Shown here: in pieces, positions 1 to 56,852 of the stretch
Layout of the letters: every line of letters begins with the position of its first letter
Numbering within the stretch: position 1 is the first letter of the stretch
Assembly: GCA_021780155.1 (NCBI GenBank)
Contig: JAJXZH010000006.1
Coordinates: 1 to 56,852 of the forward strand
Reading direction: 5' to 3'
DNA from: a bacterium
GTDB taxonomy: Bacteria; Patescibacteriota; Minisyncoccia; UBA6257; JAGOQP01
Length of the DNA stretch: 56,852 nucleotides
Notes under the pieces: model-generated
Told to the model about the DNA's origin: nothing
Databases searched by the model: none
Seen by the model: the letters and a program-made list of their open reading frames with translations, nothing else
Position numbers and translations under genes: made by a program

Positions 1-116
1 TTATTAAGCTGACTTAAATATTTCATAAGATTTTTACTAATCTTTTTTTAAATACAATATCTAAATAATCCGATTCCCATACCACTCATAAAATATCCTG
101 AACGGAATATTTTATG

Positions 117-187
117 AGCGGGTAACGGGAATCGGACCCGTGTCTAAACCTTGGGAAGGTCTCGTTCTACCACTGAACCATACCCGC
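117..187 (-). tRNA. tRNA-Gly (anticodon CCC)
   Basis: Reverse complement folds as a cloverleaf. Acceptor GCGGGTA/TACCCGC, D arm GTTC-AGTGGTA-GAAC, anticodon arm AGACC-TTCCCAA-GGTTT, T arm ACGGG-TCCGATT-CCCGT, discriminator T. No encoded CCA. Confidence 0.9.
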
Positions 188-220
188 TTGCCAATTTAAT
201 ATTCTATAGATTGATAAAAA

Positions 221-784
221 TTAATCAAATTGAATTTCACTTCCCGTCCAATGAGCGCCCCTCATCAACACAAAAACTTTAAGTCCCTTTCTTTGGTCTA
301 CAATCCACTGATTGAAGTTTTCGCCTTTTGATTGAAGCTGAGAAATCAACATCTGGTCTTTAATCGCCGTTTCCAAAAAATATTTTTTTGCGTCATTTAA
401 AGAAATTCCCTTCGCACTTAATGCGTCTTGAACTTTTTGGTCGCTCAATATTTGATTGACTTGAGAATTTAATTGTTTGTCCATTTCGGCAAATCCCATA
501 TCTTTATTAAGTTCTGCATCAATTGCCACCTCATCAATCAAACTATCAAAAACAACTTTTTTAAAAACCTTAATCGCATTCGGGTCATTTTTTATTCCAT
601 AATATTTTAGCGACAAATCCAAACTTTTATTAAATTGGTAAGCCATTATTGGATGCGTGTAATTTACTACGGCTATCGGATAAAATCCAAAATTAACAGC
701 AAACAAAACTATTGCTCCCAAAACAACAATTATGTAAATAATTGGGAAAAAATATTTTTGATTAATTAATTTTTTAATTTTCAT
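221..784 (-). CDS. membrane-anchored SurA N-terminal-domain-like chaperone protein (function tentative)
   Basis: The ORF track start at 805 is TTG; the first ATG is at 784, right after the upstream stop. It has an N-terminal TM helix followed by a helical region resembling SurA N-terminal domain proteins. Confidence 0.45.
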   Translation of the reverse strand: MKIKKLINQKYFFPIIYIIVVLGAIVLFAVNFGFYPIAVVNYTHPIMAYQFNKSLDLSLKYYGIKNDPNAIKVFKKVVFDSLIDEVAIDAELNKDMGFAEMDKQLNSQVNQILSDQKVQDALSAKGISLNDAKKYFLETAIKDQMLISQLQSKGENFNQWIVDQRKGLKVFVLMRGAHWTGSEIQFD

Positions 785-785
785 T

Positions 786-1061
786 TTATTGATTGGGAAC
801 AACAATAATCATTTTCTCTCCCGGTTGTTTATAATTAAATTCCTGTTTTAAAAGTTTTTGCAAATTGGAAATGTTGGAATAATAATTAATATCTTCTTGT
901 ATTTTATTTTTTTCGGCGGTCAATGATTGCAATTGAGCCGTCAATTTTTGATTGTCGCTTGCCAAACTCCTATCTTCTTTAAACATATAAAATATTTCCA
1001 CCAAGAAAAATGAAATGACAATAACCAAAAAAACAACAAAAAGAATCTTACCAATATTCAT
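786..1061 (-). CDS. FtsB/DivIC-like septum formation initiator
   Basis: Small bitopic protein with one N-terminal TM helix and then a coiled coil (QKLTAQLQSLTAEKNKIQEDI). ATG at 1061; the track start at 1067 is TTG. Confidence 0.6.
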   Translation of the reverse strand: MNIGKILFVVFLVIVISFFLVEIFYMFKEDRSLASDNQKLTAQLQSLTAEKNKIQEDINYYSNISNLQKLLKQEFNYKQPGEKMIIVVPNQ

Positions 1062-1097
1062 ATTCAAATTATACCATCAACATTGTCTTTTTTGAAA

Positions 1098-3140
1098 TTA
1101 TTTTGAAAGCAATTTTTTGAAATCTTCGGCAGATATTCTGACTTTTGCCATCAAAAGCAATTTTTTCTTCCCTTCTTTTTGTTTTCTCCAAAGTTTCATT
1201 TTGCGCGTTCTATCTCCGCCGTTTTTTCCAAAATTGCCAAGCTGTTTCTTCATTGCCGGAATAGTTTCTCTGGCAATTATTCGACTTGAAACTCTTGCCT
1301 GCACCGCTTGAGAAAACTGCTGTCTGGGAAGAGTATCTTTCAAAAGCTCAACCATTTTTCTCGCTTCATATTCAATGTTGTTTTTTGGTAAAACGCGCGA
1401 TAATCCCGAAACCTGCTCATTGGCGACCAAAATGTCCATTCTTACAAGGTCTGATTTTTTAAAACCGGCATTTTCGTAGCTGAAAGAGGCAAAACCTCCG
1501 GAAACTGATTTTAATCTGTCGTCAAAATCGGAAATAAGTTCCGCCAACGGCATTTTCATTTTAATGATAATTTTATCGGCGAGCATTTCCGTATCAACAT
1601 CTTCCCATCTAAAAAGCTCTTTAAGATTTAAAACCGGCCCAAGCAATCGACTGGGACATATTATTTCCACATTTATCATCGGTTCCAAAATCTCTTCATA
1701 ATCGTCCGGCAAATCTTTGGGATTTAATATGGTTGAATATCCGTTTTCGTCCGGCTTTGTTATTCCATGAAAATTTTTCAAATCATGTTTAATTTTTATT
1801 TTATATGCCACTGACGGAAAAGAGGTTATTGTTTTTATATTAAATTCTCTTTCAAGACGTTGGGAAATAATTTCAAAATGAAGTTTTCCCAAAAATCCCC
1901 CTTTAAATCCCCTGCCTAAAACTTCGTTAAAATCCGGCTCAAAAGTGAATGAGGCGTCGTTTAGGCGCAATCGCTCAAGAGATTTTTTGAGTTCGTCATA
2001 CTCATCGGCATCATCCGGATAAAAAGAAACAAACACCACCGGCTTTGGTTCTTTATATCCCGGCAATACCCATGACTCGGATTTATGTTGATAAGAAGAC
2101 AGATTTGCGCCGATAACATCCGCATTAATCTGTGTTCTATCCGCATGCATCTGTGATATCGACTTTGTCGATATGACGGTGTCTCCGATTTTTATTTTAT
2201 GAGGATCTTTTAATCCGGTTACCAGATAACCAATGTTTCCTTCCGAGATCTCATCAACTTTTTTTTGTTCGGGAACAAAATATCCAACTTCTTTTATTTT
2301 TACTTTTTCATTTACGGCAATTAACTTTACTTCATCAAGCGCTTTAAAAGATCCGTTAAAAACTCTAATGACCGCAATAATTCCTTTGTGATCGTCATAA
2401 AAAGAATCAAAAATTAAAGCTCTGCATAATGCCAACTTGTGCTGACTGGATGTTAACTCGCGCCGACTATCTTCTGTGTAGTCCCCCATAAAATCAGTAT
2501 GGATTTGCGTCTTTGGGGGTGGAACTTTTTTTATAACATCATCGAGCAACTCTCTAACGCCAAAACCTGTTTTTCCCGAAATTCTATGTATATTTTCCGG
2601 AGATGTTTCAAGAAGCTGAGCAACCTCTTTAATTGATTTTTCTATATCGGGAATATTCATATCCACTTTATTAACGGCGCCAATTATTTCAAGTCCTGCT
2701 TTTTTTGCCGCATAAAAATTGGACAAAGTTTGCGCTTGTATTCCCTGAGTGCCATCAACCAGCAATATCGCTCCTTCTACCGCCTCCAAAGCTCTCGATA
2801 CTTCATAACCGAAATCTGGATGACCGGGAGTATCAATCAAATTCAAAATGTAAGAATCGGAGTTAAAAATTTTTGGATTTTGTTCGGTAGAATTAACGTT
2901 TTTAAATTTTAAATTGTCATTTTGATTTTTGATGTTTGCATTTTGCATTTTATACTCCATGCGAACTGGTGCCATTTTTATGGTAATCCCCCTTTCCCTT
3001 TCCAGTTCCAGCTGATCTAGATATTGCTCTTTCATTCTTCTTTTTTCTATTGTTCCGGTAATTTCAAGCAGACGATCCGCAAGGGTGCTTTTGCCGTGGT
3101 CTATGTGAGCTATTATGCAGAAATTTCGTATGTTTTCCAT
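1098..3140 (-). CDS. lepA: translation elongation factor 4 (LepA), with lineage-specific insertions
   Basis: N-terminal GTPase motifs AHIDHGKST, DTPGH and NKVD. The characteristic LepA C-terminal domain is present (GGFASFSYE...QFSQAVQA). Confidence 0.95.
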   Translation of the reverse strand: MENIRNFCIIAHIDHGKSTLADRLLEITGTIEKRRMKEQYLDQLELERERGITIKMAPVRMEYKMQNANIKNQNDNLKFKNVNSTEQNPKIFNSDSYILNLIDTPGHPDFGYEVSRALEAVEGAILLVDGTQGIQAQTLSNFYAAKKAGLEIIGAVNKVDMNIPDIEKSIKEVAQLLETSPENIHRISGKTGFGVRELLDDVIKKVPPPKTQIHTDFMGDYTEDSRRELTSSQHKLALCRALIFDSFYDDHKGIIAVIRVFNGSFKALDEVKLIAVNEKVKIKEVGYFVPEQKKVDEISEGNIGYLVTGLKDPHKIKIGDTVISTKSISQMHADRTQINADVIGANLSSYQHKSESWVLPGYKEPKPVVFVSFYPDDADEYDELKKSLERLRLNDASFTFEPDFNEVLGRGFKGGFLGKLHFEIISQRLEREFNIKTITSFPSVAYKIKIKHDLKNFHGITKPDENGYSTILNPKDLPDDYEEILEPMINVEIICPSRLLGPVLNLKELFRWEDVDTEMLADKIIIKMKMPLAELISDFDDRLKSVSGGFASFSYENAGFKKSDLVRMDILVANEQVSGLSRVLPKNNIEYEARKMVELLKDTLPRQQFSQAVQARVSSRIIARETIPAMKKQLGNFGKNGGDRTRKMKLWRKQKEGKKKLLLMAKVRISAEDFKKLLSK

Positions 3141-3287
3141 TGAAAATGAAGTATAATTTAAATAATCTCAGTTAGCAATAAAAATGAAATTAAATAATAA
3201 AATTCTTACCATTCTTTTGGCGATTTTGGCTATTTTGATTGCTGTGTTTATATTTATATATGGATTTTTTTATTAAAAAACGCCCCC

Positions 3288-3317
3288 TCTGTCATTCCAG
3301 CGGAAGCTGGAATCCAG
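3288..3317. repeat. palindromic repeat family A, copy 1 (TCTGTCATTCCAGCGGAAGCTGGAATCCAG)
   Basis: Hairpin ATTCCAGC-GGAA-GCTGGAAT. This copy is 30/30 identical to the copy at 3734-3763. Confidence 0.85.
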
Positions 3318-3325
3318 CCCTCCTG

Positions 3326-3364
3326 AAATCTATCAAAGTATCAAAGTCCGACTTCCTTAGAAAT
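3326..3364. repeat. REP family B, degenerate copy B1
   Basis: AAATCTATCAAAGTATCAAAGTCCGACTTCCTTAGAAAT. It is 38/39 identical to 4243-4281 and shares the arm CGACTTCCTTAGA with the 29-nt palindromes at 6467 and 7208. Confidence 0.8.
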
Positions 3365-3502
3365 GTCAGATAATAAAAATTTTATTTTTGGAGAGAATAA
3401 TCTGAATAATAATCATTAATCAAATCTGTTGGCATCCGATGTAAATAGATGAAAAAGACGGGACTTTTAATATCAACATTAAAACTCTATAATAAATAAC
3501 AA

Positions 3503-4240
3503 ATGAGGTTAAGCAACAAAATTATTATTTTTCTTTTGGTAATTTTAATAATTTCAATCGCCATACTTGTATATGGATTTACTTTGTTAAAAAAAACAAC
3601 TTCTCCATCTAGCACTTCAATTGAGCCCACTCTTTTATCCGATTCGTCTAGTTCGTCGGTCTTCCCTTATTCATTATCCGATTCGTCAGTTTCCCCTTCT
3701 GTCATTCCAGCTCCTGCTGGAATCCAATCCTCTTCTGTCATTCCAGCGGAAGCTGGAATCCAGGATAAAAATGGCACTTCCACTTCCCAAAACTGCGACA
3801 TAAAACAAATAACTGATACGGTTCATGGCGGTTCTATGAGTGGAATCGTTGAAAATGGACAGCAAATAATAATTTTTGAAGGTTATTATAAATGCCACGC
3901 CGTTCAAAGAAACGACCTGGTTATTTATAATTATGCGGGAAATCCCGAACCTTTAATTAAAATCGTTAAAGCTATTCCGGGAGACAAATGGTTTCTTAAG
4001 CTTTCCGACCAAGGGTATGAAATTGTAGTCAATAATAAAATTTTAACCACCAGTTTAGGAGAGTTATATCAAATTCCAACCACTAAAATATCAATGCTAA
4101 AATTATACGCCACAAGTTATCCAACTATTCCGCAAAATACTTATTTAATCTTAGGAAATTTATCATTCGGCACTCTAGATAGTTCTCGATTCGGACTTAT
4201 TGGACTACAAGATATCATCGGGAAAGCGGTTATAAAATAG
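3503..4240 (+). CDS. signal peptidase I-like S26 family serine peptidase
   Basis: N-terminal TM helix and a Ser/Pro-rich linker. The catalytic-type motifs are GGSMSG (Ser), LIKIVKAIPGD (Lys) and LGN..GTLDSSRFG..IIGKA, which correspond to GDN..S.DSR.G of SPase I. Confidence 0.7.
   Translation: MRLSNKIIIFLLVILIISIAILVYGFTLLKKTTSPSSTSIEPTLLSDSSSSSVFPYSLSDSSVSPSVIPAPAGIQSSSVIPAEAGIQDKNGTSTSQNCDIKQITDTVHGGSMSGIVENGQQIIIFEGYYKCHAVQRNDLVIYNYAGNPEPLIKIVKAIPGDKWFLKLSDQGYEIVVNNKILTTSLGELYQIPTTKISMLKLYATSYPTIPQNTYLILGNLSFGTLDSSRFGLIGLQDIIGKAVIK
3698..3727. repeat. palindromic repeat family A, copy 2 (in-frame inside CDS)
   Basis: TCTGTCATTCCAGCTCCTGCTGGAATCCAA, with the same stems and a different loop. 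It is translated as SVIPAPAGIQ. Confidence 0.8.
3734..3763. repeat. palindromic repeat family A, copy 3 (in-frame inside CDS)
   Basis: Identical to copy 1. It is translated as SVIPAEAGIQ. Confidence 0.85.
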
Positions 4241-4242
4241 TA

Positions 4243-4281
4243 AAATCTATCGAAGTATCAAAGTCCGACTTCCTTAGAAAT
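4243..4281. repeat. REP family B, degenerate copy B2
   Basis: A 39-nt direct repeat of 3326-3364. It lies between the convergent peptidase and pilin genes. Confidence 0.8.
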
Positions 4282-4309
4282 ATTAACTTAGCTTTAGATG
4301 TTTTTAGTG

Positions 4310-6388
4310 TTATTTTACACATGCGAGATTGTGTGTAGCATTACAATATGACACATTAGAGGTACCATTAGTGATTAAAGTTGGTCCTATACTACCCGAT
4401 GTACTACTTGTCCATCCGGAACACTCAAAATCTCCCCCTTGATAAGAATATCCTCCTTTTACATAAAAATAATAAACTCCAGATCCAATAAGAGTCACTC
4501 CTGCTACCGCATCTCTTATCCATACTGTATATGTATAAGGATAATTTGTCCCAAGCCTCGCAATTTCATCCCAACTTGCCCAGTGACTGCCCGGATAAGA
4601 GCTATTACAAAGGGAATTTCCCTGTCTAATTCCAAGAGTGGATGACCCTCCAAGAACACCAGTTACTAAGCCAGTATATCCCATCCATGTTGGACCACTT
4701 CCTCCTCCCGCAGCCGCATCAACGTAGGCTTTTGTTGCCGCATCCGTAGAATTTACCGGAGTTCCAAGATTGGTTATCGTATTGTTGTTTAACGAAAGAG
4801 TCGTTGTGGTAAGAGTTAATTCATCAGCTCCAGTTCCCACATTAAAAAATCCTAAGTTGGGCGTGTTTCTCGAGGCAATTAACCACTGTCCATAATTGGA
4901 GGCAACATTATTCTGATAAAGTCTAAGCACTGTTGAATTTGTGCTTCCGGAAGGTGTGTACACGCCAATAGTTGATGTTACAGAGAGAGGATCCGCTGGT
5001 GTTGTTATCCCAATCCCGACGTTGCCTTGTAATATTGTTTTTGTGATACTTGTATTTCCTAATGTCACAGAGTTTGAGCCATTACCAATTGAACTTGCTC
5101 CAATAACTATCTCATTTGTATCTCCATCCGCCAAGGGAGAAGCATTATATCCTTCATAAACCGAATTGGTAGAAGTTTGATTACGAGTTGAGCCATTTGC
5201 GATATACATACCAGCTCGCATCCCATTAGCAGTGTTGTAGTAGCCAGTAGTGTTGAAGTAGAGAGCATATATTCCATTAGCAGAGTTACCGTAGCCAGTA
5301 GTGTTGGATTGGAGAGCTTGCGTCCCATTAACAGTGTTGCTGTTGCCAGTAGTGTTGTAGTAGAGAGCATATAATCCATTAACAGTGTTGCCGTAGCCAG
5401 TAGTGTTGGAGTAGAGAGCGCCTACTCCATTAGCGGTGTTATTGATGCCAGTAGTGTTAAAGAAGAGAGCATTGTATCCATTAGCAGTGTTGTAGTAGCC
5501 AGTAGTGTTGGATTGGAGAGCGCCTACTCCATTAGCGGTGTTGTAGGAGCCAAGATAAGTTGAGCCAACTGCTCCAATTGAACTTTGTCCACCTCCTCCG
5601 ATAAATATGTTATATCCATCAGAATTTGCTCCTTGGTATGTTGAAATGAGAGCGTTTGTGCCATTAGTATTTACATTTATATTTCCTGAAACATCTAATT
5701 TTTGTCCGGGATTTATCGTCCCAATTCCAACGTTGCCTCCGATAGTTAAATTTCCAGAAAATGCCCCATTAAGCCAGCGGGACGAAGGATTAGCACCAAC
5801 ACTGTAGGCATTGTCAGTATTCGGTAATAAATCAGAATCAAACGTTGCGGCATTAACTCGGGCAACTGCCGTTCTTAAAGCACGAGAAATTGTTGTTCCT
5901 GCGGCTTTTTGGACCGCTGAAGCGGCAATATCAATCTGGACCGTATCTTTTCCGGGCGCTTGAGATATTTTTTTAAATTGCAAAGAATCTATATTAATAC
6001 TGGCTGAAGTTATTGACTGTGGAGAATTTGTTCCTTGCTGAATATAAACTTGTCCGTTGGAAAGATAGACATAAGTTGGGTCATTGATTAAATTCGGCAT
6101 CCTTAATTTCAAGGTTGAACTGGCAACTCCGGCGTTCATATCAATAACGCTTGAATCGGTTACCAACCGCTGGATTGTTTGAGTAACAAAACCCAACTGC
6201 CCGGAAACATCAGTCATCGCCGATTCCTGAACTTGAGTTTTGGTGACGGTAGTTAAAATGCCGACAGCGATTCCCGAAACCGCCCCTAAGATAGCAATAT
6301 AAATTAAAAGCTCAATCAAGGAAAATCCTTTTTGAGATTTTGATGTTTCAGTTATTTTTATTTTAATGTGATTGAAAAAATTAAACAT
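4310..6388 (-). CDS. type IV prepilin-like protein fused to tail-fiber-like repeat adhesin domain
   Basis: Classic prepilin leader and methylation motif: SQKG|FSLIELLIYIAILGAV, with Gly-1, Phe+1 and Glu+5. It has six to seven 17-aa repeats NTANGxxALxxNTTGxx and a TDAATKAYVD motif. The C-terminal domain carries four Cys. Confidence 0.8.
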   Translation of the reverse strand: MFNFFNHIKIKITETSKSQKGFSLIELLIYIAILGAVSGIAVGILTTVTKTQVQESAMTDVSGQLGFVTQTIQRLVTDSSVIDMNAGVASSTLKLRMPNLINDPTYVYLSNGQVYIQQGTNSPQSITSASINIDSLQFKKISQAPGKDTVQIDIAASAVQKAAGTTISRALRTAVARVNAATFDSDLLPNTDNAYSVGANPSSRWLNGAFSGNLTIGGNVGIGTINPGQKLDVSGNINVNTNGTNALISTYQGANSDGYNIFIGGGGQSSIGAVGSTYLGSYNTANGVGALQSNTTGYYNTANGYNALFFNTTGINNTANGVGALYSNTTGYGNTVNGLYALYYNTTGNSNTVNGTQALQSNTTGYGNSANGIYALYFNTTGYYNTANGMRAGMYIANGSTRNQTSTNSVYEGYNASPLADGDTNEIVIGASSIGNGSNSVTLGNTSITKTILQGNVGIGITTPADPLSVTSTIGVYTPSGSTNSTVLRLYQNNVASNYGQWLIASRNTPNLGFFNVGTGADELTLTTTTLSLNNNTITNLGTPVNSTDAATKAYVDAAAGGGSGPTWMGYTGLVTGVLGGSSTLGIRQGNSLCNSSYPGSHWASWDEIARLGTNYPYTYTVWIRDAVAGVTLIGSGVYYFYVKGGYSYQGGDFECSGWTSSTSGSIGPTLITNGTSNVSYCNATHNLACVK
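5213..5550 (-). repeat. coding tandem repeat, 51-nt period (17-aa NTANG..AL..NTTG units)
   Basis: Units begin CCATTAGCAGTGTTG... on the plus strand every 51 nt from about 5223. Confidence 0.85.
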
Positions 6389-6450
6389 ATTTTTGCCTTT
6401 TGACTTGTATTTATTATATCACTTTTGAATATAAAAGTATGTGGATAACT

Positions 6451-6458
6451 CCCCCCCC
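6451..6458. repeat. C8/G8 homopolymer tract upstream of the pilin-adhesin gene
   Basis: cccccccc in an AT-rich intergenic region. It lies about 35 nt upstream of a TATAAT (6413-6418, minus strand) that precedes the ATG at 6388. Confidence 0.9.
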
Positions 6459-6493
6459 AAGAAATCAATCTAAGGAAGTCGGACTTCCTTAGA

Positions 6494-7195
6494 TTATTTA
6501 AAAACCACAGTTTCCAAATCACCCACATCTCTTTCTTTGAGCCATTTGATCATTCTCTTGCGGTAATTTTCTGGTCCGTCAAAAAATTTTGTTAAAAATT
6601 CTCTTTGCGTTACTGAGGGAAAGTTTCTAATTCCTATATAATCTCGATAACTGCTCCAGCGATATTTTTCTAAAAATTCCGATGCCTTTTTATAATTTAT
6701 GACTTTTTCCCCCCGCCATTCAATTCCAGCCACATCAAGAGGATTAAGATGAATATAATAAGGAAGATGGATAAGATGAGATTCGCTTTTAATTTGAACC
6801 GACTTATATTTTCCCTGAAACAATGGACCAACTCGTCTATACTTTTTATTGAAGTAGTTTGTGTATCCGGTTCCCAATTTCCTTATAAATTCGGTGATTC
6901 CGTCATCAGTAATTTGTTGAACAATTAGATGAAAATGGTTTGGCATCAAACAAAACGCCATTAATCTGACAAATAATTTTCTCGCCCCTCTTTCAATCTT
7001 CGGAAGTCCGACTTCCTTAGACTTAGATTTACCGAAATAATATGCCAAATTTATGGCAGGATTTTGATCGTTAAACTCAAATAAGTCGTGAACAAATCGC
7101 AAATAATCTTGGTCGTCCAAAAATATTTTTCTCTTCTCTACTCCCCTATTGTAAATATGATATATACCGCCCATTTCTGGTTTTGTGCGCATCAT
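6494..7195 (-). CDS. REP-associated tyrosine transposase (IS200/IS605 TnpA-like, HUH Y1 family)
   Basis: YHIYNRG N-terminal strand, HUH motif MPNHFHLIV, and the Tyr region GYTNYFNKKYRRVGPLFQGKYKS. Confidence 0.8.
   Translation of the reverse strand: MMRTKPEMGGIYHIYNRGVEKRKIFLDDQDYLRFVHDLFEFNDQNPAINLAYYFGKSKSKEVGLPKIERGARKLFVRLMAFCLMPNHFHLIVQQITDDGITEFIRKLGTGYTNYFNKKYRRVGPLFQGKYKSVQIKSESHLIHLPYYIHLNPLDVAGIEWRGEKVINYKKASEFLEKYRWSSYRDYIGIRNFPSVTQREFLTKFFDGPENYRKRMIKWLKERDVGDLETVVFK
6995..7029. repeat. REP family B copy B4, in-frame inside the RAYT CDS
   Basis: AATCTTCGGAAGTCCGACTTCCTTAGACTTAGATT. It encodes KSKSKEVGLPKIE, located between the N-terminal strand and the HUH motif. Confidence 0.75.
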
Positions 7196-7234
7196 CTGTA
7201 AATTATAAATCTAAGGAAGTCCGACTTCAATAGA

Positions 7235-9910
7235 TTAATGACCGTGGCATTTCTTATATTTTTTTCCGCTTCCACACCAGCACGGATCGTTTCTTCCTAT
7301 CTTTCTTGACGCGGACGAACTCTGATTCATGCCCGAATTTGAACTCATATTTACGTCTGTATTTATCCGATTATTATCCGAGTGAATCTGCGACGTCTGA
7401 AATACGTTTGAGACGACCCAATCTTCGGAATTTGAAATTAAATTCTTAAACATATCAAAACTTTCCCGCTTGTATTCAACTAATGGGTCTCTTTGCCCAT
7501 AAGCGCGCATACGCACTGATTCCATTAATGCCTCCAGATTTTCAAGATGATTTGTCCAAAAAATATCCACAGAGGCAATAATTTTTAATCCGGTCTGAAT
7601 GTCTTTTGATGCTTCTTCTATTTTGTTTTTTATTATTTCCGGAAGTTGACCGGACATAATTTTATCCATTTCTTCTTTTGGTAAGTCCTCTTTTTTGTCT
7701 ACAAGTTTTACCGCCAAAAGATAATCTAAAAGAGGAGATTTTTGATCATCCCCGCTTTCGATATTCATCTGTTCCATCTGCAAAATAACTCTATTTAAAG
7801 TATTGACGACAATTTCTTCAATAATTTCTTTGGTTTCTCCTTTTTCTATTTTTTCCAAAATGTTTTGTCTCCTTTTATAAACCGTCTGCCTTTGTTTGCT
7901 TAATACCATATCGTATTCAAGCAAATGATTTCTGGCATCAAAATTTATCCCTTCAACTTTTTTTTGAGCTTCATTTATCACTTTGACTATAATACCCGAT
8001 TCCATCGGTTGATCTTCGGGCAAATTCATAGAAGTCATTAAACTTTTTATTCTGTCTCCACCAAAAATCCTTAACATATCGTCTTCCAGCGACAAAAAAA
8101 ATCTTGTTTCTCCCGGGTCTCCCTGTCTTCCAGAACGTCCTCTTAACTGATTATCTATTCTTCTGGCATCATTCCTTTGAGTGCCAATAACATAAAGACC
8201 CCCCAAATTTTTTATTTTTTCGGCATTCTCCGAAGATGGCGGGTTTCCGCCTAAAACAATATCCACTCCTCTTCCTGCCATATTGGTTGCCAAAGTAACC
8301 GCACTTAATTTCCCGGCTTGAGCAATTATTTCTCCCTCCCTTTCATGATTTTTGGCATTTAATACTTCATGACCGATTCCCGAATTTGAAAAATAAGAAG
8401 ACAATAAAACATTTTCATCAATAGAAGTTGTCCCCACCAAAACCGGCTGGCCCTTTATTTGTCGTTCTTTGACTTCACTTACAATTGCCTTATATTTTGC
8501 CTCTTTGGTTTTGTAAATAAAATCCGAAGAATCTTTTCTTTGGGATGGCTTGTTTGTTGGAACGGTAATAACTTCAAGTCCATACACTTTATTAAATTCT
8601 TCTGCCGAAGTTGCCGCCGTGCCAGTCATCCCGGAAATTTTTTCGTAAAGACGAAAATAATTTTGAATAGTTATCTGAGCAAAAGTTTTTTGTTCGTCTT
8701 GAACTTGAACTCCTTCTTTTGCCTCAATTGCCTGATGAAGCCCTCCGGAATATCTTCTTCCAAACATTAATCTTCCCGTAAATTCATCAACGATAATTAT
8801 TTCATTATTTCCATTAACAGATTTAATGACATAATTTCTGTCTTTAAAAAATAATGCTTTGGCTTTAAGAGATTCTTCAAGATAATGAACAAGTCGCAAA
8901 TTTGTTGAATCGTATAAATTGTCTATATTTAAAATTTTTTCCACTTTGGCAATTCCGTCGTTTGTAATTTGAACCGATTTTATTTTTTCATCAACAATAT
9001 AATCTTTTTCTTTTTCCAAAGATTGAACTATTCTGGCAAAAAGTTTGTAATATTCAGCCGCTTGAGTATCGGGCGCCGAAATAATTAACGGCGTTCTTGC
9101 TTCATCAATAAGAATGCTATCTACCTCGTCAATAATCGCAAAATATGGTTTTCTTTGAACTTGCTGAGCGGAAGAATAAGCCAAATTATCTCTCAAATAA
9201 TCAAAGCCAAATTCCTGATTAGTTCCATAAACTATATCGGCAAGATATGCTTCTTTTCTTGATATTGGCCTTAAATATTCTTTTTGAACTCTAAAACTTC
9301 CGGTTTTGTCCCTTTCATTATCAAGCATTACAGAATCTTCTTTTGATATTTTTTCATTGTCATTTTCCTGCTTGCCGGTAGATACGGTATTTTTTATATT
9401 TTCACTTTGATTCTCTTGCGTATACGCAGAATCATAAATAAAAGCTTGATCATGCACTATACATGCCACAGATAGTCCCAACATATCATATACTTGCCCC
9501 ATCCAAACGGCATCACGTTGCGCCAAATAATCGTTGACAGTAATTATATGAACTCCTTTACCGGTAAGTCCGCGCAAATATGCGGGAGCGGTAGCGGCAA
9601 GAGTTTTTCCTTCTCCGGTAGCCATTTCGGCGATCTTTCCTTCAAATAAAACAATTCCCCCAATAAGCTGAGCATCAAAATGTCTCTGCTTCAAATTTCT
9701 TTTGGCAGATTCCCTAATCAAAGCAAACGCTTCGGTAAGTGCGTCTTTTAAATCTAGATTTCCTTCTTGGATTTTGCTTTTAAGATTTGAGCTCCTTTCT
9801 TTAATCTCTTTACCACTTAAAGAAATAAGGTCTTTTTCAAAAGCATTTATTTTCTCAATTTCGTCTTTGTATTTGTTTATGGGAGAAAATATTTTTTTGA
9901 ATATGGACAT
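7235..9910 (-). CDS. secA: preprotein translocase ATPase SecA
   Basis: Walker A MATGEGKTL and DEAD-like IIDEVDSILIDEARTPLIIS. The C-terminal zinc finger CWCGSGKKYKKCHG is present. Confidence 0.97.
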   Translation of the reverse strand: MSIFKKIFSPINKYKDEIEKINAFEKDLISLSGKEIKERSSNLKSKIQEGNLDLKDALTEAFALIRESAKRNLKQRHFDAQLIGGIVLFEGKIAEMATGEGKTLAATAPAYLRGLTGKGVHIITVNDYLAQRDAVWMGQVYDMLGLSVACIVHDQAFIYDSAYTQENQSENIKNTVSTGKQENDNEKISKEDSVMLDNERDKTGSFRVQKEYLRPISRKEAYLADIVYGTNQEFGFDYLRDNLAYSSAQQVQRKPYFAIIDEVDSILIDEARTPLIISAPDTQAAEYYKLFARIVQSLEKEKDYIVDEKIKSVQITNDGIAKVEKILNIDNLYDSTNLRLVHYLEESLKAKALFFKDRNYVIKSVNGNNEIIIVDEFTGRLMFGRRYSGGLHQAIEAKEGVQVQDEQKTFAQITIQNYFRLYEKISGMTGTAATSAEEFNKVYGLEVITVPTNKPSQRKDSSDFIYKTKEAKYKAIVSEVKERQIKGQPVLVGTTSIDENVLLSSYFSNSGIGHEVLNAKNHEREGEIIAQAGKLSAVTLATNMAGRGVDIVLGGNPPSSENAEKIKNLGGLYVIGTQRNDARRIDNQLRGRSGRQGDPGETRFFLSLEDDMLRIFGGDRIKSLMTSMNLPEDQPMESGIIVKVINEAQKKVEGINFDARNHLLEYDMVLSKQRQTVYKRRQNILEKIEKGETKEIIEEIVVNTLNRVILQMEQMNIESGDDQKSPLLDYLLAVKLVDKKEDLPKEEMDKIMSGQLPEIIKNKIEEASKDIQTGLKIIASVDIFWTNHLENLEALMESVRMRAYGQRDPLVEYKRESFDMFKNLISNSEDWVVSNVFQTSQIHSDNNRINTDVNMSSNSGMNQSSSASRKIGRNDPCWCGSGKKYKKCHGH

Positions 9911-9962
9911 TTGATTTTTTAAAACGAAAATTAGTCAAAACAAAAATAGACATTAAAAAAAA

Positions 9963-10316
9963 TTATTTATTTTTTAATTGATCTATTTCTTTTTTATCTT
10001 TGGAAATTGTTCTTTCCTTGAATTTTTCCAGCTCAACCTTCATTCTGTCTTTTGCGATATCTATTGCCGAGTGCATATCCTCATTATTTTCTTCTATCCT
10101 TAAAGTTTTTCCCGATATCGGCAATGAACACTCCACATAAAAAACATCTCCTTTGTTGTGATGATTGGTTGTTCTGGCAATTTCAACTTTCAAAAGCAAC
10201 TCCCCTTTTAATTCAAAACTTTTTATAATTTTCCCCAAAGTTAAGAATTTATTATTGACATATTCTTTTAATGAGTCATTAAGTTCAATTTTGGTCGATT
10301 TTATGGCAATTTTCAT
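9963..10316 (-). CDS. hpf: ribosome hibernation promoting factor (HPF/RaiA family)
   Basis: 117 aa. MKIAIKSTKIELNDSLKEYVNNK... is a typical sigma54-modulation/S30EA fold sequence. Confidence 0.8.
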   Translation of the reverse strand: MKIAIKSTKIELNDSLKEYVNNKFLTLGKIIKSFELKGELLLKVEIARTTNHHNKGDVFYVECSLPISGKTLRIEENNEDMHSAIDIAKDRMKVELEKFKERTISKDKKEIDQLKNK

Positions 10317-10375
10317 GTTTTTGATTGTTTTTTAATAATAATAAAGCAAAAGGATTTTACCACGATTTTTTGAGC

Positions 10376-10404
10376 AAAAAAAGCCCCCCGACATTTCGAG
10401 GGGC
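10376..10404 (-). terminator. rho-independent terminator
   Basis: On the minus strand, GCCCCTCG-AAATGT-CGGGGGGC forms an 8-bp stem followed by TTTTTTT. Confidence 0.65.
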
Positions 10405-10417
10405 AAGTTAAAATCAT

Positions 10418-10492
10418 TTATCTTTTTTTTGATTTTTTAACTTTCTTGGCTTTCTTTACAACTTTCTTTTTAGCCATTTTTTTCTTTGCCAT
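10418..10492 (-). CDS. candidate 24-aa lysine-rich micro-ORF (MAKKKMAKKKVVKKAKKVKKSKKR)
   Basis: ATG..TAA ORF below the track cutoff, followed directly by the terminator at 10376-10404. No homology was assessed. Confidence 0.25.
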   Translation of the reverse strand: MAKKKMAKKKVVKKAKKVKKSKKR

Positions 10493-10733
10493 TATTTTTG
10501 TTTCCTATGAATCAATTTTTATAAAAAATTTTTACAAAGGAAAATTAATTTTAAAGAAACGATCGTCGACCAGTCAATCGTTCTGTTATAAAAATATTAA
10601 TAAACTAATTATAACTTTAATTTTAAAATAATAACAGAGAAAAAAGTGGATAACTCAAAAATAAATCAAAATACAAAAAATAAAAAATAAAAATAATAAT
10701 CCAAAATTAAAAATTTTATAAAACTAATCAGCT

Positions 10734-11714
10734 TCAGTATATTATCTCTATTTCTTCTTCCAATTTAACTCTAAATTTTTTAAAAACTCGTTTTTTGGCA
10801 ATAGTAATTAACTTTTTAACATCTTTTGAGTTGGCATTATTAAAATTGACGATAAAATTGGGGTGTTTTTCGGAAAATTTGGCACCCCCTATGGCAAATC
10901 CCTTGAGACCTACAAAATTTAAAAGAATGGCTACCGGCAAAACGGGAACCGGATCGTTTTTTGTTTTATTTGAAAATAAATCAATAACTTTCTTGGGAAT
11001 ATTATTAATCGGAACATTCTTAAATGTACTTCCTAAACTCGGCAGATCCATAGGATGTTTAGACCATCTATATTTTTTTATGTTATTGGCTCTGTCTATC
11101 TCTTTTTTTATTGATTTTTTATTTTTTAGTTTTAAATAAACTCCGGTAATAATTTTATCAGTGCCGTTTTTATTGTCTTCTTTAAAAATACTCGTTCTGT
11201 ATCCAAATTTACACTCTTTTTTTGAACGGATAAATATGCCGATTTTTCCAACAGCGTCAATATCAATACTTTCTACTTTTATAACGGAATTTTTTATCTC
11301 TCCGCCAAAAGCTCCGGCATCCCCCCTTACCGCTCCGCCGACACTCCCGGGAAGTCCTGCCGACCACTCCAGTCCGGACAAATTATTTTTAAAACAATAT
11401 TTTAACAGCCGACTCATTTCAGTTCCCGAACCAACATAAATAATTTCTTTGTTTATTTTTTTTATAAAATTTATTTTATTTAAAATTACAAGACCATTAA
11501 AAACTTCATCCGAAAACAAAATATTGGTTGCACCACCTATAACCATAATCTTCTTTAATCCTCGTAGACTATTTTCCTTAATCCACCAATTCAAAATTTC
11601 TATTAAAGATTTTACCGAATGCGTAGCAAAAAAATATTTAACCAATCCTCCAATTTTTATATGGCTTATTTTCTTTAGAGATTCAGATTTTTTGATTCCT
11701 TTTGAAAAATCCAT
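10734..11714 (-). CDS. murB: UDP-N-acetylenolpyruvoylglucosamine reductase MurB
   Basis: FAD-binding GGATNILF, then GLEWSAGLPGSVGGAVRGDAGAFGGEI and the MurB C-terminal domain. Confidence 0.9.
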   Translation of the reverse strand: MDFSKGIKKSESLKKISHIKIGGLVKYFFATHSVKSLIEILNWWIKENSLRGLKKIMVIGGATNILFSDEVFNGLVILNKINFIKKINKEIIYVGSGTEMSRLLKYCFKNNLSGLEWSAGLPGSVGGAVRGDAGAFGGEIKNSVIKVESIDIDAVGKIGIFIRSKKECKFGYRTSIFKEDNKNGTDKIITGVYLKLKNKKSIKKEIDRANNIKKYRWSKHPMDLPSLGSTFKNVPINNIPKKVIDLFSNKTKNDPVPVLPVAILLNFVGLKGFAIGGAKFSEKHPNFIVNFNNANSKDVKKLITIAKKRVFKKFRVKLEEEIEIIY

Positions 11715-11730
11715 ATAAATATAATAACGA

Positions 11731-11757
11731 AAAAAGCCCCATTTACAATGTGGGCTT
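11731..11757 (-). terminator. rho-independent terminator downstream of the 705-aa gene
   Basis: On the minus strand, AGCCCACATTGTAAATGGGGCT is followed by TTTTT. Confidence 0.5.
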
Positions 11758-11869
11758 TGGGGATTTTTTCGATGGTAGCGGCGGTGACCTCCTTGTTTTT
11801 TTATTGAGTGAGTGCTCGTCCGCTACCAATTATCATTATACAAAAGACCTTTTTTATTGCAACTATCAA

Positions 11870-13987
11870 TTATCTGCCAATTATCCGTTTGAATATATTA
11901 AGTAGAGAACTGAACGAAAACATCTGATTTGCAGGGACTGTTGGATTTCCAGTTGAATTGCTTACCGATTGATTTTGATTGGTATTTGTACCAACACTTC
12001 CCATAGGAATTTCAACAGCAAATGATGCTTTGATGACATCAATATGTTTTGAATCGTATTTTATAACCGCAAAATTTTTGGAATCGGTTTGTATCAATAT
12101 TGCATTTTCTGGAACTGAACCTGACGATAGATAAGCGCTGGACCTGAGATGATTTTTATATTCCGTCATCTGATTATTAGGATCACTTATCCAAGAAAAT
12201 GATTGTCCATTTCCGGTAAAACTTAATCTATCTTCCTTGAAATTTGGACCATAATTATCAAGAGCATATGTGTTCTGATACGCCAAACCATTGGAAAATG
12301 CTCTTATATTAGAATTTATTCCCCTGTAGGCCGAATTAGAACCACAATGAGCATCAACAAACCCACCAAGTCCCATCCCTCTCTGTTCACAAATAAGCGA
12401 ATTTCCGATTTCTGTAAGTACCGGATTGGCCTGATAAGGAGCCAACTCATTAGACTGCAAAACCGGTTTTACAAAATTATCATCAAACGAAAACACTCCA
12501 ACTCCGACATCAAGCAAACCAGTAGATGTCATTTTGTTTGCCATATCCAAAGAATAACTGGCGTTAGGAGGAACCAATTCCGAACTAACGGTTTGATATA
12601 AACTGATAATTTTTTTATTTATTGGGTCAATAATAATATTTTCTTGCGGATGGGTAAATATTCCATTTAATCCGAGTATTTTACTTTCAGAACCAAGCAA
12701 AAACGATTCATCGTCTTTTATAAATACCCTCTGAGGATTCTTTGGATCCATTACATCGATTACGACCAGATCGTTTCCATTCCCATTTCGAAGCGCATGA
12801 AAATTCTCAGACGCTGACACTGCGATATATTGCTTATCGGAAATTATAAAGCTTGACCAGTTTGAATCAATGGAAAATCCGGAGCATTTATCTGGTTGAG
12901 CAAATCCGCCATTAACTCCTAAATAGACAGATCTTGAATTAAAACCGTAACATCCACCATGGATTGAAACGCTGCCAATTTTATTTATTGAGTTTGGATT
13001 ATTTATCCCATATAAATCAAATCCAATAGTAGAAGTCGATGAATGATTTACTGAAATTCCATATGCATTATTGCCACCTCCAACAAAAACATATGACATA
13101 TTCGGATTTGACTTATTATTTGAAACAGGCGTAGTCACTCCCAAGCTATTTAAAGAATAAAAAGTGGGTATAGGTTTATTGGGATAAGATGGAATTGTAA
13201 GTATATTTGAATAACCATCGGCAACAATCAAAGAACCCGCATCATTTTGAATGAGATTTTTTTTAAGCAATTTCAGACCATAAGGATTGCTCGCATCAAA
13301 TACATATAAGGCCGGGGCGCTGGTAAGCGCAATTAAATATTTTTTCGTTCCCAGTGAAAGAGATTTTACCGAAAGAATATCTTCTTTTGTTCCACTAAGA
13401 TCCAAAGGAAGCGACTGATAAGAAAGAGATGCGATCGACGTTTTCTGAGTGTTTACTGAATTATCCGACGGTGAAACATAGTCAACCGGACTGCCGGTAT
13501 CGGAGTAAATATATTTATCAACACAAGATATTGTATAATTTAAATTACTTGATGTAGTTACTCTAAAATTATTAATCCAACAATGATCTATGCCGGTAGG
13601 AATAGTTGTAAAATTAATAACATACTGTTCATAATAATTTTTCGGGTCATTTAAAGGAATGGTGTAGGTTTCACCCAATTTGCCGTCACTAATAACTCCG
13701 CCCATGACAACGGGGGCATTGGTATTAATTAATTTGCTAATTTGAAACTTGAGTTGAGACGCTTCATCAGCAGTCATTGGTCGCGGATTAAGTAATTTAG
13801 TCGCATATACACTCCCTCCGACAATCTGACCAATCTGACCATCAAAAGTTGCGGTAAAATTACCGCTTGGCATTGCTTGTGCCGTTAGTAAATTATAAGC
13901 AATATCTATGGGATTTCCGTAAAAAATACCTACCAAACCGACCACAAGAATTGATAAAATCAATGCAAATAAAATTATTTTTGACAT
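11870..13987 (-). CDS. secreted beta-propeller-like protein with LVIVD-type repeats (function unknown)
   Basis: Signal/TM N-terminus MSKIILFALILSILVVG. Motifs LYVFDASNPYGLKL and DLVVIDVMDPKNPQRVF are present. The track start at 14002 is TTG; the ATG is at 13987. Confidence 0.45.
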   Translation of the reverse strand: MSKIILFALILSILVVGLVGIFYGNPIDIAYNLLTAQAMPSGNFTATFDGQIGQIVGGSVYATKLLNPRPMTADEASQLKFQISKLINTNAPVVMGGVISDGKLGETYTIPLNDPKNYYEQYVINFTTIPTGIDHCWINNFRVTTSSNLNYTISCVDKYIYSDTGSPVDYVSPSDNSVNTQKTSIASLSYQSLPLDLSGTKEDILSVKSLSLGTKKYLIALTSAPALYVFDASNPYGLKLLKKNLIQNDAGSLIVADGYSNILTIPSYPNKPIPTFYSLNSLGVTTPVSNNKSNPNMSYVFVGGGNNAYGISVNHSSTSTIGFDLYGINNPNSINKIGSVSIHGGCYGFNSRSVYLGVNGGFAQPDKCSGFSIDSNWSSFIISDKQYIAVSASENFHALRNGNGNDLVVIDVMDPKNPQRVFIKDDESFLLGSESKILGLNGIFTHPQENIIIDPINKKIISLYQTVSSELVPPNASYSLDMANKMTSTGLLDVGVGVFSFDDNFVKPVLQSNELAPYQANPVLTEIGNSLICEQRGMGLGGFVDAHCGSNSAYRGINSNIRAFSNGLAYQNTYALDNYGPNFKEDRLSFTGNGQSFSWISDPNNQMTEYKNHLRSSAYLSSGSVPENAILIQTDSKNFAVIKYDSKHIDVIKASFAVEIPMGSVGTNTNQNQSVSNSTGNPTVPANQMFSFSSLLNIFKRIIGR

Positions 13988-13993
13988 ATTGCT

Positions 13994-14022
13994 ATTATAC
14001 AAAAATAATTTCTAAACGTAAA
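13994..14022 (-). promoter_or_regulatory. sigma70-like promoter placed for a leaderless transcript
   Basis: On the minus strand, TTTACG-17 nt-TATAAT, with only 6 nt (AGCAAT) between the -10 box and the ATG at 13987. No SD is present. Confidence 0.4.
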
Positions 14023-14040
14023 TCTCAAAAAAATCTTTGA

Positions 14041-14069
14041 AATTAAAACCCCGCTCCTTGCGAAGCGGG
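14041..14069 (-). terminator. rho-independent terminator
   Basis: On the minus strand, CCCCGCT-TCGCAAGG-AGCGGGG is followed by TTTTAATTT. Confidence 0.65.
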
Positions 14070-14136
14070 GAAAACGCGAGGGACAAGCCTCAATCGATAT
14101 CATCGCTGAGATTTGTCTATCACTCACTCAAAAGCC

Positions 14137-14165
14137 ATTATACTCCCAAGAGCACAAAAAGTCAA
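14137..14165 (-). promoter_or_regulatory. near-consensus sigma70 promoter (TTGACT-17-TATAAT)
   Basis: On the minus strand, the -35 box is at 14160-14165 and the -10 box at 14137-14142. It lies just downstream of the nadK stop and about 60-90 nt upstream of the 14041-14069 terminator. Confidence 0.45.
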
Positions 14166-14191
14166 TCCTGCACCTTTCCCGCACTTTTTAA

Positions 14192-14872
14192 CTAATTATA
14201 GAAACTCACAAAATTGAATTCTTCTTTTGATTTTCTCACAACAACGGTTTGCCCCTCTTTTAATAACATTCTTCTTGGATTGTTATCGGCATAGCATTCT
14301 GCCGGCCCCCTTGTTATTTTAATTTTTATTTCTGAATTTTCATTAATCACCATATGATCTATGCTTTCAGTGCTGTTATTAAACGCCAACCCCGTTCCCA
14401 CATAAAAAATACTATCTGTTATGGAACGAAAGTATCCGGTTGCTCCAAAAGATGTAGCAACAACAACGCCATCTCCGATTGCTTCTTTATAAAAATCAAT
14501 ATCTTTAATCGCTACTGAATATCTTATGGCATGACGGGGATTTCCATTATGAATAACAATATCGTTAATACCTAAAATTTTTTTATTTTTGGATTCGGCT
14601 TCAAGTTTATAAAATTTTTTTATTTCAAAATTTTTATTTTTAATTTTTGAAACTATTTTTTTAAAAGACAGCTTTGGACATTTTTTACAAATTTTTGATT
14701 TTTTTATAATCACTTTTGGGACTTTCGGATATTTTTGCTCCGCCTTCATTAAAGAGCCGTCTCCCCCAAAAACGAAAACAAAATCCGGTATTGGCAAATT
14801 TATTTTGAATCCAACTTTTTTTAAATAATCCTTTTCCGCTTTTGAAATTTTTCCAAATATTTTTATATTCAT
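14192..14872 (-). CDS. nadK: NAD kinase
   Basis: Motifs GGDGSLM, NDIVIH and GDGVVVATSFGATGYFRS. Confidence 0.85.
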   Translation of the reverse strand: MNIKIFGKISKAEKDYLKKVGFKINLPIPDFVFVFGGDGSLMKAEQKYPKVPKVIIKKSKICKKCPKLSFKKIVSKIKNKNFEIKKFYKLEAESKNKKILGINDIVIHNGNPRHAIRYSVAIKDIDFYKEAIGDGVVVATSFGATGYFRSITDSIFYVGTGLAFNNSTESIDHMVINENSEIKIKITRGPAECYADNNPRRMLLKEGQTVVVRKSKEEFNFVSFYN

Positions 14873-14886
14873 TTTTAATATCCAAA

Positions 14887-15507
14887 TTATTTATTTTCCT
14901 TGTCAGGAATAAAAACAAAAAATTTATAACCAATAAAATTCCAAACCAATGAAGCCAGCGTGGCAAATAAAAATCCGACATTGGCCCATCTTTTTGGGGA
15001 AAATCCCTTTAAAGCGCTTATATCATTGACCACAAAAAAAGCCGCCGCCAAATTAATAATTAATCCCACAATACTCACCGCAAAAAATTTCCAAAATTCT
15101 TTAACATTTATTTTTTCTCCAATTTCAAAAGTCCAATAATGATTCCAAAAATAACTTGCCAAATTGGCAACAATAAAAGAAATTCCTTTGAAAAAAATAA
15201 ATCCCCAACCGGCGGCAATTGACGTTAAATACATAAATAAATTTAAAATTCCTCCATCAAGCAAGGTATTAAATCCACCAACAGCCACAAACTTGGCTAC
15301 TTGTAAAAAAACGGGGATTTTTCTGGCAATCAGCGAAGAAATCAATAACGCCAAAACCGACAAAAAAGCCAAAACTAAAACCAAGCCAACGTCAAAATAA
15401 AAATTCAAGTTTATTCCCAAATTTAAATTGTTTAAAACCGGAATCAAAAATAAACCAAAACAAAGGCCGATAAAAAAAACAAAAAAATAATCTCTTTTTG
15501 AAAGCAT
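14887..15507 (-). CDS. GtrA-like family membrane protein
   Basis: Polytopic membrane protein. It has FVAVGGFNTLLDGGILNLF and a C-terminal WNFIGYKFFVF, typical of GtrA. Confidence 0.6.
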   Translation of the reverse strand: MLSKRDYFFVFFIGLCFGLFLIPVLNNLNLGINLNFYFDVGLVLVLAFLSVLALLISSLIARKIPVFLQVAKFVAVGGFNTLLDGGILNLFMYLTSIAAGWGFIFFKGISFIVANLASYFWNHYWTFEIGEKINVKEFWKFFAVSIVGLIINLAAAFFVVNDISALKGFSPKRWANVGFLFATLASLVWNFIGYKFFVFIPDKENK

Positions 15508-15515
15508 ACTTTAGT

Positions 15516-16172
15516 TTATAACTTTATAAAATCAACTATTTTATCAATTAGCTCCGGATGTCCCTGACACATCGTTGTCCCATGGCCGGCATCTTTAAAA
15601 ATTATTTTTTCTTTTTTAACTCCGTTAGGAAAAAGTCCCGATAATTCTTCAATATTTTCAACGGAATAATTGTCATTTTCACTTCCAACAAGAAGAACTT
15701 TAGTTCCATTTTTTATTTTGGTAGAAAAAATTTTAGCGTTAATCCCCCTATAATTTAACCCCGGAGAAAGCAAAACAATTTTTTTTATTCTTTCATCTTC
15801 CGACGCTTCTTGAATTGATAGGTTAGCACCAATTGACGCGCCTATCAAAAAGACAGGTAATTTATCGCTACTATATTTTTCAAAAATAAAGTCGGTAGCA
15901 GCTTTAACGTCTTTTATTTTTTCCTGATGCTGTTTGTCATTAAATTTTAAATATCCTTCGGGGCCGTCTTGAGATTCTCCATGTCCCCTGAAATCAATGG
16001 CAATTCCGGCGTATCCTTCTTTTTGTAATTTTTCAGCCAAAATATTATATGAATTTTTTGTCGCTGGCATCATATGCAGAAAAACTACCAATCCTTTTGG
16101 GCTCAAAACTTCAAACAAATTTCCCGACAAATTTATATTGTCGATAGTTTTTATTTTTATTTGAGAATGCAT
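15516..16172 (-). CDS. alpha/beta hydrolase
   Basis: HMMP oxyanion-type region, nucleophile elbow GASIGAN, and a C-terminal GHG. The track start at 16229 is TTG; the first ATG is at 16172. Confidence 0.65.
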   Translation of the reverse strand: MHSQIKIKTIDNINLSGNLFEVLSPKGLVVFLHMMPATKNSYNILAEKLQKEGYAGIAIDFRGHGESQDGPEGYLKFNDKQHQEKIKDVKAATDFIFEKYSSDKLPVFLIGASIGANLSIQEASEDERIKKIVLLSPGLNYRGINAKIFSTKIKNGTKVLLVGSENDNYSVENIEELSGLFPNGVKKEKIIFKDAGHGTTMCQGHPELIDKIVDFIKL

Positions 16173-16273
16173 AAAGAACCGACTATTTTCCGCTGTTAAA
16201 TAAGAAAATAAAACCGGAAAGCATGACAATAGTCATAATAATAATCAAAATTATGACGGTTGTTGTTATTAAT

Positions 16274-17047
16274 TTATTTAATTTCATAGATAATATTTAC
16301 ATTAGCTGTTATATCCTGACTGCCTGGCTGAATAACTGGCGCGACGTTTTCAATTGCCGGAGCGGCAGCGCTCATAATAGAGGCGCTCTTATACATCGGG
16401 GAATATCCGGATGAATAATCGGATACTGAAACTATTTTCCCCAAACCAACTCCACTTTGTTGCGCCATTGTTTGAGCCTTGTCTTTTGCTTTCTGAAATG
16501 CCTTAGCTCTGGCGTCGGAAAGATATTTATCCGGACTATCAACGGAAAAAGAAATTCCACTAATATTGCTAACCTTCAAAGAACTCAATGAATTTAAAAC
16601 CGGAGAAATTTTTGAAAAATCTCTCATTTTTACAGAGATTGTTTGAGTTAATCTGTATTTGGCAATAGTCGGAACAAAATTTATTGAATAAACTCCGGAT
16701 TGAGTATAAACCGGAACCAAATCATATCCGGAAGTTTCAATGTCGTTATCGGCAATTCCATTCTGCTTTAACATCGCAATGGCGTTATTTATTTTTGAGT
16801 TGTTCTCGTTTGATATTGAAGAAACATCCACCCCCTCGCTGACAACCGAGAAAGAAAAAGTCGCCACGTCTGGAACGGCAACAACTTTATCCGAAGCAGA
16901 AACACTCATTGTTCTTGTTACGGTCAAAGAATTAATATAATTTCCCAACGGTCCAAAAAACACCACATAAACTACAATAATTGCCAACACTCCAACAAAA
17001 CAAGAAAGAACTTTAAAAAGAATATCTTTTGATTTTGATATGTCCAT
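16274..17047 (-). CDS. SIMPL/DUF541 (BP26-like) domain protein
   Basis: N-terminal TM helix, then the architecture typical of 26-kDa periplasmic immunogenic protein family members (ATFSFSV...AKAFQKAKDKAQTMA...). Confidence 0.6.
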   Translation of the reverse strand: MDISKSKDILFKVLSCFVGVLAIIVVYVVFFGPLGNYINSLTVTRTMSVSASDKVVAVPDVATFSFSVVSEGVDVSSISNENNSKINNAIAMLKQNGIADNDIETSGYDLVPVYTQSGVYSINFVPTIAKYRLTQTISVKMRDFSKISPVLNSLSSLKVSNISGISFSVDSPDKYLSDARAKAFQKAKDKAQTMAQQSGVGLGKIVSVSDYSSGYSPMYKSASIMSAAAPAIENVAPVIQPGSQDITANVNIIYEIK

Positions 17048-17067
17048 AAAATTAAAATATCTTAAAA

Positions 17068-17841
17068 TTATTTATTTTGCGCGACTTTGTTTATTATACA
17101 AGAAATTTCCGATTTTTTTAAGCTCGCCGAACCGACCAAAAATCCGTCAATTTCTTTATATTTTAAAAATGAAGAAATGTTTTTGCAATCAACGCTTCCG
17201 CCATAAAGAACTTCAACATCCAATCCATGTTTTTCTTTAACAAATTTTTTAATTTCTTTTATTATCAAGGCGGAACGTTCGGCGTCTGTCGGCTTTCCCC
17301 CACCAATTGACCAGACCGGTTCATAAGCGATTATCAATTTTGTATTTTTCCTGCCTGCCGATAGATAAGATATTTTATTTATTGAATTTGATATTTTGGA
17401 TAAATCTTTTTTAAGCTGATTTTTTATAAAAATCAAAGCTTGGTTGAGCGAATCTTTATGCGTCTCTCCAACACATAAAACCGCCAGCAAATCATTTTTT
17501 ATCAGAGAAATTATTTTCTTATTTATCAAATCATCATCTTCCTTTAAAATATATCTTCTTTCGGAATGGCCAACAATGGAACCGGAAATCCCCATTTTTT
17601 TAATCATCAGAGGGCTTATTTCTCCGGTATAAGCGCCCAATAAATCCCAAAAAACATTTTGAGCGATTATTTTTATTTTTGATTTTTTATTTTGATTATT
17701 AACGAGGTCTTTTAAATATAAATATGGAGGAGCAATCATTATTTGATCCTTCGTTTTTTCGGAAACAAAATCAAAAAGTTCCTTTGCCATTTTAAACGAC
17801 TCGGGATTCATTTTCCAATTCAAAATAAGCGTTTTTTTCAT
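17068..17841 (-). CDS. tpiA: triosephosphate isomerase
   Basis: Motifs NWKMN, GHSERR, AYEPVWSIGGGK and LYGGSV. Confidence 0.93.
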   Translation of the reverse strand: MKKTLILNWKMNPESFKMAKELFDFVSEKTKDQIMIAPPYLYLKDLVNNQNKKSKIKIIAQNVFWDLLGAYTGEISPLMIKKMGISGSIVGHSERRYILKEDDDLINKKIISLIKNDLLAVLCVGETHKDSLNQALIFIKNQLKKDLSKISNSINKISYLSAGRKNTKLIIAYEPVWSIGGGKPTDAERSALIIKEIKKFVKEKHGLDVEVLYGGSVDCKNISSFLKYKEIDGFLVGSASLKKSEISCIINKVAQNK

Positions 17842-17884
17842 TTACATAATTTTAACCCGCTAAAAATTTTAAATCAAATTTTGT

Positions 17885-18514
17885 TTATTTTGCCCGTTTT
17901 TTAAAAGAGATATTGAAATGTTTTTTTGCCCAATAAATAGCGGCCAGGATAATAATCAAAGCAATCGCCAAATCAAGCTGTCTAAAATATTTTTCCAATA
18001 CATTCCAATTATCTCCCAAAATCTTACCCAAATAAGTCAAAAAGAGGGACCAAATAAAAGAACCGATAAAAGTCAAATAACAAAATCTAAAAAATTTCAT
18101 CTTTCCTATTCCAGCCGGAAGAGAAATAAAAGTTCGCAAAATAGGCAAAATCCTCGAAATTAAAACCGAAAAGGAACCATATTTTTCAAAAAAAGTTTTT
18201 GATTTTTCAAGAAATCTTTCGGAAATCAAAATTTTCAAAAAATAAACTCTTTCTCTATTATTGACTATCGTTGAGGCCAACCAATAAGAAACGATCGAAC
18301 CAAAAAGATTACCCAAAGCTCCCACAAAAACAACAGGCCAAAATCCAAAAACCCCCTTAGAAATTAAAAATCCGGAAAAAGGCATAATTACTTCGGAAGG
18401 AATCGGAATGTTGGCACTTTCCAAAGACATTAAAATGAATATTCCAAAAAGTCCCGATGACTTGATAAAGTTAATAACAAGCAAAACCAGCCAAGACAAA
18501 ATTTGAGAAATCAT
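17885..18514 (-). CDS. DedA family membrane protein
   Basis: SNARE-associated/DedA motif: ...F.EKYGSFSVLISRILPILRTFISLPAGIGKM. Confidence 0.75.
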   Translation of the reverse strand: MISQILSWLVLLVINFIKSSGLFGIFILMSLESANIPIPSEVIMPFSGFLISKGVFGFWPVVFVGALGNLFGSIVSYWLASTIVNNRERVYFLKILISERFLEKSKTFFEKYGSFSVLISRILPILRTFISLPAGIGKMKFFRFCYLTFIGSFIWSLFLTYLGKILGDNWNVLEKYFRQLDLAIALIIILAAIYWAKKHFNISFKKRAK

Positions 18515-18545
18515 AAAAATAATTCTAACAAAAAAAACACGACTT

Positions 18546-19496
18546 TTACATAGACAGCAAATCCGCTATGGATTTCATCTCTTCAAAATTATTCGCCAAC
18601 ATAAATTTATTTCTGATTAAAACCGCATTTTTAAAACCGGAAATATAGGCCTTGATATGTTTTTTGAAATGATTAAATCGTTTTATCCCCAAGAAACTAT
18701 TTTCAAAAACTTCGGCGTGAAAAAGCATAGCTTTTATTTTTTGTTCTACGGATATATCTTTGTATTCAACATTTTCGTCAAAAAACCAAGGATTTCCCAT
18801 TGTTGCTCTACCAACCATAATTCCATCAAGATTATATTTTTTGGACAATTCTTTCCCCTCATTCAAGGACAAAACATCTCCATTGCCGATTATTTTAATT
18901 TTGGTGTTTTTTGCCATTGATGACGCTAACGCTATTTGATCCCAATGAACCGGAAATCTTGAAAGCTCTTTTTTAGTGCGTCCATGAACGGTTATTGCGG
19001 CGGGTTTCGCTTCAATCAATTCTTTCATCCACAATTCGGTCTCAATTTCATTAAAACCTATTCTTGTTTTTACCGAAACGGGTAAATTGTTTGCGCCTTC
19101 TTTTGTTGCTTTAATAATTTCTTTAGCCCCTTGAGGATTTAAAATCAAAGCCGCACCACCACCCTGTTTTACAACGCTTTTATCGGGACATCCCATATTG
19201 ATATCTATTCCATCAAACCCCAAAGACGCGATATATTTTGCCGCTTCTAAAAAATGTTCAGGATTACTTCCCCAAATTTGAGCAACTATCGGTCTTTGAA
19301 TTTGAGAATACTGCAAATAATACTTTGCCATTTTTTCTCGAGATTGAGGATGACAAAGACCATCAACGGAAACAAATTCGGTAAAAATTAAGTCCGGTTT
19401 TTTAAAATGAGAGATAGTTTCTCTAAACGCAAAATCGGTTACTTCGTGCATCGGCGCTAAAGCAAAAAATGGTTTTTTAAATTCATTCCAAAACAT
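18546..19496 (-). CDS. tRNA-dihydrouridine synthase
   Basis: LAPMHEVTDFAFR, DINMGCP, HGRT. TIM-barrel Dus family. Confidence 0.85.
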   Translation of the reverse strand: MFWNEFKKPFFALAPMHEVTDFAFRETISHFKKPDLIFTEFVSVDGLCHPQSREKMAKYYLQYSQIQRPIVAQIWGSNPEHFLEAAKYIASLGFDGIDINMGCPDKSVVKQGGGAALILNPQGAKEIIKATKEGANNLPVSVKTRIGFNEIETELWMKELIEAKPAAITVHGRTKKELSRFPVHWDQIALASSMAKNTKIKIIGNGDVLSLNEGKELSKKYNLDGIMVGRATMGNPWFFDENVEYKDISVEQKIKAMLFHAEVFENSFLGIKRFNHFKKHIKAYISGFKNAVLIRNKFMLANNFEEMKSIADLLSM

Positions 19497-19571
19497 AGAT
19501 AAAACTATATTTATTTTTTAATAAAAGAGCAAGGACATAAAAATAAAAACCCCTTTGATGGGGTTAGTAAT

Positions 19572-20438
19572 TCATTTTTTAGCTGAAAGAAAAAATTCTT
19601 TCTTTTTTTCCATTGCTCTAAAAACATCAAGAGCTTTTTTAACTCGAGCGATATCAAGCGCTCCGCCCTTGATTCCCGTCACGCTTTGGAATAATCCGAT
19701 AACGAGTCCGTTCATATCATAAACGGCGGTTCCGCTACAACCCTCCGGATCAACATGAACCAAAAAAGAAACCTCTCCCGATTCTTTGTTAAAGCTATAT
19801 AATTCCCCAATAACCACTCTTGGTTCTCCAAACGCCATACATTTCATTCCCACCATTACCTTTTCCAAAGGAACTTCTTTTTTGTTTTTGGGAAAAGAAT
19901 TAAAAATCTCTTCGGCTGATTTTACGGGAATCATATTGTAAAAATAAGATGGATAAATCCTAATAAAAGCCACATCTTGAGTATGAACGTCGCCCAAAAC
20001 ATTTACTCCCAACCAATGGTCTTTATTGCTCGCTATTTGGATAATTTTTTTTGGCTGAATTACGTGATTGGCTGTCGCCAAAATTCCGCTGTCAATCAGA
20101 AAACCGGTTCCATAATTTCCGTCATCCGTTTTTTCATTGTCAATATCGCGAACTCCATAAACATCACGATTTTCCATTAAAAAATTTTTCATTTTCTGCT
20201 CAAGAAAAATTCTTTCGCCCATTGATGCCGACCCAAACGGCGCAAAAATAATTTTATTATCATTTTCACTTTCGCGATCAATCGGAGCTTTTCTTACTAC
20301 ATTAATTTTGTAATGTGATTTCACAAAATTTTCTATATTGGAATTGGTTTTATTTAAAGCAAAAACCAAAAAACAAGACAGAAGAGAAAGAGCGACTATC
20401 TCCGCATCCTTAAATTTGGAAAGTTTATCCGGGCTCAT
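19572..20438 (-). CDS. membrane-anchored trypsin-like serine protease
   Basis: The catalytic triad context is ATANHV (His), DVAFIRI (Asp) and GCSGTAVYD (Ser). Confidence 0.7.
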   Translation of the reverse strand: MSPDKLSKFKDAEIVALSLLSCFLVFALNKTNSNIENFVKSHYKINVVRKAPIDRESENDNKIIFAPFGSASMGERIFLEQKMKNFLMENRDVYGVRDIDNEKTDDGNYGTGFLIDSGILATANHVIQPKKIIQIASNKDHWLGVNVLGDVHTQDVAFIRIYPSYFYNMIPVKSAEEIFNSFPKNKKEVPLEKVMVGMKCMAFGEPRVVIGELYSFNKESGEVSFLVHVDPEGCSGTAVYDMNGLVIGLFQSVTGIKGGALDIARVKKALDVFRAMEKKKEFFLSAKK

Positions 20439-20530
20439 TTTTTTGACCCCCTTTTTTAACGAACTGATTTTATGATAAACAAAAACCGCCCGCTGTCAAA
20501 CGGCAAAATCAAAAAATAAAAATATGTTTT

Positions 20531-20833
20531 TTATCTAAAAAGAAGCAGATAGGCTGCTCCCGCATATTGTATATGAGGAGATTGAACCTTTGCCATTTCT
20601 TCTTCCGATTGACTTCTAACAATTCCATCGTCACCAACCACTCCCAATAATTCTTCCTGAGAATCATAAACATATCCCCCATCATCTACATAACCCACAT
20701 ATTCGTCGGCCTTGTCGTAAACTTTTCCATTATCCACTACTTTACCGACATATTCACTTCCCTGATCATAAACAAAACCATTACTTTCAATTCTTCCAAC
20801 TTCGTCATCATCCATTTTATAAATTGTTGACAT
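20531..20833 (-). CDS. small repeat protein (G.VYD...EYVG units; resembles 4-fold beta-flower proteins)
   Basis: Four repeats of about 14 aa: NGFVYDQGSEYVG / NGKVYDKADEYVG / GGYVYDSQEELLG / DGIVRSQSEEEM. Confidence 0.4.
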   Translation of the reverse strand: MSTIYKMDDDEVGRIESNGFVYDQGSEYVGKVVDNGKVYDKADEYVGYVDDGGYVYDSQEELLGVVGDDGIVRSQSEEEMAKVQSPHIQYAGAAYLLLFR

Positions 20834-20890
20834 ATTTTTTAATGATTAATAATAATTTTATTGCCATACTATTATATCAAAAATATAAAA

Positions 20891-21607
20891 TTATTCCTTT
20901 TTTAGATATTTTAAAGCTGTTTCCGGATAGTCGGTTATGACTCCATCAACTCCCAAAAATGACACGTTTAAAATATCTTCCGGTTCATTTACCGGCCAAA
21001 CATTAACCAAATAATTTTGAGAGTGGAGGGCAGTAATTATCTTCTTATCAACAAAAGTATATACAATTGAAATTCCATCGGCTTTTGATTTTTTGAGTTT
21101 ATTTAAGATGTCTTCAGCTGTTAATTCCATATCTAAAATAATAAATGTTTTTGTTTGAGGTTTTATTATTTTTATTTCCAAAATCGCCTCTTCCCAAATC
21201 GAAGAAACAAAAGCGATTTCGTTTTTGTCGTTTTCTTTTAAAAAATTACCAACCGCAACCGAAATGTCCTTTGCGTCCAAAAAGGAGTCTCCTTTTATGT
21301 CAATAATTATTTTTTTATTTTTATCTTTAACCAAGTCAAAAACTTCACTCAGTAAAGAAATTTTTTGATCGTCTCCAAAATTAAAATTTCTTATTTCTTC
21401 AAAAGTCATCTGAGAAACTTCGCCTTCGCCATTTGAAGTTCTTTTTATGTTGCCATCATGAATAACGACAATCTTTTTATCTTTAGTCAGATGAACATCA
21501 CATTCGACACAGTCGGCAAAATCAAGTCCAACTTTAAAAGCTTTTAAAGTGTTTTCCGGAGCAATACCCTTAGCTCCTCTATGGCCAATGATTAGAGGAA
21601 TCGCCAT
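20891..21607 (-). CDS. glycerophosphodiester phosphodiesterase
   Basis: Motifs IGHRGAKGIAPENTLKAF and ECDVHLTKDKKIVVIHD. Confidence 0.88.
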   Translation of the reverse strand: MAIPLIIGHRGAKGIAPENTLKAFKVGLDFADCVECDVHLTKDKKIVVIHDGNIKRTSNGEGEVSQMTFEEIRNFNFGDDQKISLLSEVFDLVKDKNKKIIIDIKGDSFLDAKDISVAVGNFLKENDKNEIAFVSSIWEEAILEIKIIKPQTKTFIILDMELTAEDILNKLKKSKADGISIVYTFVDKKIITALHSQNYLVNVWPVNEPEDILNVSFLGVDGVITDYPETALKYLKKE

Positions 21608-21613
21608 AAAATT

Positions 21614-22267
21614 CTATTTTGCCAAAAGCTTAAAACTGGAAAGAACCCCAATACAATCAACTGATTCTGGGCTAGAACATGTTTGACTTTTTAGAGAATA
21701 AACATATTTCGAATTTTGAGCTAAAAATAATCTAAAATTGTCAATATTATTATTAATCGCGCTCGGCAAAGAACTGCTCGCCATCTGAATAGCCTGACCG
21801 ACAAGGTTTAATTGTTTGACATCATAGTTTAAAAATCCTGAATCTTTGGCGATTTGAGAAGCAACAACCGACGGCTTCCAAACATCAATCACCCAATAGA
21901 TCTGCCGATTCGGATCGTTTTCGTAATCCGAAGTTTTTTGAGCCAACAATACTTCGGCAACTTTCAAAGAAGACGATTGATAAGGACCATATGTTTCAAC
22001 ATTCCAATATCCCGGATAGCTAATTTCAAAATCATATGTTTTGCTTTGATAAATTTTCCAACTTGAATCATTGTTGAAATTTTTCTCACCCGAACAAGAA
22101 GTTTGAGGCATAGCGGAACTTGGATTGCCGTGTTTTACCCATTGTCCTCCGACACAAAGCCAGACATCTTCATTGGTCGACAAAAATAATCTTAAAATTA
22201 GTAAGGAAAGTGCGCTGGCTAATATGATTGCCAACCCAATAAAAATAAATAATCTCTGTTTATTCAT
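21614..22267 (-). CDS. hypothetical secreted protein
   Basis: N-terminal signal/TM segment. No recognisable motifs. Confidence 0.5.
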   Translation of the reverse strand: MNKQRLFIFIGLAIILASALSLLILRLFLSTNEDVWLCVGGQWVKHGNPSSAMPQTSCSGEKNFNNDSSWKIYQSKTYDFEISYPGYWNVETYGPYQSSSLKVAEVLLAQKTSDYENDPNRQIYWVIDVWKPSVVASQIAKDSGFLNYDVKQLNLVGQAIQMASSSLPSAINNNIDNFRLFLAQNSKYVYSLKSQTCSSPESVDCIGVLSSFKLLAK

Positions 22268-22272
22268 TTTGA

Positions 22273-23418
22273 TTATTTTTTTCTTAATTCAAACTTGGCA
22301 TAAAGCTCGCCGTAAAGAACACCCAAAGAAACCATAAACAACGCTCCTGCCACTATCCATCCGACAACAGGAATAATTTTAATGATTTGGAAAACTAAAA
22401 CTCCCAAGATAACGGAATACCAACTCGAAGAATAATCGCCTTTTCTGAAAATCCATTTAGAAATAAATCCTCCGGTCAAAATTCCGGCAAAAACAGAACC
22501 GATTAATATCATTATTGCGTAAACCAACATAGCAATGAAAGCCGGTATTATTCCGACGATAGTAATTAAAGAAATAATTATCGCTATCGGAATAATAAAG
22601 AACAAAACAAAACCTCTTAATAATTCTTTCCAAAAACCGGAAGTCGCGCGATGAACCAAATCGTTTGTTTCGCGTTTAAAGACAAAGAATAATATCAAAG
22701 CTCCCGCCATTAAAATCAATAACTTTATTAGCCACAAAACAGTGATAAATCCTAAAATAAATTGCGCGGCAAACCCGGCATTTGAAGCATACTGTGTCTG
22801 GTGAAAATTCAAAGTTCCGATAATTTTAGCGCCACTTGCAATAGATGCTTGATTTTGAGAATAATAATCAAAATTCCCTTTTATTATAGCGTTCGGCCCC
22901 AAAGAGACATCCTTGGCTTTAACCATGACATTTCCTGAAATTACTCCATTAATATAAACTCTTCCTCCATATGCTTTTAAATCTCCATTGACGCTTCCTT
23001 CGTCGCTAAAATTTCCGCTAAAAGCATAAACATTTCTTCCGACAAAAGCGTTTGGAAATATATTTAATTGACCCCCTGCCGCAAGAAGCTCTCCTTCGAT
23101 CTTTCCATTAATATTTAAAGAACCGGAAATAACTCTGGCATCGCCCTTGACCGAACCATTCAAATAGACATTTCCGGCAACAGTCGCAAAATCTTCCCCA
23201 ACCAAACCATTAACCGCAACGGTTCCTCCTGCGGAAAAAAGATCTTTTTGAACGATTCCGTCCATATTAACCGTTCCTCCGGCAACATATAAATTGTCGT
23301 TTACAACCTGACCGGCATTCAAATAATAAACATTTTTGGACGCCTTAAATTCCGCCGCGTTTGTAACAACGGGGATTGCCAAAAAAACAATGGCAAATAA
23401 AACAAATATTTTTTTCAT
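22273..23418 (-). CDS. exported bactofilin-like beta-helix repeat protein with C-terminal multi-TM domain
   Basis: Signal peptide, then repeated AGG.V..NG.V units (polymer-forming cytoskeletal/DUF583-like), then about 5 TM helices. Confidence 0.45.
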   Translation of the reverse strand: MKKIFVLFAIVFLAIPVVTNAAEFKASKNVYYLNAGQVVNDNLYVAGGTVNMDGIVQKDLFSAGGTVAVNGLVGEDFATVAGNVYLNGSVKGDARVISGSLNINGKIEGELLAAGGQLNIFPNAFVGRNVYAFSGNFSDEGSVNGDLKAYGGRVYINGVISGNVMVKAKDVSLGPNAIIKGNFDYYSQNQASIASGAKIIGTLNFHQTQYASNAGFAAQFILGFITVLWLIKLLILMAGALILFFVFKRETNDLVHRATSGFWKELLRGFVLFFIIPIAIIISLITIVGIIPAFIAMLVYAIMILIGSVFAGILTGGFISKWIFRKGDYSSSWYSVILGVLVFQIIKIIPVVGWIVAGALFMVSLGVLYGELYAKFELRKK

Positions 23419-23526
23419 ATTTTATTTTTTAATTATAAATCATTATAACACTTTTTGTTTTTTATTGAAACAAATGGGACTTGGATTATTTGCATATAGG
23501 GACCTAAGTGATAGAATTAAAATTCA

Positions 23527-24111
23527 ATGGAAAAATCGCTGTTTTTAGCCCAAATCGTATCGGTTGGAATAATAGCTTACCCAATCATTTTTGTTTCAAT
23601 GATGATTGAGGGGGATGTCGTTATATTTATATCATTTTTTCTGGTTTCTTCCGGCATCTTGGATCCGGCAACAACTTTTTTGGTTGTTTTTTTCGGAACA
23701 ATTATCGGCGACACGCTTTGGTATCACGTTGGTTTAACCTCCGAACCAAAAAATAAGTTATCTCTTTGGATTTTAAATAGTTCTTCAAAATTAACTTCAA
23801 AATTTGACAATCATATAAAAGAGAAAACATTCCGCGCTGTATTTGTCTCAAAATTCACCTATGGATTTCATCATCTTATTTTGTTACGCGCCGGAATTAT
23901 AAAAACAAATTTCAGAAAATTTATTGAAATTGATATTTTGGCGACTATTATTTGGATAATTATTATAGGAAGTTTGGGATATGCCTCCGGCGCTTCATTT
24001 GAGCTTATTAAACATAAATTGGAACACTTTGAAATCGGAGTTTTAGCGGCAGTTATTATTTTTATAATTATCGGAGAAATTATTTCAAAAATACTAAGAA
24101 AAAAAATTTAG
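23527..24111 (+). CDS. DedA family membrane protein
   Basis: Polytopic, with DedA-like loops (GDTLWYHVG ... FVSKFTYGFHHLILLRAG). Confidence 0.6.
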   Translation: MEKSLFLAQIVSVGIIAYPIIFVSMMIEGDVVIFISFFLVSSGILDPATTFLVVFFGTIIGDTLWYHVGLTSEPKNKLSLWILNSSSKLTSKFDNHIKEKTFRAVFVSKFTYGFHHLILLRAGIIKTNFRKFIEIDILATIIWIIIIGSLGYASGASFELIKHKLEHFEIGVLAAVIIFIIIGEIISKILRKKI

Positions 24112-24122
24112 CCATAAAAAAT

Positions 24123-24148
24123 AAAAGCCCTTTAAAAATGGGCTTTTT
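24123..24148. terminator. bidirectional rho-independent terminator
   Basis: AAAAGCCC-TTTAAAAAT-GGGCTTTTT, located between convergent genes. Confidence 0.6.
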
Positions 24149-24157
24149 AATTTTCAG

Positions 24158-24676
24158 CTATTGTTTATAAATCACCAAAGTCTTTTTATTTTTGATAATT
24201 TTAATCAACGCTTTAATGTCGGTATTTTTCATTCTAATGCATCCGGAACTTACCTTTTTGCCTATCAATCGCTCCTGATAAGTCCCGTGAATTCTGGAAA
24301 ATGGAGTTATATATCCGCCAGTAAATTTAATGATTATTTTTCCCTCTCCCATCGCATTAAGAGGGTCTCCCGCTTTGATAACTTTAGGCAAGACAATCCC
24401 CCTTCTTTTATAATAATTTATCAATCCTTGAGTTGGATACCAATTGGGATGAAGTTGCGCTCTAACCACTTGGCCATAAACCGGCAAGATGACTTTTACC
24501 GAATCTCTTGGAATAGCAACCGGATAAGAGGCCACCGGAAAAGAATTAGAGTTATAGACAATCAGAGTCCTTTGGGAAAAATAAACGACTATCGTATCAC
24601 CAACATTTTGTTCTATGTTTTTATTTAATGGAAAATTTGTGGCCGATAAAATCAAGAAAACAAGCCAAGATGCCAT
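24158..24676 (-). CDS. L,D-transpeptidase (YkuD domain)
   Basis: Active-site motif RIHGT...SSGCIRM. Confidence 0.85.
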   Translation of the reverse strand: MASWLVFLILSATNFPLNKNIEQNVGDTIVVYFSQRTLIVYNSNSFPVASYPVAIPRDSVKVILPVYGQVVRAQLHPNWYPTQGLINYYKRRGIVLPKVIKAGDPLNAMGEGKIIIKFTGGYITPFSRIHGTYQERLIGKKVSSGCIRMKNTDIKALIKIIKNKKTLVIYKQ

Positions 24677-24745
24677 TTATCCTCCTTTTTTGAGAACTAA
24701 AAAATGATTTTACGCCGAAAATCAAAAAAGTAAATATTAAATTTT

Positions 24746-25078
24746 TTATTGAATAATCAAAACATCATCCAAAGAAACCTTTGAATTTTTTAATGTATCC
24801 TGAGGCAATTCCAAAACTCTAAAATAAATCGGATTCCAAAAAAATATTTTCATCGGCTTTAAACTCTCATGAATTTTTTTAACCCTCCATTTTGAATCCA
24901 AAATAATAATATCCAATGGAAATTTAACTCCAAAGGTATGAATTCCCCACCTTGTTTCCAAATACAAAGCTTGAGGATTGTTTTTCCCAATCAAGCCGTT
25001 TATTTTTTTTGTTATCGTGTCGGCTTTGTGAATTTCTTTGACTATCTCTTGATTGCCGTTTAAATTGATTAATCTCAT
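24746..25078 (-). CDS. DUF192 family protein
   Basis: 110 aa; KGLIG...IHTFGVKFPLDIIILD pattern. Confidence 0.6.
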   Translation of the reverse strand: MRLINLNGNQEIVKEIHKADTITKKINGLIGKNNPQALYLETRWGIHTFGVKFPLDIIILDSKWRVKKIHESLKPMKIFFWNPIYFRVLELPQDTLKNSKVSLDDVLIIQ

Positions 25079-25082
25079 AATT

Positions 25083-26306
25083 TTATTTTAACTTTTCTTC
25101 CGGTTTGTTGGGTTTATAATATTTTTTATTTTTTATTTCATCAGGCAATAAATCTTCTTTGGTGTATTTTTCATATCCTTGACCATATCCGATTTCTTTC
25201 ATTAATTTTGTCGGAGCATTTCTAATTTTGAGTGGCGTTGGCAAATTGCCGTATTTTTCCGCATCTTCCATCGCTTTCAAATAAGCGTCGTAAGCGCTCC
25301 TGTCTTTTTTACATAAAGAAAGATAAACAACGCCGTGGGCTAAATTTTCTCCACATTCGGGAAGACCAATGTTTTCAACCGCTCTAAAAACATCATTTGC
25401 CACAACCAGAGCCGTCGGTTGAGCCATTCCAATGTCTTCACTGGCAAAAACAATCATTCTTCGGGCAATAAATTTTGGGTCTTCTCCGGCCTTAAGCATT
25501 CTCGCCATATAATATAAAGCCGCATCAGGTTGAGAAGCGCGCATGCTTTTAATAAACGCGCTTATTAAATTATAGTGCTCTTCGCCTTTTTTATCGTATC
25601 TTAAAAATTTTGACTGCAAAGAATTTTTGAGATTATCCAAGGTTATATCACCATAAAGATTAAAAGTGTTTTCTATTATGGCAATCACCTGCCTGGCGTC
25701 TCCGTTGGCCATTCCAATCAGCCAATCTTGAGATTGTTTGTCTATTTTAAATCCGGTTCGTTTTATTATTTTTTTTATTTCTTCTTGAGATAATGGGTTT
25801 AAAATAAAAACCCGACAACGCGAAAGAAGCGCCGGGATTACTTCAAAACTCGGATTTTCGGTAGTTGCTCCCACTAAAGTAATTATTCCCCTTTCCACAT
25901 AAGGCAATAAAAAATCCTGCTGAGCTTTATTGAATCTGTGAATCTCATCTAAAAACAAAATTTTGGATTTTTCTCTCGACTTTGCGCCAAAATTTTGATT
26001 GGCCGATGCCCATAAATCTTTTCCGGAAATATTCTTACGCGAAGATGCACTTTCTTCAATGATTTGTTTTATGTCTTCTTTTCCCGCAGATACCGCCGAA
26101 AGTTCATAAAATTCCGCATTCAAACTTTTGGCATATATTCTTGCCAAAGTTGTTTTCCCGCAGCCGGGAGGTCCCCATAAAATAAAAGAAAAAAGATGTT
26201 TTTTCTGGATAGCAACATTCAACGGCTTTTCTTTGCCGACTAAATGTTCCTGACCGATAAAATCTTTAAGAGATTGGGGTCTTATTTTTGAAGCCAAAGG
26301 TTCCAT
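25083..26306 (-). CDS. rarA: replication-associated recombination protein A (AAA+ ATPase)
   Basis: [14 protein letters not shown], Walker [20 protein letters not shown], and the MgsA C-terminal domain. Confidence 0.92.
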
Positions 26307-26354
26307 CCCGATATATTAAACCAAAACAATCTAAAGATAAATATTAAAAATAAT

Positions 26355-26657
26355 TTATTTTTGTTCGTGAATTTTTTTCCATTCATCTATGCCTCCCTCC
26401 AGATGCTCTATATCAAAACCCTTGGGACCAAGTTCTCTGGCGACAATTTCACATCTACCACCGGTTTTACAAATAGTAACAATTTTGCCATCTTTGGGGA
26501 GTTCGTCTTTTTGAACTTTGACAAAAACCTTCCCCATGGGAATATTTTCCGCGCCCTCTATTTTTTCTCCTTGTTCAAATTCGTCTTTTTCTCTAACATC
26601 AATTAAACGAATTTTCTCGCCCTTTGACAATTTATCTTTTAATTCATTCGCCGTCAT
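26355..26657 (-). CDS. rhodanese-like sulfurtransferase domain protein
   Basis: 100 aa; active-site loop CKTGGRC. Confidence 0.8.
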   Translation of the reverse strand: MTANELKDKLSKGEKIRLIDVREKDEFEQGEKIEGAENIPMGKVFVKVQKDELPKDGKIVTICKTGGRCEIVARELGPKGFDIEHLEGGIDEWKKIHEQK

Positions 26658-26682
26658 ATTATTTATTTTTTGTTAATAATAA

Positions 26683-28599
26683 TTATTTAAAAACATCCAA
26701 TAGTTCATTAATGCCGATGGTCGCTACCGCCACAACGCTATCACCTCCGCCATAATAAATAAAAACTTTGTTTTTTATAATCGCGTATCCACAAGGAAAA
26801 ACAACGTTTGAAACTTGTCCGTTTTTTTCGTAAGACATTTCCGGCTCAAGAATTGGCTTGTCGGTTCTGGAAATTATTTTGGTTGGGTCTTTAAGATTGG
26901 TCAAAACCGCGCCAACTCTGTAAACTCCTTCGTCCGAAACTCCATGATACAAAAGAATCCATCCTTTTTTTGTTTTAATCGGCGGTCCGGCGGCGCCGAC
27001 TTTTTTGCTGTCCCAAAACCCTCTTCTTGGTTTTAACCAAATTTGTTCTTCGAGCCATTTATTTTTCTTAAAATCAAGATCCGAAACCAATGCGACGTCA
27101 ATATCCATCCCCATTCTGTGAAAAATCAAATACTTGCCCCCTACTTTCCCCGGAAACAAGCAGGCGTCTTTATTGTCAAAATCTGGCGGAGAAATCAAAA
27201 TCGGTTTTTTCCAATTCCATTTTTTATTCAAAAAATCTTTTAAAACTATTGAAGTTAAAGCAATTCTCGGCAGATTTTTTCCATCATAAGCGGTATAAAA
27301 CATATAAAGATTTTTTCCTATAACCGTTACTCGCGGATCTTCACATCCGGAATTTCCTCCGGGGTTTAATTTGCTCTCAAAAGATTCTCTTGGAACATAA
27401 ATCGGCTCTTGGCTTCTGTAATCAATATGAATCCCATCACTACTCGTGGCATAACCCAAAACGGAAGTATTATCCGCAGACATAGCTCTATAAATTATGT
27501 GCATCTTACCTCCATAATAAAAAGCTCCCGGGTTAAAAACTGCCTTTGATTCCCACGGGTGATAAATATGAGGAACAATAATCGGGTTTTCTTTGGCTCT
27601 TTTTAATTGGATCTGTTTTAACCCCGAATAAGACCAAATATGGTCAAGCAATTCTTTAGTTCCAACTTCGGCAAGACAACAAAAAGCATCCGAAGCTCCA
27701 TAATATATTCTTAATCTGTTTTTTGTGGTTAATGCTCCGCTTGGAAAAATTATATCCGGTATTCTTCCGCTTAATTCATACGGCTCCTCGGGAGTCATAA
27801 TCGGCATTCCGGTACGCGCTAAAATTTTTCTCGGATCTTCCAAATCCAAAATTGCCGCCTCAATTCCAAAAATCCTGTCAGAAGAAGAAAAATAATTTCT
27901 TATGTAAGAATAAATTAAAAGCCAACCGTATTTTGTTTTTATCGGTGGAGCGCCAACTTCAATTTGGTCTTGAGGTCTTCTTTGAAGATTTATTGTCCAA
28001 TCATCAATTTGCTGGTGCCAATTATCCCAAAATTCAGGCGACCACATCTGGCTGATTTTATCTAAGTAAGCGATTGATATTTTTGCCGGAGGTGTATCGG
28101 TGTGAGCCGTCAAAATAACACAAAATTTTCCTCCGATTTTTTCCGGAAAAAGCGCCATTGCTTTGGCATTAAAAGGAGTAATTAAGTGTTTTTCTTTTAT
28201 TTTTTTTAGATCACCACTGATTGCCAAACCAACTTTAATACCATCGGGGGTGAAGGGATATTTTGAAATCGCGGTATAAAAAATATAGTAGTTTTTTCCA
28301 ATTTTGGTAATTCTCGGATCTTCACATCCGTATTTTTCCCATTCTTCTTCGGGAATAATAAATCTTTGGCCATTATTGAAATGAATTCCGTCTCCGCTAA
28401 TCGATTGCCCAATATCGGAGATTTCCATTTCAAATCCGGCTTCGGAATGAAAATGTTTTTCCGAAACGGCTCTGAAAAATAAATGGTATTTTTTCCCCTT
28501 TTTTACCGGACAACCGTTAAAAACTCCTTGCGACTGCCAAGAGCTTTTAGGGTCCGGTTTTAAAATCGGATTTGAAGAATATCTCTTAATAACAAACAT
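26683..28599 (-). CDS. tandem double GH130-like (beta-mannoside phosphorylase/glycosidase family) protein
   Basis: Two homologous halves, each with NPIL/NPII..P, GCEDPR(I/V)T and IYYGG.D. They resemble each other and the next gene. Confidence 0.7.
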   Translation of the reverse strand: MFVIKRYSSNPILKPDPKSSWQSQGVFNGCPVKKGKKYHLFFRAVSEKHFHSEAGFEMEISDIGQSISGDGIHFNNGQRFIIPEEEWEKYGCEDPRITKIGKNYYIFYTAISKYPFTPDGIKVGLAISGDLKKIKEKHLITPFNAKAMALFPEKIGGKFCVILTAHTDTPPAKISIAYLDKISQMWSPEFWDNWHQQIDDWTINLQRRPQDQIEVGAPPIKTKYGWLLIYSYIRNYFSSSDRIFGIEAAILDLEDPRKILARTGMPIMTPEEPYELSGRIPDIIFPSGALTTKNRLRIYYGASDAFCCLAEVGTKELLDHIWSYSGLKQIQLKRAKENPIIVPHIYHPWESKAVFNPGAFYYGGKMHIIYRAMSADNTSVLGYATSSDGIHIDYRSQEPIYVPRESFESKLNPGGNSGCEDPRVTVIGKNLYMFYTAYDGKNLPRIALTSIVLKDFLNKKWNWKKPILISPPDFDNKDACLFPGKVGGKYLIFHRMGMDIDVALVSDLDFKKNKWLEEQIWLKPRRGFWDSKKVGAAGPPIKTKKGWILLYHGVSDEGVYRVGAVLTNLKDPTKIISRTDKPILEPEMSYEKNGQVSNVVFPCGYAIIKNKVFIYYGGGDSVVAVATIGINELLDVFK

Positions 28600-28602
28600 A
28601 AA

Positions 28603-29808
28603 TTATTTTTTTGGCGTTTCCGAAATTTTTTCCAATTTTGGCTCTTTATCGGAAATTAATTCTTTCATAAAATCATCAAGCTTTGCCGTTGCTACGCAAA
28701 CAACCGTGTCCGCTCCTCCATAAAAAACAAAAAGATTGTCCTTGATGACAACCGCTCCACATGGATAAGCAATTCCCGATTTATGTCCTTCATTTTCATA
28801 CCACTCAACCGGTTCCAGGATCGGCTTATCGGTTCTTTTTAAAACTTTTGCCGGATTTTTCAAATCCAAAAGCATTGCTCCAATTTTATATTGACTGGCT
28901 CTTTTGTCGTCCACTCCGTAATAAATCAAAAGCCAGCCGTATTTTGTTTTTATCGGTGGAGCGCCGGCGCCTATTTTCCTGCTATCCCATTTATTTTTTC
29001 TGATTTTTATAATATCTTTTTCTTCAAGGTGTTTTCCGTCATTAAAATCAAGATTATCTAAATAATCTATCTGGATATTGGGAAAAATCCTGTGCATTAT
29101 CACATATTTGCCATTTATCTTTTCGGGAAAAACAACTCCGCTTTTATCGATAATTCCTTCGGGAGAAATAATTTTTGAACCGGCCCATTTCCATTTTTTG
29201 TTTAAAAAATCTTCAAGCTTAATTGATGTAATCGCCAATCTTGGAATATTCCATCCATCAAATGCGACAAAAAGCATATAAACTCTATCGTCAATTCTGG
29301 TGATTCTCGGATCTTCACACCCCGCCCAACTTCCACCGGAAGCGTAAGCAAAAAAATCTTTAGGTTTTTGCAAAGAAACATCAAGCGGTTTTGTATAATG
29401 AACAAAAACCGGTTCGTTTAATCTTTCGTCAAAGTGAATACCGTCCGCGCTTGAGGCATATCCCAAACGAGAAACGCCGTCACTTCCCAAAGCGCGATAA
29501 AGAATGTGGACTCTTCCGTTTTCAAAAATAGCGGCCGGATTGAAAGTTTGATACGATTCCCATTCGTTTTCTTTTTTGGGTCTGATGATGGGATTTTCGG
29601 GATGTTTTTTTAATTCAAATACCGGTTTTGATTTTTTTAAAAGTTTTTTGGGTTTTAAAACGGGTTTTGATTTTTTGAGTGTTTTTTTGGATTTTGAAAC
29701 AACTTTCTTTTTTTTGATTGACGATTTTTTGCCGACGCCACTTTTGGAAATCTTTTTGGGAAGATTTTTTTTAAGCGACTTTTTTGTTTTTATGTTTTTT
29801 TTCGGCAT
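28603..29808 (-). CDS. GH130-like protein with ~70-aa lysine-rich N-terminal tail
   Basis: HPENPII, GCEDPRITRID and FYGGADT. The N-terminus is MPKKNIKTKKSLKKNLPKK...KKSKPVFELKK. Confidence 0.7.
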   Translation of the reverse strand: MPKKNIKTKKSLKKNLPKKISKSGVGKKSSIKKKKVVSKSKKTLKKSKPVLKPKKLLKKSKPVFELKKHPENPIIRPKKENEWESYQTFNPAAIFENGRVHILYRALGSDGVSRLGYASSADGIHFDERLNEPVFVHYTKPLDVSLQKPKDFFAYASGGSWAGCEDPRITRIDDRVYMLFVAFDGWNIPRLAITSIKLEDFLNKKWKWAGSKIISPEGIIDKSGVVFPEKINGKYVIMHRIFPNIQIDYLDNLDFNDGKHLEEKDIIKIRKNKWDSRKIGAGAPPIKTKYGWLLIYYGVDDKRASQYKIGAMLLDLKNPAKVLKRTDKPILEPVEWYENEGHKSGIAYPCGAVVIKDNLFVFYGGADTVVCVATAKLDDFMKELISDKEPKLEKISETPKK

Positions 29809-29863
29809 TCGTTTTTCTGTTTATTTTTATATTTTAAATTATATCAAAAAATCAAATAAAATG

Positions 29864-30214
29864 TTATTTTTTATCCGCTCTGCCGTAATCGTCTTGATAT
29901 CTAAATATATCATTTTCATCCAGTTTTCCAAATGCCACCTCTAAGACACAAGCATTTTTTACTCCCGCCCAGCGATGCTTCTGTCCTTTTTTTATTTTAA
30001 TTATATCGCCAAATTTTAAAGTTTTTGTTTTATTTCCAACAACGGCTTTCGTGATACCACTTAATCCAATCCAAGTTTCATCTCTTCCTTTATGACTCTG
30101 CAAGCTGGCGCGATGTCCGTCTTTTATATTTATTTTTTTAACCCAGATATTTTTTTCTCTTAAGTAAATAACCTCCTTTCCCCAAGGTCTTAAAATGATT
30201 CTATTATTTTTCAT
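29864..30214 (-). CDS. cupin domain protein, mannose-6-phosphate isomerase type II C-terminal-like
   Basis: RPWGKE, SLQSHKGRDETW, and GKLDENDIFRYQDDYGR, which matches the E(D/E)DI.R..D.YGR tail of PMI/GMP cupins. Confidence 0.75.
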   Translation of the reverse strand: MKNNRIILRPWGKEVIYLREKNIWVKKINIKDGHRASLQSHKGRDETWIGLSGITKAVVGNKTKTLKFGDIIKIKKGQKHRWAGVKNACVLEVAFGKLDENDIFRYQDDYGRADKK

Positions 30215-30311
30215 TGCGGTATTATTATAACATAATCAATCAAAAAAATGATTGACTTTTTATTTTATTTGTTTCATAAAAAATATTAAGCATTTTTATT
30301 CAAAAATATCC

Positions 30312-30340
30312 TTGAAATGTTTTATTGCCTTTGATAATAT
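30312..30340 (+). promoter_or_regulatory. candidate promoter for tRNA-Asn (TTGAAA-17-TAATAT)
   Basis: The hexamers are spaced 17 nt apart, and the -10 box ends 17 nt before the tRNA 5' end. Confidence 0.4.
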
Positions 30341-30357
30341 AAAAACGTAAAAAATAT

Positions 30358-30429
30358 TCCGGTGTAGCTCAATGGTAGAGCGGCGCCCTGTTAAGGCGAT
30401 GGTTGTAGGTTCGAGTCCTACCACCGGAG
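30358..30429 (+). tRNA. tRNA-Asn (anticodon GTT)
   Basis: TCCGGTG-TA-GCTC-AATGGTA-GAGC-G-GCGCC-CTGTTAA-GGCGA-TGGTT-GTAGG-TTCGAGT-CCTAC-CACCGGA-G. Confidence 0.92.
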
Positions 30430-30431
30430 CA

Positions 30432-30606
30432 GATACAAAAAATACCCCGTGCGGGTATTTTTTGTATATGTTTTGGAGAGTAAACGGACTCGAATCAGGA
30501 AGGGGCGGAAACCAGAGGGTTTCCGTGCCGGAAATATTAAAACCGAAGGGTTTTAAGGAGCTCCGACGCAAAGTCGGAGCGACGTGAGATTCCTACCACT
30601 GGAGCA
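30432..30606 (+). repeat. tRNA-linked conserved element, copy E1 (hairpin H0 + ~105-nt core + 16-nt echo of tRNA-Asn 3' end)
   Basis: H0 is a 15-bp stem at 30433-30467. The core at 30486-30590 is about 90 percent identical to 32892-32991. The tail at 30591-30606 matches 30416-30431 at 15 of 16 positions. Confidence 0.85.
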
Positions 30607-30671
30607 GAAACTTGACTTATGAGGTCCCTTTATTATATTTTGTAATCAGAACTATCAAAAAGGAGGTTTAT

Positions 30672-31007
30672 ATGGATGACAGATGGTCTTTTGTTGAAGC
30701 ATGCATGACTTACGGTTTTGTCCTTATCGGTCTTAAAAAAAATACCTTACCTTCATTGAAAAAAGATTTTCTCAAGTGTTCGTCAAAATTAAGAAAATCA
30801 ATTTGCAATGATCTTGGAATCTATCCAAAAACAAGTTGGATGAGACTTCTTAAGATGTCAGGAGCTCTTGCTCCACAAAAAAAGTCGGAAATAGAAAAAC
30901 AAGATAAATTATTTCACAAGTCATTCAAAATTTTGTTAAGTAAAGAAACTTCAAAACTATGTGAAGAATTGGATATCATTCGTTACTGGATAACTGGAAC
31001 AGAATAA
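30672..31007 (+). CDS. hypothetical protein (111 aa)
   Basis: Strong SD AGGAGG at 30661-30666, 5 nt before the ATG at 30672. The track start at 30612 is TTG. A terminator follows the gene. Confidence 0.55.
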   Translation: MDDRWSFVEACMTYGFVLIGLKKNTLPSLKKDFLKCSSKLRKSICNDLGIYPKTSWMRLLKMSGALAPQKKSEIEKQDKLFHKSFKILLSKETSKLCEELDIIRYWITGTE

Positions 31008-31029
31008 TAATTTAATAAACAATTATCTT

Positions 31030-31053
31030 CCACCTAAATAAGGTGGTTTTTTT
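31030..31053 (+). terminator. rho-independent terminator
   Basis: CCACC-TAAATAA-GGTGG followed by TTTTTTT. Confidence 0.6.
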
Positions 31054-31183
31054 ATTTAAAAAACTCCAACATCTTTTAATCATCGGAGTAGAAAATTAGC
31101 ACAAAGACATAAAACATTAATTTCCGAACATATCACCAAAAAATTGTTTTTAGCAATTAATCCTATTATATTTTTATAACAAA

Positions 31184-31210
31184 ACATCCGCCTTAAGACG
31201 GATGTTTTTA
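31184..31210. terminator. stand-alone terminator-like hairpin with A/T runs on both sides
   Basis: AAAACATCCG-CCTTAAGA-CGGATGTTTTT. No ORF is associated with it. Confidence 0.45.
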
Positions 31211-31277
31211 TTTTATATTATATTTCAAAAATCATTTTTTAATTTTCAAAATAATTATTTAAAAACTAAAAAATGGC

Positions 31278-31339
31278 GGGGATTGCGGACGGCATAAATG
31301 GGGTTTAAAAACCAGCATTTATGTCATCGCGCAATCCCC
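31278..31339. repeat. long GC-rich interrupted hairpin at the 3' edge of the GC-rich gene
   Basis: GGGGATTGCG (31278-31287) pairs with CGCAATCCCC (31330-31339). The inner 8-bp stem is CATAAATG/CATTTATG. Confidence 0.7.
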
Positions 31340-31346
31340 AAAAGAA

Positions 31347-31922
31347 CTACGGGATAGTCGGTCCGGGTCGGACTGAATTGTTGGAGGAGTGCCCACCACC
31401 AGAAGCGGCAGCGGCGATGAGCACCGCCCCAAGTAGAACCCACGGCCAAATGTGATGTTTCTTGACCGTGGGAGCGACTTGCGCTTGCAAGTCGCGCGGA
31501 GCTGTAACTGCTGGAGCAGGTTGAGGAACCTCAATCCGCTCCGTCTGGATAACTAGTCGCTCAACCGGCGCGGGTGCCGGTGGAGCGCAATCACGTTGGC
31601 CGGACAAAAACGGCTGTCCAACCAATGGGTTAGCGCAGTATCGCACATACTGCGCCCTGCCGCCCATCTTGTCGATGACCACCGAAGTTCCGGTGGCCAA
31701 ACGACAGGTGGAAATCGACCCAGAGGCCGATCCCATCCTCACCACCTGTGGGGTTGTGAGAGTTAATAGACACTGCGACGTCCAATTGACGTCGCGCGTC
31801 GTGTCAACCGGGTTGATCCCCAGCCGACACATGGGCACGTTCTCGCCCGCCATCGCCCCAGTTGACTGGAGCGACAGCACAACGAAACACAATGTCACAA
31901 ACATCGTTAGGTGCTTTTTCAT
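31347..31922 (-). CDS. GC-rich secreted, C-terminally membrane-anchored protein of foreign composition
   Basis: SD AAAGGAGGTG precedes the ATG at 31922. Signal peptide is MKKHLTMFVTLCFVVLSLQSTGAMA. It has a Pro/Ala-rich linker and the C-terminal TM helix IWPWVLLGAVLIAAAA. Composition is very different from the neighbouring genes. Confidence 0.6.
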   Translation of the reverse strand: MKKHLTMFVTLCFVVLSLQSTGAMAGENVPMCRLGINPVDTTRDVNWTSQCLLTLTTPQVVRMGSASGSISTCRLATGTSVVIDKMGGRAQYVRYCANPLVGQPFLSGQRDCAPPAPAPVERLVIQTERIEVPQPAPAVTAPRDLQAQVAPTVKKHHIWPWVLLGAVLIAAAASGGGHSSNNSVRPGPTIP

Positions 31923-31991
31923 AAGCACCTCCTTTCTTGAGATCTATCCAAAGAATATCACAAAAATCAAAAATAGTCAATAGGTGATAAA

Positions 31992-32654
31992 CTACTGACC
32001 GGATATCAAAGGCACAAAAGCAAATCCGTGAAATTCACGTTTTTCAAATTCATTTTTTCCTTTTTTATCCAGAATAACGATGCTTTCTTCCACTGGAGCG
32101 ACTATTCTCCCGCCAATAATCAACTGATCTTTCCAAGTTTGAGGGATCTCCTTCCCTGAAGCGGAAGCGATAATTTTATCAAAAGGCGCTTCGGTTTCGT
32201 ATCCTTTTGTGCCGTCAAAGTTTATAATTTTTACTACTCCCTTTTCCAGAAATCCATATTTTGAAACATTATTTATTGCCATCTGAGCCAAAGAGTCAAT
32301 ACGCTCAAGAGAAACAACTCCATATCGTCCGTCTTTGTCTTCGGCAATCCCCCCTTCGTATTCAACCATCTTGGCAATCAATGCCGTTTGCCACCCGGAG
32401 CCTGAACCGATTTCCAAAACTTTATCCCCTGCTCGCAAATCCAAAAGTTCCAACATAAAAGCAACGGTCAGCGGTTGAGAAATAGTTTGGTCGTTTCCGA
32501 TCGGAAGCGGTTCGTTGTAGTAAGCAAATTCCGAAAAAGATTCGGGAATAAAATTTTTTCTATCAACAGCCAAAAAAACGTCTATTAAAGATTGTGATTT
32601 TAAATATCCAAGTTCAGTTAACTCGTCAATCAGTTCCGCATTTGAATAATTCAT
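31992..32654 (-). CDS. pcm: protein-L-isoaspartate O-methyltransferase
   Basis: TISQPLTVAFMLELL and the SAM motif VLEIGSGSGWQTALIA. Confidence 0.88.
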   Translation of the reverse strand: MNYSNAELIDELTELGYLKSQSLIDVFLAVDRKNFIPESFSEFAYYNEPLPIGNDQTISQPLTVAFMLELLDLRAGDKVLEIGSGSGWQTALIAKMVEYEGGIAEDKDGRYGVVSLERIDSLAQMAINNVSKYGFLEKGVVKIINFDGTKGYETEAPFDKIIASASGKEIPQTWKDQLIIGGRIVAPVEESIVILDKKGKNEFEKREFHGFAFVPLISGQ

Positions 32655-32770
32655 ATTATCTAAATCAAAATTAAAAAATATAATTTAAGATTATGTTTAC
32701 ATAATAGCAAAAATAACAAAAACAAAATAGCATTGAAAAAATATTTTGAGTGGTGTATTTTTTAAATTAA

Positions 32771-32841
32771 GGGGTCATAGTTCAATGGTAGAATTGCGGT
32801 CTCCAAAACCGCTGATCTAGGTTCGAATCCTAGTGACCCCG
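32771..32841 (+). tRNA. tRNA-Trp (anticodon CCA)
   Basis: GGGGTCA-TA-GTTC-AATGGTA-GAAT-T-GCGGT-CTCCAAA-ACCGC-TGAT-CTAGG-TTCGAAT-CCTAG-TGACCCC-G. Confidence 0.92.
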
Positions 32842-32842
32842 C

Positions 32843-33039
32843 TGATACAAAAATACACCCTTGTGGTGTAGTTTTTGTATTTGGGTACAATGGATTCGAA
32901 TCAGGAAGGGTCGGAAACCTCGTGGGTTTCCGTGCCGGAAATATTAAAACCGAAGGGTTTTAAGGAGTGAGTAAAACGAACGACGTGAGATTCCTAGTGA
33001 CCCCGCAGATACAAAAATACACCCTTGTGGTGTAGTTTT
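32843..33039 (+). repeat. tRNA-linked conserved element, copy E2 (H0 + core + 15-nt echo of tRNA-Trp 3' end + partial second H0)
   Basis: The core is at 32892-32991. The tail at 32992-33006 is identical to 32828-32842. The duplication extends over 48 nt (32828-32875 versus 32992-33039, 47 of 48 identical). Confidence 0.85.
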
Positions 33040-33057
33040 ATAGAACACAAAATAAAT

Positions 33058-33795
33058 TTATTTAGTAAATTTGAATGTTCCAATAATATTTTCCATCAGT
33101 GAATCTATTTTATTTTTATCAAACGAGTGAAGATTGTAAGACGATGGGTAATTGGCAATCTGACTGGAATGGATTGTATATTCAATCGCATAACATTGGC
33201 TATTGTGTAATACGCGATAACTGGTTGTTTCATAATAATTTCCAGCACCGGCATCGGCCGAATGGAATACCGTAAATTGAATACCATTAATATCGGCAGT
33301 TGAAGTCGCCATGGCCGGTCCCCCACTTGGGTCGGCATTCATACATTGATCAACGGCGGATTTGGCGGAGCTGGCGCCAATAGTCAAATTTGTATTAATA
33401 AAATTGGTTTGCGGCTCAAATGCCCTGGGAACGGTTAGCATAAAATATTTTACTCCCAAAACATTATTGGAGTTTACCCTCCAATCGATTGAAGACAAGG
33501 CCGGATAATTATCCTGAGCGTCAAAATCAATCGGATACGAAATACTGAAACTATCGTTGTTTGAATCTTTTTGCCATTCGGCCGGATTGCTATAATAATC
33601 AACTACAACATTATTAAAATTTTGATTGGCAGAAGATGAGTTTTTGGCGTTTATCAAAAAATTATTTCTTATTGTTGTTATAATTTTTTCATATTCCATA
33701 CCATAATAAAATCCAATAAACGGAAGAACAACAAAAAGAATCAGCGCAACTAATTTTGAATACCAAGTTACTTTATTCCATTCAATCTTTTTCAT
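33058..33795 (-). CDS. hypothetical membrane-anchored secreted protein
   Basis: N-terminal TM helix. No recognised motifs. Confidence 0.5.
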   Translation of the reverse strand: MKKIEWNKVTWYSKLVALILFVVLPFIGFYYGMEYEKIITTIRNNFLINAKNSSSANQNFNNVVVDYYSNPAEWQKDSNNDSFSISYPIDFDAQDNYPALSSIDWRVNSNNVLGVKYFMLTVPRAFEPQTNFINTNLTIGASSAKSAVDQCMNADPSGGPAMATSTADINGIQFTVFHSADAGAGNYYETTSYRVLHNSQCYAIEYTIHSSQIANYPSSYNLHSFDKNKIDSLMENIIGTFKFTK

Positions 33796-33830
33796 ATTTT
33801 TTATTATAGCACGTCATTTTTGAATAATAT

Positions 33831-33858
33831 AAAATCCCGCTTTCTAAAGCGGGATTTT
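33831..33858 (-). terminator. rho-independent terminator after rpmG
   Basis: AAAATCCCGC-TTTCTAAA-GCGGGATTTT. Confidence 0.65.
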
Positions 33859-33859
33859 A

Positions 33860-34030
33860 TTATCTTTTGGCTTCAACGTGTTTTGTGGAAGCGCGACACC
33901 ATCTGCAATATTTTTTAAGTTCAAGTTTTCCTTCAAAAGTTTTTTTATTTTTTCGAGTATTATAATTTACCCGCTTACAGACGGAACATTTTAATTTAGT
34001 TAAATTTTCGCTAAATTTTGATTTTGCCAT
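33860..34030 (-). CDS. rpmG: 50S ribosomal protein L33
   Basis: 56-aa ORF not in the track: MAKSKFSENLTKLKCSVCKRVNYNTRKNKKTFEGKLELKKYCRWCRASTKHVEAKR. It shows the CxxC...CxxC L33 pattern. Confidence 0.85.
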   Translation of the reverse strand: MAKSKFSENLTKLKCSVCKRVNYNTRKNKKTFEGKLELKKYCRWCRASTKHVEAKR

Positions 34031-34152
34031 ATGATTAGTAAATAGTAATTAGTAAATGATTCTTAGCAACAAAGACAAGAATACATTGATTGTAGAAAAA
34101 AATCAAGGATAATATTGATTTGTATATATATTTTATGTATCTTAAATGTGTT

Positions 34153-34225
34153 GCCAATGTAGCTCAGCTGGTAGAGCAACTCCATGGTAAGGAGTAGGTC
34201 GTCGGTTCAATTCCGACCATTGGCT
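34153..34225 (+). tRNA. tRNA-Thr (anticodon GGT)
   Basis: GCCAATG-TA-GCTC-AGCTGGTA-GAGC-A-ACTCC-ATGGTAA-GGAGT-AGGTC-GTCGG-TTCAATT-CCGAC-CATTGGC-T. Confidence 0.9.
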
Positions 34226-34236
34226 CACAAAATAAT

Positions 34237-34260
34237 AAAACGAGGCATATGCCTCGTTTT
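34237..34260 (+). terminator. rho-independent terminator
   Basis: AAAACGAGGC-ATAT-GCCTCGTTTT. Confidence 0.7.
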
Positions 34261-34296
34261 ATTAATCCAGCCTTTCAACACAATGATTGAAAATTG

Positions 34297-34369
34297 AGCC
34301 ACCTCCCGGACTCGGACCGGGGACCTTCACTTTACAAAAGTGTTGCTCTACCAGCTGAGCTAAGGTGGC
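34297..34369 (-). tRNA. tRNA-Thr (anticodon TGT)
   Basis: The reverse complement reads GCCACCT-TA-GCTC-AGCTGGTA-GAGC-A-ACACT-TTTGTAA-AGTGA-AGGTC-CCCGG-TCCGAGT-CCGGG-AGGTGGC-T. Confidence 0.88.
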
Positions 34370-34387
34370 TAAAATTTCAAATAGGAC

Positions 34388-34440
34388 GAAAGCCAAGCAG
34401 TTGACTTTCTCACTTATGAAAGCCAAGCGGTTGGCTTTCT
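34388..34440. repeat. two tandem near-identical hairpins (30-nt period) between tRNA-Tyr and tRNA-Thr
   Basis: GAAAGCCAAGCAGTTGACTTTCT (34388-34410) and GAAAGCCAAGCGGTTGGCTTTCT (34418-34440). The second is a perfect 9-bp stem with a GCGG loop. Confidence 0.8.
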
Positions 34441-34497
34441 AATTTTCAAATATCAATAATAAAACCAGAAACTTTTAATTTTTCAAGTTTTATTGTG

Positions 34498-34582
34498 TGG
34501 GTAGGGTGAGAGTCGAACTCACGCGGGCACATTGGCCAACGGTTTTACAGACCGCCCTCGGCCCCTACGAGACTACCTACCC
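34498..34582 (-). tRNA. tRNA-Tyr (anticodon GTA), long variable arm
   Basis: The reverse complement reads GGGTAGG-TA-GTCTCGTAGGGGCCGAG-G-GCGGT-CTGTAAA-ACCGT-(variable arm)-GTGAG-TTCGACT-CTCAC-CCTACCC-A. Confidence 0.88.
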
Positions 34583-34588
34583 ATAAAT

Positions 34589-34948
34589 TTATTGATTTTC
34601 TTTACTCTCTTCTTTTCTGTCTTCTCTATCCTCCTCTATTTCTTTTAAAATATTTTGCGCTGTTTTTTCGCGGGAGGTTCTGTGTTTTATATTTTCTATA
34701 TGTCTGGCAACATAATTATCCAGACGCATTACAGCTAATTTCATTTTTCTAAGCCACTTGGACAATAAATCAATGAATTTGCTGTCTAATTTATCCACCC
34801 ATTGAGAATTCAATATGCCATCCTTAAACCTTCCGGCATTGAGTTCTTTTTGAGGGACATCACTTACATAAGGTAGTTTTCTTACAAATAAAAAAACTAT
34901 CGCCCCCAAACTGATAAAAAATACTATTTCAAGGATAAAAAATGACAT
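34589..34948 (-). CDS. hypothetical single-pass membrane protein
   Basis: N-terminal TM helix and a charged C-terminal tail. Confidence 0.45.
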   Translation of the reverse strand: MSFFILEIVFFISLGAIVFLFVRKLPYVSDVPQKELNAGRFKDGILNSQWVDKLDSKFIDLLSKWLRKMKLAVMRLDNYVARHIENIKHRTSREKTAQNILKEIEEDREDRKEESKENQ

Positions 34949-35091
34949 ATTAATTTAAATCAAAATTTAAAAATTTTCTCGACAAGGATAAAACCGACAC
35001 CAAGCAAAGCAAAATATTAAAAAACAAAAAGTTTCAACCATTATTATACGCCTTTATTTTTAGATTGCCACCTTTATTTTTTATATTTAAT

Positions 35092-35532
35092 TTATAATTC
35101 GTAACGACAAAATCTTTCAATTTTGACATTCTCTCCGGTTTTAGCAATGGTCTGAGTAATTAAATCTTTTATCGTTTTGGATTCGTCTTTAACAAACGGC
35201 TGATTGATTAATTGATCAACATTTTCCGGATTCATAGAGGCAATATGCATTGCCAGATCATGCGCCAATTCCTTAAAAACATCAGTCTTGGCAACAAAGT
35301 CGGTTTCACAACGCAATTCCAAAATAACTCCGATCCTTCCGCTGTGAACGTAAGTTTCAAGAACACCCGACCCGGTTTTTCTTTCGGACTTCTTTTCTGC
35401 CTTAATAACTCCCCTCTCAAAAATAATTTGCTTGGCTTTTTCGTAATCGCCTTTGGCATCATCCAGCGCTCTTTTACAATCCATCACCCCGGCGCCGGTT
35501 TCTTCTCTTAGTTTTAAAATAAAGTTATCCAT
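35092..35532 (-). CDS. tsf: translation elongation factor Ts (short form, 146 aa)
   Basis: N-terminal UBA-like LREETGAGVMDCKRAL and the core segment ETDFVAK. It lies directly downstream of rpsB. Confidence 0.85.
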   Translation of the reverse strand: MDNFILKLREETGAGVMDCKRALDDAKGDYEKAKQIIFERGVIKAEKKSERKTGSGVLETYVHSGRIGVILELRCETDFVAKTDVFKELAHDLAMHIASMNPENVDQLINQPFVKDESKTIKDLITQTIAKTGENVKIERFCRYEL

Positions 35533-35536
35533 TTTT

Positions 35537-36346
35537 TTATTTTATTTTATTTATTAAAGCGTCAACGACCCAATTAATTGAGGCCTTGGCATGATCATTG
35601 GCCGGAATAAAGTAATTTATTTCTTCGGGAGAATCATCGTTGTCTATTATTCCTATAACCTGCATTTTTTGAATCAATGCCTCGTGAACCGCAGTCGAGT
35701 GCCCTTTTAATGAAGGATCAATAACAAACATAATGTCAGGAATTTTGGAAAAATTTTCCAATCCTTCAAACATAATTTTCATCTTATCAATTTCCCTTGA
35801 AATCAAAAGTTTTTCTTTTTTGGTATATCCTTCAAATCTACCTTGCTCCAAATCCAATTTTCTTTTTTTGAAATAATCTATTCTTTTTCCAATTACAGAA
35901 AAATTGGTAATCAATCCGCCTATCCAACGATTTATTACATAAGGACAACTACCCAAAGCCGAAGAAAGTTTTAAAACCGATTCTTTTGATGCCGGTTGAA
36001 CGCCAACCACCATGAATGTTTTTTTCTCGGAAATATTTTTTTTGACAAATCCGGCGACTATATCTATTGCTTTTAACGTTTTGACCAAATCAATAATGGC
36101 AACACCATTTTTAGACCCAAAAATATATTCGTCAAACTTTGGATTTTTCCTTGAATTTTTGTGTCCGTAAAAAACTCCGGCTTTTGCCATTTCTAAGAGC
36201 GTCGCTTCATCAACATTTTCATTTTCGGCGATAGATTTTATATCTAAAACCGATGCGTCGTTTTTGTTTGTATCTTTTTCCATATTTTTTATAAAATAAT
36301 ACTGCGCCTTTAACGCAGCCAATTCCGTTTCAATTTGGCAAGCCAT
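35537..36346 (-). CDS. rpsB: 30S ribosomal protein S2 (N-terminally extended; alternative ATG at 36283)
   Basis: LLEMAKAGVFYGHKNSRKNPKF corresponds to the conserved LLEAGVHFGHQTRRWNPKM. The S2 body follows. Confidence 0.9.
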   Translation of the reverse strand: MACQIETELAALKAQYYFIKNMEKDTNKNDASVLDIKSIAENENVDEATLLEMAKAGVFYGHKNSRKNPKFDEYIFGSKNGVAIIDLVKTLKAIDIVAGFVKKNISEKKTFMVVGVQPASKESVLKLSSALGSCPYVINRWIGGLITNFSVIGKRIDYFKKRKLDLEQGRFEGYTKKEKLLISREIDKMKIMFEGLENFSKIPDIMFVIDPSLKGHSTAVHEALIQKMQVIGIIDNDDSPEEINYFIPANDHAKASINWVVDALINKIK

Positions 36347-36480
36347 TCCAAAAGACAGAATTTGACTGTTTCGCTTAATAGCGAAATTTTAATTATATTT
36401 AGAAAGCTCTTTTTGGAGCTTTCGGCTTTGGATAAATAATATCCGAACTTCACACAAAAATCAAGCTGCTTAAAATATTT

Positions 36481-37158
36481 CTAACTATTTTTTTCTCTCC
36501 ATTCTTTTATTTTATGATGATCGCCTAACATAAGTATTTTTGGAGTTTTCCACCCCTTTGATTTTTTGTTTGGATAAAAAATTTCCGGACGGGTATATGT
36601 AGGATAACTTCCTTTTATTTCTTCGAGCGATTCATTTTTACCCAAAACTCCGGGCACAAAACGAGAAACGGCATCAACGACAATCATCGCCGGAATTTCT
36701 CCTCCGGAAAGAATAAAATCTCCAACAGAAATTTCTTCATCGGCAATATGTTTTGCCACCCTTTCGTCCACGCCCTCATAACGTCCACAAATTAAAATCA
36801 GATTTTTATATTTAGAAAGACGCTTGGCCTCATTTTGCGTAAATAATTTTCCACGAGTGCTAAACAAAATAACTCTTGTGCCTGATTTTGATTTATTGTT
36901 TTTCCTGTCTGACGATAAGTGTGTGGTTTTAGATTTTAAAAATTCAACAGCATCATATATTGGCTGAATTTTTATTACCATTCCCGGTCCTCCGCCAAAA
37001 GGAGAATCATCAATTTTGCGATGTTTGTCGTGAGCCCAATCTCTAATGTCATAAATTTTAACATCAATAATCCCCCGCTGCCGAGCGCGACCAATAACCG
37101 ATTGATCAAAATAATCTCCAAATCCCTTTGGGATTGACGAAAGAATATCAAATTTCAT
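36481..37158 (-). CDS. trmD: tRNA (guanine37-N1)-methyltransferase
   Basis: Motifs GRYEGVDERV, SVGDFILSGGE and GDHHKIKEWR. Confidence 0.92.
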   Translation of the reverse strand: MKFDILSSIPKGFGDYFDQSVIGRARQRGIIDVKIYDIRDWAHDKHRKIDDSPFGGGPGMVIKIQPIYDAVEFLKSKTTHLSSDRKNNKSKSGTRVILFSTRGKLFTQNEAKRLSKYKNLILICGRYEGVDERVAKHIADEEISVGDFILSGGEIPAMIVVDAVSRFVPGVLGKNESLEEIKGSYPTYTRPEIFYPNKKSKGWKTPKILMLGDHHKIKEWREKNS

Positions 37159-37859
37159 ATATTCAATATTTTTTTAATACTTACAAAATCTTTCCCTTTA
37201 AACTTAGGGGTGTTTTGAAATTTTTCCAAAAGAATATTCAATTTTTCTCTGGAACTTTCAAATCGTTTTTCAAATATTTCTTCCAAAAAATCTATTTCAT
37301 TGGGAATCAATACGAAATTAAAAAACAACTCATCTTTGTCTTTGCTTATAAAAGGATCGGTGTCAACCAAATATATTTCATTTTCTTTGTCTTTTTTGTT
37401 TTTTCCATAAACATATTGTCTGTTTCTAACAATATCTGTAAGAAAATATTCATCTCGTTCAAGTTTTGTCAAAATATAATCTATCCAACCATTGACAATG
37501 CTTTGAACTTTGGCAAAAGCGCTTTCTCTTTCATTCAAGGGAATGTTATTAAAATCAACTCCTTCTATCTTGTCGGTAAAAGCATAAAGAGTCGGACCTT
37601 GATGTTTGTCTTCAGTCGAAGCTTCTGTCAGCACCCACTTAACCGGAGCTTTTATTCCATAATTTTCAAGCTCCTGAAATAATTTTTTAATAATTAACGA
37701 CTTCTCAGACGGGTCGGCTATTTCGGGAATTGTTTTTTTAAAAATATCGGCGTCTATTTTTCTGACAACTTTATCTTCCACTCCTTCAATTTTATATAAA
37801 GCCGGCGATTCTTTAGACAAATCGCTTTTTTCCAACGGATTTTTGAATGGTCCACTCAT
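37155..37859 (-). CDS. hypothetical protein in the rpsP-trmD operon (occupies the usual rimM slot)
   Basis: 234 aa. A 4-nt ATGA overlap with trmD suggests translational coupling. No RimM/PRC-barrel motifs are recognisable. Confidence 0.5.
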   Translation of the reverse strand: MSGPFKNPLEKSDLSKESPALYKIEGVEDKVVRKIDADIFKKTIPEIADPSEKSLIIKKLFQELENYGIKAPVKWVLTEASTEDKHQGPTLYAFTDKIEGVDFNNIPLNERESAFAKVQSIVNGWIDYILTKLERDEYFLTDIVRNRQYVYGKNKKDKENEIYLVDTDPFISKDKDELFFNFVLIPNEIDFLEEIFEKRFESSREKLNILLEKFQNTPKFKGKDFVSIKKILNI

Positions 37860-37942
37860 ATTTAAAGTATATCTTTTTATTCATTAAAATCAAAAAATCA
37901 ACTAAAAATCGCCCTTTTTATGGGGCGATTTTTAAATTTAAA

Positions 37943-38269
37943 TTACAAATTCTTGAGATCTTCCATAGCTTGATCAACCTGAGAGGGATGAGAAGAAGAA
38001 TACCCTTCTTGAGAACCTCCTTCCGGCTCTAAGATTTTGAGATTGACGCGAGCGTTGTTTTTGAGACCAACAATTCTTAAAAGAGACCTAATGGCTTTGG
38101 CGGTCGCCCCTTTTCGGCCAACCACTTGACCCATATCGTCTCTGTGAACTTGAAGGTTTAATAGAACACCCATTTCGTCTATTTTTCTCTCAATCTTAAC
38201 GTCTTCCGGATGATCAACGATTGATTTTACCAAGAATTCAAGAAAATTTATGTCCTTTGAGGAATCCAT
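37943..38269 (-). CDS. KH domain RNA-binding protein (YlqC/UPF0109-like)
   Basis: The KH GxxG loop is present in MGQVVGRKGATAKAIRSLL. It lies downstream of rpsP, as in the canonical operon. Confidence 0.8.
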   Translation of the reverse strand: MDSSKDINFLEFLVKSIVDHPEDVKIERKIDEMGVLLNLQVHRDDMGQVVGRKGATAKAIRSLLRIVGLKNNARVNLKILEPEGGSQEGYSSSHPSQVDQAMEDLKNL

Positions 38270-38332
38270 GAGATTTCTGATTTTACTTTCAAAACTTTCG
38301 ACCTTTTTCTTTAATATATTCTAATTGCAAAA

Positions 38333-38677
38333 TTATTCGGCAGGCTCCGCGACGGATTCAGCTGAATGATTTTCATTATTCTTGGCTTCGCTTGGAGCAA
38401 CCGGTTCCTGTTTTGATTTCTTGTGAAGTTTTATTTTGGGCCCATCCACTATTTTGGCGTCAATTAAGATATTATGAACCGTGTCCGTCGGTTGAGCTCC
38501 GTTAGCAATCCATTTTTTGGCTTTTTCCGAACTGATTGAAAATTTATTTGTATGAGGATTATACCATCCCAAATCGTCAATATATTTTCCGACAAGCTTT
38601 GATTTTTTAGGCAGAACAACAATTCTGTAAGAAATTTGCTTTCTTTTTCCAACCGGTCTGAGTTTTATTGAAATCAT
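38333..38677 (-). CDS. rpsP: 30S ribosomal protein S16
   Basis: MISIKLRPVGKRKQISYRIVV...GWYNP. Confidence 0.92.
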   Translation of the reverse strand: MISIKLRPVGKRKQISYRIVVLPKKSKLVGKYIDDLGWYNPHTNKFSISSEKAKKWIANGAQPTDTVHNILIDAKIVDGPKIKLHKKSKQEPVAPSEAKNNENHSAESVAEPAE

Positions 38678-38738
38678 ATGATTAATTTATAGTTTAAGTT
38701 ATAAGATTCTAACGGCAAAATTCAAAAAAGTCAACTTA

Positions 38739-40931
38739 TTATTTAACAACCGGCTGAGCATCTTCCAATTTGAGCGAAAGTAATTTTGAGCTTCCCCCAT
38801 CGTCCATAGTTATTCCATAAAGAACTTGAGCCGCCTCCATTGAAACGCGATTATGAGTTACCATAACAAATTGAGTATCTCCCGAAAAATTTTTGACCAA
38901 ATCGGCAAATCTTTTTGAATTTTTTTCATCCAAAGCCGAATCGGCTTCATCCAAAACCAAAAAAGGAGGCGGACTGACAGAAATCAGAGCAAAAAGCGCC
39001 GCAATGGAAACAAGACTTTTTTCCCCTCCCGAAAGCATTTCCAAGCTGGTAATTTTTTTCTGAGGAATGGAAACTTCCAAATCCAACCCGGCCAAAGATT
39101 CCTGCGGGTCTTCAATTTTTTTGACAATTTCCGGCTCTTCGTTTTCGTTTTTAGATTCGGATAAAATCGATTCTTTTTGAATTATTTTCATTTTGGCCGA
39201 ACCTCCACCAAACATAATTCTAAAAAAATTATTAAATGCTTCATTGACTTTTTTGAAAGAAGAATGAAAATCTTTGGAAATTCTTCCCGAAAGCTCATCA
39301 ATCAGCGACTCTAAATCTTTGGAGGCATTTTTCAAATCTTCCGATTCCTTAACCAAAAAGGAGTGGTGGACTTCAACTTCTTTGGCTTCTTTTATCAACG
39401 CCTCATCTACTTCGCCGATACTGGAAAGTTCGGCTCTCAATCTAAATATTTTTTTCTCCGATTCCATCAGTTGTTCTGAGGAAAAATCGGCATTAAAAGA
39501 GGGGCTTGAGGCCAATTTTTCGTATTGATAAAAATCACCACTAAAAGAACGAATATAATTTTTCAATTCTTCTATTCTATAATCTATTTTTTCACCTTCA
39601 AAAATGGCTTTGGTTTTTTGTTCCTCAAAATTTTTTATTTTTGATCTAAGAGATTCCAATTCAGTGAATGTTTCCTTAAAATTTTTATTAAACTCTTCCA
39701 CGTTCTTTGAAATTTCCATCTCCGATCGTTCTATTTTTTCTATGTCATTTTCAATGTCCTTTAGTAATCCTTCTATTTCTTTCTTTTTTTCGGCCAGATT
39801 TTTATCCTCCGTCGGAAGTTTGGAATTTTTTGGATTTATAATAAAAGACGATTGAGCGATAATATTTTTTATTTTTTCTTTTATTTCCTCCACTAAAGAC
39901 AACGATAAAATTTCAGAAAGTTGATTGTGAATTTCTTTAAGCGCCTTTAATAATTCGGCAGAGGAAACCTCTTGAAATTCAACGGATTTGTTAAGCTGTT
40001 CGATTTGAATTTCTATTTTGTAAATTTCTTTCTCCAAAGAAGATTTTTTGAAAAATAAATCCTTTTTTTCTTTTTGAAGTGTTTCTGTTTTTCCGGAAGG
40101 AAGAGATTTTTCTTCAAGATTTTTTAGATTTTTTTCAATCTCTAAAGATTTTTTGATTATTTCTTTAAGTTGAGATTCAATATCCGAAAGCGGTTTAACG
40201 GTTTTTTCTTTTGCTTCATAAAGATTTTTTATTTTAAACGCGTAAAAATCATTCTCCAAATTTTTTAATTCATTTTCTATTTCAAATCTTTTTTCCCATT
40301 TAGCGGTTTGCCTTTTGAGCATCTTGAGCCGAGGCGCCACTTCCTGGATCATCGCCTCCACCTTTTCCAAATTTATTTTAGTGTTTTTAAGTTTTCTTTG
40401 GGATTCCGCTTTTTTCAATTGAAATTCTCTCAATCCCAAAATTTCTTCCACCATCATAACTCTGTCTGCGGGAAGAGCTCTGACAAAAAGATCGCTCGCT
40501 CCCTGACCAATAATAGTAAGACCCTTTGAGCCCAATCTTATCTTCGCAAAAAAATCTATAACATCTTTTAATCTTACTTCGGTGTCGTTTATAAAATATT
40601 GAGAATTTCCATTTCTACTGATTTTTCTTGAAACCGCGACTTCTTTAAAATCAACCGGCAATTTCCCGGACGAGTTATCAAAAACCAAACTTACTTGCGC
40701 CATAGACATTTTGGACTTTTTGGCAGTACCGGCAAAAATCAAATCTTCAATTTTATCTCCACGAAGATTTTTGGCCTCGCGCTCTCCTAAAAGCCATCTT
40801 ACGGCATCAATAATGTTGGATTTCCCGGAACCATTTGGTCCGACAATTGCCACAATACCCGTCGGAAATTCAAAGACGGTTTTTTGAGCAAACGATTTAA
40901 ATCCGTTTATTTCAAGACGTTTTAAAAACAT
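38739..40931 (-). CDS. smc: SMC-family chromosome partition ATPase, short (about 730 aa) with no evident hinge
   Basis: The N-terminal head is LEINGFKSF...GPNGSGKSNIIDAVRWLLGE. The signature and Walker B region is LSGGEKSL...LVLDEADSALD. The ATG at 40931 has GAAAGGA upstream. Confidence 0.8.
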   Translation of the reverse strand: MFLKRLEINGFKSFAQKTVFEFPTGIVAIVGPNGSGKSNIIDAVRWLLGEREAKNLRGDKIEDLIFAGTAKKSKMSMAQVSLVFDNSSGKLPVDFKEVAVSRKISRNGNSQYFINDTEVRLKDVIDFFAKIRLGSKGLTIIGQGASDLFVRALPADRVMMVEEILGLREFQLKKAESQRKLKNTKINLEKVEAMIQEVAPRLKMLKRQTAKWEKRFEIENELKNLENDFYAFKIKNLYEAKEKTVKPLSDIESQLKEIIKKSLEIEKNLKNLEEKSLPSGKTETLQKEKKDLFFKKSSLEKEIYKIEIQIEQLNKSVEFQEVSSAELLKALKEIHNQLSEILSLSLVEEIKEKIKNIIAQSSFIINPKNSKLPTEDKNLAEKKKEIEGLLKDIENDIEKIERSEMEISKNVEEFNKNFKETFTELESLRSKIKNFEEQKTKAIFEGEKIDYRIEELKNYIRSFSGDFYQYEKLASSPSFNADFSSEQLMESEKKIFRLRAELSSIGEVDEALIKEAKEVEVHHSFLVKESEDLKNASKDLESLIDELSGRISKDFHSSFKKVNEAFNNFFRIMFGGGSAKMKIIQKESILSESKNENEEPEIVKKIEDPQESLAGLDLEVSIPQKKITSLEMLSGGEKSLVSIAALFALISVSPPPFLVLDEADSALDEKNSKRFADLVKNFSGDTQFVMVTHNRVSMEAAQVLYGITMDDGGSSKLLSLKLEDAQPVVK

Positions 40932-41604
40932 AAAGTCCTTTCTTGGCGGCATCCAACTCCGCTTCTTGTTTTGAAAGCCCCGACCCTTGAGCAATCATAT
41001 TATCACCCAGATAAACACCAACAACAAAAGTTTTGTGATGATCGGGACCATATTCTTCGTTGACTTTGTATAGAGGAGTAATCTTGAATTTTTCTTGAGA
41101 CATTTCTTGAAATAAACTCTTTGCGTCTTTGTCCAAATTCATCTTAACAATATCTTCAACTTCCGATAAAACATTTTCGTTGACAAATTTTTCAGCCGAT
41201 TGATATCCACTATCCAAATAAATTGCCCCCAAAATCGCCTCAAAGGCATTAGCCAAAATAACTTCACGCGCTTTGCCGGTATCTTTGGATTCTCCTTTTG
41301 ACATCAAAAGGTAATCCTCTACCCCGAGAGCTCTCGCTGATTTTGATAGAGCTTGATAATTAACCAAAGCCGCTCTGATGCTGGTCAAGCGACCTTCGTC
41401 ATATGATGGATAATTTCTATAAAGATAATCGGTGGTTATCAATTCCAAAACAGCATCGCCCAAAAATTCCAATCTTTCGTTGTGAGGCAAACCCCACGAT
41501 GGATTTTCGTTTAAATAAGAGCGGTGAGTTAAAGATTCTTTTAATAGATCTTCATTTTTAAAATCAACGCCAAGTTTTTTTTGTAGTTGAGATAATTCCG
41601 ACAT
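40912..41604 (-). CDS. rnc: ribonuclease III
   Basis: Signature NERLEFLGDAVL, plus a C-terminal dsRBD. Confidence 0.93.
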   Translation of the reverse strand: MSELSQLQKKLGVDFKNEDLLKESLTHRSYLNENPSWGLPHNERLEFLGDAVLELITTDYLYRNYPSYDEGRLTSIRAALVNYQALSKSARALGVEDYLLMSKGESKDTGKAREVILANAFEAILGAIYLDSGYQSAEKFVNENVLSEVEDIVKMNLDKDAKSLFQEMSQEKFKITPLYKVNEEYGPDHHKTFVVGVYLGDNMIAQGSGLSKQEAELDAAKKGLYVFKTS

Positions 41605-41610
41605 ACTTTA

Positions 41611-42057
41611 TTATTTCAAATTATTCCGAGAGCTTTCAACCTGTTCCAATTGTTTATAAATTGTTCCCAAAACTCCGTTTATAAATTTTCCGGAGTTAAC
41701 TCCTCCGTAATTTTTCCCGAGTTCTATAGCTTCGTTAATGGCCACCTTATAAGGAACTTCTTCGTGATTGACATATAACAATTCATAAACACCAATTCTC
41801 AAAACATTCCTGTCAATAATGGCAATTTGTTCAAATGGCCACTCAATGGCCGATTTTGAAATTATTTGGTCTATATCCGCAATGTGATCGATTACCCCTT
41901 TGACCATTTTCCAGACAAATTCCGGTTCGTTTATTCCGGGACCAAATTCGTTCATATTTCTTTGAACAATTTCAACCAAATCTCTCTTTCTGCCGGAAAA
42001 GTCCCACTCATAAAGAGATTGAAGCACTATGGAACGAGCCAAATGTCTGGTAGCCAT
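41611..42057 (-). CDS. nusB: transcription antitermination factor NusB
   Basis: [17 protein letters not shown] ... INEAIELGK...FINGVL. Confidence 0.88.
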
Positions 42058-42096
42058 AATTTATGAATAAAATAAACACTAAAAACAAAGGTTTTT

Positions 42097-42264
42097 TAGG
42101 CCTTTTTATTCGGTCTATATCCGCAATTTGGGCAAGTTCTATGAGATATCATAGGGTGCTTGCATTCCGGACAAACCGATATATTTTGAGATTTTAAGGC
42201 GTGATGAGAACGCCTTCTTCCCGTCTTAGAACGAGTATGATGTTTTGTAGGTACTCCGCCCATG
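42097..42264 (-). CDS. rpmF: 50S ribosomal protein L32
   Basis: 55-aa ORF not in the track: MGGVPTKHHTRSKTGRRRSHHALKSQNISVCPECKHPMISHRTCPNCGYRPNKKA. Confidence 0.85.
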
Positions 42265-42366
42265 GTTTAATAAATTAAATATAAAAAATCAAAAAGCAAA
42301 ATGAAAATCCAAAATGCCAAAAGAATTTAATCGGCTCTTTTGCATTTCACATTATCATTTTGACAT

Positions 42367-43041
42367 TTAATTTTTGATTCCTAATTTAATATTATGATAC
42401 TCGCTAATGAATGTCAATCTATGGATTGGGCTGGGACCATACTTTTTTATCGCTTTTATATGCCTCCTTGTTCCATATCCTTTATGGCTATCAAATCCAT
42501 ATTTGGGATATTTTTTATGAAGTTTTTCCATTTCTCTGTCTCTCAGTATTTTGGCGACAATCGACGCTAAAGAAACTGCCGGAATTTTTTCGTCCGCCTT
42601 TGGGAAACTTTTAAAAGATTTTATTTGAAAAGTTTTGTTGATTTTTATTCCGGCATCGGCAATAACGGAAATTTCTCTTAATTTATTTTTTTTGATTATT
42701 TTTTCAATCGCTTTTTGAGCGGCAAGATTGCAGGCCTTGGAGACATTTATTTTGTCAATAATTGACGACGACGAGGCGGCAATGGCAAAAGAAATATTAT
42801 TTTTCTTAATCCAATTAAACCATTCTTTTCTTTGTTTTAGTGAAAGTTTTTTTGAATCGGAAAGTTTTGCGGGAGCATTTGTTTTTTTAAATATATTTTT
42901 GGGATTTTTAGGAAATAAAACCGCCCCAACAAAAACTCTTCCCGCCAACGGCCCCCGCCCAACTTCGTCCACTCCTATAATGTGATTGCGGAACAAAATC
43001 CTTCTTTTTAAAATAATCTTTTTTGTTTTATTGATGCCCAT
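42367..43041 (-). CDS. rnhB: ribonuclease HII
   Basis: GVDEVGRGPLAGRVFVGAV and DSKKLS. The preferred ATG is at 43041, with AAAGGAAA upstream. The track start at 43065 is TTG. Confidence 0.88.
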   Translation of the reverse strand: MGINKTKKIILKRRILFRNHIIGVDEVGRGPLAGRVFVGAVLFPKNPKNIFKKTNAPAKLSDSKKLSLKQRKEWFNWIKKNNISFAIAASSSSIIDKINVSKACNLAAQKAIEKIIKKNKLREISVIADAGIKINKTFQIKSFKSFPKADEKIPAVSLASIVAKILRDREMEKLHKKYPKYGFDSHKGYGTRRHIKAIKKYGPSPIHRLTFISEYHNIKLGIKN

Positions 43042-43470
43042 AATAGAATTTCCTTTCATAAACAAATTGTACTCGCTATTTTATAAAATAAAAAACTATT
43101 TTCCAAAAATCATTTTCATCGATGATTTTTCCGATTGATTTTGAATCTGAACAATGGCATACAATTTATTAAAAAATAATTGTCAACCGCCAAACATATT
43201 TTTGTAACTTCTTGAATAAAAAGCAAAACAAAAAAATAGAATATAACGATAATCCACGTCATATATTTAAATCATATCCGCTTTGTTATATAAGAAATTA
43301 TGCCAATATCCTACTAATGACGGGTTTTTATTGAACAAAAATTAAAAAATCTATATTTTGTTATAGTTCACATCAATTATCTAACGGGGTCAAGTTGTCA
43401 TTGGAAAAGTTTCGTCTATAATGAAATAAATTTTTGAGATAAAAAAATAATTTAACGGTTTTTAAAAAAT

Positions 43471-46400
43471 ATGTCCGACTTTGTCCATCTTCACAATCAC
43501 AGTCATTATTCTTTATTGGACGGTCTCGCCAAAATTGACGAACTCGTCGCTCAAACTAAAAAAATGGGGATGGATGCAATAGCATTAACCGACCACGGCA
43601 ATCTTTACGGAGCGATAGAATTTTATAAAGAAGCTAAAAAACAAGGAATCAAACCGATCATGGGAGTTGAGGCATATTTGGCTCCCAAAAGCAGATTTAT
43701 AAAAAATTCAAACGATGCCGACAGATATTTTCATATAACTCTTTTGGCAAAAAATAACGCCGGCTGGAAAAATTTGATTCAACTGGTAACCAAAGCCAAC
43801 CTGGAAGGATTTTATTACAAACCGAGAATAGATAAAGAGCTTTTACAAGAACACAAAGAAGGATTGATTGTTTTGTCCGGATGTCCATCGGGAGAAATTC
43901 CAAAACTCATATTGAAAAATCAGATCGATGAAGCTTATAAAACCGCCGATGAATATAAAAATATTTTTGGAGAAGATTTTTATATTGAAATTTGGCATCA
44001 ACCAAAAATAAAAGAAGTCCACAAAGCTCTCCCCTACTTGATAGACCTGGCAAAAGAAAAAAATATTCCATTAGTCGCCACTCAAGACACTCACTATATA
44101 AAAAAAGAAGATGCTTTTTATCACGATGTTTTGTTGGCGGTGCAAACGGGAAATAAAATTACCGACGATGACAGATTCACTCTAAAAGCCGGAGAATTTT
44201 ATTTACGCCCCAAAGAAGAGATGGAGGAAATATTTAAAAATGTTCCGGAAGCCATCAGTAATACCGTGAAAATTGCCGACAAATGCAATGTGGATATTTC
44301 ACTCGGACAAACATTAATTCCAAAATTTACCGTGCCCGAAAATGAAACCGCATTTTCGTTCTTGGAAAAATTAGTCAATCAAAGAATTTCGGAAAGATAT
44401 CCGGAGATGACAGATGAAATAAAAGAGCGTTTAAAATACGAACTTGAAGTCATAAAAAAAACGGGTTTTGCCGATTATTTTTTAATAGTTCAGGATTTTG
44501 TCAATTGGGCAAAAGAAAGAAAAATAGTCGTTGGTCCCGGTAGAGGCTCGGCGGCAGGAAGCATTATTTCTTACATATTAAAAATAACCGAAGTTGATCC
44601 GATAAAATACAACCTTCTTTTTGAAAGATTTTTAAATCCCGACAGAATAGAAATGCCGGATATAGATATAGATTTTACCGATATCAGACGCGACGAAGTT
44701 ATGGGATATTTGAGAGAAAAATACGGAGAAAACAGCGTTGCTCATATTATTACTTTCGGAACGATGGCCTCAAGGGCCGCCATACGCGATTCAGGCAGAG
44801 CTTTGGGATTTTCTTACGGATTTTGCGACGAAATTTCAAAGATGATTCCATTTAACGCTAATTTAAAAGACGCGCTGGAACAAGTTCCGGAATTAAAAAA
44901 TCAATACGATAATAATCCGGAAGTGCGCCGACTAATAGACACCGCTATGCATCTTGAAGGTGTCGCCAGACACGCCTCAGTTCACGCTTGCGGAACGGTT
45001 ATCGGAGCAAAACCCCTAACCGAATATATGCCCTTGCAATATGCTCCTCAGGACCCGAACACTATTATCACTCAATTTGAAATGGGAGCGGTCAATTCTT
45101 TGGGACTTTTAAAAATGGATTTACTTGGATTAAAAAATTTAACCATTATCGAGGAAACGATTAGATTAATAAAAGACACTCAAGGAGTTGAAATAGATAT
45201 AGAAAAAATTCCTTTAGACGACAAAAAAACTTTTTCTCTTATTCAAGCGGCCGACACTACCGGAGTTTTCCAATTTGAATCAAGCGGAATGAGACGATAT
45301 TTAAAAGAGTTAAAACCAACCGAACTTGAAGATATTATCGCTATGGTAGCTTTATACAGACCCGGCCCAATGGAACTTATTCCACAATACATCGCCAGAA
45401 AACACGGGAAGGAAAAAGTAACTTATCTACATCCCTTACTTGAGCCAATTTTAAAAAATACACACGGAATAGGAATTTATCAGGAACAAATGATGCAAAT
45501 CGCCCGCGATTTGGGAGGATTTACTTTAAGCGAGGCCGACATATTGAGAAAAGCAATCGGTAAAAAAATTAAAGAACTTTTGGACAAGCAAAGAGAAAAA
45601 ATTATGTCCGGAATGATAGCCAAAGGTATAGATAAAAAAACAGCCGAAGAAATCTGGGAAATGTTTCCTCCTTTTTCCAGGTATGGATTTAATAGAAGTC
45701 ATGCCGCTTGCTATGCCATAATCGCTTATCAGACCGCTTATCTGAAAGCTCACTTCCCCATCGAATTAACCACTGCCCTTCTAAATAACGATTCCGGCGA
45801 CGTGGAAAGAATTTCTTTTTTGGTTTCGGAATCAAAAAAAATAGGCATTCAAGTTTTGCCTCCTGACATCAATCAAAGTTATTTAAGATTTTCTCCTGAA
45901 GGAAATCACATACGATTTGGGCTTTCGGCAATTAAAAATGTCGGCTCCAATATAGTAAGCGCCATTATTTCCGAAAGACAAAAAAACGGACCGTTTGTCT
46001 CCATATCCGACTTCTTGGCAAGAGTTACCCACAAAGATTTAAATAAAAAATCTTTAGAAAGCTTGAGCAAGGCCGGAGTTTTTGATGGATTAGGAATAGA
46101 AAGAAACGTTATTTTATCCAACTTGGAAAGAATACTGAGTTTTTCTCAACAAGCGAAAAAACACTCGGGCATTTCTCAAAATGGACTTTTTGGAAATAAA
46201 ACTTCCGAATACAAAATATCTCTCAATCAAGCCGCTCCCGCCAAAGAAGAAGAAAAATTGGCTTGGGAAAAAGAACTTTTGGGATTTTATGTTTCAAAGC
46301 ATCCATTAAAAAAATATGAAAATTTCTTCAAAGAAAAGAAGGTTTACCCGATAAAAAGCATAATTGATAAGTCGGCAAAATCGGGAATTGCCGGTTCTTA

Positions 46401-46638
46401 CAGAATCGCCGGAATAATCGTTTCAATAAAAAAAATAACCACCAAAAACAAAAAAATAATGGCATTTGCAAGGATTGAAGATTTGAGCGATACTTTGGAA
46501 GTGGTAGTTTTCTCCGAAATTTTGGAAAAGAAACCGGAAGTTTGGGAAAATCAAAACATAGTAATTATTCAAGGCAAACTTTCTTTAAGAGATAACGAAC
46601 CAAAAATAATTGTTGATCAAGTAATAAAAATAAATTAA
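43471..46638 (+). CDS. dnaE: DNA polymerase III alpha subunit
   Basis: PHP domain FVHLHNHSHYSLLDG, polymerase core GPGRGSAAGS, and a C-terminal OB fold. Confidence 0.96.
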   Translation: MSDFVHLHNHSHYSLLDGLAKIDELVAQTKKMGMDAIALTDHGNLYGAIEFYKEAKKQGIKPIMGVEAYLAPKSRFIKNSNDADRYFHITLLAKNNAGWKNLIQLVTKANLEGFYYKPRIDKELLQEHKEGLIVLSGCPSGEIPKLILKNQIDEAYKTADEYKNIFGEDFYIEIWHQPKIKEVHKALPYLIDLAKEKNIPLVATQDTHYIKKEDAFYHDVLLAVQTGNKITDDDRFTLKAGEFYLRPKEEMEEIFKNVPEAISNTVKIADKCNVDISLGQTLIPKFTVPENETAFSFLEKLVNQRISERYPEMTDEIKERLKYELEVIKKTGFADYFLIVQDFVNWAKERKIVVGPGRGSAAGSIISYILKITEVDPIKYNLLFERFLNPDRIEMPDIDIDFTDIRRDEVMGYLREKYGENSVAHIITFGTMASRAAIRDSGRALGFSYGFCDEISKMIPFNANLKDALEQVPELKNQYDNNPEVRRLIDTAMHLEGVARHASVHACGTVIGAKPLTEYMPLQYAPQDPNTIITQFEMGAVNSLGLLKMDLLGLKNLTIIEETIRLIKDTQGVEIDIEKIPLDDKKTFSLIQAADTTGVFQFESSGMRRYLKELKPTELEDIIAMVALYRPGPMELIPQYIARKHGKEKVTYLHPLLEPILKNTHGIGIYQEQMMQIARDLGGFTLSEADILRKAIGKKIKELLDKQREKIMSGMIAKGIDKKTAEEIWEMFPPFSRYGFNRSHAACYAIIAYQTAYLKAHFPIELTTALLNNDSGDVERISFLVSESKKIGIQVLPPDINQSYLRFSPEGNHIRFGLSAIKNVGSNIVSAIISERQKNGPFVSISDFLARVTHKDLNKKSLESLSKAGVFDGLGIERNVILSNLERILSFSQQAKKHSGISQNGLFGNKTSEYKISLNQAAPAKEEEKLAWEKELLGFYVSKHPLKKYENFFKEKKVYPIKSIIDKSAKSGIAGSYRIAGIIVSIKKITTKNKKIMAFARIEDLSDTLEVVVFSEILEKKPEVWENQNIVIIQGKLSLRDNEPKIIVDQVIKIN

Positions 46639-46672
46639 AATTCAAAATAAATGATTGATTTTTAATGATAAA

Positions 46673-48466
46673 ATGATTATGAACAAAGAAAAAAATAAGA
46701 TAGATGCTCAGTTAAATAAAGTTCGTCATTCTCTGTCGCATCTTTTGGCGATGGCGGTTTTAGAAAAATGGCCGGATGCCAAACTTGGAATCGGACCGGT
46801 TATAGAAAATGGATTTTACTATGATTTTGATTTTAAAAAACCAATTTTAGAAAACGACTTGGTGGAATTGGAAAAGACAATGAAAAAATTGATAGAACAA
46901 AACCTTGAATTTACAAAAAAAACAATCACCTACTCTCAATCCAAAAAAATGTTTATTAAAGCTCCTTATAAATTGGAATTAATAGAAGAACTTCACAAAA
47001 AGAAATATCCTTTGAGCATTTATGAAACGTCGCTTAAAGACAAAAAAAATAAAAAAATATTATTTATAGACCTTTGCTCGGGACCTCATATAAAAAATAC
47101 CAAAGAAATCCCTGCTGACGGATTTAAGCTGATGTCTTTAGCGGGTGCCTATTGGAAAGGAAGTGAAAAAAATAAAATGTTAACCAGAATTTATGGCGTT
47201 GCCTTTGAGTCAAGAGAAAAACTCCAAGAATATGTCCAAATGTTGACCGAAGCCGAAAAAAGAGACCATAAAAAATTAGGAAAGGAGTTGGGATTGTATG
47301 TTTTTTCGGAACTGGTTGGACCAGGACTTCCTCTTTATACGTTTAATGGAGCCATTATTAGAAGAGAAATTGTTAAATTCTCCAACGAACTCCAGGAAAG
47401 TATCGGCTACCGCGAGGTTCACACACCAAATATGAACAAAGCGGAACTCTTCAAAGTTTCCGGTCATTACGATAAATATAAAGATGCCATGTTTAGGGTT
47501 ATTTCCAATTATTCCAAAGAAGAATATTTTCTCAAGCCAATGAACTGCCCTCAGCACACTCAGATTTACGCCTCCGAAAAAAGAAGCTATAAAGACCTGC
47601 CCATAAGGATCGCCGACTTTGCCAATTTATATAGAGATGAAAAACCTGGGGAGTTAAGCGGACTTACCCGCTTGAGATCTTTTTCACAGGACGATGGCCA
47701 TTGTTTCTGCAGAGAAGATCAAATTAAAGAAGAATTCTTGTCGGTCTTAAATATAATTAAAATTGCCCTCAAAACATATGGGATGAATTATTTCATCCGA
47801 CTTTCGTTGTGGGACCCCAAACACCAGGAAAAGTATCTCGGGGAACCGAAAGTATGGAACAAATCCCAAAAAATGCTGGAAGAAATTTTAAAAGAAAATA
47901 AAATTGAATACTCAATTGGAATCGGAGAGGCCGCAATCTATGGCCCAAAAATGGACATAATAACCAAGGACTCTCTTGGACGAGAATGGCAGATATCAAC
48001 CATCCAACTGGACCTCATAATGCCAAAAAGATTTGAGCTCACGTATACCGACAAAGAAGGAAAACAGGTAACGCCAATTATGATTCATAGAGCAATTGTT
48101 GGCTCTCCGGAAAGATTTATGGGAATTTTGATAGAACACTATGCCGGCGCATTTCCAACTTGGCTCTCTCCGATTCAGGCGATCATCATTCCTATTTCTG
48201 AAAAGCAATTGAATTATGCCCGAGAAATTTATAATAAACTTAAAGAATCTGGAGTTAGGGTAGAAATCGCAGACGCCAATGAAACTCTCGGAAAGAGAAT
48301 ACGAGAAGCCGAATTAAAAAAAATCCCCTATTCTTTAATCGCCGGAGACAAGGAAAAAAATAATCAATCAATCAATGTCCGAAGTTATCACAAGGGTCAG
48401 CTGGGAGAAATGAACCTGGAAAAATTCATCAAAGAAATTAACGATGAAATAAAAGACAGAAAATAA
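46673..48466 (+). CDS. thrS: threonine--tRNA ligase (no N-terminal TGS domain)
   Basis: The second additional domain has HSLSHLLA. Class II core motifs are RDEKPGELSGLTRLRSFSQDDGH and AIYGPKMD. The track start at 46655 is TTG; ATGs are at 46673 and 46679. Confidence 0.9.
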   Translation: MIMNKEKNKIDAQLNKVRHSLSHLLAMAVLEKWPDAKLGIGPVIENGFYYDFDFKKPILENDLVELEKTMKKLIEQNLEFTKKTITYSQSKKMFIKAPYKLELIEELHKKKYPLSIYETSLKDKKNKKILFIDLCSGPHIKNTKEIPADGFKLMSLAGAYWKGSEKNKMLTRIYGVAFESREKLQEYVQMLTEAEKRDHKKLGKELGLYVFSELVGPGLPLYTFNGAIIRREIVKFSNELQESIGYREVHTPNMNKAELFKVSGHYDKYKDAMFRVISNYSKEEYFLKPMNCPQHTQIYASEKRSYKDLPIRIADFANLYRDEKPGELSGLTRLRSFSQDDGHCFCREDQIKEEFLSVLNIIKIALKTYGMNYFIRLSLWDPKHQEKYLGEPKVWNKSQKMLEEILKENKIEYSIGIGEAAIYGPKMDIITKDSLGREWQISTIQLDLIMPKRFELTYTDKEGKQVTPIMIHRAIVGSPERFMGILIEHYAGAFPTWLSPIQAIIIPISEKQLNYAREIYNKLKESGVRVEIADANETLGKRIREAELKKIPYSLIAGDKEKNNQSINVRSYHKGQLGEMNLEKFIKEINDEIKDRK

Positions 48467-48501
48467 AAATACCCTCCTTTGTGAGGGTATTTTAATTGAT
48501 T

Positions 48502-48822
48502 TCACTTCCAAGACAAAACGAGAATTTTTGAATAAACACCTCTTCCTTCATAAAACAAATCCCATTTGACGGAAAATCCGGCCCTTACCCATGGACGAAT
48601 CATTTTTTTGACGGACGAGTCAAATTCCTCATTGATATCAATTTTAATCCAATCGATTTCAATCTGATATTTTCCGCCAAAAGCGGCATTTCTGATCGCT
48701 TGTTCTATGATGTAATTATGATTATAAGGCGGTTCAATTTTGGAAAACTCCGACTTCTTTTTTAAAGCAAGCTTGATTATGTTGGAAATTTTTCGAGCTT
48801 GTTTTGCGGTGATTATATTCAT
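48502..48822 (-). CDS. hypothetical protein (106 aa)
   Basis: Strong SD AAGGAGG upstream of the ATG at 48822. The longer track ORF has no better support. Confidence 0.5.
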   Translation of the reverse strand: MNIITAKQARKISNIIKLALKKKSEFSKIEPPYNHNYIIEQAIRNAAFGGKYQIEIDWIKIDINEEFDSSVKKMIRPWVRAGFSVKWDLFYEGRGVYSKILVLSWK

Positions 48823-48869
48823 GGCTCCTCCTTGTGAGAACTGAATAAAAAATATATCATATTTTAAAT

Positions 48870-49802
48870 ATGTCAATAGAAACAAAGCAAAAAATAATTG
48901 CCATTGTCGGGCAAACCGCTTCCGGAAAATCGGATATTGCGGTTAATATTGCGTTGTTTATAAAAAAGAATGCAAAAAAATTTAAAACCCGCGGAGCAGA
49001 AATAATATCAGCCGATTCAAGACAGGTTTATAAACATCTTAATATCGGTTCCAACAAAATAACCAAAAAAGAAATGTGTGGAATAAAGCACCATCTCCTT
49101 GATGTAGCTTCTCCCAAAAAAATATTTTCCGCATCCCAATATCAAAAACTTTCTCAAAAATCTATAAATAAAATAATAAGAGAAAATAAAATCCCAGTAG
49201 TATGTGGAGGAACCGGATTTTATGTTGATGCTTTGATATATGGGACAATATTCCCCAAGGTAAAACCAAATTTAAAACTCAGAAGAAAACTCGAAAAAAT
49301 TAGCGTTAAAGAGCTTTTTGAGATATTAAAGCAAAAAGACCCCAACAGAGCAGAAAATATAGATTCTAAAAACAAAAGACGATTAATTAGAGCTCTTGAA
49401 ATAAATATCCTGACCGGCAAACCGATTATAAATTTAAAAAAAGATTCAAAATTTCAAACTCTCTGGATTGGACTTTCGGCTGATAAATCGACAATAAAAG
49501 AAAAAATATCAAAGCGACTGGAAAAAAGGTTAAATAAGGGATTAATCAATGAAGTAAAAAATCTTCATCAAAAATATAACCTGTCATGGAAAAAATTGGA
49601 ATCTTTTGGCTTGGAATACAGATTTGTTGCTCAATTTCTTGAAAAGAAAATAACAAAAGAAAAGATGAAAGAGATGATAATTTCAGAAAGTGCCAAATAT
49701 GCCAAACGTCAGATGACTTGGTTTAATAGAAACAAAGATATTATCTGGATAAACTCAAAACAAAAGATTTTTAATTTGATAAAAAAATTTATCAAAAATT
49801 AA
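48870..49802 (+). CDS. miaA: tRNA dimethylallyltransferase
   Basis: P-loop GQTASGKS, DSRQVYK and GGTGFY. Confidence 0.92.
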   Translation: MSIETKQKIIAIVGQTASGKSDIAVNIALFIKKNAKKFKTRGAEIISADSRQVYKHLNIGSNKITKKEMCGIKHHLLDVASPKKIFSASQYQKLSQKSINKIIRENKIPVVCGGTGFYVDALIYGTIFPKVKPNLKLRRKLEKISVKELFEILKQKDPNRAENIDSKNKRRLIRALEINILTGKPIINLKKDSKFQTLWIGLSADKSTIKEKISKRLEKRLNKGLINEVKNLHQKYNLSWKKLESFGLEYRFVAQFLEKKITKEKMKEMIISESAKYAKRQMTWFNRNKDIIWINSKQKIFNLIKKFIKN

Positions 49803-49805
49803 TCA

Positions 49806-50240
49806 TTATTGAGAATCCGATAACGGTCCTTCAAGTAAAACAACCGGCTCTATTTTGCTGGCCGCATCCAGACCAATTAATTCATCATTGATTTCGTCAA
49901 CTAAATCATTCATCAATTTTTGATAAAGTTTTGATCTGCTGTTGTCAAAATTGCGGCTGTTTAACATAACAAATTTTATTTTTTTGGGAAGATTTTTAAG
50001 GATATAAATATACTGGGCTTTATCGGGATTCCTTTCATTAGCCGAAGAGATATTAATCCTTCCTTCATATAATTTTCTTATTGGAGTAAGCAAACCTTTT
50101 ATGTTGGTTATCGTTTCGGCTTGATTTATCATATCACTCCCTATTGCCTCCGAATAAATAATCAAAATTTCATCCGGCGAAGGAGACGTTTCCGATCTTG
50201 AGTTGTCTTTTTTTGTGTTTGGCATATTTTTTGAAAACAT
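49806..50240 (-). CDS. hypothetical protein (144 aa)
   Basis: Same strand as the upstream ORF and 6 nt downstream of it. No motifs recognised. Confidence 0.45.
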   Translation of the reverse strand: MFSKNMPNTKKDNSRSETSPSPDEILIIYSEAIGSDMINQAETITNIKGLLTPIRKLYEGRINISSANERNPDKAQYIYILKNLPKKIKFVMLNSRNFDNSRSKLYQKLMNDLVDEINDELIGLDAASKIEPVVLLEGPLSDSQ

Positions 50241-50246
50241 TGTAAA

Positions 50247-50645
50247 TTATAAAATATTTATGGTAAAAGATTTTTTTGAAATGTAACTCCATATCATTTT
50301 CGCTCTGGTGGACATCTCGGTCAAGGTCTGACTGGACGCCTCTTTGTCACTTATACCGAATTTTTTATCAACAGCATCGGCTAATATTTGATACAATTTG
50401 TTTCTATCCATAAACTTCATCCTCATTCCCATAGCTCTATCAACCCATTCCGAAAAATTATCCAATTCTTCATTCTGTTGATTAACATCCATTTTTTTGT
50501 ATATCAAACTATTTATTTTACCAATAAAATCACGAACAAAAATATCCAACATTTCCTGTTTTTCGGGAGAAATTTTTGGCTCTCCCGCTTTTTGAAAGGA
50601 ATTGTTTCCTGAGTTTGAAATATTTGTTTCCATAAAATTTTTCAT
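50247..50645 (-). CDS. hypothetical protein (132 aa)
   Basis: Starts 7 nt after the gatB stop on the same strand. No motifs recognised. Confidence 0.45.
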   Translation of the reverse strand: MKNFMETNISNSGNNSFQKAGEPKISPEKQEMLDIFVRDFIGKINSLIYKKMDVNQQNEELDNFSEWVDRAMGMRMKFMDRNKLYQILADAVDKKFGISDKEASSQTLTEMSTRAKMIWSYISKKSFTINIL

Positions 50646-50652
50646 TTTAATG

Positions 50653-52095
50653 TTAACTTGATAGCAATTTCATCAACAATTCTTTAACGACTTTTGGGTT
50701 GGCCTTGCCTCTTGTTTTTGCCATTGCCTGACCAACAAGAAATTGCAGGGCATTTTCTTTACCATTTTTGTAATCATCACACACTTTATCGTTCTTTTCA
50801 ATAACCTCTTTTATCGCTAATTCCAATTCGTTTTCATTTGAAACCTGTAAAAGACCCTCTTCTTTTATTATATTATCGGGACTTTCTCCTGTTTCAAAAG
50901 ATTTTGCCAAAACATCTTTTGCCACTCTGCTGGATATTTTATCCGACGACAACAAATAAACTATTTGAGCCAAATGTTTTGGTTCAAGTTTTGATTGATT
51001 CAAGTTTATCTTTTTGTCCGACTCTATTCCTTTTATGTCGGAGGTTAAATAATTATAAATTGTTTCGGGATTGCCTTTAATATCCAGCTCTTTCAATTCG
51101 GAAACGGATTTTTCAAAAAAATCGGAAAAGTTTACATCACTAATTAATAGCTCTATTTGAGTATCGGATAAATTATAATCCGAAGAAAATCTTTTTCTTT
51201 TCTGTTCCGGCAATTCAGAGATGGAATTTTTTATTTCGTTTATATATTGATCGTCAAAAATCATGGGTGGCAAATCAGGTTCGGGAAAATATCTGTAGTC
51301 GTGTGCTTCTTCTTTTAATCTCTGAGAAATTGTTCTTTGTTTAACATCGTCCCATCCTCTTGTTTCCTGAGCAATTTTTTTACCACCTTCCAGTTCTTCT
51401 TCTTGTCTTTGAATTTCACATCCGATAGAACCAAAAACTGCCCTGAAAGAATTTAAATTTTTTATTTCCACCTTCGTCCCGAGCGGCTTGCCTTCTTTAG
51501 CTATGGAAATATTAACTTCAACCCTCATATGGCCCTTCTCCATATCGGCATCGGAAGCTTTTAGCGACCTCAAAATCAATTGAAACTCTCTGGCAAATTC
51601 AACGGCCTCATCGGCATTGGCTATGTCCGGCTCGGTAACCAATTCCATCAAAGGCACCCCGGCGCGATTGAAATCAACCAAGCTGTGTTTGCCATCAACC
51701 GAATGAGCAAGACGCCCGGTATCCTCCTCCAGATGGATTCTCGTTATTCTTACTTTCTTACCATTTGAGGGAAGAATTAAATACCCATCAAAACAAAGCG
51801 GTTTATCATACTGACTGATTTGATAAGCCTTCGGCAAATCCGGATAAAAATAATTTTTTCTGTCAAATTTGGAAAATTTATTTATTTTACAGTTTAGAGC
51901 TAATCCGGTTTTAATGACCAAATCAACCGCCTCTTTGTTAATTTTGGGCAGAGTTCCCGGATGACCCAAGCAGATGGGGCAAATATTCACATTCGGTTTT
52001 ATCTCAAGTGGGTCGTTATTGCAGTCGCAAAACATTTTTGTTTGCGTCAACAACTCCGAATGAATTTCCAGTCCAATGGTTGGTTTATATGACAT
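50653..52095 (-). CDS. gatB: Asp/Glu-tRNA amidotransferase subunit B
   Basis: IGLEIHSEL, CPICLGHPGTLP, and the C-terminal YqeY-like GatB domain. Confidence 0.95.
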   Translation of the reverse strand: MSYKPTIGLEIHSELLTQTKMFCDCNNDPLEIKPNVNICPICLGHPGTLPKINKEAVDLVIKTGLALNCKINKFSKFDRKNYFYPDLPKAYQISQYDKPLCFDGYLILPSNGKKVRITRIHLEEDTGRLAHSVDGKHSLVDFNRAGVPLMELVTEPDIANADEAVEFAREFQLILRSLKASDADMEKGHMRVEVNISIAKEGKPLGTKVEIKNLNSFRAVFGSIGCEIQRQEEELEGGKKIAQETRGWDDVKQRTISQRLKEEAHDYRYFPEPDLPPMIFDDQYINEIKNSISELPEQKRKRFSSDYNLSDTQIELLISDVNFSDFFEKSVSELKELDIKGNPETIYNYLTSDIKGIESDKKINLNQSKLEPKHLAQIVYLLSSDKISSRVAKDVLAKSFETGESPDNIIKEEGLLQVSNENELELAIKEVIEKNDKVCDDYKNGKENALQFLVGQAMAKTRGKANPKVVKELLMKLLSS

Positions 52096-52125
52096 TATTA
52101 TTAATATAACTCAAAAAAAAATCTT

Positions 52126-52770
52126 TCACAAACAATCGGCAAGTTTTGATTTCAGCAAGTCAAAAACATCCTTTGGAGTTCCACTTCCGTCAATAATCTC
52201 AAATCCATCAAAATGAGGTCCTATTGAAAGATATGCTTCTCTTATTTTTTTTAAACTTTCTTTATTTTCAAAAATTGTTTTTTTGCCATCTCTTTGCTCA
52301 ATTCTTGATATTGCCAAATCGGGATCAATATCAAAGAAAAATATCTTAAGTGGCATTACCATTTCATCACCAATGATTTCTTTGTGATAATTCCAAAGAG
52401 TTTTCCAATGAGTTTTTCCATCCAAACTCCCATACGCCAGAGTTGATAAAAAATACCTGTCGCAAAAAACTTTTTTTTCTTTTTTTAAATTCGGCGAGAT
52501 AAAATTATGGATATGATCCTTTCTATCCAAAATATAAAGCAATTGAATTTTTTCTGAGATGACACCCTTAACTTTTCCGCTTACAATGTCCTCTATTTTT
52601 TGAGACCATTGCCCATCTCTGGTATGTTCAAAAGTAAAGACAATATCTTCTCTTTTGTTTTTTAAAAAATACTCTTTCAAAAGATTTATTTGAGTTCCTT
52701 TGCCTGATCCGTCTATTCCTTCAAAAACAATAAAATTTTTATTTATTTTTTCGTTTAAAAGTCCAGCCAT
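52126..52770 (-). CDS. tmk: thymidylate kinase
   Basis: P-loop FIVFEGIDGSGKGTQ and DRY. ATG at 52770; the track start at 52806 is TTG. Confidence 0.88.
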   Translation of the reverse strand: MAGLLNEKINKNFIVFEGIDGSGKGTQINLLKEYFLKNKREDIVFTFEHTRDGQWSQKIEDIVSGKVKGVISEKIQLLYILDRKDHIHNFISPNLKKEKKVFCDRYFLSTLAYGSLDGKTHWKTLWNYHKEIIGDEMVMPLKIFFFDIDPDLAISRIEQRDGKKTIFENKESLKKIREAYLSIGPHFDGFEIIDGSGTPKDVFDLLKSKLADCL

Positions 52771-52871
52771 AAAAATAATTTTAGCCGTATTTGAAAAATA
52801 AGGCAATAACCTTTACACAACCAAAGTAAAATGATATAAAACAAGAAGCTCTACAAAAAGGAGGGTCAAAA

Positions 52872-53072
52872 GTGGAAAATCAAGCAATTATAATCGGACT
52901 GATTGTGGCTACTTACTTGATGTTAGCCCCATTTGGAACATACTTTATTTTTAACTCAATCAAACGATACTGGCCGAATAATATCTTTGATTTCTTCTTT
53001 GTTTATATTTTTTGGTTCCCCATTATTGCCCTTTTAATGATTTTGATTTTTTTAACCAAGAAAAAGCAATGA
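52872..53072 (+). CDS. small membrane protein (66 aa, GTG start)
   Basis: SD AAGGAGGG lies 6 nt upstream of the GTG. Two predicted TM helices. Confidence 0.45.
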   Translation: MENQAIIIGLIVATYLMLAPFGTYFIFNSIKRYWPNNIFDFFFVYIFWFPIIALLMILIFLTKKKQ

Positions 53073-53287
53073 AAATTTTTTTGATTTTTCTTAGCTTGTT
53101 GGTTTTGGATACTTTAATAGGAATCATTGCTATAAAATTGGCAGAACCAAAGAAAACCAATAGAGATAACCGATCGTTTGAAAGTCTTGGTGAAAAAATT
53201 TTTATCAGCATCTTCATTCTCCCAATTTCTACATTTATTTTTTTAATTTCATTATTTACAGTTATCTTTAGAAGATTATCAAAATAA
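53069..53287 (+). CDS. small membrane protein (72 aa)
   Basis: ATGA start/stop overlap with the preceding small ORF. Two TM helices. Confidence 0.45.
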   Translation: MKIFLIFLSLLVLDTLIGIIAIKLAEPKKTNRDNRSFESLGEKIFISIFILPISTFIFLISLFTVIFRRLSK

Positions 53288-53364
53288 ATTTAAAATCTCC
53301 GTTTTAAAAATCGGGGATTTTTTTAATTAAAAACGACTCCTTTTTGGAGCCGTTTTTTAAATTC

Positions 53365-53790
53365 TTATTCTTTTATTTCTATGCCCATCGAACGAGCGGT
53401 TCCTTCTATAATTTTCATCGCGGCATTTATGTCTCTGGCATTGAGGTCTTTGATTTTCTTTTCAGCAATTTCTCTGACCTGAGCCTTTGTAACAACACCA
53501 ACTTTGTTTCTCAAAGGGTCTCCGGCGCCCTTGGCAATTCCAGCCGCTTTTTTGAGCAAATCTGATGCCGGAGGAGTTTTTAAAATAAAATTAAAAGAAC
53601 GATCTTCGTAGATTGTGATAACTGCCGGCACTACGCTGCCCGTCATATCTTTAGTAGCTTCATTAAATTGAGAACAAAATTGTCCCAAATTAATTCCATG
53701 AGGACCAAGAGCGGTTCCAACCGGAGGGGCCGGAGTTGCTTTTCCCGCTTCAAGTTGAAGCTTTAAAGTTGTTTTGATTGGTTTTGCCAT
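53365..53790 (-). CDS. rplK: 50S ribosomal protein L11
   Basis: [24 protein letters not shown]. Confidence 0.95.
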
Positions 53791-53811
53791 ATTGTTATTA
53801 AAAATTAATAT

Positions 53812-54393
53812 TTAAATTTTTTGAACCTGCATAGAATCTATTTCAACGGTCGTTTCTCTCCCAAAAACCGGAACAGTGGCTTTTATTCTTCCGTGCTCTT
53901 CGTCTACCTCCGTTATTTTTCCTTCATAATCTTTAAAAGGACCATCAATGATTTTTACCAAATCCCCCACCGAATAGTCAACAGTAAATCTCGTTTCTTT
54001 GTCATTTTCCATTTTAGACATTAGATAATCAATTTCATCTCTGGAAAGTGGGGTTGGCTTGGTCGAATCGGGACCGACAAAACCCATAACTCTGGGAGTG
54101 TTTCTGACAACATACCACGAGTCTTCCGACATTATCATATCTACCAAAACATATCCGGGATAAATTTTTTCTTCTATAGTTTTTCTTTTCCCGTTTTTTA
54201 TTTTAATTTTTTTCTCTTTAGGGACAACTACTTCAAAAATTTTATCGTTCATCTCAAGAGATCCAACGCGTTGTTTTAAATAGCGCGCCACCGCATCTTC
54301 ATAACCCGAATAGGTATGGACCGCGTACCATCGTCTGGCGCCTTTATCGGAATCGTTTATTTGCAATGCTGGTTTTTTTTCTTCTTTGTCCAT
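53812..54393 (-). CDS. nusG: transcription termination/antitermination factor NusG
   Basis: RWYAVHTYSGYE (NGN domain) and the KOW motif GDLVKIIDGPFKDYEGKI. Confidence 0.93.
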   Translation of the reverse strand: MDKEEKKPALQINDSDKGARRWYAVHTYSGYEDAVARYLKQRVGSLEMNDKIFEVVVPKEKKIKIKNGKRKTIEEKIYPGYVLVDMIMSEDSWYVVRNTPRVMGFVGPDSTKPTPLSRDEIDYLMSKMENDKETRFTVDYSVGDLVKIIDGPFKDYEGKITEVDEEHGRIKATVPVFGRETTVEIDSMQVQKI

Positions 54394-54396
54394 AAA

Positions 54397-54579
54397 TTAC
54401 AAAACAATCTGTTTTAATATGTAAGAAAATAGAATATCCAAAGCTCCCAAAAACAATGAAAGTCCCAGAGAAAATCCGATAACTATCAGGGTCAAATTAA
54501 TGGTCTGATTTTTTGTCGGCCAATTTACCTTTTTTAATTCACTATATGACTCTTTAAAATAATCATTAATTTTTGACAT
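54397..54579 (-). CDS. secE: preprotein translocase subunit SecE
   Basis: 60 aa; ELKKVNWPTKNQ followed by a single TM helix. It lies upstream of nusG, as in the canonical arrangement. Confidence 0.85.
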   Translation of the reverse strand: MSKINDYFKESYSELKKVNWPTKNQTINLTLIVIGFSLGLSLFLGALDILFSYILKQIVL

Positions 54580-54595
54580 AAATGTGTATATACTT

Positions 54596-54613
54596 AAAAC
54601 CGCCCTCAGGCGG
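54596..54613 (-). terminator. short terminator hairpin after gyrB
   Basis: On the minus strand, CCGCC-TGAG-GGCGG is followed by TTTT. Confidence 0.4.
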
Positions 54614-54670
54614 AAAATATTAACTTCCTGCCATTATATAATCGATAAATAAAAATGTCAAATCTAAAAA

Positions 54671-56758
54671 TCAAATGTCAAGATTTTTTACCATTGCCGC
54701 CCGACTCTGAATAAAATGCTTTCTTGGTTCCACTTTTTCTCCCATTAATATATCAAACAACCTATCCGCTCCTTGAGCGTCTTCTATGGACACTTGCTTC
54801 ATAATTCTCGTTGCCGGATCCATAGTTGTTTCCCAAAGCTGTTGAGGATTCATTTCCCCCAATCCTTTATATCTTTGAACCATTACGCCTTTGATTTTTT
54901 CTTCTTCGGTTCCTTCCACTTCCGCTGAATTTTCCGATTCAATTTCAATTTCTTTTTCTTCTTTTTCTTTTTCTTTTGATTTTTTCTTAGCATTTTTTGC
55001 CAGTTGCATTTTTTCAACCAAATCATCTTTCTCTTTATCGGAAAAAGCGTAAGAAAACTCCCTCCCCGATTGCACTCTAAATAAGGGCGGTTGCGCGATA
55101 TAAAGATATCCCCTTTCTATTATTTCCCTGAAATATCTGAAAAACAAAGTTAAAAGCAAAGTTCTGATATGAGCGCCATCAACATCGGCATCGGTCATAA
55201 TAACAATTTTGTGATATCTTATTTTATCAACATTAAAATCATTTCCAATTGCCGTTCCTAAAGCAATAACCAAAGATTTTATTTCGTTATTGGAAAGCAT
55301 TCTATCAAGACGAGATTTTTCAACATTTAATATTTTTCCTCGCAAAGGCAATATTGCCTGAAATCTCCTGTCTCTCCCCTGTTTTCCCGAACCACCGGCG
55401 GAATCTCCCTCAACAATAAAAAGTTCCGATTCCGAAGGTTCTTTTGATGTGCAGTCGGCAAGTTTTCCGGGCAAAGCAAGTCCTTCAAGTGGACCCTTTC
55501 TTAAAACCGTTTCTTTGGCGGCTTTGGCGGCTTTTCTGGCTTTGGCGGCCAATAAACATTTTCCGATAATTACTCTCGATTCACTGGAATATTTTTGTAA
55601 AAATTCTTTTAGTGCTTCCGCGGTAACCGCCTCAACTGCGGTTCTTGCCGGAGGATTTCCTAAACGGGCTTTGGTTTGTCCTTCAAATTGAGGTTCTCTT
55701 ATTTTAACCGAAACGATTGCCACTAATCCTTCACGAACATCATCTCCGGTTAAATTTTCTTCTTTATCTTTAATGTATCCGTTCTCTCTGGCATAATCGT
55801 TTAAAACTCTGGTCAATGCCGAACGAAATCCGGTCAAGTGCATTCCTCCATCGGGAGTATAGATATTATTGGCAAAACTAAGTTCTTGAGTTTCCGGATC
55901 TTTGTTATAAACAAAAGTTGCCTCAACTTGAATGCTTTCGCGCACACTTTTATGAGCGGGGTTTGTCTCTCCTTCGGAAACTAAATATTCTTTATTCACA
56001 TAAAAAGGAGTGTCCTGTTCGGTTTCTCCAAATTCATTCAAATAATGAAGAAAAGAAAGAAGTCCACCTTCAAAATAAAAAGCATAATAAAAAGGAGCAT
56101 CTTCTCTTTCGTCTATAATTTCTATTTTAATTCCCTTAACCAAAAACGCCTGCTGACGCAAGTGATCGATTATTTTTTTTCTGTCAAATTCTATTTTTGA
56201 AAATATTTCTTCATCAGGCCTAAAAGTAATTTTTGTTCCAGTTGTTTTAGAAGTTCCAATTTTTTTGACTTTGTATTGAGGGATACCTTTTTTATATTCC
56301 TGAATATAAAGTCCTCCGTCCTTATTAACTTCGGCTTTCATCCATTTGGAAAGAGCATTAACAACCGCCGCACCCACTCCATGAAGACCACCGGAAACCT
56401 TGTATGACTCTCCGCCAAATTTACCCCCAGCATGGAGAGTGCACAATGCCGTTTCAAGAGCAGATTTTTTTGTTTGAGGATGAATATCAACCGGTATTCC
56501 GCGCCCATCATCGGTTACCGAAACAACGTTATCTTTTAGCAGTTCCACTCTTATATTTTTGGCAAATCCGGCCATTGCCTCATCGATGGAGTTATCCACA
56601 ATTTCCCAAACTAAATGGTGCAGGCCATCAACTCCGGTTGAACCGATATACATTCCCGGCCTCTTTCTTACCGGCTCAAGACCTTCCAAAACGTAAATGT
56701 CTTTGGCACTATAAGAAACTTCATTATTCTGCGATGTTTTTTCTTCTTTTTTTGGCAT
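54671..56758 (-). CDS. gyrB: DNA gyrase subunit B
   Basis: GHKL ATPase motifs EIVDNSIDE, DDGRGIP and GGLHGVG. Toprim motifs EGDSAGG and PLRGKILNVE are also present. Confidence 0.97.
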   Translation of the reverse strand: MPKKEEKTSQNNEVSYSAKDIYVLEGLEPVRKRPGMYIGSTGVDGLHHLVWEIVDNSIDEAMAGFAKNIRVELLKDNVVSVTDDGRGIPVDIHPQTKKSALETALCTLHAGGKFGGESYKVSGGLHGVGAAVVNALSKWMKAEVNKDGGLYIQEYKKGIPQYKVKKIGTSKTTGTKITFRPDEEIFSKIEFDRKKIIDHLRQQAFLVKGIKIEIIDEREDAPFYYAFYFEGGLLSFLHYLNEFGETEQDTPFYVNKEYLVSEGETNPAHKSVRESIQVEATFVYNKDPETQELSFANNIYTPDGGMHLTGFRSALTRVLNDYARENGYIKDKEENLTGDDVREGLVAIVSVKIREPQFEGQTKARLGNPPARTAVEAVTAEALKEFLQKYSSESRVIIGKCLLAAKARKAAKAAKETVLRKGPLEGLALPGKLADCTSKEPSESELFIVEGDSAGGSGKQGRDRRFQAILPLRGKILNVEKSRLDRMLSNNEIKSLVIALGTAIGNDFNVDKIRYHKIVIMTDADVDGAHIRTLLLTLFFRYFREIIERGYLYIAQPPLFRVQSGREFSYAFSDKEKDDLVEKMQLAKNAKKKSKEKEKEEKEIEIESENSAEVEGTEEEKIKGVMVQRYKGLGEMNPQQLWETTMDPATRIMKQVSIEDAQGADRLFDILMGEKVEPRKHFIQSRAAMVKNLDI

Positions 56759-56852
56759 ATTTTATCGCTTTAAATCAATAAAAATGGGCTTTAAAATCAC
56801 CCTTTTATAAACTGATTATATCAAATTTTTAACACAAAAACAAATGCTTTTT

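Follow-up and report, generated by a model that had tools for sequence, protein, structure and literature searches.

Gene-less modules behind tRNA genes of CPR bacteria as candidates for a hitherto undescribed type of miniature mobile element

Modules at tRNA-Asn and tRNA-Trp

The stretch of DNA analysed here (56,852 nt, referred to as the window) carries genes for tRNA-Asn and tRNA-Trp, and directly behind each of them lies a module, E1 and E2, respectively, with the same succession of parts (Table 1): a terminator-like hairpin (H0), a left arm, a core folding into two or three hairpins over about 100 nt, a junction motif and a tail copying the 3′ end of the adjoining tRNA. H0 of E1, which has a 5-nt loop, resembles an intrinsic terminator on either strand, and its 15-bp stem was found as described in a preceding reading of the sequence alone (referred to as the sequence-only reading). 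The same applies to the core helices Ha, Hb and Hc and to the junction of E1, all of which are present where they had been placed, although Hc turned out to be variable and no feature of the family.

That the tail of E1 repeats the end of tRNA-Asn was likewise re-found: TCCTACCACTGGAGCA (30591-30606) agrees with 30416-30431 at 15 of 16 positions and, when extended to 18 nt, at 17 of 18. Allowing up to two mismatches, this pattern occurs in the whole window at these two sites only and in none of 100 shuffles. In E2, the part copied from the tRNA covers 32992-33007, but the direct repeat runs on through a partial copy of the hairpin to 33039, giving two 48-nt repeats with a single base different (47/48 identical to 32828-32875). 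The relationship between both modules, which had also been proposed earlier, is reflected by a 44-nt block identical in E1 and E2 and by the junction GACGTGAGAT/TCC, which is placed identically in the two. Since both sequences recur in several independent assemblies, an assembly artefact is excluded.

Table 1. Positions of the tRNA genes and module parts in the 56,852-nt window.
Feature	Position	Strand	Description
Reverse complement of tRNA-Gly 3′ part	69..89	-	directly after the terminator hairpin of tRNA-Gly; score 14, z=8, 0/1000 shuffles
tRNA-Gly	116-187	-	
tRNA-Asn (GTT)	30358..30430	+	ARAGORN; Rfam tRNA, 71 bits; sequence
First copy of repeated segment	30416-30433	+	last ~16 nt of tRNA-Asn plus CA; functional copy
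H0 of E1	30433..30467	+	perfect 15-bp A/T-rich hairpin, 5-nt loop, T run
Left arm of E1	30469..30494	+	degenerate reverse complement of tRNA-Asn nt 54-76 plus CA (TGTTTTGG..GTA..GGACTCGAA)
Core of E1 (family A)	30495..30579	+	structured; from sequence, folding, alignment with E2 and E4
Helix Ha of E1	30506-30525	+	
Helix Hb of E1	30537-30556	+	
Hairpin Hc of E1	30561-30579	+	variable
Junction motif of E1	30580..30590	+	CGACGTGAGAT
Tail of E1	30591..30608	+	direct copy of tRNA-Asn, T-loop nt 60 to discriminator plus CAGA
tRNA-Trp (CCA)	32771..32842	+	host of E2
H0 of E2	32845..32880	+	terminator-like, homologous to H0 of E1
Left arm of E2	32882..32900	+	degenerate reverse complement of tRNA-Trp nt 54-76 (GGGT-ACAAT-GGATTCGAA)
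Core plus junction of E2	32901..32991	+	Ha 32912-32932, Hb 32944-32963, junction motif 32981-32991
Tail of E2	32992..33039	+	direct copy of tRNA-Trp nt 60-76, then second, partial terminator-hairpin copy

The former anatomy of a scaffold with an attached tail was right with regard to the tail, but it overlooked an inverted arm and wrongly took H0 plus core as the whole unit. In fact, the stretch between H0 and the core is a degenerate reverse complement of the same tRNA, which begins at approximately nt 50-54 and extends through nt 76 into CA: in E1, GGACTCGAA is the exact reverse complement of TTCGAGTCC of tRNA-Asn, and GGATTCGAA of E2 is the reverse complement of TTCGAATCC of tRNA-Trp. A TCGAATC motif at the 5′ edge of the core, formerly read as a T-loop consensus, is actually part of this reverse complement of the neighbouring tRNA's T loop and 3′ end. 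Each unit is thus an imperfect palindrome of the T arm and the acceptor 3′ strand built around a structured core.

Left arm and tail can be joined in a helix (P0), and the minimum free energy fold of E1 pairs 30469-30476 with 30599-30606, while GATTC of the E1 junction pairs with GAATC at 30492-30496 (helix P1). The junction motif itself is a degenerate image of the stem and loop of the T arm. In E1, left arm and tail fall short of perfect pairing at four points, all of them changes from G-C to G.U on the plus strand, which hints at an RNA fold rather than a DNA fold.

Related modules in other Paceibacteria

Five additional modules were found in related Paceibacteria, bringing the total to seven at three tRNA identities. 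E3 lies at tRNA-Trp and is the positional orthologue of E2, E4 follows tRNA-Asn in a species other than that of the window, and the divergent E5 follows tRNA-Asn at locus L049. Lys-1 and Lys-2 form a tandem pair at one tRNA-Lys and represent a second core family of the same topology as family A. The modules measure about 150-190 bases and are gene-less, without any ORF. The constant structured scaffold with a tRNA-specific 3′ end, as proposed from E1 and E2, thus holds beyond the window, the tail matching the adjoining tRNA in all seven modules, some of which are related by descent. Deviations include two acceptor positions of the resident tRNA in E4, one mismatch in E5 and the decayed distal tail at tRNA-Lys, where the proximal tail matches at 16 of 16 positions and each module has its own terminator. 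A terminator also follows the tail in E2, E3 and E4, and the junction motif is conserved in E1, E2 and E3 and, with one insertion, in E5. In the window, the inverted arm behind tRNA-Gly is possibly a third module cut by the window edge; no GC-rich core is visible in the 68 nt left there.

The match between left arm and cognate tRNA was assessed in two ways, of which local alignment gave the clearer answer. Here, the left arms of E2, E3 and E4 reached p=0.001-0.004 against shuffles with the cognate tRNA and no significance with non-cognate ones, the E2 arm had no similarity to the Asn segment, and z-scores of 8 and 5.9 were obtained at the Gly and Lys loci, respectively. In terms of duplex energy, the arm-tail pairing was individually significant for E4 only, and the cognate versus non-cognate comparison for E1 was not individually significant. 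Arm position 59′ is C in E1 and E5 (both Asn), T in both Trp copies and T in E4 (Asn).

Regarding the core, a 64-nt block of E1 is 95-97% identical to E2 and E4, and the central 64 nt of E2 (Trp, species of the window) and E4 (Asn, another species) are 97% identical, whereas the positional orthologues E2/E3 and E4/E5 share only about 80% identity or less. The species of E2 and of E4 were found in the same sample. With E2 and E4 closer to each other in the core than the orthologues are, similarity follows a horizontal pattern. At the orthologous sites (E2/E3 and E4/E5), tail and helices are kept and the intergenic flanks are unalignable.

Compensatory changes were found in both Ha and Hb. In Ha, 93% of the alignment cells pair and double changes affect three of the nine pairs; equally good values were reached by 15 of 500 shuffles. 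For Hb, the pairs were read by hand, MAFFT alignments of whole modules and of Hb being structurally inconsistent; this revealed a change from A-T to G-C in E3 and changes from A-T to C-G and from C-G to A-T in E5, next to uncompensated variants, namely one SNP in L001 and an A.G mismatch in E3 and E4. Helices compensated in this way indicate a single-stranded fold, with DNA and RNA not separable on this count, rather than a double-stranded protein site. Fold z-scores are pronounced for E1 (-5.4) and E4 (-4.7) and ordinary for E2 (-1.4) and E3 (-0.3). No promoter-like sites were seen inside the modules, and terminators lie on their flanks.

The modules are patchily distributed. Related tRNA-Asn loci, e.g., L039, carry a plain terminator only, and in L039-L061 no family-A core was detected by search model R1, which misses the divergent E5 (L049). 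All contigs of each species carry the module without any empty-versus-filled polymorphism among them, and neither a free nor a circular form was seen. An exact-pattern scan of GTDB genomes gave one true match (L005). The 15 exact-pattern matches in JGI metagenome contigs were all chance matches in GC-rich coding DNA, the pattern being too loose, and viral contigs gave none with one pattern and two chance matches inside a kinase gene with another. Comparison of E1 with phage and plasmid collections by blastn returned nothing, and a six-frame peptide search of the core for spurious ORF calls yielded 799 word candidates, none of which scored. In agreement with the earlier impression of an unrecognised family, Rfam 15, searched at the gathering threshold and at E<=10 with the window region, E5 and the Lys modules, returned tRNA matches only and none for either core family. 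Homologues (<=67% identity) of a 245-aa neighbour lie in a different context without a tRNA, and a look-up of the window's L33 protein led to the same species only.

Several known explanations of such a segment were discarded. A small ORF in the core is ruled out by the difference in loop length between E1 and E2, which shifts the frame. SRP RNA, tmRNA, group I or II introns and self-cleaving ribozymes do not fit in size and motifs, and there was no Rfam or ARAGORN match. A tRNA-like minihelix does not account for an arm that also pairs with discriminator and trailer, and a role of the tail as retroviral-type primer-binding partner conflicts with copies following gene plus trailer (GCA) and not the mature CCA end, with the exception of E5.

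A candidate miniature integrative element

Taken together, the modules have the look of miniature mobile elements of a type not described before. More specifically, we tentatively favour, at somewhat less than even confidence, a miniature, non-autonomous integrative element of which each module would be the integrated form, with a putative mechanism as outlined below. Mobility is suggested by the patchy distribution, the tandem arrays and a core identity of 97% across tRNAs and co-occurring species in the face of much more diverged positional orthologues; the tandem Lys modules, with an intact proximal and a decayed distal tail, show the pattern of successive insertions. It is also in line with this reading that mobile DNA, namely the serine-recombinase islands of L035 and L042, is proven to land at tRNA-Asn 3′ ends in this group. 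An integrase-less integrative element had been among the first proposals from the sequence, and tandem accretion, patchiness and near-identical cores across tRNAs and species speak in its favour, while the lack of a recombinase nearby speaks against it: the window contains no gene for an integrase, serine recombinase, TnpB or IscB, Phage_integrase had no match in the scanned window ORFs of at least 100 aa (about 50 of 62), and an integrase is absent from the neighbourhoods of all seven modules.

Anatomy, family, the tracking of the tRNA by both arms, conserved helices, tandem array, patchiness and horizontal similarity are observed, whereas we infer module movement, the position of crossover, a single-stranded active form and the acting enzyme. 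According to this scheme, the element would insert into the T-loop part of a tRNA gene, close to nt 59/60, and supply a replacement tRNA 3′ end together with a terminator, so that the tRNA would stay intact. The old 3′ end would be displaced downstream and persist as the tail, and repeated insertion would give rise to tandem arrays. In a free single-stranded form, the direct and inverted arms could pair and thereby rebuild a double-stranded copy of the target, capped by H0 at one end and by the core at the other, i.e., a dumbbell-shaped “folded attP”. The element does not code for the recombinase, which would act in trans. By our own derivation, exchange of one strand between such a folded hairpin and its target gives the succession seen here, starting with tRNA(1-59) and the new 3′ end, followed by H0, the inverted arm, the core and the junction, and closing with the old 3′ end.

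Several points are less easily accommodated. If the element simply changed tRNAs, it should still carry the arms of the former one and produce a chimaeric tRNA, and the scheme gives no reason for both arms matching the new tRNA. Retention at orthologous sites (E2/E3, E4/E5) with randomised flanks is no less compatible with a function for the host than with a parasite. The tail mismatches of E4 need a secondary event, e.g., intron co-conversion or a tail imported together with the core. The G.U changes in E1 and the small number of modules (seven, some of common descent) count against the scheme as well. In a more far-reaching version, which we regard as doubtful, the modules would form a class of mobile nucleic acid of their own, gene-less yet autonomous in form: a free single-stranded dumbbell of about 170-190 nt, whose stem would be a copy of its own target, whose core would recruit a host enzyme and whose two arms would be re-templated for each new tRNA, the element spreading between co-resident CPR species (a target-copying, “self-programming” integrative hairpin).

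If mobile, the modules would be among the smallest integrative elements known and the first with both ends, inverted and direct, copying the occupied tRNA gene. They would bear on the questions of how an essential gene is recognised and restored without genes of the element's own and how targets change, and the core would mark where an enzyme of the host or of a helper binds in CPR bacteria, a group with little-known mobile DNA. As a possible principle for site-specific insertion, a compact “folded target mimic” is of interest, too. Should the module rather be an RNA of the tRNA trailer (see below), it would constitute a new class of tRNA-linked structured RNA with a built-in antisense and decoy of the tRNA 3′ end. 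Either way, these modules account for odd tRNA-fragment repeats in CPR genomes and deserve masking or annotation in tRNA and island predictions.

Several known systems share features with the proposed element. Integron attC sites, which measure 57-141 nt and vary in their terminal structure, are imperfect palindromes that recombine in the form of folded single strands. The module is likewise an imperfect palindrome for which a folded single strand is proposed, but its arms copy the target, and neither IntI, a cassette array nor the R/L box consensus was seen. Like tRNA-gene integrative elements of the T-loop sublocation and CIMEs, the modules have direct repeats from the T loop to the 3′ end or beyond (15/16 in E1, 47/48 in E2, 16/16 in Lys-1, one mismatch in E5), an element-borne copy restoring the tRNA and tandem accretion at one tRNA; they differ from them by a size of 150-190 bp without an ORF, no integrase in seven neighbourhoods nor Phage_integrase in the scanned window ORFs, the extra inverted target copy and the compensated core. 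With bacterial MITEs and palindromic repeats (Correia, RPE, REP/BIME), they have in common a similar size, terminal inverted repeats that form a long hairpin, an intergenic position after terminators and the lack of genes. The inverted ends of the modules, however, are variable, differing between the Asn, Trp and Lys loci and equalling the local tRNA, and repeats of 16-48 nt take the place of a short fixed target duplication.

A parallel in terms of working principle is CTX-phi, whose two inverted dif-like sites, attP1 and attP2, present a folded (+)ssDNA attP to the host XerCD (PMC3442271). As in such an IMEX, two inverted, duplex-forming target-like sites (left arm versus tail or tRNA) flank a spacer, no integrase is brought along, and single-strand exchange would leave an inverted site, a spacer and a hybrid site beside one junction. 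The likeness ends with this principle, and the module does not belong to the IMEX family: instead of dif, it targets the 3′ part of a tRNA gene, no Xer gene lies in the window, the module of about 170 nt has no genes, and its arms copy each tRNA.

Alternative explanations

A serious rival to a mobile element, if in our view a rather unlikely one, is a structured trailer RNA that has its own function; a competing trailer had already been among the proposals of the sequence-only reading. The RNA would be transcribed as part of the tRNA 3′ trailer by read-through of H0 and serve as a switch or RNase III substrate in tRNA maturation or turnover, or as a regulatory RNA like 3′ETS-leuZ. The left arm, being antisense to the tRNA 3′ strand, would pair either with the tRNA, giving a long duplex tipped by H0, or with the tail, giving P0 tipped by the core; the tail would act as a sense decoy. 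Compensatory changes in Ha and Hb, the compatibility of all four P0 changes of E1 with G.U pairing on the plus strand only, and the maintenance of the module at orthologous loci with randomised flanks are consistent with such an RNA, as are the terminators downstream of the tail in E2, E3 and E4, the RNase III gene in the window and the fold scores of E1 and E4. Yet the module has no promoter-like site and a strong terminator upstream, E2 and E3 have unremarkable fold scores, pairing is broken in two Hb variants, and many related tRNA-Asn loci do without the module. Moreover, tandem copies and near-identical cores across species and tRNAs would require mobility anyway.

Alternatively, replication could have switched templates at hairpins, the palindromic terminator and the T arm provoking fold-back copying into a direct-inverted-direct triplication of the tRNA 3′ part, with the core carried along or spread by gene conversion and without any dedicated enzyme or function. 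In the layout of arm, H0 and inverted arm, the H0 palindrome is simply prolonged into the tRNA, in line with this idea, and the continuation of E2's second direct copy through the hairpin and the inverted tRNA-Gly arm without a visible GC-rich core in the remaining 68 nt would fit as well. We nevertheless judge this improbable in view of the same core of about 100 nt and the same junction motif at the turn-around of independent loci, different tRNAs and different species, the compensated helices and a second core family of the same topology.

Slightly less credible still are attR-side scars of gene-carrying islands of tyrosine or large serine recombinases, whose interior was deleted and whose old attP arm would be the core. 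In this group, tRNA-Asn 3′ ends are proven landing sites for mobile DNA, large serine-recombinase islands sitting at exactly this position in L035 and L042, and direct repeats spanning T loop to 3′ end classically mark elements of this kind. At L049, a decayed island (recombinase remnant, Panacea antitoxin) lies between the tRNA on one side and H0, module and tail on the other. This very order, with the island between tRNA and H0, makes the module look like the older resident and the island a later arrival, and L039, the empty site of the L042-type island, is devoid of a module. Serine recombinases need only 2 bp of identity and make no repeats of 16-48 bp. Furthermore, independent deletions would not share endpoints at four or five loci, yet the hairpin always lies within a few bases of the tRNA, and a relic would not compensate helices or stay 97% identical across species. 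The genes between E1 and E2 were also considered as cargo of a serine-recombinase island and rejected, since they resemble neither the L035 nor the L042 island.

Least probable of all is a role as guide RNA of a nuclease or recombinase in the style of the TnpB omega-RNA, IscB or the IS110 bridge RNA, an early hypothesis that has lost ground: a constant scaffold joined at a fixed boundary to an approximately 16-nt 3′ segment varying with the adjacent DNA, preceded by a near-universal TTCGA in the target, would suit it, but the supposed guide is not free and pairs with an internal reverse complement in every module, no TnpB, IscB, IS110 or Cas gene was found in the window or beside any of the seven modules, no omega-RNA or HEARO-type match was obtained from Rfam, the E4 tail has two mismatches to its tRNA, and the repeat runs into trailer bases and, in E2, the whole hairpin, which makes it a duplication of DNA and not a guide.

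Besides RNase III, the window encodes one REP-associated Y1 transposase-like (RAYT-like) gene, flanked by REP-like hairpins that are unrelated to the modules in sequence.

Anatomy of the tRNA-linked modules

Each gene-less module consists of a terminator-like hairpin (H0), an inverted arm, a core, a junction and a tail copying the tRNA 3' end. For the copy behind tRNA-Asn (E1), every feature described in the sequence-only reading was found at the coordinates collected in the table. The E1 tail repeats positions 30416-31 except for one C-to-T change; allowing <=2 mismatches, its pattern has just two sites in 56.8 kb and matches in 0 of 100 shuffles. The second copy claimed behind tRNA-Trp (E2) is likewise present: a 44-nt block is identical in the two copies, and the junction is, as stated before, the same (GACGTGAGAT joined to TCC in both). 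The position of the E2 tail had to be corrected, and the direct repeat extends past that tail, through a second partial hairpin copy, up to 33039. Independent assemblies of this species from ENA, NCBI and Logan contain both sequences, apart from a single SNP in the core helix Hb. Scanning Rfam, as that reading had proposed, gave tRNA matches only, and no family explains the core at gathering thresholds or at E<=10.

Coordinates of the modules and of features discussed with them
Feature	Sequence	Position	Remark
tRNA-Asn	window	30358-30430	
H0 of E1	window	30433-30467	perfect 15-bp hairpin
Ha of E1	window	30506-30525	
Hb of E1	window	30537-30556	
Hc	window	30561-30579	E1-specific
E1 tail	window	30591-30606	TCCTACCACTGGAGCA
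tRNA-Trp	window	32771-32842	followed by E2
E2 tail	window	32992-33007	corrected
tRNA-Gly	window	116-187	
tRNA-Gly inverted arm	window	69-89	minus strand
Y1 ORF	window	6494-7195	minus strand, 233 aa
Split tRNA-Asn	L005	207-878	
Resident tRNA segment compared with the E4 tail	L005	862-878	
E4 tail	L005	1051-1068	
tRNA-Lys with tandem modules	L035	6018-6394	minus strand; same in L036, L037
Partial tRNA-Trp duplicate	L021	11470-11545	minus strand
Cysteine-rich ORF	L021	10790-11173	
Serine-recombinase island	L035	10595-20333	tRNA-Asn 3' end
Serine-recombinase island	L042	3499-4986	tRNA-Asn 3' end
Serine-recombinase island	L049	5545-6997	tRNA-Asn 3' end, decayed

In every module, H0 and the core are separated by an imperfect reverse-complement copy of the adjacent tRNA that extends from the T loop or T stem through the discriminator and CA; the "T-loop consensus" formerly noted at the core edge is really this inverted copy. 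In the E1 arm, GGACTCGAA is the exact reverse complement of Asn TTCGAGTCC, and that of E2 and its positional orthologue E3, GGATTCGAA, is the reverse complement of Trp TTCGAATCC. E4 and E5, found at tRNA-Asn in other Paceibacteria, carry TGCT-TGGTA-C-GGAC(T/C)(T/C)GAACCT (reverse complement of Asn: TGCTCCGGTGGTAGGACTCGAACCTAC), and two tandem tRNA-Lys modules carry ..CGTGAAGGACTTGAAC (reverse complement of Lys: ..CCGGAAGGACTTGAAC). Compared with shuffles, local alignment to the cognate tRNA gave p=0.001-0.004 for E2, E3 and E4 and nothing for non-cognate tRNAs, z=5.9 for the Lys arm and z=8 for an arm at the window tRNA-Gly; the E1 arm alone was not significant (p=0.15), although its inner 9 nt are exact. 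Among 20 distinct tRNA loci, arms or tails occur at Asn, Trp, Lys and Gly only.

With arms that reverse-complement the adjacent tRNA, the unit is an imperfect palindrome of the tRNA T arm and acceptor 3' strand around the core. Counting the copy in the tRNA, this segment occurs three times, in direct, inverted and direct orientation. Minimum-energy folding pairs arm with tail in E1, E4, E5 and the two Lys modules, and all four departures from perfection in the E1 duplex turn G-C into G.U on the plus strand. E4 carries on its 3' side the series AGGTTCG, inserted hairpin, AAGTCCTACC..., which amounts to the complete T arm in direct orientation, the hairpin sitting in its loop.

The core fold was compared across the five sequences of E1-E5 (core family A). 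In helix Ha, 93% of cells pair, three of nine pairs are changed on both sides (e.g., A-U to G-C and C-G to A-U in E3), 15 of 500 shuffles are as good and slid partners are much worse. Hb, read by hand, shows compensatory changes in E3 (A-T to G-C) and E5 (A-T to C-G, C-G to A-T), and departs from pairing at one uncompensated SNP in L001 and through an A.G mismatch that E3 and E4 have in common. The covariation sought for both helices was thus borne out by these double and compensatory changes, but not at the mismatch or the SNP. A further helix, P1 (GAATC/GATTC in E1 and E2, GAATT/GATTC in E3, (T)GAACCT/AGGTTC(G) in E4), is the inner end of the palindrome. E3 and E5 tolerate inserted hairpins between Ha and Hb. 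The Lys modules (core family B) have the family A topology: arm and tail form the closing stem, and there are two hairpin domains, with many substitutions between the copies. Helix compensation and shared topology therefore make a conserved single-stranded fold, of either RNA or DNA, well supported.

Other features were seen at or near tRNA genes. The tRNA-Gly arm, a 21-nt reverse-complement copy of the tRNA 3' part, lies after the terminator hairpin and is followed by 68 AT-rich nucleotides up to the window edge. Just upstream of tRNA-Trp, L021 carries an interrupted duplicate of the tRNA 5' part (GGGGTCATA, a 21-nt hairpin insert, then ..GGTAGAATTGC), so the 5' side of this gene was also rearranged. 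A direct repeat follows tRNA-Val in the unrelated locus L020. In relatives, a small cysteine-rich ORF (99-127 aa, no Pfam match) that is absent from the window lies between the homologue of the 245-aa protein and the tRNA-Trp module (in L021; in L024 and L027, downstream of the 242-aa gene).

Further copies and signs of mobility

Among GTDB genomes, the exact core 21-mer has one match, E4, in a "Candidatus Wolfebacteria" MAG (L005), where it follows a tRNA-Asn with a ~600-nt intron in the anticodon loop and an HNH gene inside. Homologues of the 245-aa protein adjoining E2 led to L021-L023, a species at 74% protein identity with E3 at the orthologous tRNA-Trp site, and homologues of the intron HNH protein (3850 matches, E<=0.001), used to sample tRNA-Asn loci phylum-wide, led to the divergent E5 in L049-L051 and to L035-L037. 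The proposed covariance search, with a model (R1) of Ha plus Hb, found just E1 and E2 in the window, recovered E3 and E4 among the loci and recognised E5 weakly; in L039-L061 it found no family A core, and related tRNA-Asn loci such as L039 have a plain terminator only. In L035-L037, from the same species as L005, tRNA-Lys precedes the two family B modules, which have a GC-rich core and no Rfam match, each with its own terminator, inverted arm and tail copying tRNA-Lys nt 60-76. A JGI metagenome scan and two viral scans gave no true members, and phage and plasmid collections gave no match.

Several features point to mobility, the absence of family A cores from related loci among them. One core family serves both Asn and Trp, with arms matching each. 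E2, at Trp in the window species (~35% G+C), and E4, at Asn in a different one, are 97% identical over their central 64 nt, whereas the positional orthologues E2/E3 and E4/E5 reach ~80% or less and need gaps. In E4, the left arm belongs to the E5 type, sharing its 4-nt deletion and 1-nt insertion, whereas the interior and tail belong to the window type. The acceptor strand in its tail reads CACCGGA, as in the window tRNA-Asn, and that of the resident tRNA CTGCGGA, pairing with TCCGCAG; the tail therefore mismatches its own tRNA at two compensating positions. Judged from these sequences, E4 looks like a recombinant, and the mismatch could reflect intron co-conversion of the tRNA or import of core and tail from a window-like donor. 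Both species occur in one sample (ERZ27236853), in which L034 carries the window species (exact L33 protein) and L035 the other, which fits an exchange of the near-identical core. In the tRNA-Lys tandem, where each module has its own terminator, decay has affected the distal tail but left the proximal one intact, the pattern of successive insertions into one tRNA gene.

A possible route of integration and its alternatives

The observed order is tRNA nt 1-59, a copy of nt 60-76, H0, the inverted copy, core, junction and a copy of nt 60-76. By our own derivation, this order would be expected if a single-stranded circle folded such that its direct and inverted arms formed a duplex identical to the target, underwent single-strand exchange within the T-loop region of the tRNA gene, and replication then fixed the product. 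The element would then comprise the new 3' end, H0, arm and core, the tail would be the displaced original 3' end, and the enzyme would be supplied in trans. In CTX-phi, two inverted dif-like sites fold back into attP(+), which is recombined by host XerCD (PMC3442271). By analogy, the modules may be integrative elements acting on this principle, our preferred reading, though one held tentatively; its single-stranded DNA detail is less likely than integration as such, and the renewal of both arms on a change of tRNA is left unexplained.

The modules share att-repeat logic with tRNA-gene integrative elements and CIMEs but lack their integrase, and folded-target logic with integron attC sites and CTX-phi-type IMEX elements, of which the latter target dif via Xer, whereas neither applies here. 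MITEs are similar in size and hairpin shape, but have constant terminal repeats, which the modules lack. We would class the modules among the site-specific integrative elements at tRNA genes, as a hitherto undescribed variant, with a fair chance that they are something further removed. A limited literature search found no description of such modules. The anatomy is firmly established and unusual, and the modules form a genuine family.

The main rival, which we consider unlikely, is a functional trailer RNA in which the tRNA 3' strand and the tail are alternative pairing partners of the inverted arm. No promoter-like site was seen within the modules or ahead of them, and they are bordered by terminator-like hairpins. 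Template-switch rearrangements as the source of the repeated segments are quite unlikely.

Scars of larger islands are likewise a quite unlikely origin. In L035-L037 and L042, the gene for a large serine recombinase (535 and 495 aa) starts an island within a few bases downstream of tRNA-Asn, together with genes for R-M, TA and RadC functions (R-M genes, RadC, Vsr and HigB in L035). The island side reads CCA after the discriminator, whereas empty sites, such as the sibling contig L039, read CA-A. In L049, the tRNA and H0 of E5 are separated by a 1.7-kb remnant made up of the C-terminal 136 aa of such a recombinase (E=4e-17), an antitoxin with a Panacea domain and a further ORF. On the simplest reading, the module would have been in place before an island inserted between it and the tRNA, and it is therefore not counted as part of the islands. 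The tRNA-Asn split in the anticodon loop by a ~600-nt intron-like insert with an HNH endonuclease was also seen in L035, L039, L042, L049 and L052; ARAGORN leaves such genes uncalled, and the HNH homologues are very common in Patescibacteria, many being 70-89% identical.

A guide RNA is very unlikely, since the "guide" pairs within the module itself and effector genes are absent nearby. Among the scanned window ORFs of at least 100 aa, no integrase, serine recombinase, TnpB, IscB or Cas was found. The window is unremarkable chromosomal DNA from a bacterium of CPR/Paceibacteria type, encoding SecA, LepA, MurB, TIM, Dus, ribosomal proteins S2, S16 and L33, EF-Ts, TrmD, RNase III, RNase HII, SMC, DNA polymerase III alpha, ThrRS, MiaA, GatB, NusG and GyrB, and the homologues of one neighbouring protein are assigned by their sources to Paceibacterota or Minisyncoccia. 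Its sole transposase-like gene is an IS200-like HUH, REP-associated Y1 (RAYT-like) ORF. The palindrome AAGGAAGTCSGACTTCCTT (hairpins at 3340, 4257, 6470, 6998 and 7211), which bears no sequence relation to the tRNA modules, flanks this ORF and interrupts it once; together they are a RAYT/REP-like system in a CPR genome.

Follow-up and report, generated by a model that had tools for sequence, protein, structure and literature searches.

We identified two segments, E1 and E2, lying directly behind the tRNA-Asn and tRNA-Trp genes of the 56,852-nt stretch of DNA analysed here (the window), as members of a family of short non-coding elements, not catalogued so far, that sits behind tRNA genes in Paceibacterota (CPR). 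The family has at least eight distinct copies in at least six Paceibacterota (CPR) genomes, and these copies share one layout. Our preferred reading, which we hold tentatively, is that the unit may well be a small duplicative element without ORFs, which recombination or template switching at the T-arm has brought to its place behind tRNA genes. We read it as a miniature element because integration into tRNA genes classically leaves an intact tRNA gene together with a displaced fragment whose start lies in the T-loop. Literature searches returned no description of such an element.

Copies, hosts and layout of the family

Seven of the eight copies lie 3' of a tRNA gene, namely tRNA-Asn, tRNA-Trp (twice), tRNA-Pro, tRNA-Arg, tRNA-Leu and tRNA-Gly, and all copies come from Paceibacterota/Parcubacteria MAGs. 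Apart from E1 and E2, they are the tRNA-Trp copy of a relative (L006-L008, also matched as L016), which has the same gene neighbourhood as E2 with a neighbouring protein 74% identical, a copy behind tRNA-Arg(TCT) (L013), a copy behind tRNA-Leu(TAA) (L014), two tandem units of 195 nt each with 99% identity behind tRNA-Pro(CGG) (L015), and a copy behind tRNA-Gly(TCC) from metagenome contigs (L018). The remaining copy, L012, has a tRNA-like fragment after its core, and no tRNA is present in the 290 nt available upstream. Copies L012 to L015 were found with a gapped search pattern that combined the two conserved core edges, and L018 with a looser pattern in metagenome contigs; L017 is a duplicate of L012 and was not counted separately, and L019, a chance match from the metagenome scan, was discarded. 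When a covariance model was run on approximately 220 kb of DNA, it returned no copies beyond the nine already known, and its match at 40790-40880 (E = 0.21) was rejected as a chance hit inside an SMC-like gene. Likewise, a protein search in which every copy was translated in six frames, aimed at ORFs miscalled over further copies, returned nothing.

Read from its 5' end, the layout consists of the tRNA, an A-tract/T-tract hairpin (H0), a linker of 10-25 nt, GGAUUCGAAU, hairpin P1 and GUG..GGAAAU, followed by hairpin P2 (AAAACC-GANG-GGUUUU), AGRGAG, the variable hairpin P3, CGACGUGAGAU, and finally a gapless run of tRNA sequence from T60. The core edges GGAUUCGAAU and GUGAGAUUCC are look-alikes of a T-arm and enclose three hairpins, in a core of about 100 nt. 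The element is always on the tRNA strand, between terminator-like hairpins, and the tRNA beside it is intact in L006, L013, L014, L015 and L018 as well as in the window. Its distribution is sporadic, with two of the six tRNAs occupied in the window and one of six in L014.

In every copy with a tRNA, the block CGACGTGAGAT is followed by the sequence of that copy's own tRNA from T60. This repeat is shortest in E1, L006, L014 and L018, at 16-24 nt; it measures 48 nt in E2 and about 55 nt in L015, and is longest, at about 92 nt, in L013, whose repeat takes in about 78 nt of trailer. The last repeat stops exactly after the hairpin T-tract in E2 and L015, and that of L013 extends 45 nt beyond its terminator; the fragment in L015 is interrupted by a 31-nt hairpin. 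The repeats are 116-164 nt apart, and no conserved reading frame lies between them.

The tRNA-Asn and tRNA-Trp copies in the window

The window is ordinary CPR chromosome, Paceibacterota/Minisyncoccia judging from the names that its homologues carry, with genes for SecA, LepA, MurB, the Pol III alpha subunit, GyrB, ribosomal protein S2, TrmD and others, and no recombinase, transposase or reverse transcriptase was found among the 40 window ORFs scanned. Both copies are on the forward strand. E2 follows an intact tRNA-Trp(CCA) gene at 32771..32842 (ARAGORN; Rfam tRNA, 70.7 bits). The earlier note had reported that 32828-32875 reappears at 32992-33039 with 47 of 48 positions identical, and this is what we find, the sole mismatch being T/A at the 16th base; the order of parts that it gave, tRNA, H0, core, tRNA 3' end and partial H0, is borne out as well. 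The first copy of the repeat (TCCTAGTGACCCCGCTGATAC...GTAGTTTT, 32828..32875) starts at T60 of tRNA-Trp, passes through the tRNA 3' end and reaches the T-tract of the first H0 (32844..32881), a hairpin that resembles an intrinsic terminator on both strands. The second copy (32992..33039) is made up of a tRNA-Trp 3' fragment (32992-33006) and a second H0 (33008-33039) that ends exactly after the T-tract, and it is exactly there that the two copies diverge, continuing as TGTATTTGGG and ATAGAACAC, respectively. Between the repeats lie a 10-nt linker (A', 32882..32891) and a core of about 100 nt (32892..32991), which matches the covariance model at 118.5 bits and shares in the covariation of P1 and P2. 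This core is composed of the 5' strand of the closing stem P0 (GGATTCGAAT, 32892-32901), P1 (32912-32919/32925-32932), P2 (32946-32951/32956-32961), a degenerate P3 (32968-32980) and the conserved 3' block CGACGTGAGAT (32981-32991).

E1 has the same parts behind an intact tRNA-Asn(GTT) gene at 30358..30430 (ARAGORN; Rfam tRNA, 71.3 bits). Its H0 (30432..30467), a hairpin of A-tract, G+C stem and T-tract, has a 15-pair stem with a T-tail and is terminator-like on both strands; it is homologous to the H0 after tRNA-Trp, which fits some insertion models and not others, and within the window the outer stem GATACAAAAA...TTTTTGTAT is confined to the hairpins of E1 and E2. After a linker (A', 30468..30485) that is not demonstrably tRNA-derived comes the core (30486..30590; covariance-model match of 103 bits, fold z = -5.1), with the P0 5' strand GGACTCGAAT at 30486-30495, P1 at 30506-30513/30518-30525, P2 at 30539-30544/30549-30554, the P3 hairpin at 30561-30579 and the conserved 3' block CGACGTGAGAT at 30580-30590. 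The displaced 3' part of tRNA-Asn, from T60 to the discriminator with one mismatch (C>T), follows together with CAGAAAC (30591..30611); the tRNA match is 15 of 16 over TCCTACCAC(C/T)GGAGCA. The CAGAAAC after this fragment resembles the start of H0.

The direct repeats formed by E1 and E2, also described in the earlier note, are real: 30517-30560 and 32924-32967 are one identical block of 44 nt, where none is expected by chance, and the two cores are about 95% identical outside the variable third hairpin (P3). In E1 this block is followed by TCCTACCACTGGAGCA, the 3' part of tRNA-Asn with its one mismatch. Independently built assemblies of this organism (ENA ERZ27236897 and NCBI GCA_027423195.1) contain both copies at 99.99-100% identity and in the same arrangement, which therefore did not arise through misassembly of the window. 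Homologous recombination could plausibly act on the repeats, as had been suggested, and no deletion variant between E1 and E2 was seen.

The window may also hold a core-less relative of the unit. On the minus strand, the trailer (60..115) of tRNA-Gly(CCC) (116-187) consists of an H0-type hairpin and AGTGGTATGGGAATCGGAT, with neither core nor tRNA fragment, and shows about 80% similarity to the hairpin and linker of the L018 copy at tRNA-Gly(TCC).

Fold and conservation of the core

The core has a conserved fold with compensatory base pairs in P1 and P2. In a model-guided alignment, eight pairs of P1 and P2 together are changed on both sides, and none of 500 shuffles reached the observed values; shifted registers scored much lower than the observed P1/P2 pairing. 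In the closing stem, GGAUUCGAAU can pair with GUGAGAUUCC, leaving a U.U mismatch and a tandem G.A. Its paired columns are all invariant, only the U.U mismatch column varying (C in E1, A in L018), so this stem is uninformative on covariation. Part of the edges' invariance is due to the search itself, since five copies were found by patterns that fix the core edges; E1, E2 and L006 were ascertained otherwise.

Between E2 and its syntenic counterpart L006, the two tRNA-Trp genes are identical at 72 of 72 positions, the hairpin, linker and core interior are about 75% identical with indels, and TGGATTCGAAT (11/11) and the 31-nt block ACGACGTGAGATTCCTAGTGACCCCGCAGAT (31/31) are unchanged. Because the edges are intact while the interior has diverged, purifying selection acts on the core edges, and the pattern is unlike that of a decaying scar. 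Since the tRNA-Trp copy is conserved in a related species, E2 is an old and stable resident and not a fresh insertion; since E1 and E2 are far closer to each other than these orthologues are, an E2-like copy has recently given rise to E1 or converted it. The earlier note had proposed a search for empty sites, and in the assemblies and relatives examined we found neither an empty site, nor a circular or excised form, nor a variant without the unit: the closest relative at tRNA-Trp carries the element, an 80% relative (L009) has different DNA beside the neighbouring gene, on the tRNA-Asn side the contig of a relative (L020) ends at the neighbouring gene, and in more distant relatives synteny is lost and there is no tRNA nearby.

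The core has no counterpart in Rfam 15, where only tRNAs matched and the core (in a 5-kb segment, and in E1 alone) was without a match at E <= 10; at the Rfam gathering threshold, six related loci likewise returned only tRNAs, and neither ARAGORN nor Rfam called a tRNA over the unit. The copies have no conserved reading frame. A terminator-like hairpin precedes the core, and no convincing promoter belonging to the element itself was seen.

Possible origins of the unit and their consequences

Under the preferred reading, the T-arm-like 3' edge of the core would recombine, or switch template, with the real T-arm of a tRNA gene. The tRNA gene would be left whole and a displaced or duplicated 3' fragment would come to lie at the far end, as in a miniature tRNA-integrated island, and unequal exchange between the boundary repeats could then give rise to tandem arrays and to the near-identity of the two repeats of E2. 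The unit would be non-autonomous, relying on an enzyme in trans (a tyrosine recombinase, a reverse transcriptase or the replication machinery), and its fold might act as RNA or as folded single-stranded DNA. An intact tRNA gene with a displaced fragment is a recognised mark of integration into tRNA genes (PMC4383910). Measured against the features used by Islander, the intact tRNA and the displaced 3' repeat are present (47/48 in E2, 15/16 in E1, and at five other loci), and an integrase inside is absent, as there is no conserved frame between the repeats. A T-loop 'sublocation' class of tRNA integration sites was reportedly distinguished by Williams in 2002. Further likenesses to tRNA islands are the direct 3' repeat that starts in the T-loop and may pass the end of the gene, and the tandem arrays; unlike them, the element is only 116-195 nt long, lacks an integrase or any ORF, has a covarying fold, and places the same core at many tRNAs. 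MITEs and other cis-mobilisable elements are similarly small, ORF-less and multi-copy with a presumed enzyme in trans, but our element has no terminal inverted repeats (none was found when the ends, from after the tRNA fragment to GACGTGAGAT, were compared), is tied strictly to tRNA 3' ends, is low in copy number, and shows repeats of 16 to about 92 nt instead of a target duplication of fixed length.

Three routes are candidates for such placement: a site-specific recombinase in trans, copy-choice at the DNA level, and an RNA-mediated route. An integrase-type model needs a matching tRNA fragment for each element, and does not easily explain a recent jump from tRNA-Trp to tRNA-Asn. The RNA route is attractive because the repeats of E2 and L015 end where the primary tRNA transcript would end. 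Reverse transcriptases stop at the modified A58 (m1A58) of tRNA, and the repeat begins one or two bases after A58. Against this route, the L013 repeat passes its terminator and a reverse transcriptase lies near L015 only. No recombinase, transposase or reverse transcriptase gene recurs beside the copies, an XerC/D-like gene being present at L013 only and a lone reverse transcriptase at L015 only; beside the L015 array there is neither an intron RNA domain of a group II intron nor a template/variable repeat pair of a DGR.

Alternatively, and in our view rather less probably, the unit is a functional small RNA in which the core is the scaffold and the tRNA-derived 3' end a guide or mimic; it could direct a nuclease or recombinase in trans to the tRNA gene, or imitate the 3' half of a tRNA. 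The RNAs of OMEGA systems (TnpB/IscB, IS200/IS605) have a structured scaffold and then a guide that matches flanking target DNA, and in type V-K CRISPR-associated transposons a 'delocalized' crRNA homes to the 3' end of a tRNA gene. A scaffold that passes directly into about 16-20 nt matching the flanking target DNA exactly is common to these systems and our unit, where the structured part abuts 16-24 nt identical to the adjacent tRNA in the scaffold-then-guide order of OMEGA. The target in every tRNA gene would be preceded by the same T-loop TTCGAAT, and the element is bounded by the tRNA fragment on its right and by ...TCGAAT on its left (TTCGAAT in six of the eight copies); the left flank is not simply target DNA, since the sequence left of TCGAAT is shared by the Trp, Pro and Asn copies. 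On the other hand, the element differs from these systems in having no nuclease or transposase gene, no transposon ends and no Rfam match, and in a fragment that is often much longer than a guide. No copy contains a gene for TnpB, IscB, Cas or another nuclease or has one nearby, nor is there a TnpA gene in the window or beside the other copies, and the absence of Rfam matches includes the OMEGA-type families. Moreover, the repeats in E2, L013 and L015 are far longer than a guide, and the hairpin inside the L015 fragment would break its continuity.

Further observations bear on this reading. The U.G pair of the closing stem is invariant and P1 has G.U pairs in L006 and L018, which fits folding of the tRNA-sense strand, and the C>T mismatch of E1 would still pair (G.U) with the 5' acceptor strand of the tRNA. 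The tRNA fragment together with the adjoining scaffold edge is the best conserved part between the orthologues (31/31), but gene conversion with a 100%-conserved tRNA 164 nt away can keep such identity without selection. The terminator-like hairpin between the tRNA promoter and the core, combined with the lack of a convincing promoter of the element's own, argues against this reading. Retention at tRNA-Trp in two species is equally expected of a host-useful RNA gene.

The earlier note had proposed that the unit could be a degenerate second tRNA-Trp whose T-loop received the core, reading the 20 nt before the core (GGGTACAATGGATTCGAATC, correctly given at 32883-32902) as a tRNA-Trp with its middle deleted. 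More generally, the unit would be a decayed tandem copy of tRNA and trailer with a mobile core in its T-loop and its 5' two-thirds eroded, which we regard as unlikely. That the core looks as if set in a T-loop stands, since the core lies between a T-arm-like sequence on its left and a true T-stem with acceptor 3' strand, specific to the local tRNA, on its right; a degenerate tRNA-Trp 5' part is not supported. Across the eight copies, matches of the linkers to the 5' part of their own tRNA were not significantly better than those to other tRNAs (permutation p = 0.19) or those obtained with shuffled linkers (p = 0.20), so that the linker is not demonstrably a collapsed local tRNA. The linker of the tRNA-Pro copy, TTTGGGATAACGGATTCGAATC, is nearly the same as that of E2, TTTGGGTACAATGGATTCGAATC. 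Most of the 20-mer consists of the E2 linker and 32892-32902, and the latter contains GGATTCGAAT, a family-invariant part of the closing stem and not a leftover of tRNA-Trp: compared with a T-arm it contains one additional A, and it does not differ from one tRNA to the next. Similarly, the T-loop of tRNA-Asn reads TTCGAGT, yet E1 carries GGACTCGAAT and not an Asn-specific sequence. Acceptor-like pairing between linker and fragment was weakly better for cognate pairs (p = 0.04), and we do not rely on it.

Some local agreement does speak for a decayed copy. The T-stem 5' strand equals that of the local tRNA in L013 (GTTGG) and L014 (GTGGG) and agrees at four of five positions in L006; at the three T-stem positions left of GGA, only these two of the eight copies (L013 and L014) match their tRNA fully, with two of three in L006. 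The long L013 repeat with its trailer is what a tandem duplication predicts, and insertion into a spare copy would explain the survival of the working tRNA. Nevertheless, duplication, insertion and the same erosion would be needed independently at six or more tRNAs, and no full-length interrupted tRNA was found among the copies. Disrupted tRNA genes of archaea offer a parallel, with non-canonical introns in the T-loop and fragments scattered by integrating elements (PMC4090602, PMC3293823). They share with our unit the foreign sequence in the T-loop, the fragments beside a working gene and the spread among tRNA genes, and differ from it in that our host is bacterial, the 5' two-thirds of a tRNA are missing from the unit, and an entire tRNA lies upstream. 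Bacteria are not known to have a splicing endonuclease.

It is less likely still that the core is a guide scaffold and that the tRNA-derived part following it, adjoining the universal T-loop motif, programs an enzyme in trans for tRNA genes, a form of ORF-less retargetable homing, or, in a related version, that the unit is copied by way of RNA. For the latter, a reverse transcriptase would start at the 3' end of the primary tRNA transcript, terminator included, copy to the T-loop, and then continue on the core RNA. Such copying would explain the start at nt 60, and the ends of E2 and L015 exactly at the terminator T-tract. Retroviral primer-binding sites and 3' tRNA fragments run from about nt 59/60 to the tRNA 3' end and are copied before m1A58, so that the boundary from T-loop to 3' end is the same as ours. 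The fragment of our element differs in being sense-oriented and in running into the trailer instead of CCA, and for these reasons it derives from DNA or from a primary transcript and not from mature tRNA.

Two readings have little to recommend them. One, which we consider highly improbable, holds that full-size integrative elements (prophages, plasmids or islands) entered at the T-loop and later lost their interior, leaving the units as scars. The intact tRNA with a displaced fragment starting at the T-loop is the classic signature of islands, and L012, a core with a tRNA-like fragment and no tRNA nearby, looks like the far end of one. The boundaries, though, are the same in eight copies at different tRNAs, where repeated independent deletions would differ, and the hairpin covariation, the purifying selection on the edges between orthologues and the tandem array of complete units do not fit scars. 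Nor did blastn against phage and plasmid collections, or four pattern scans of 2.9 million viral contigs, return a match. Least probable of all is an immobile, host-owned tRNA trailer element serving as a signal for processing, termination or stability: it would account for the synteny kept at tRNA-Trp in two species and for the constant strand and flanking terminator-like hairpins, but the occupancy of tRNAs is sporadic both in the window and in L014, different tRNAs are occupied in different genomes, there are a tandem duplication and near-identical copies (E1 and E2) within one genome, and it is hard to see why a processing signal of the host should carry a copy of its neighbour's 3' end. 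The earlier note had itself named a conserved, immobile trailer with no empty sites and no association with other tRNAs as what would overturn its proposal, and the element is found at no fewer than six different tRNA species in different genomes.

At the level of the genome, the repeats break assemblies, several contigs ending inside them, and at the E1/E2 repeats the genome could lose or rearrange 2.4 kb in which pcm and tRNA-Trp lie. CPR genomes are tiny and have little spare DNA, yet they keep a non-coding unit of 110-190 nt with a conserved fold at several tRNAs. If the unit is mobile, it would represent a new and very small means by which tRNA genes are colonised without harm, and would imply an enzyme that acts on the T-arm. 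If instead the fold functions at the RNA level and the tRNA fragment serves as its guide or mimic, the unit would be a new class of RNA tied to tRNA genes.

Edges and internal variation of the two copies

At the downstream edge of E1, the element copy at tRNA-Asn, the second hairpin expected after the tRNA fragment is absent, and only its first 7 nt remain. Few bases from the end of this fragment begins a predicted promoter (30612-30641), a good sigma-70-like match (TTGACT, 16 nt, TATATT) directed into an orphan gene. Compared over ~9.5 kb with the ENA assembly ERZ27236897, an independent assembly of the same organism, the window shows a single internal difference, which lies in E2, the copy at tRNA-Trp: an A>C change at 32949 in the 5' strand of the second core hairpin (P2), by which one A-U pair would be lost.

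DNA between E1 and pcm

Two genes lie between E1 and pcm, namely, the orphan gene (30612-31007) and, adjoining it, a GC-rich gene on the minus strand (31347-31928), which has a G+C content of 58% compared with 35% for the window. The product of the latter combines an N-terminus resembling a signal peptide with a Pro/Ala-rich stretch and a hydrophobic C-terminal segment, and is without a match in Pfam or NCBIfam. The syntenic region of a related species (L006) harbors other genes at the place of these two. The GC-rich gene is probably acquired DNA.

Element loci in other genomes

The L006 locus also contains an incomplete copy of the tRNA-Trp 5' part (GGGGTCATA ... CATTGGTAGAATTGC; 9460-9545, minus strand), split by the 20-nt palindrome CCTGCCTACCGGCAGGCAGG and located just upstream of the intact tRNA-Trp gene, at a distance of ~30 nt; thus, fragment copies flank tRNA-Trp on both sides in L006, but not in the window. 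At tRNA-Pro(CGG) in L015, two 195-nt element units are arranged in tandem (2131-2520), in each of which a 31-nt hairpin splits the tRNA-Pro fragment. A gene for a 400-aa reverse transcriptase (451-1653; NCBIfam group-II-like, below threshold) follows ~0.5 kb further downstream in the same orientation, and we detected neither an intron RNA domain nor a DGR-type repeat at this locus. The element at tRNA-Arg(TCT) in L013 has the longest boundary repeat (the duplicated 3' part of the tRNA plus trailer), ~92 nt, and only at this locus does a XerC/XerD-like tyrosine recombinase gene (6686-7654, minus strand) lie beside the element-bearing tRNA, directly upstream of it.

Other repeats and the tRNA-Gly(CCC) trailer in the window

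A second repeat family, unrelated to the tRNA element (3326-3364, 4243-4281, 6458-6496, 6986-7024 and 7205-7237), whose ~33-39-nt units are centred on the palindrome GGAAGTC(C/G)GACTTCC, occurs in both orientations near the genes surrounding SecA. Furthermore, a 692-aa ORF without a Pfam match carries ~8 tandem units of 51 nt (17 codons) each at 5172-5579.

The trailer of tRNA-Gly(CCC) (gene at 116-187) contains the hairpin CATAAAATATTCCGTTCAGGATATTTTATG followed by AGTGGTATGGGAATCGGAT (60-115, minus strand), and this stretch has ~80% similarity to the hairpin-linker region of the element that another genome (L018) carries at its tRNA-Gly(TCC). Neither a core nor a tRNA fragment was found downstream of the trailer hairpin, and this trailer could be a core-less relic of the element, or a landing site for it.
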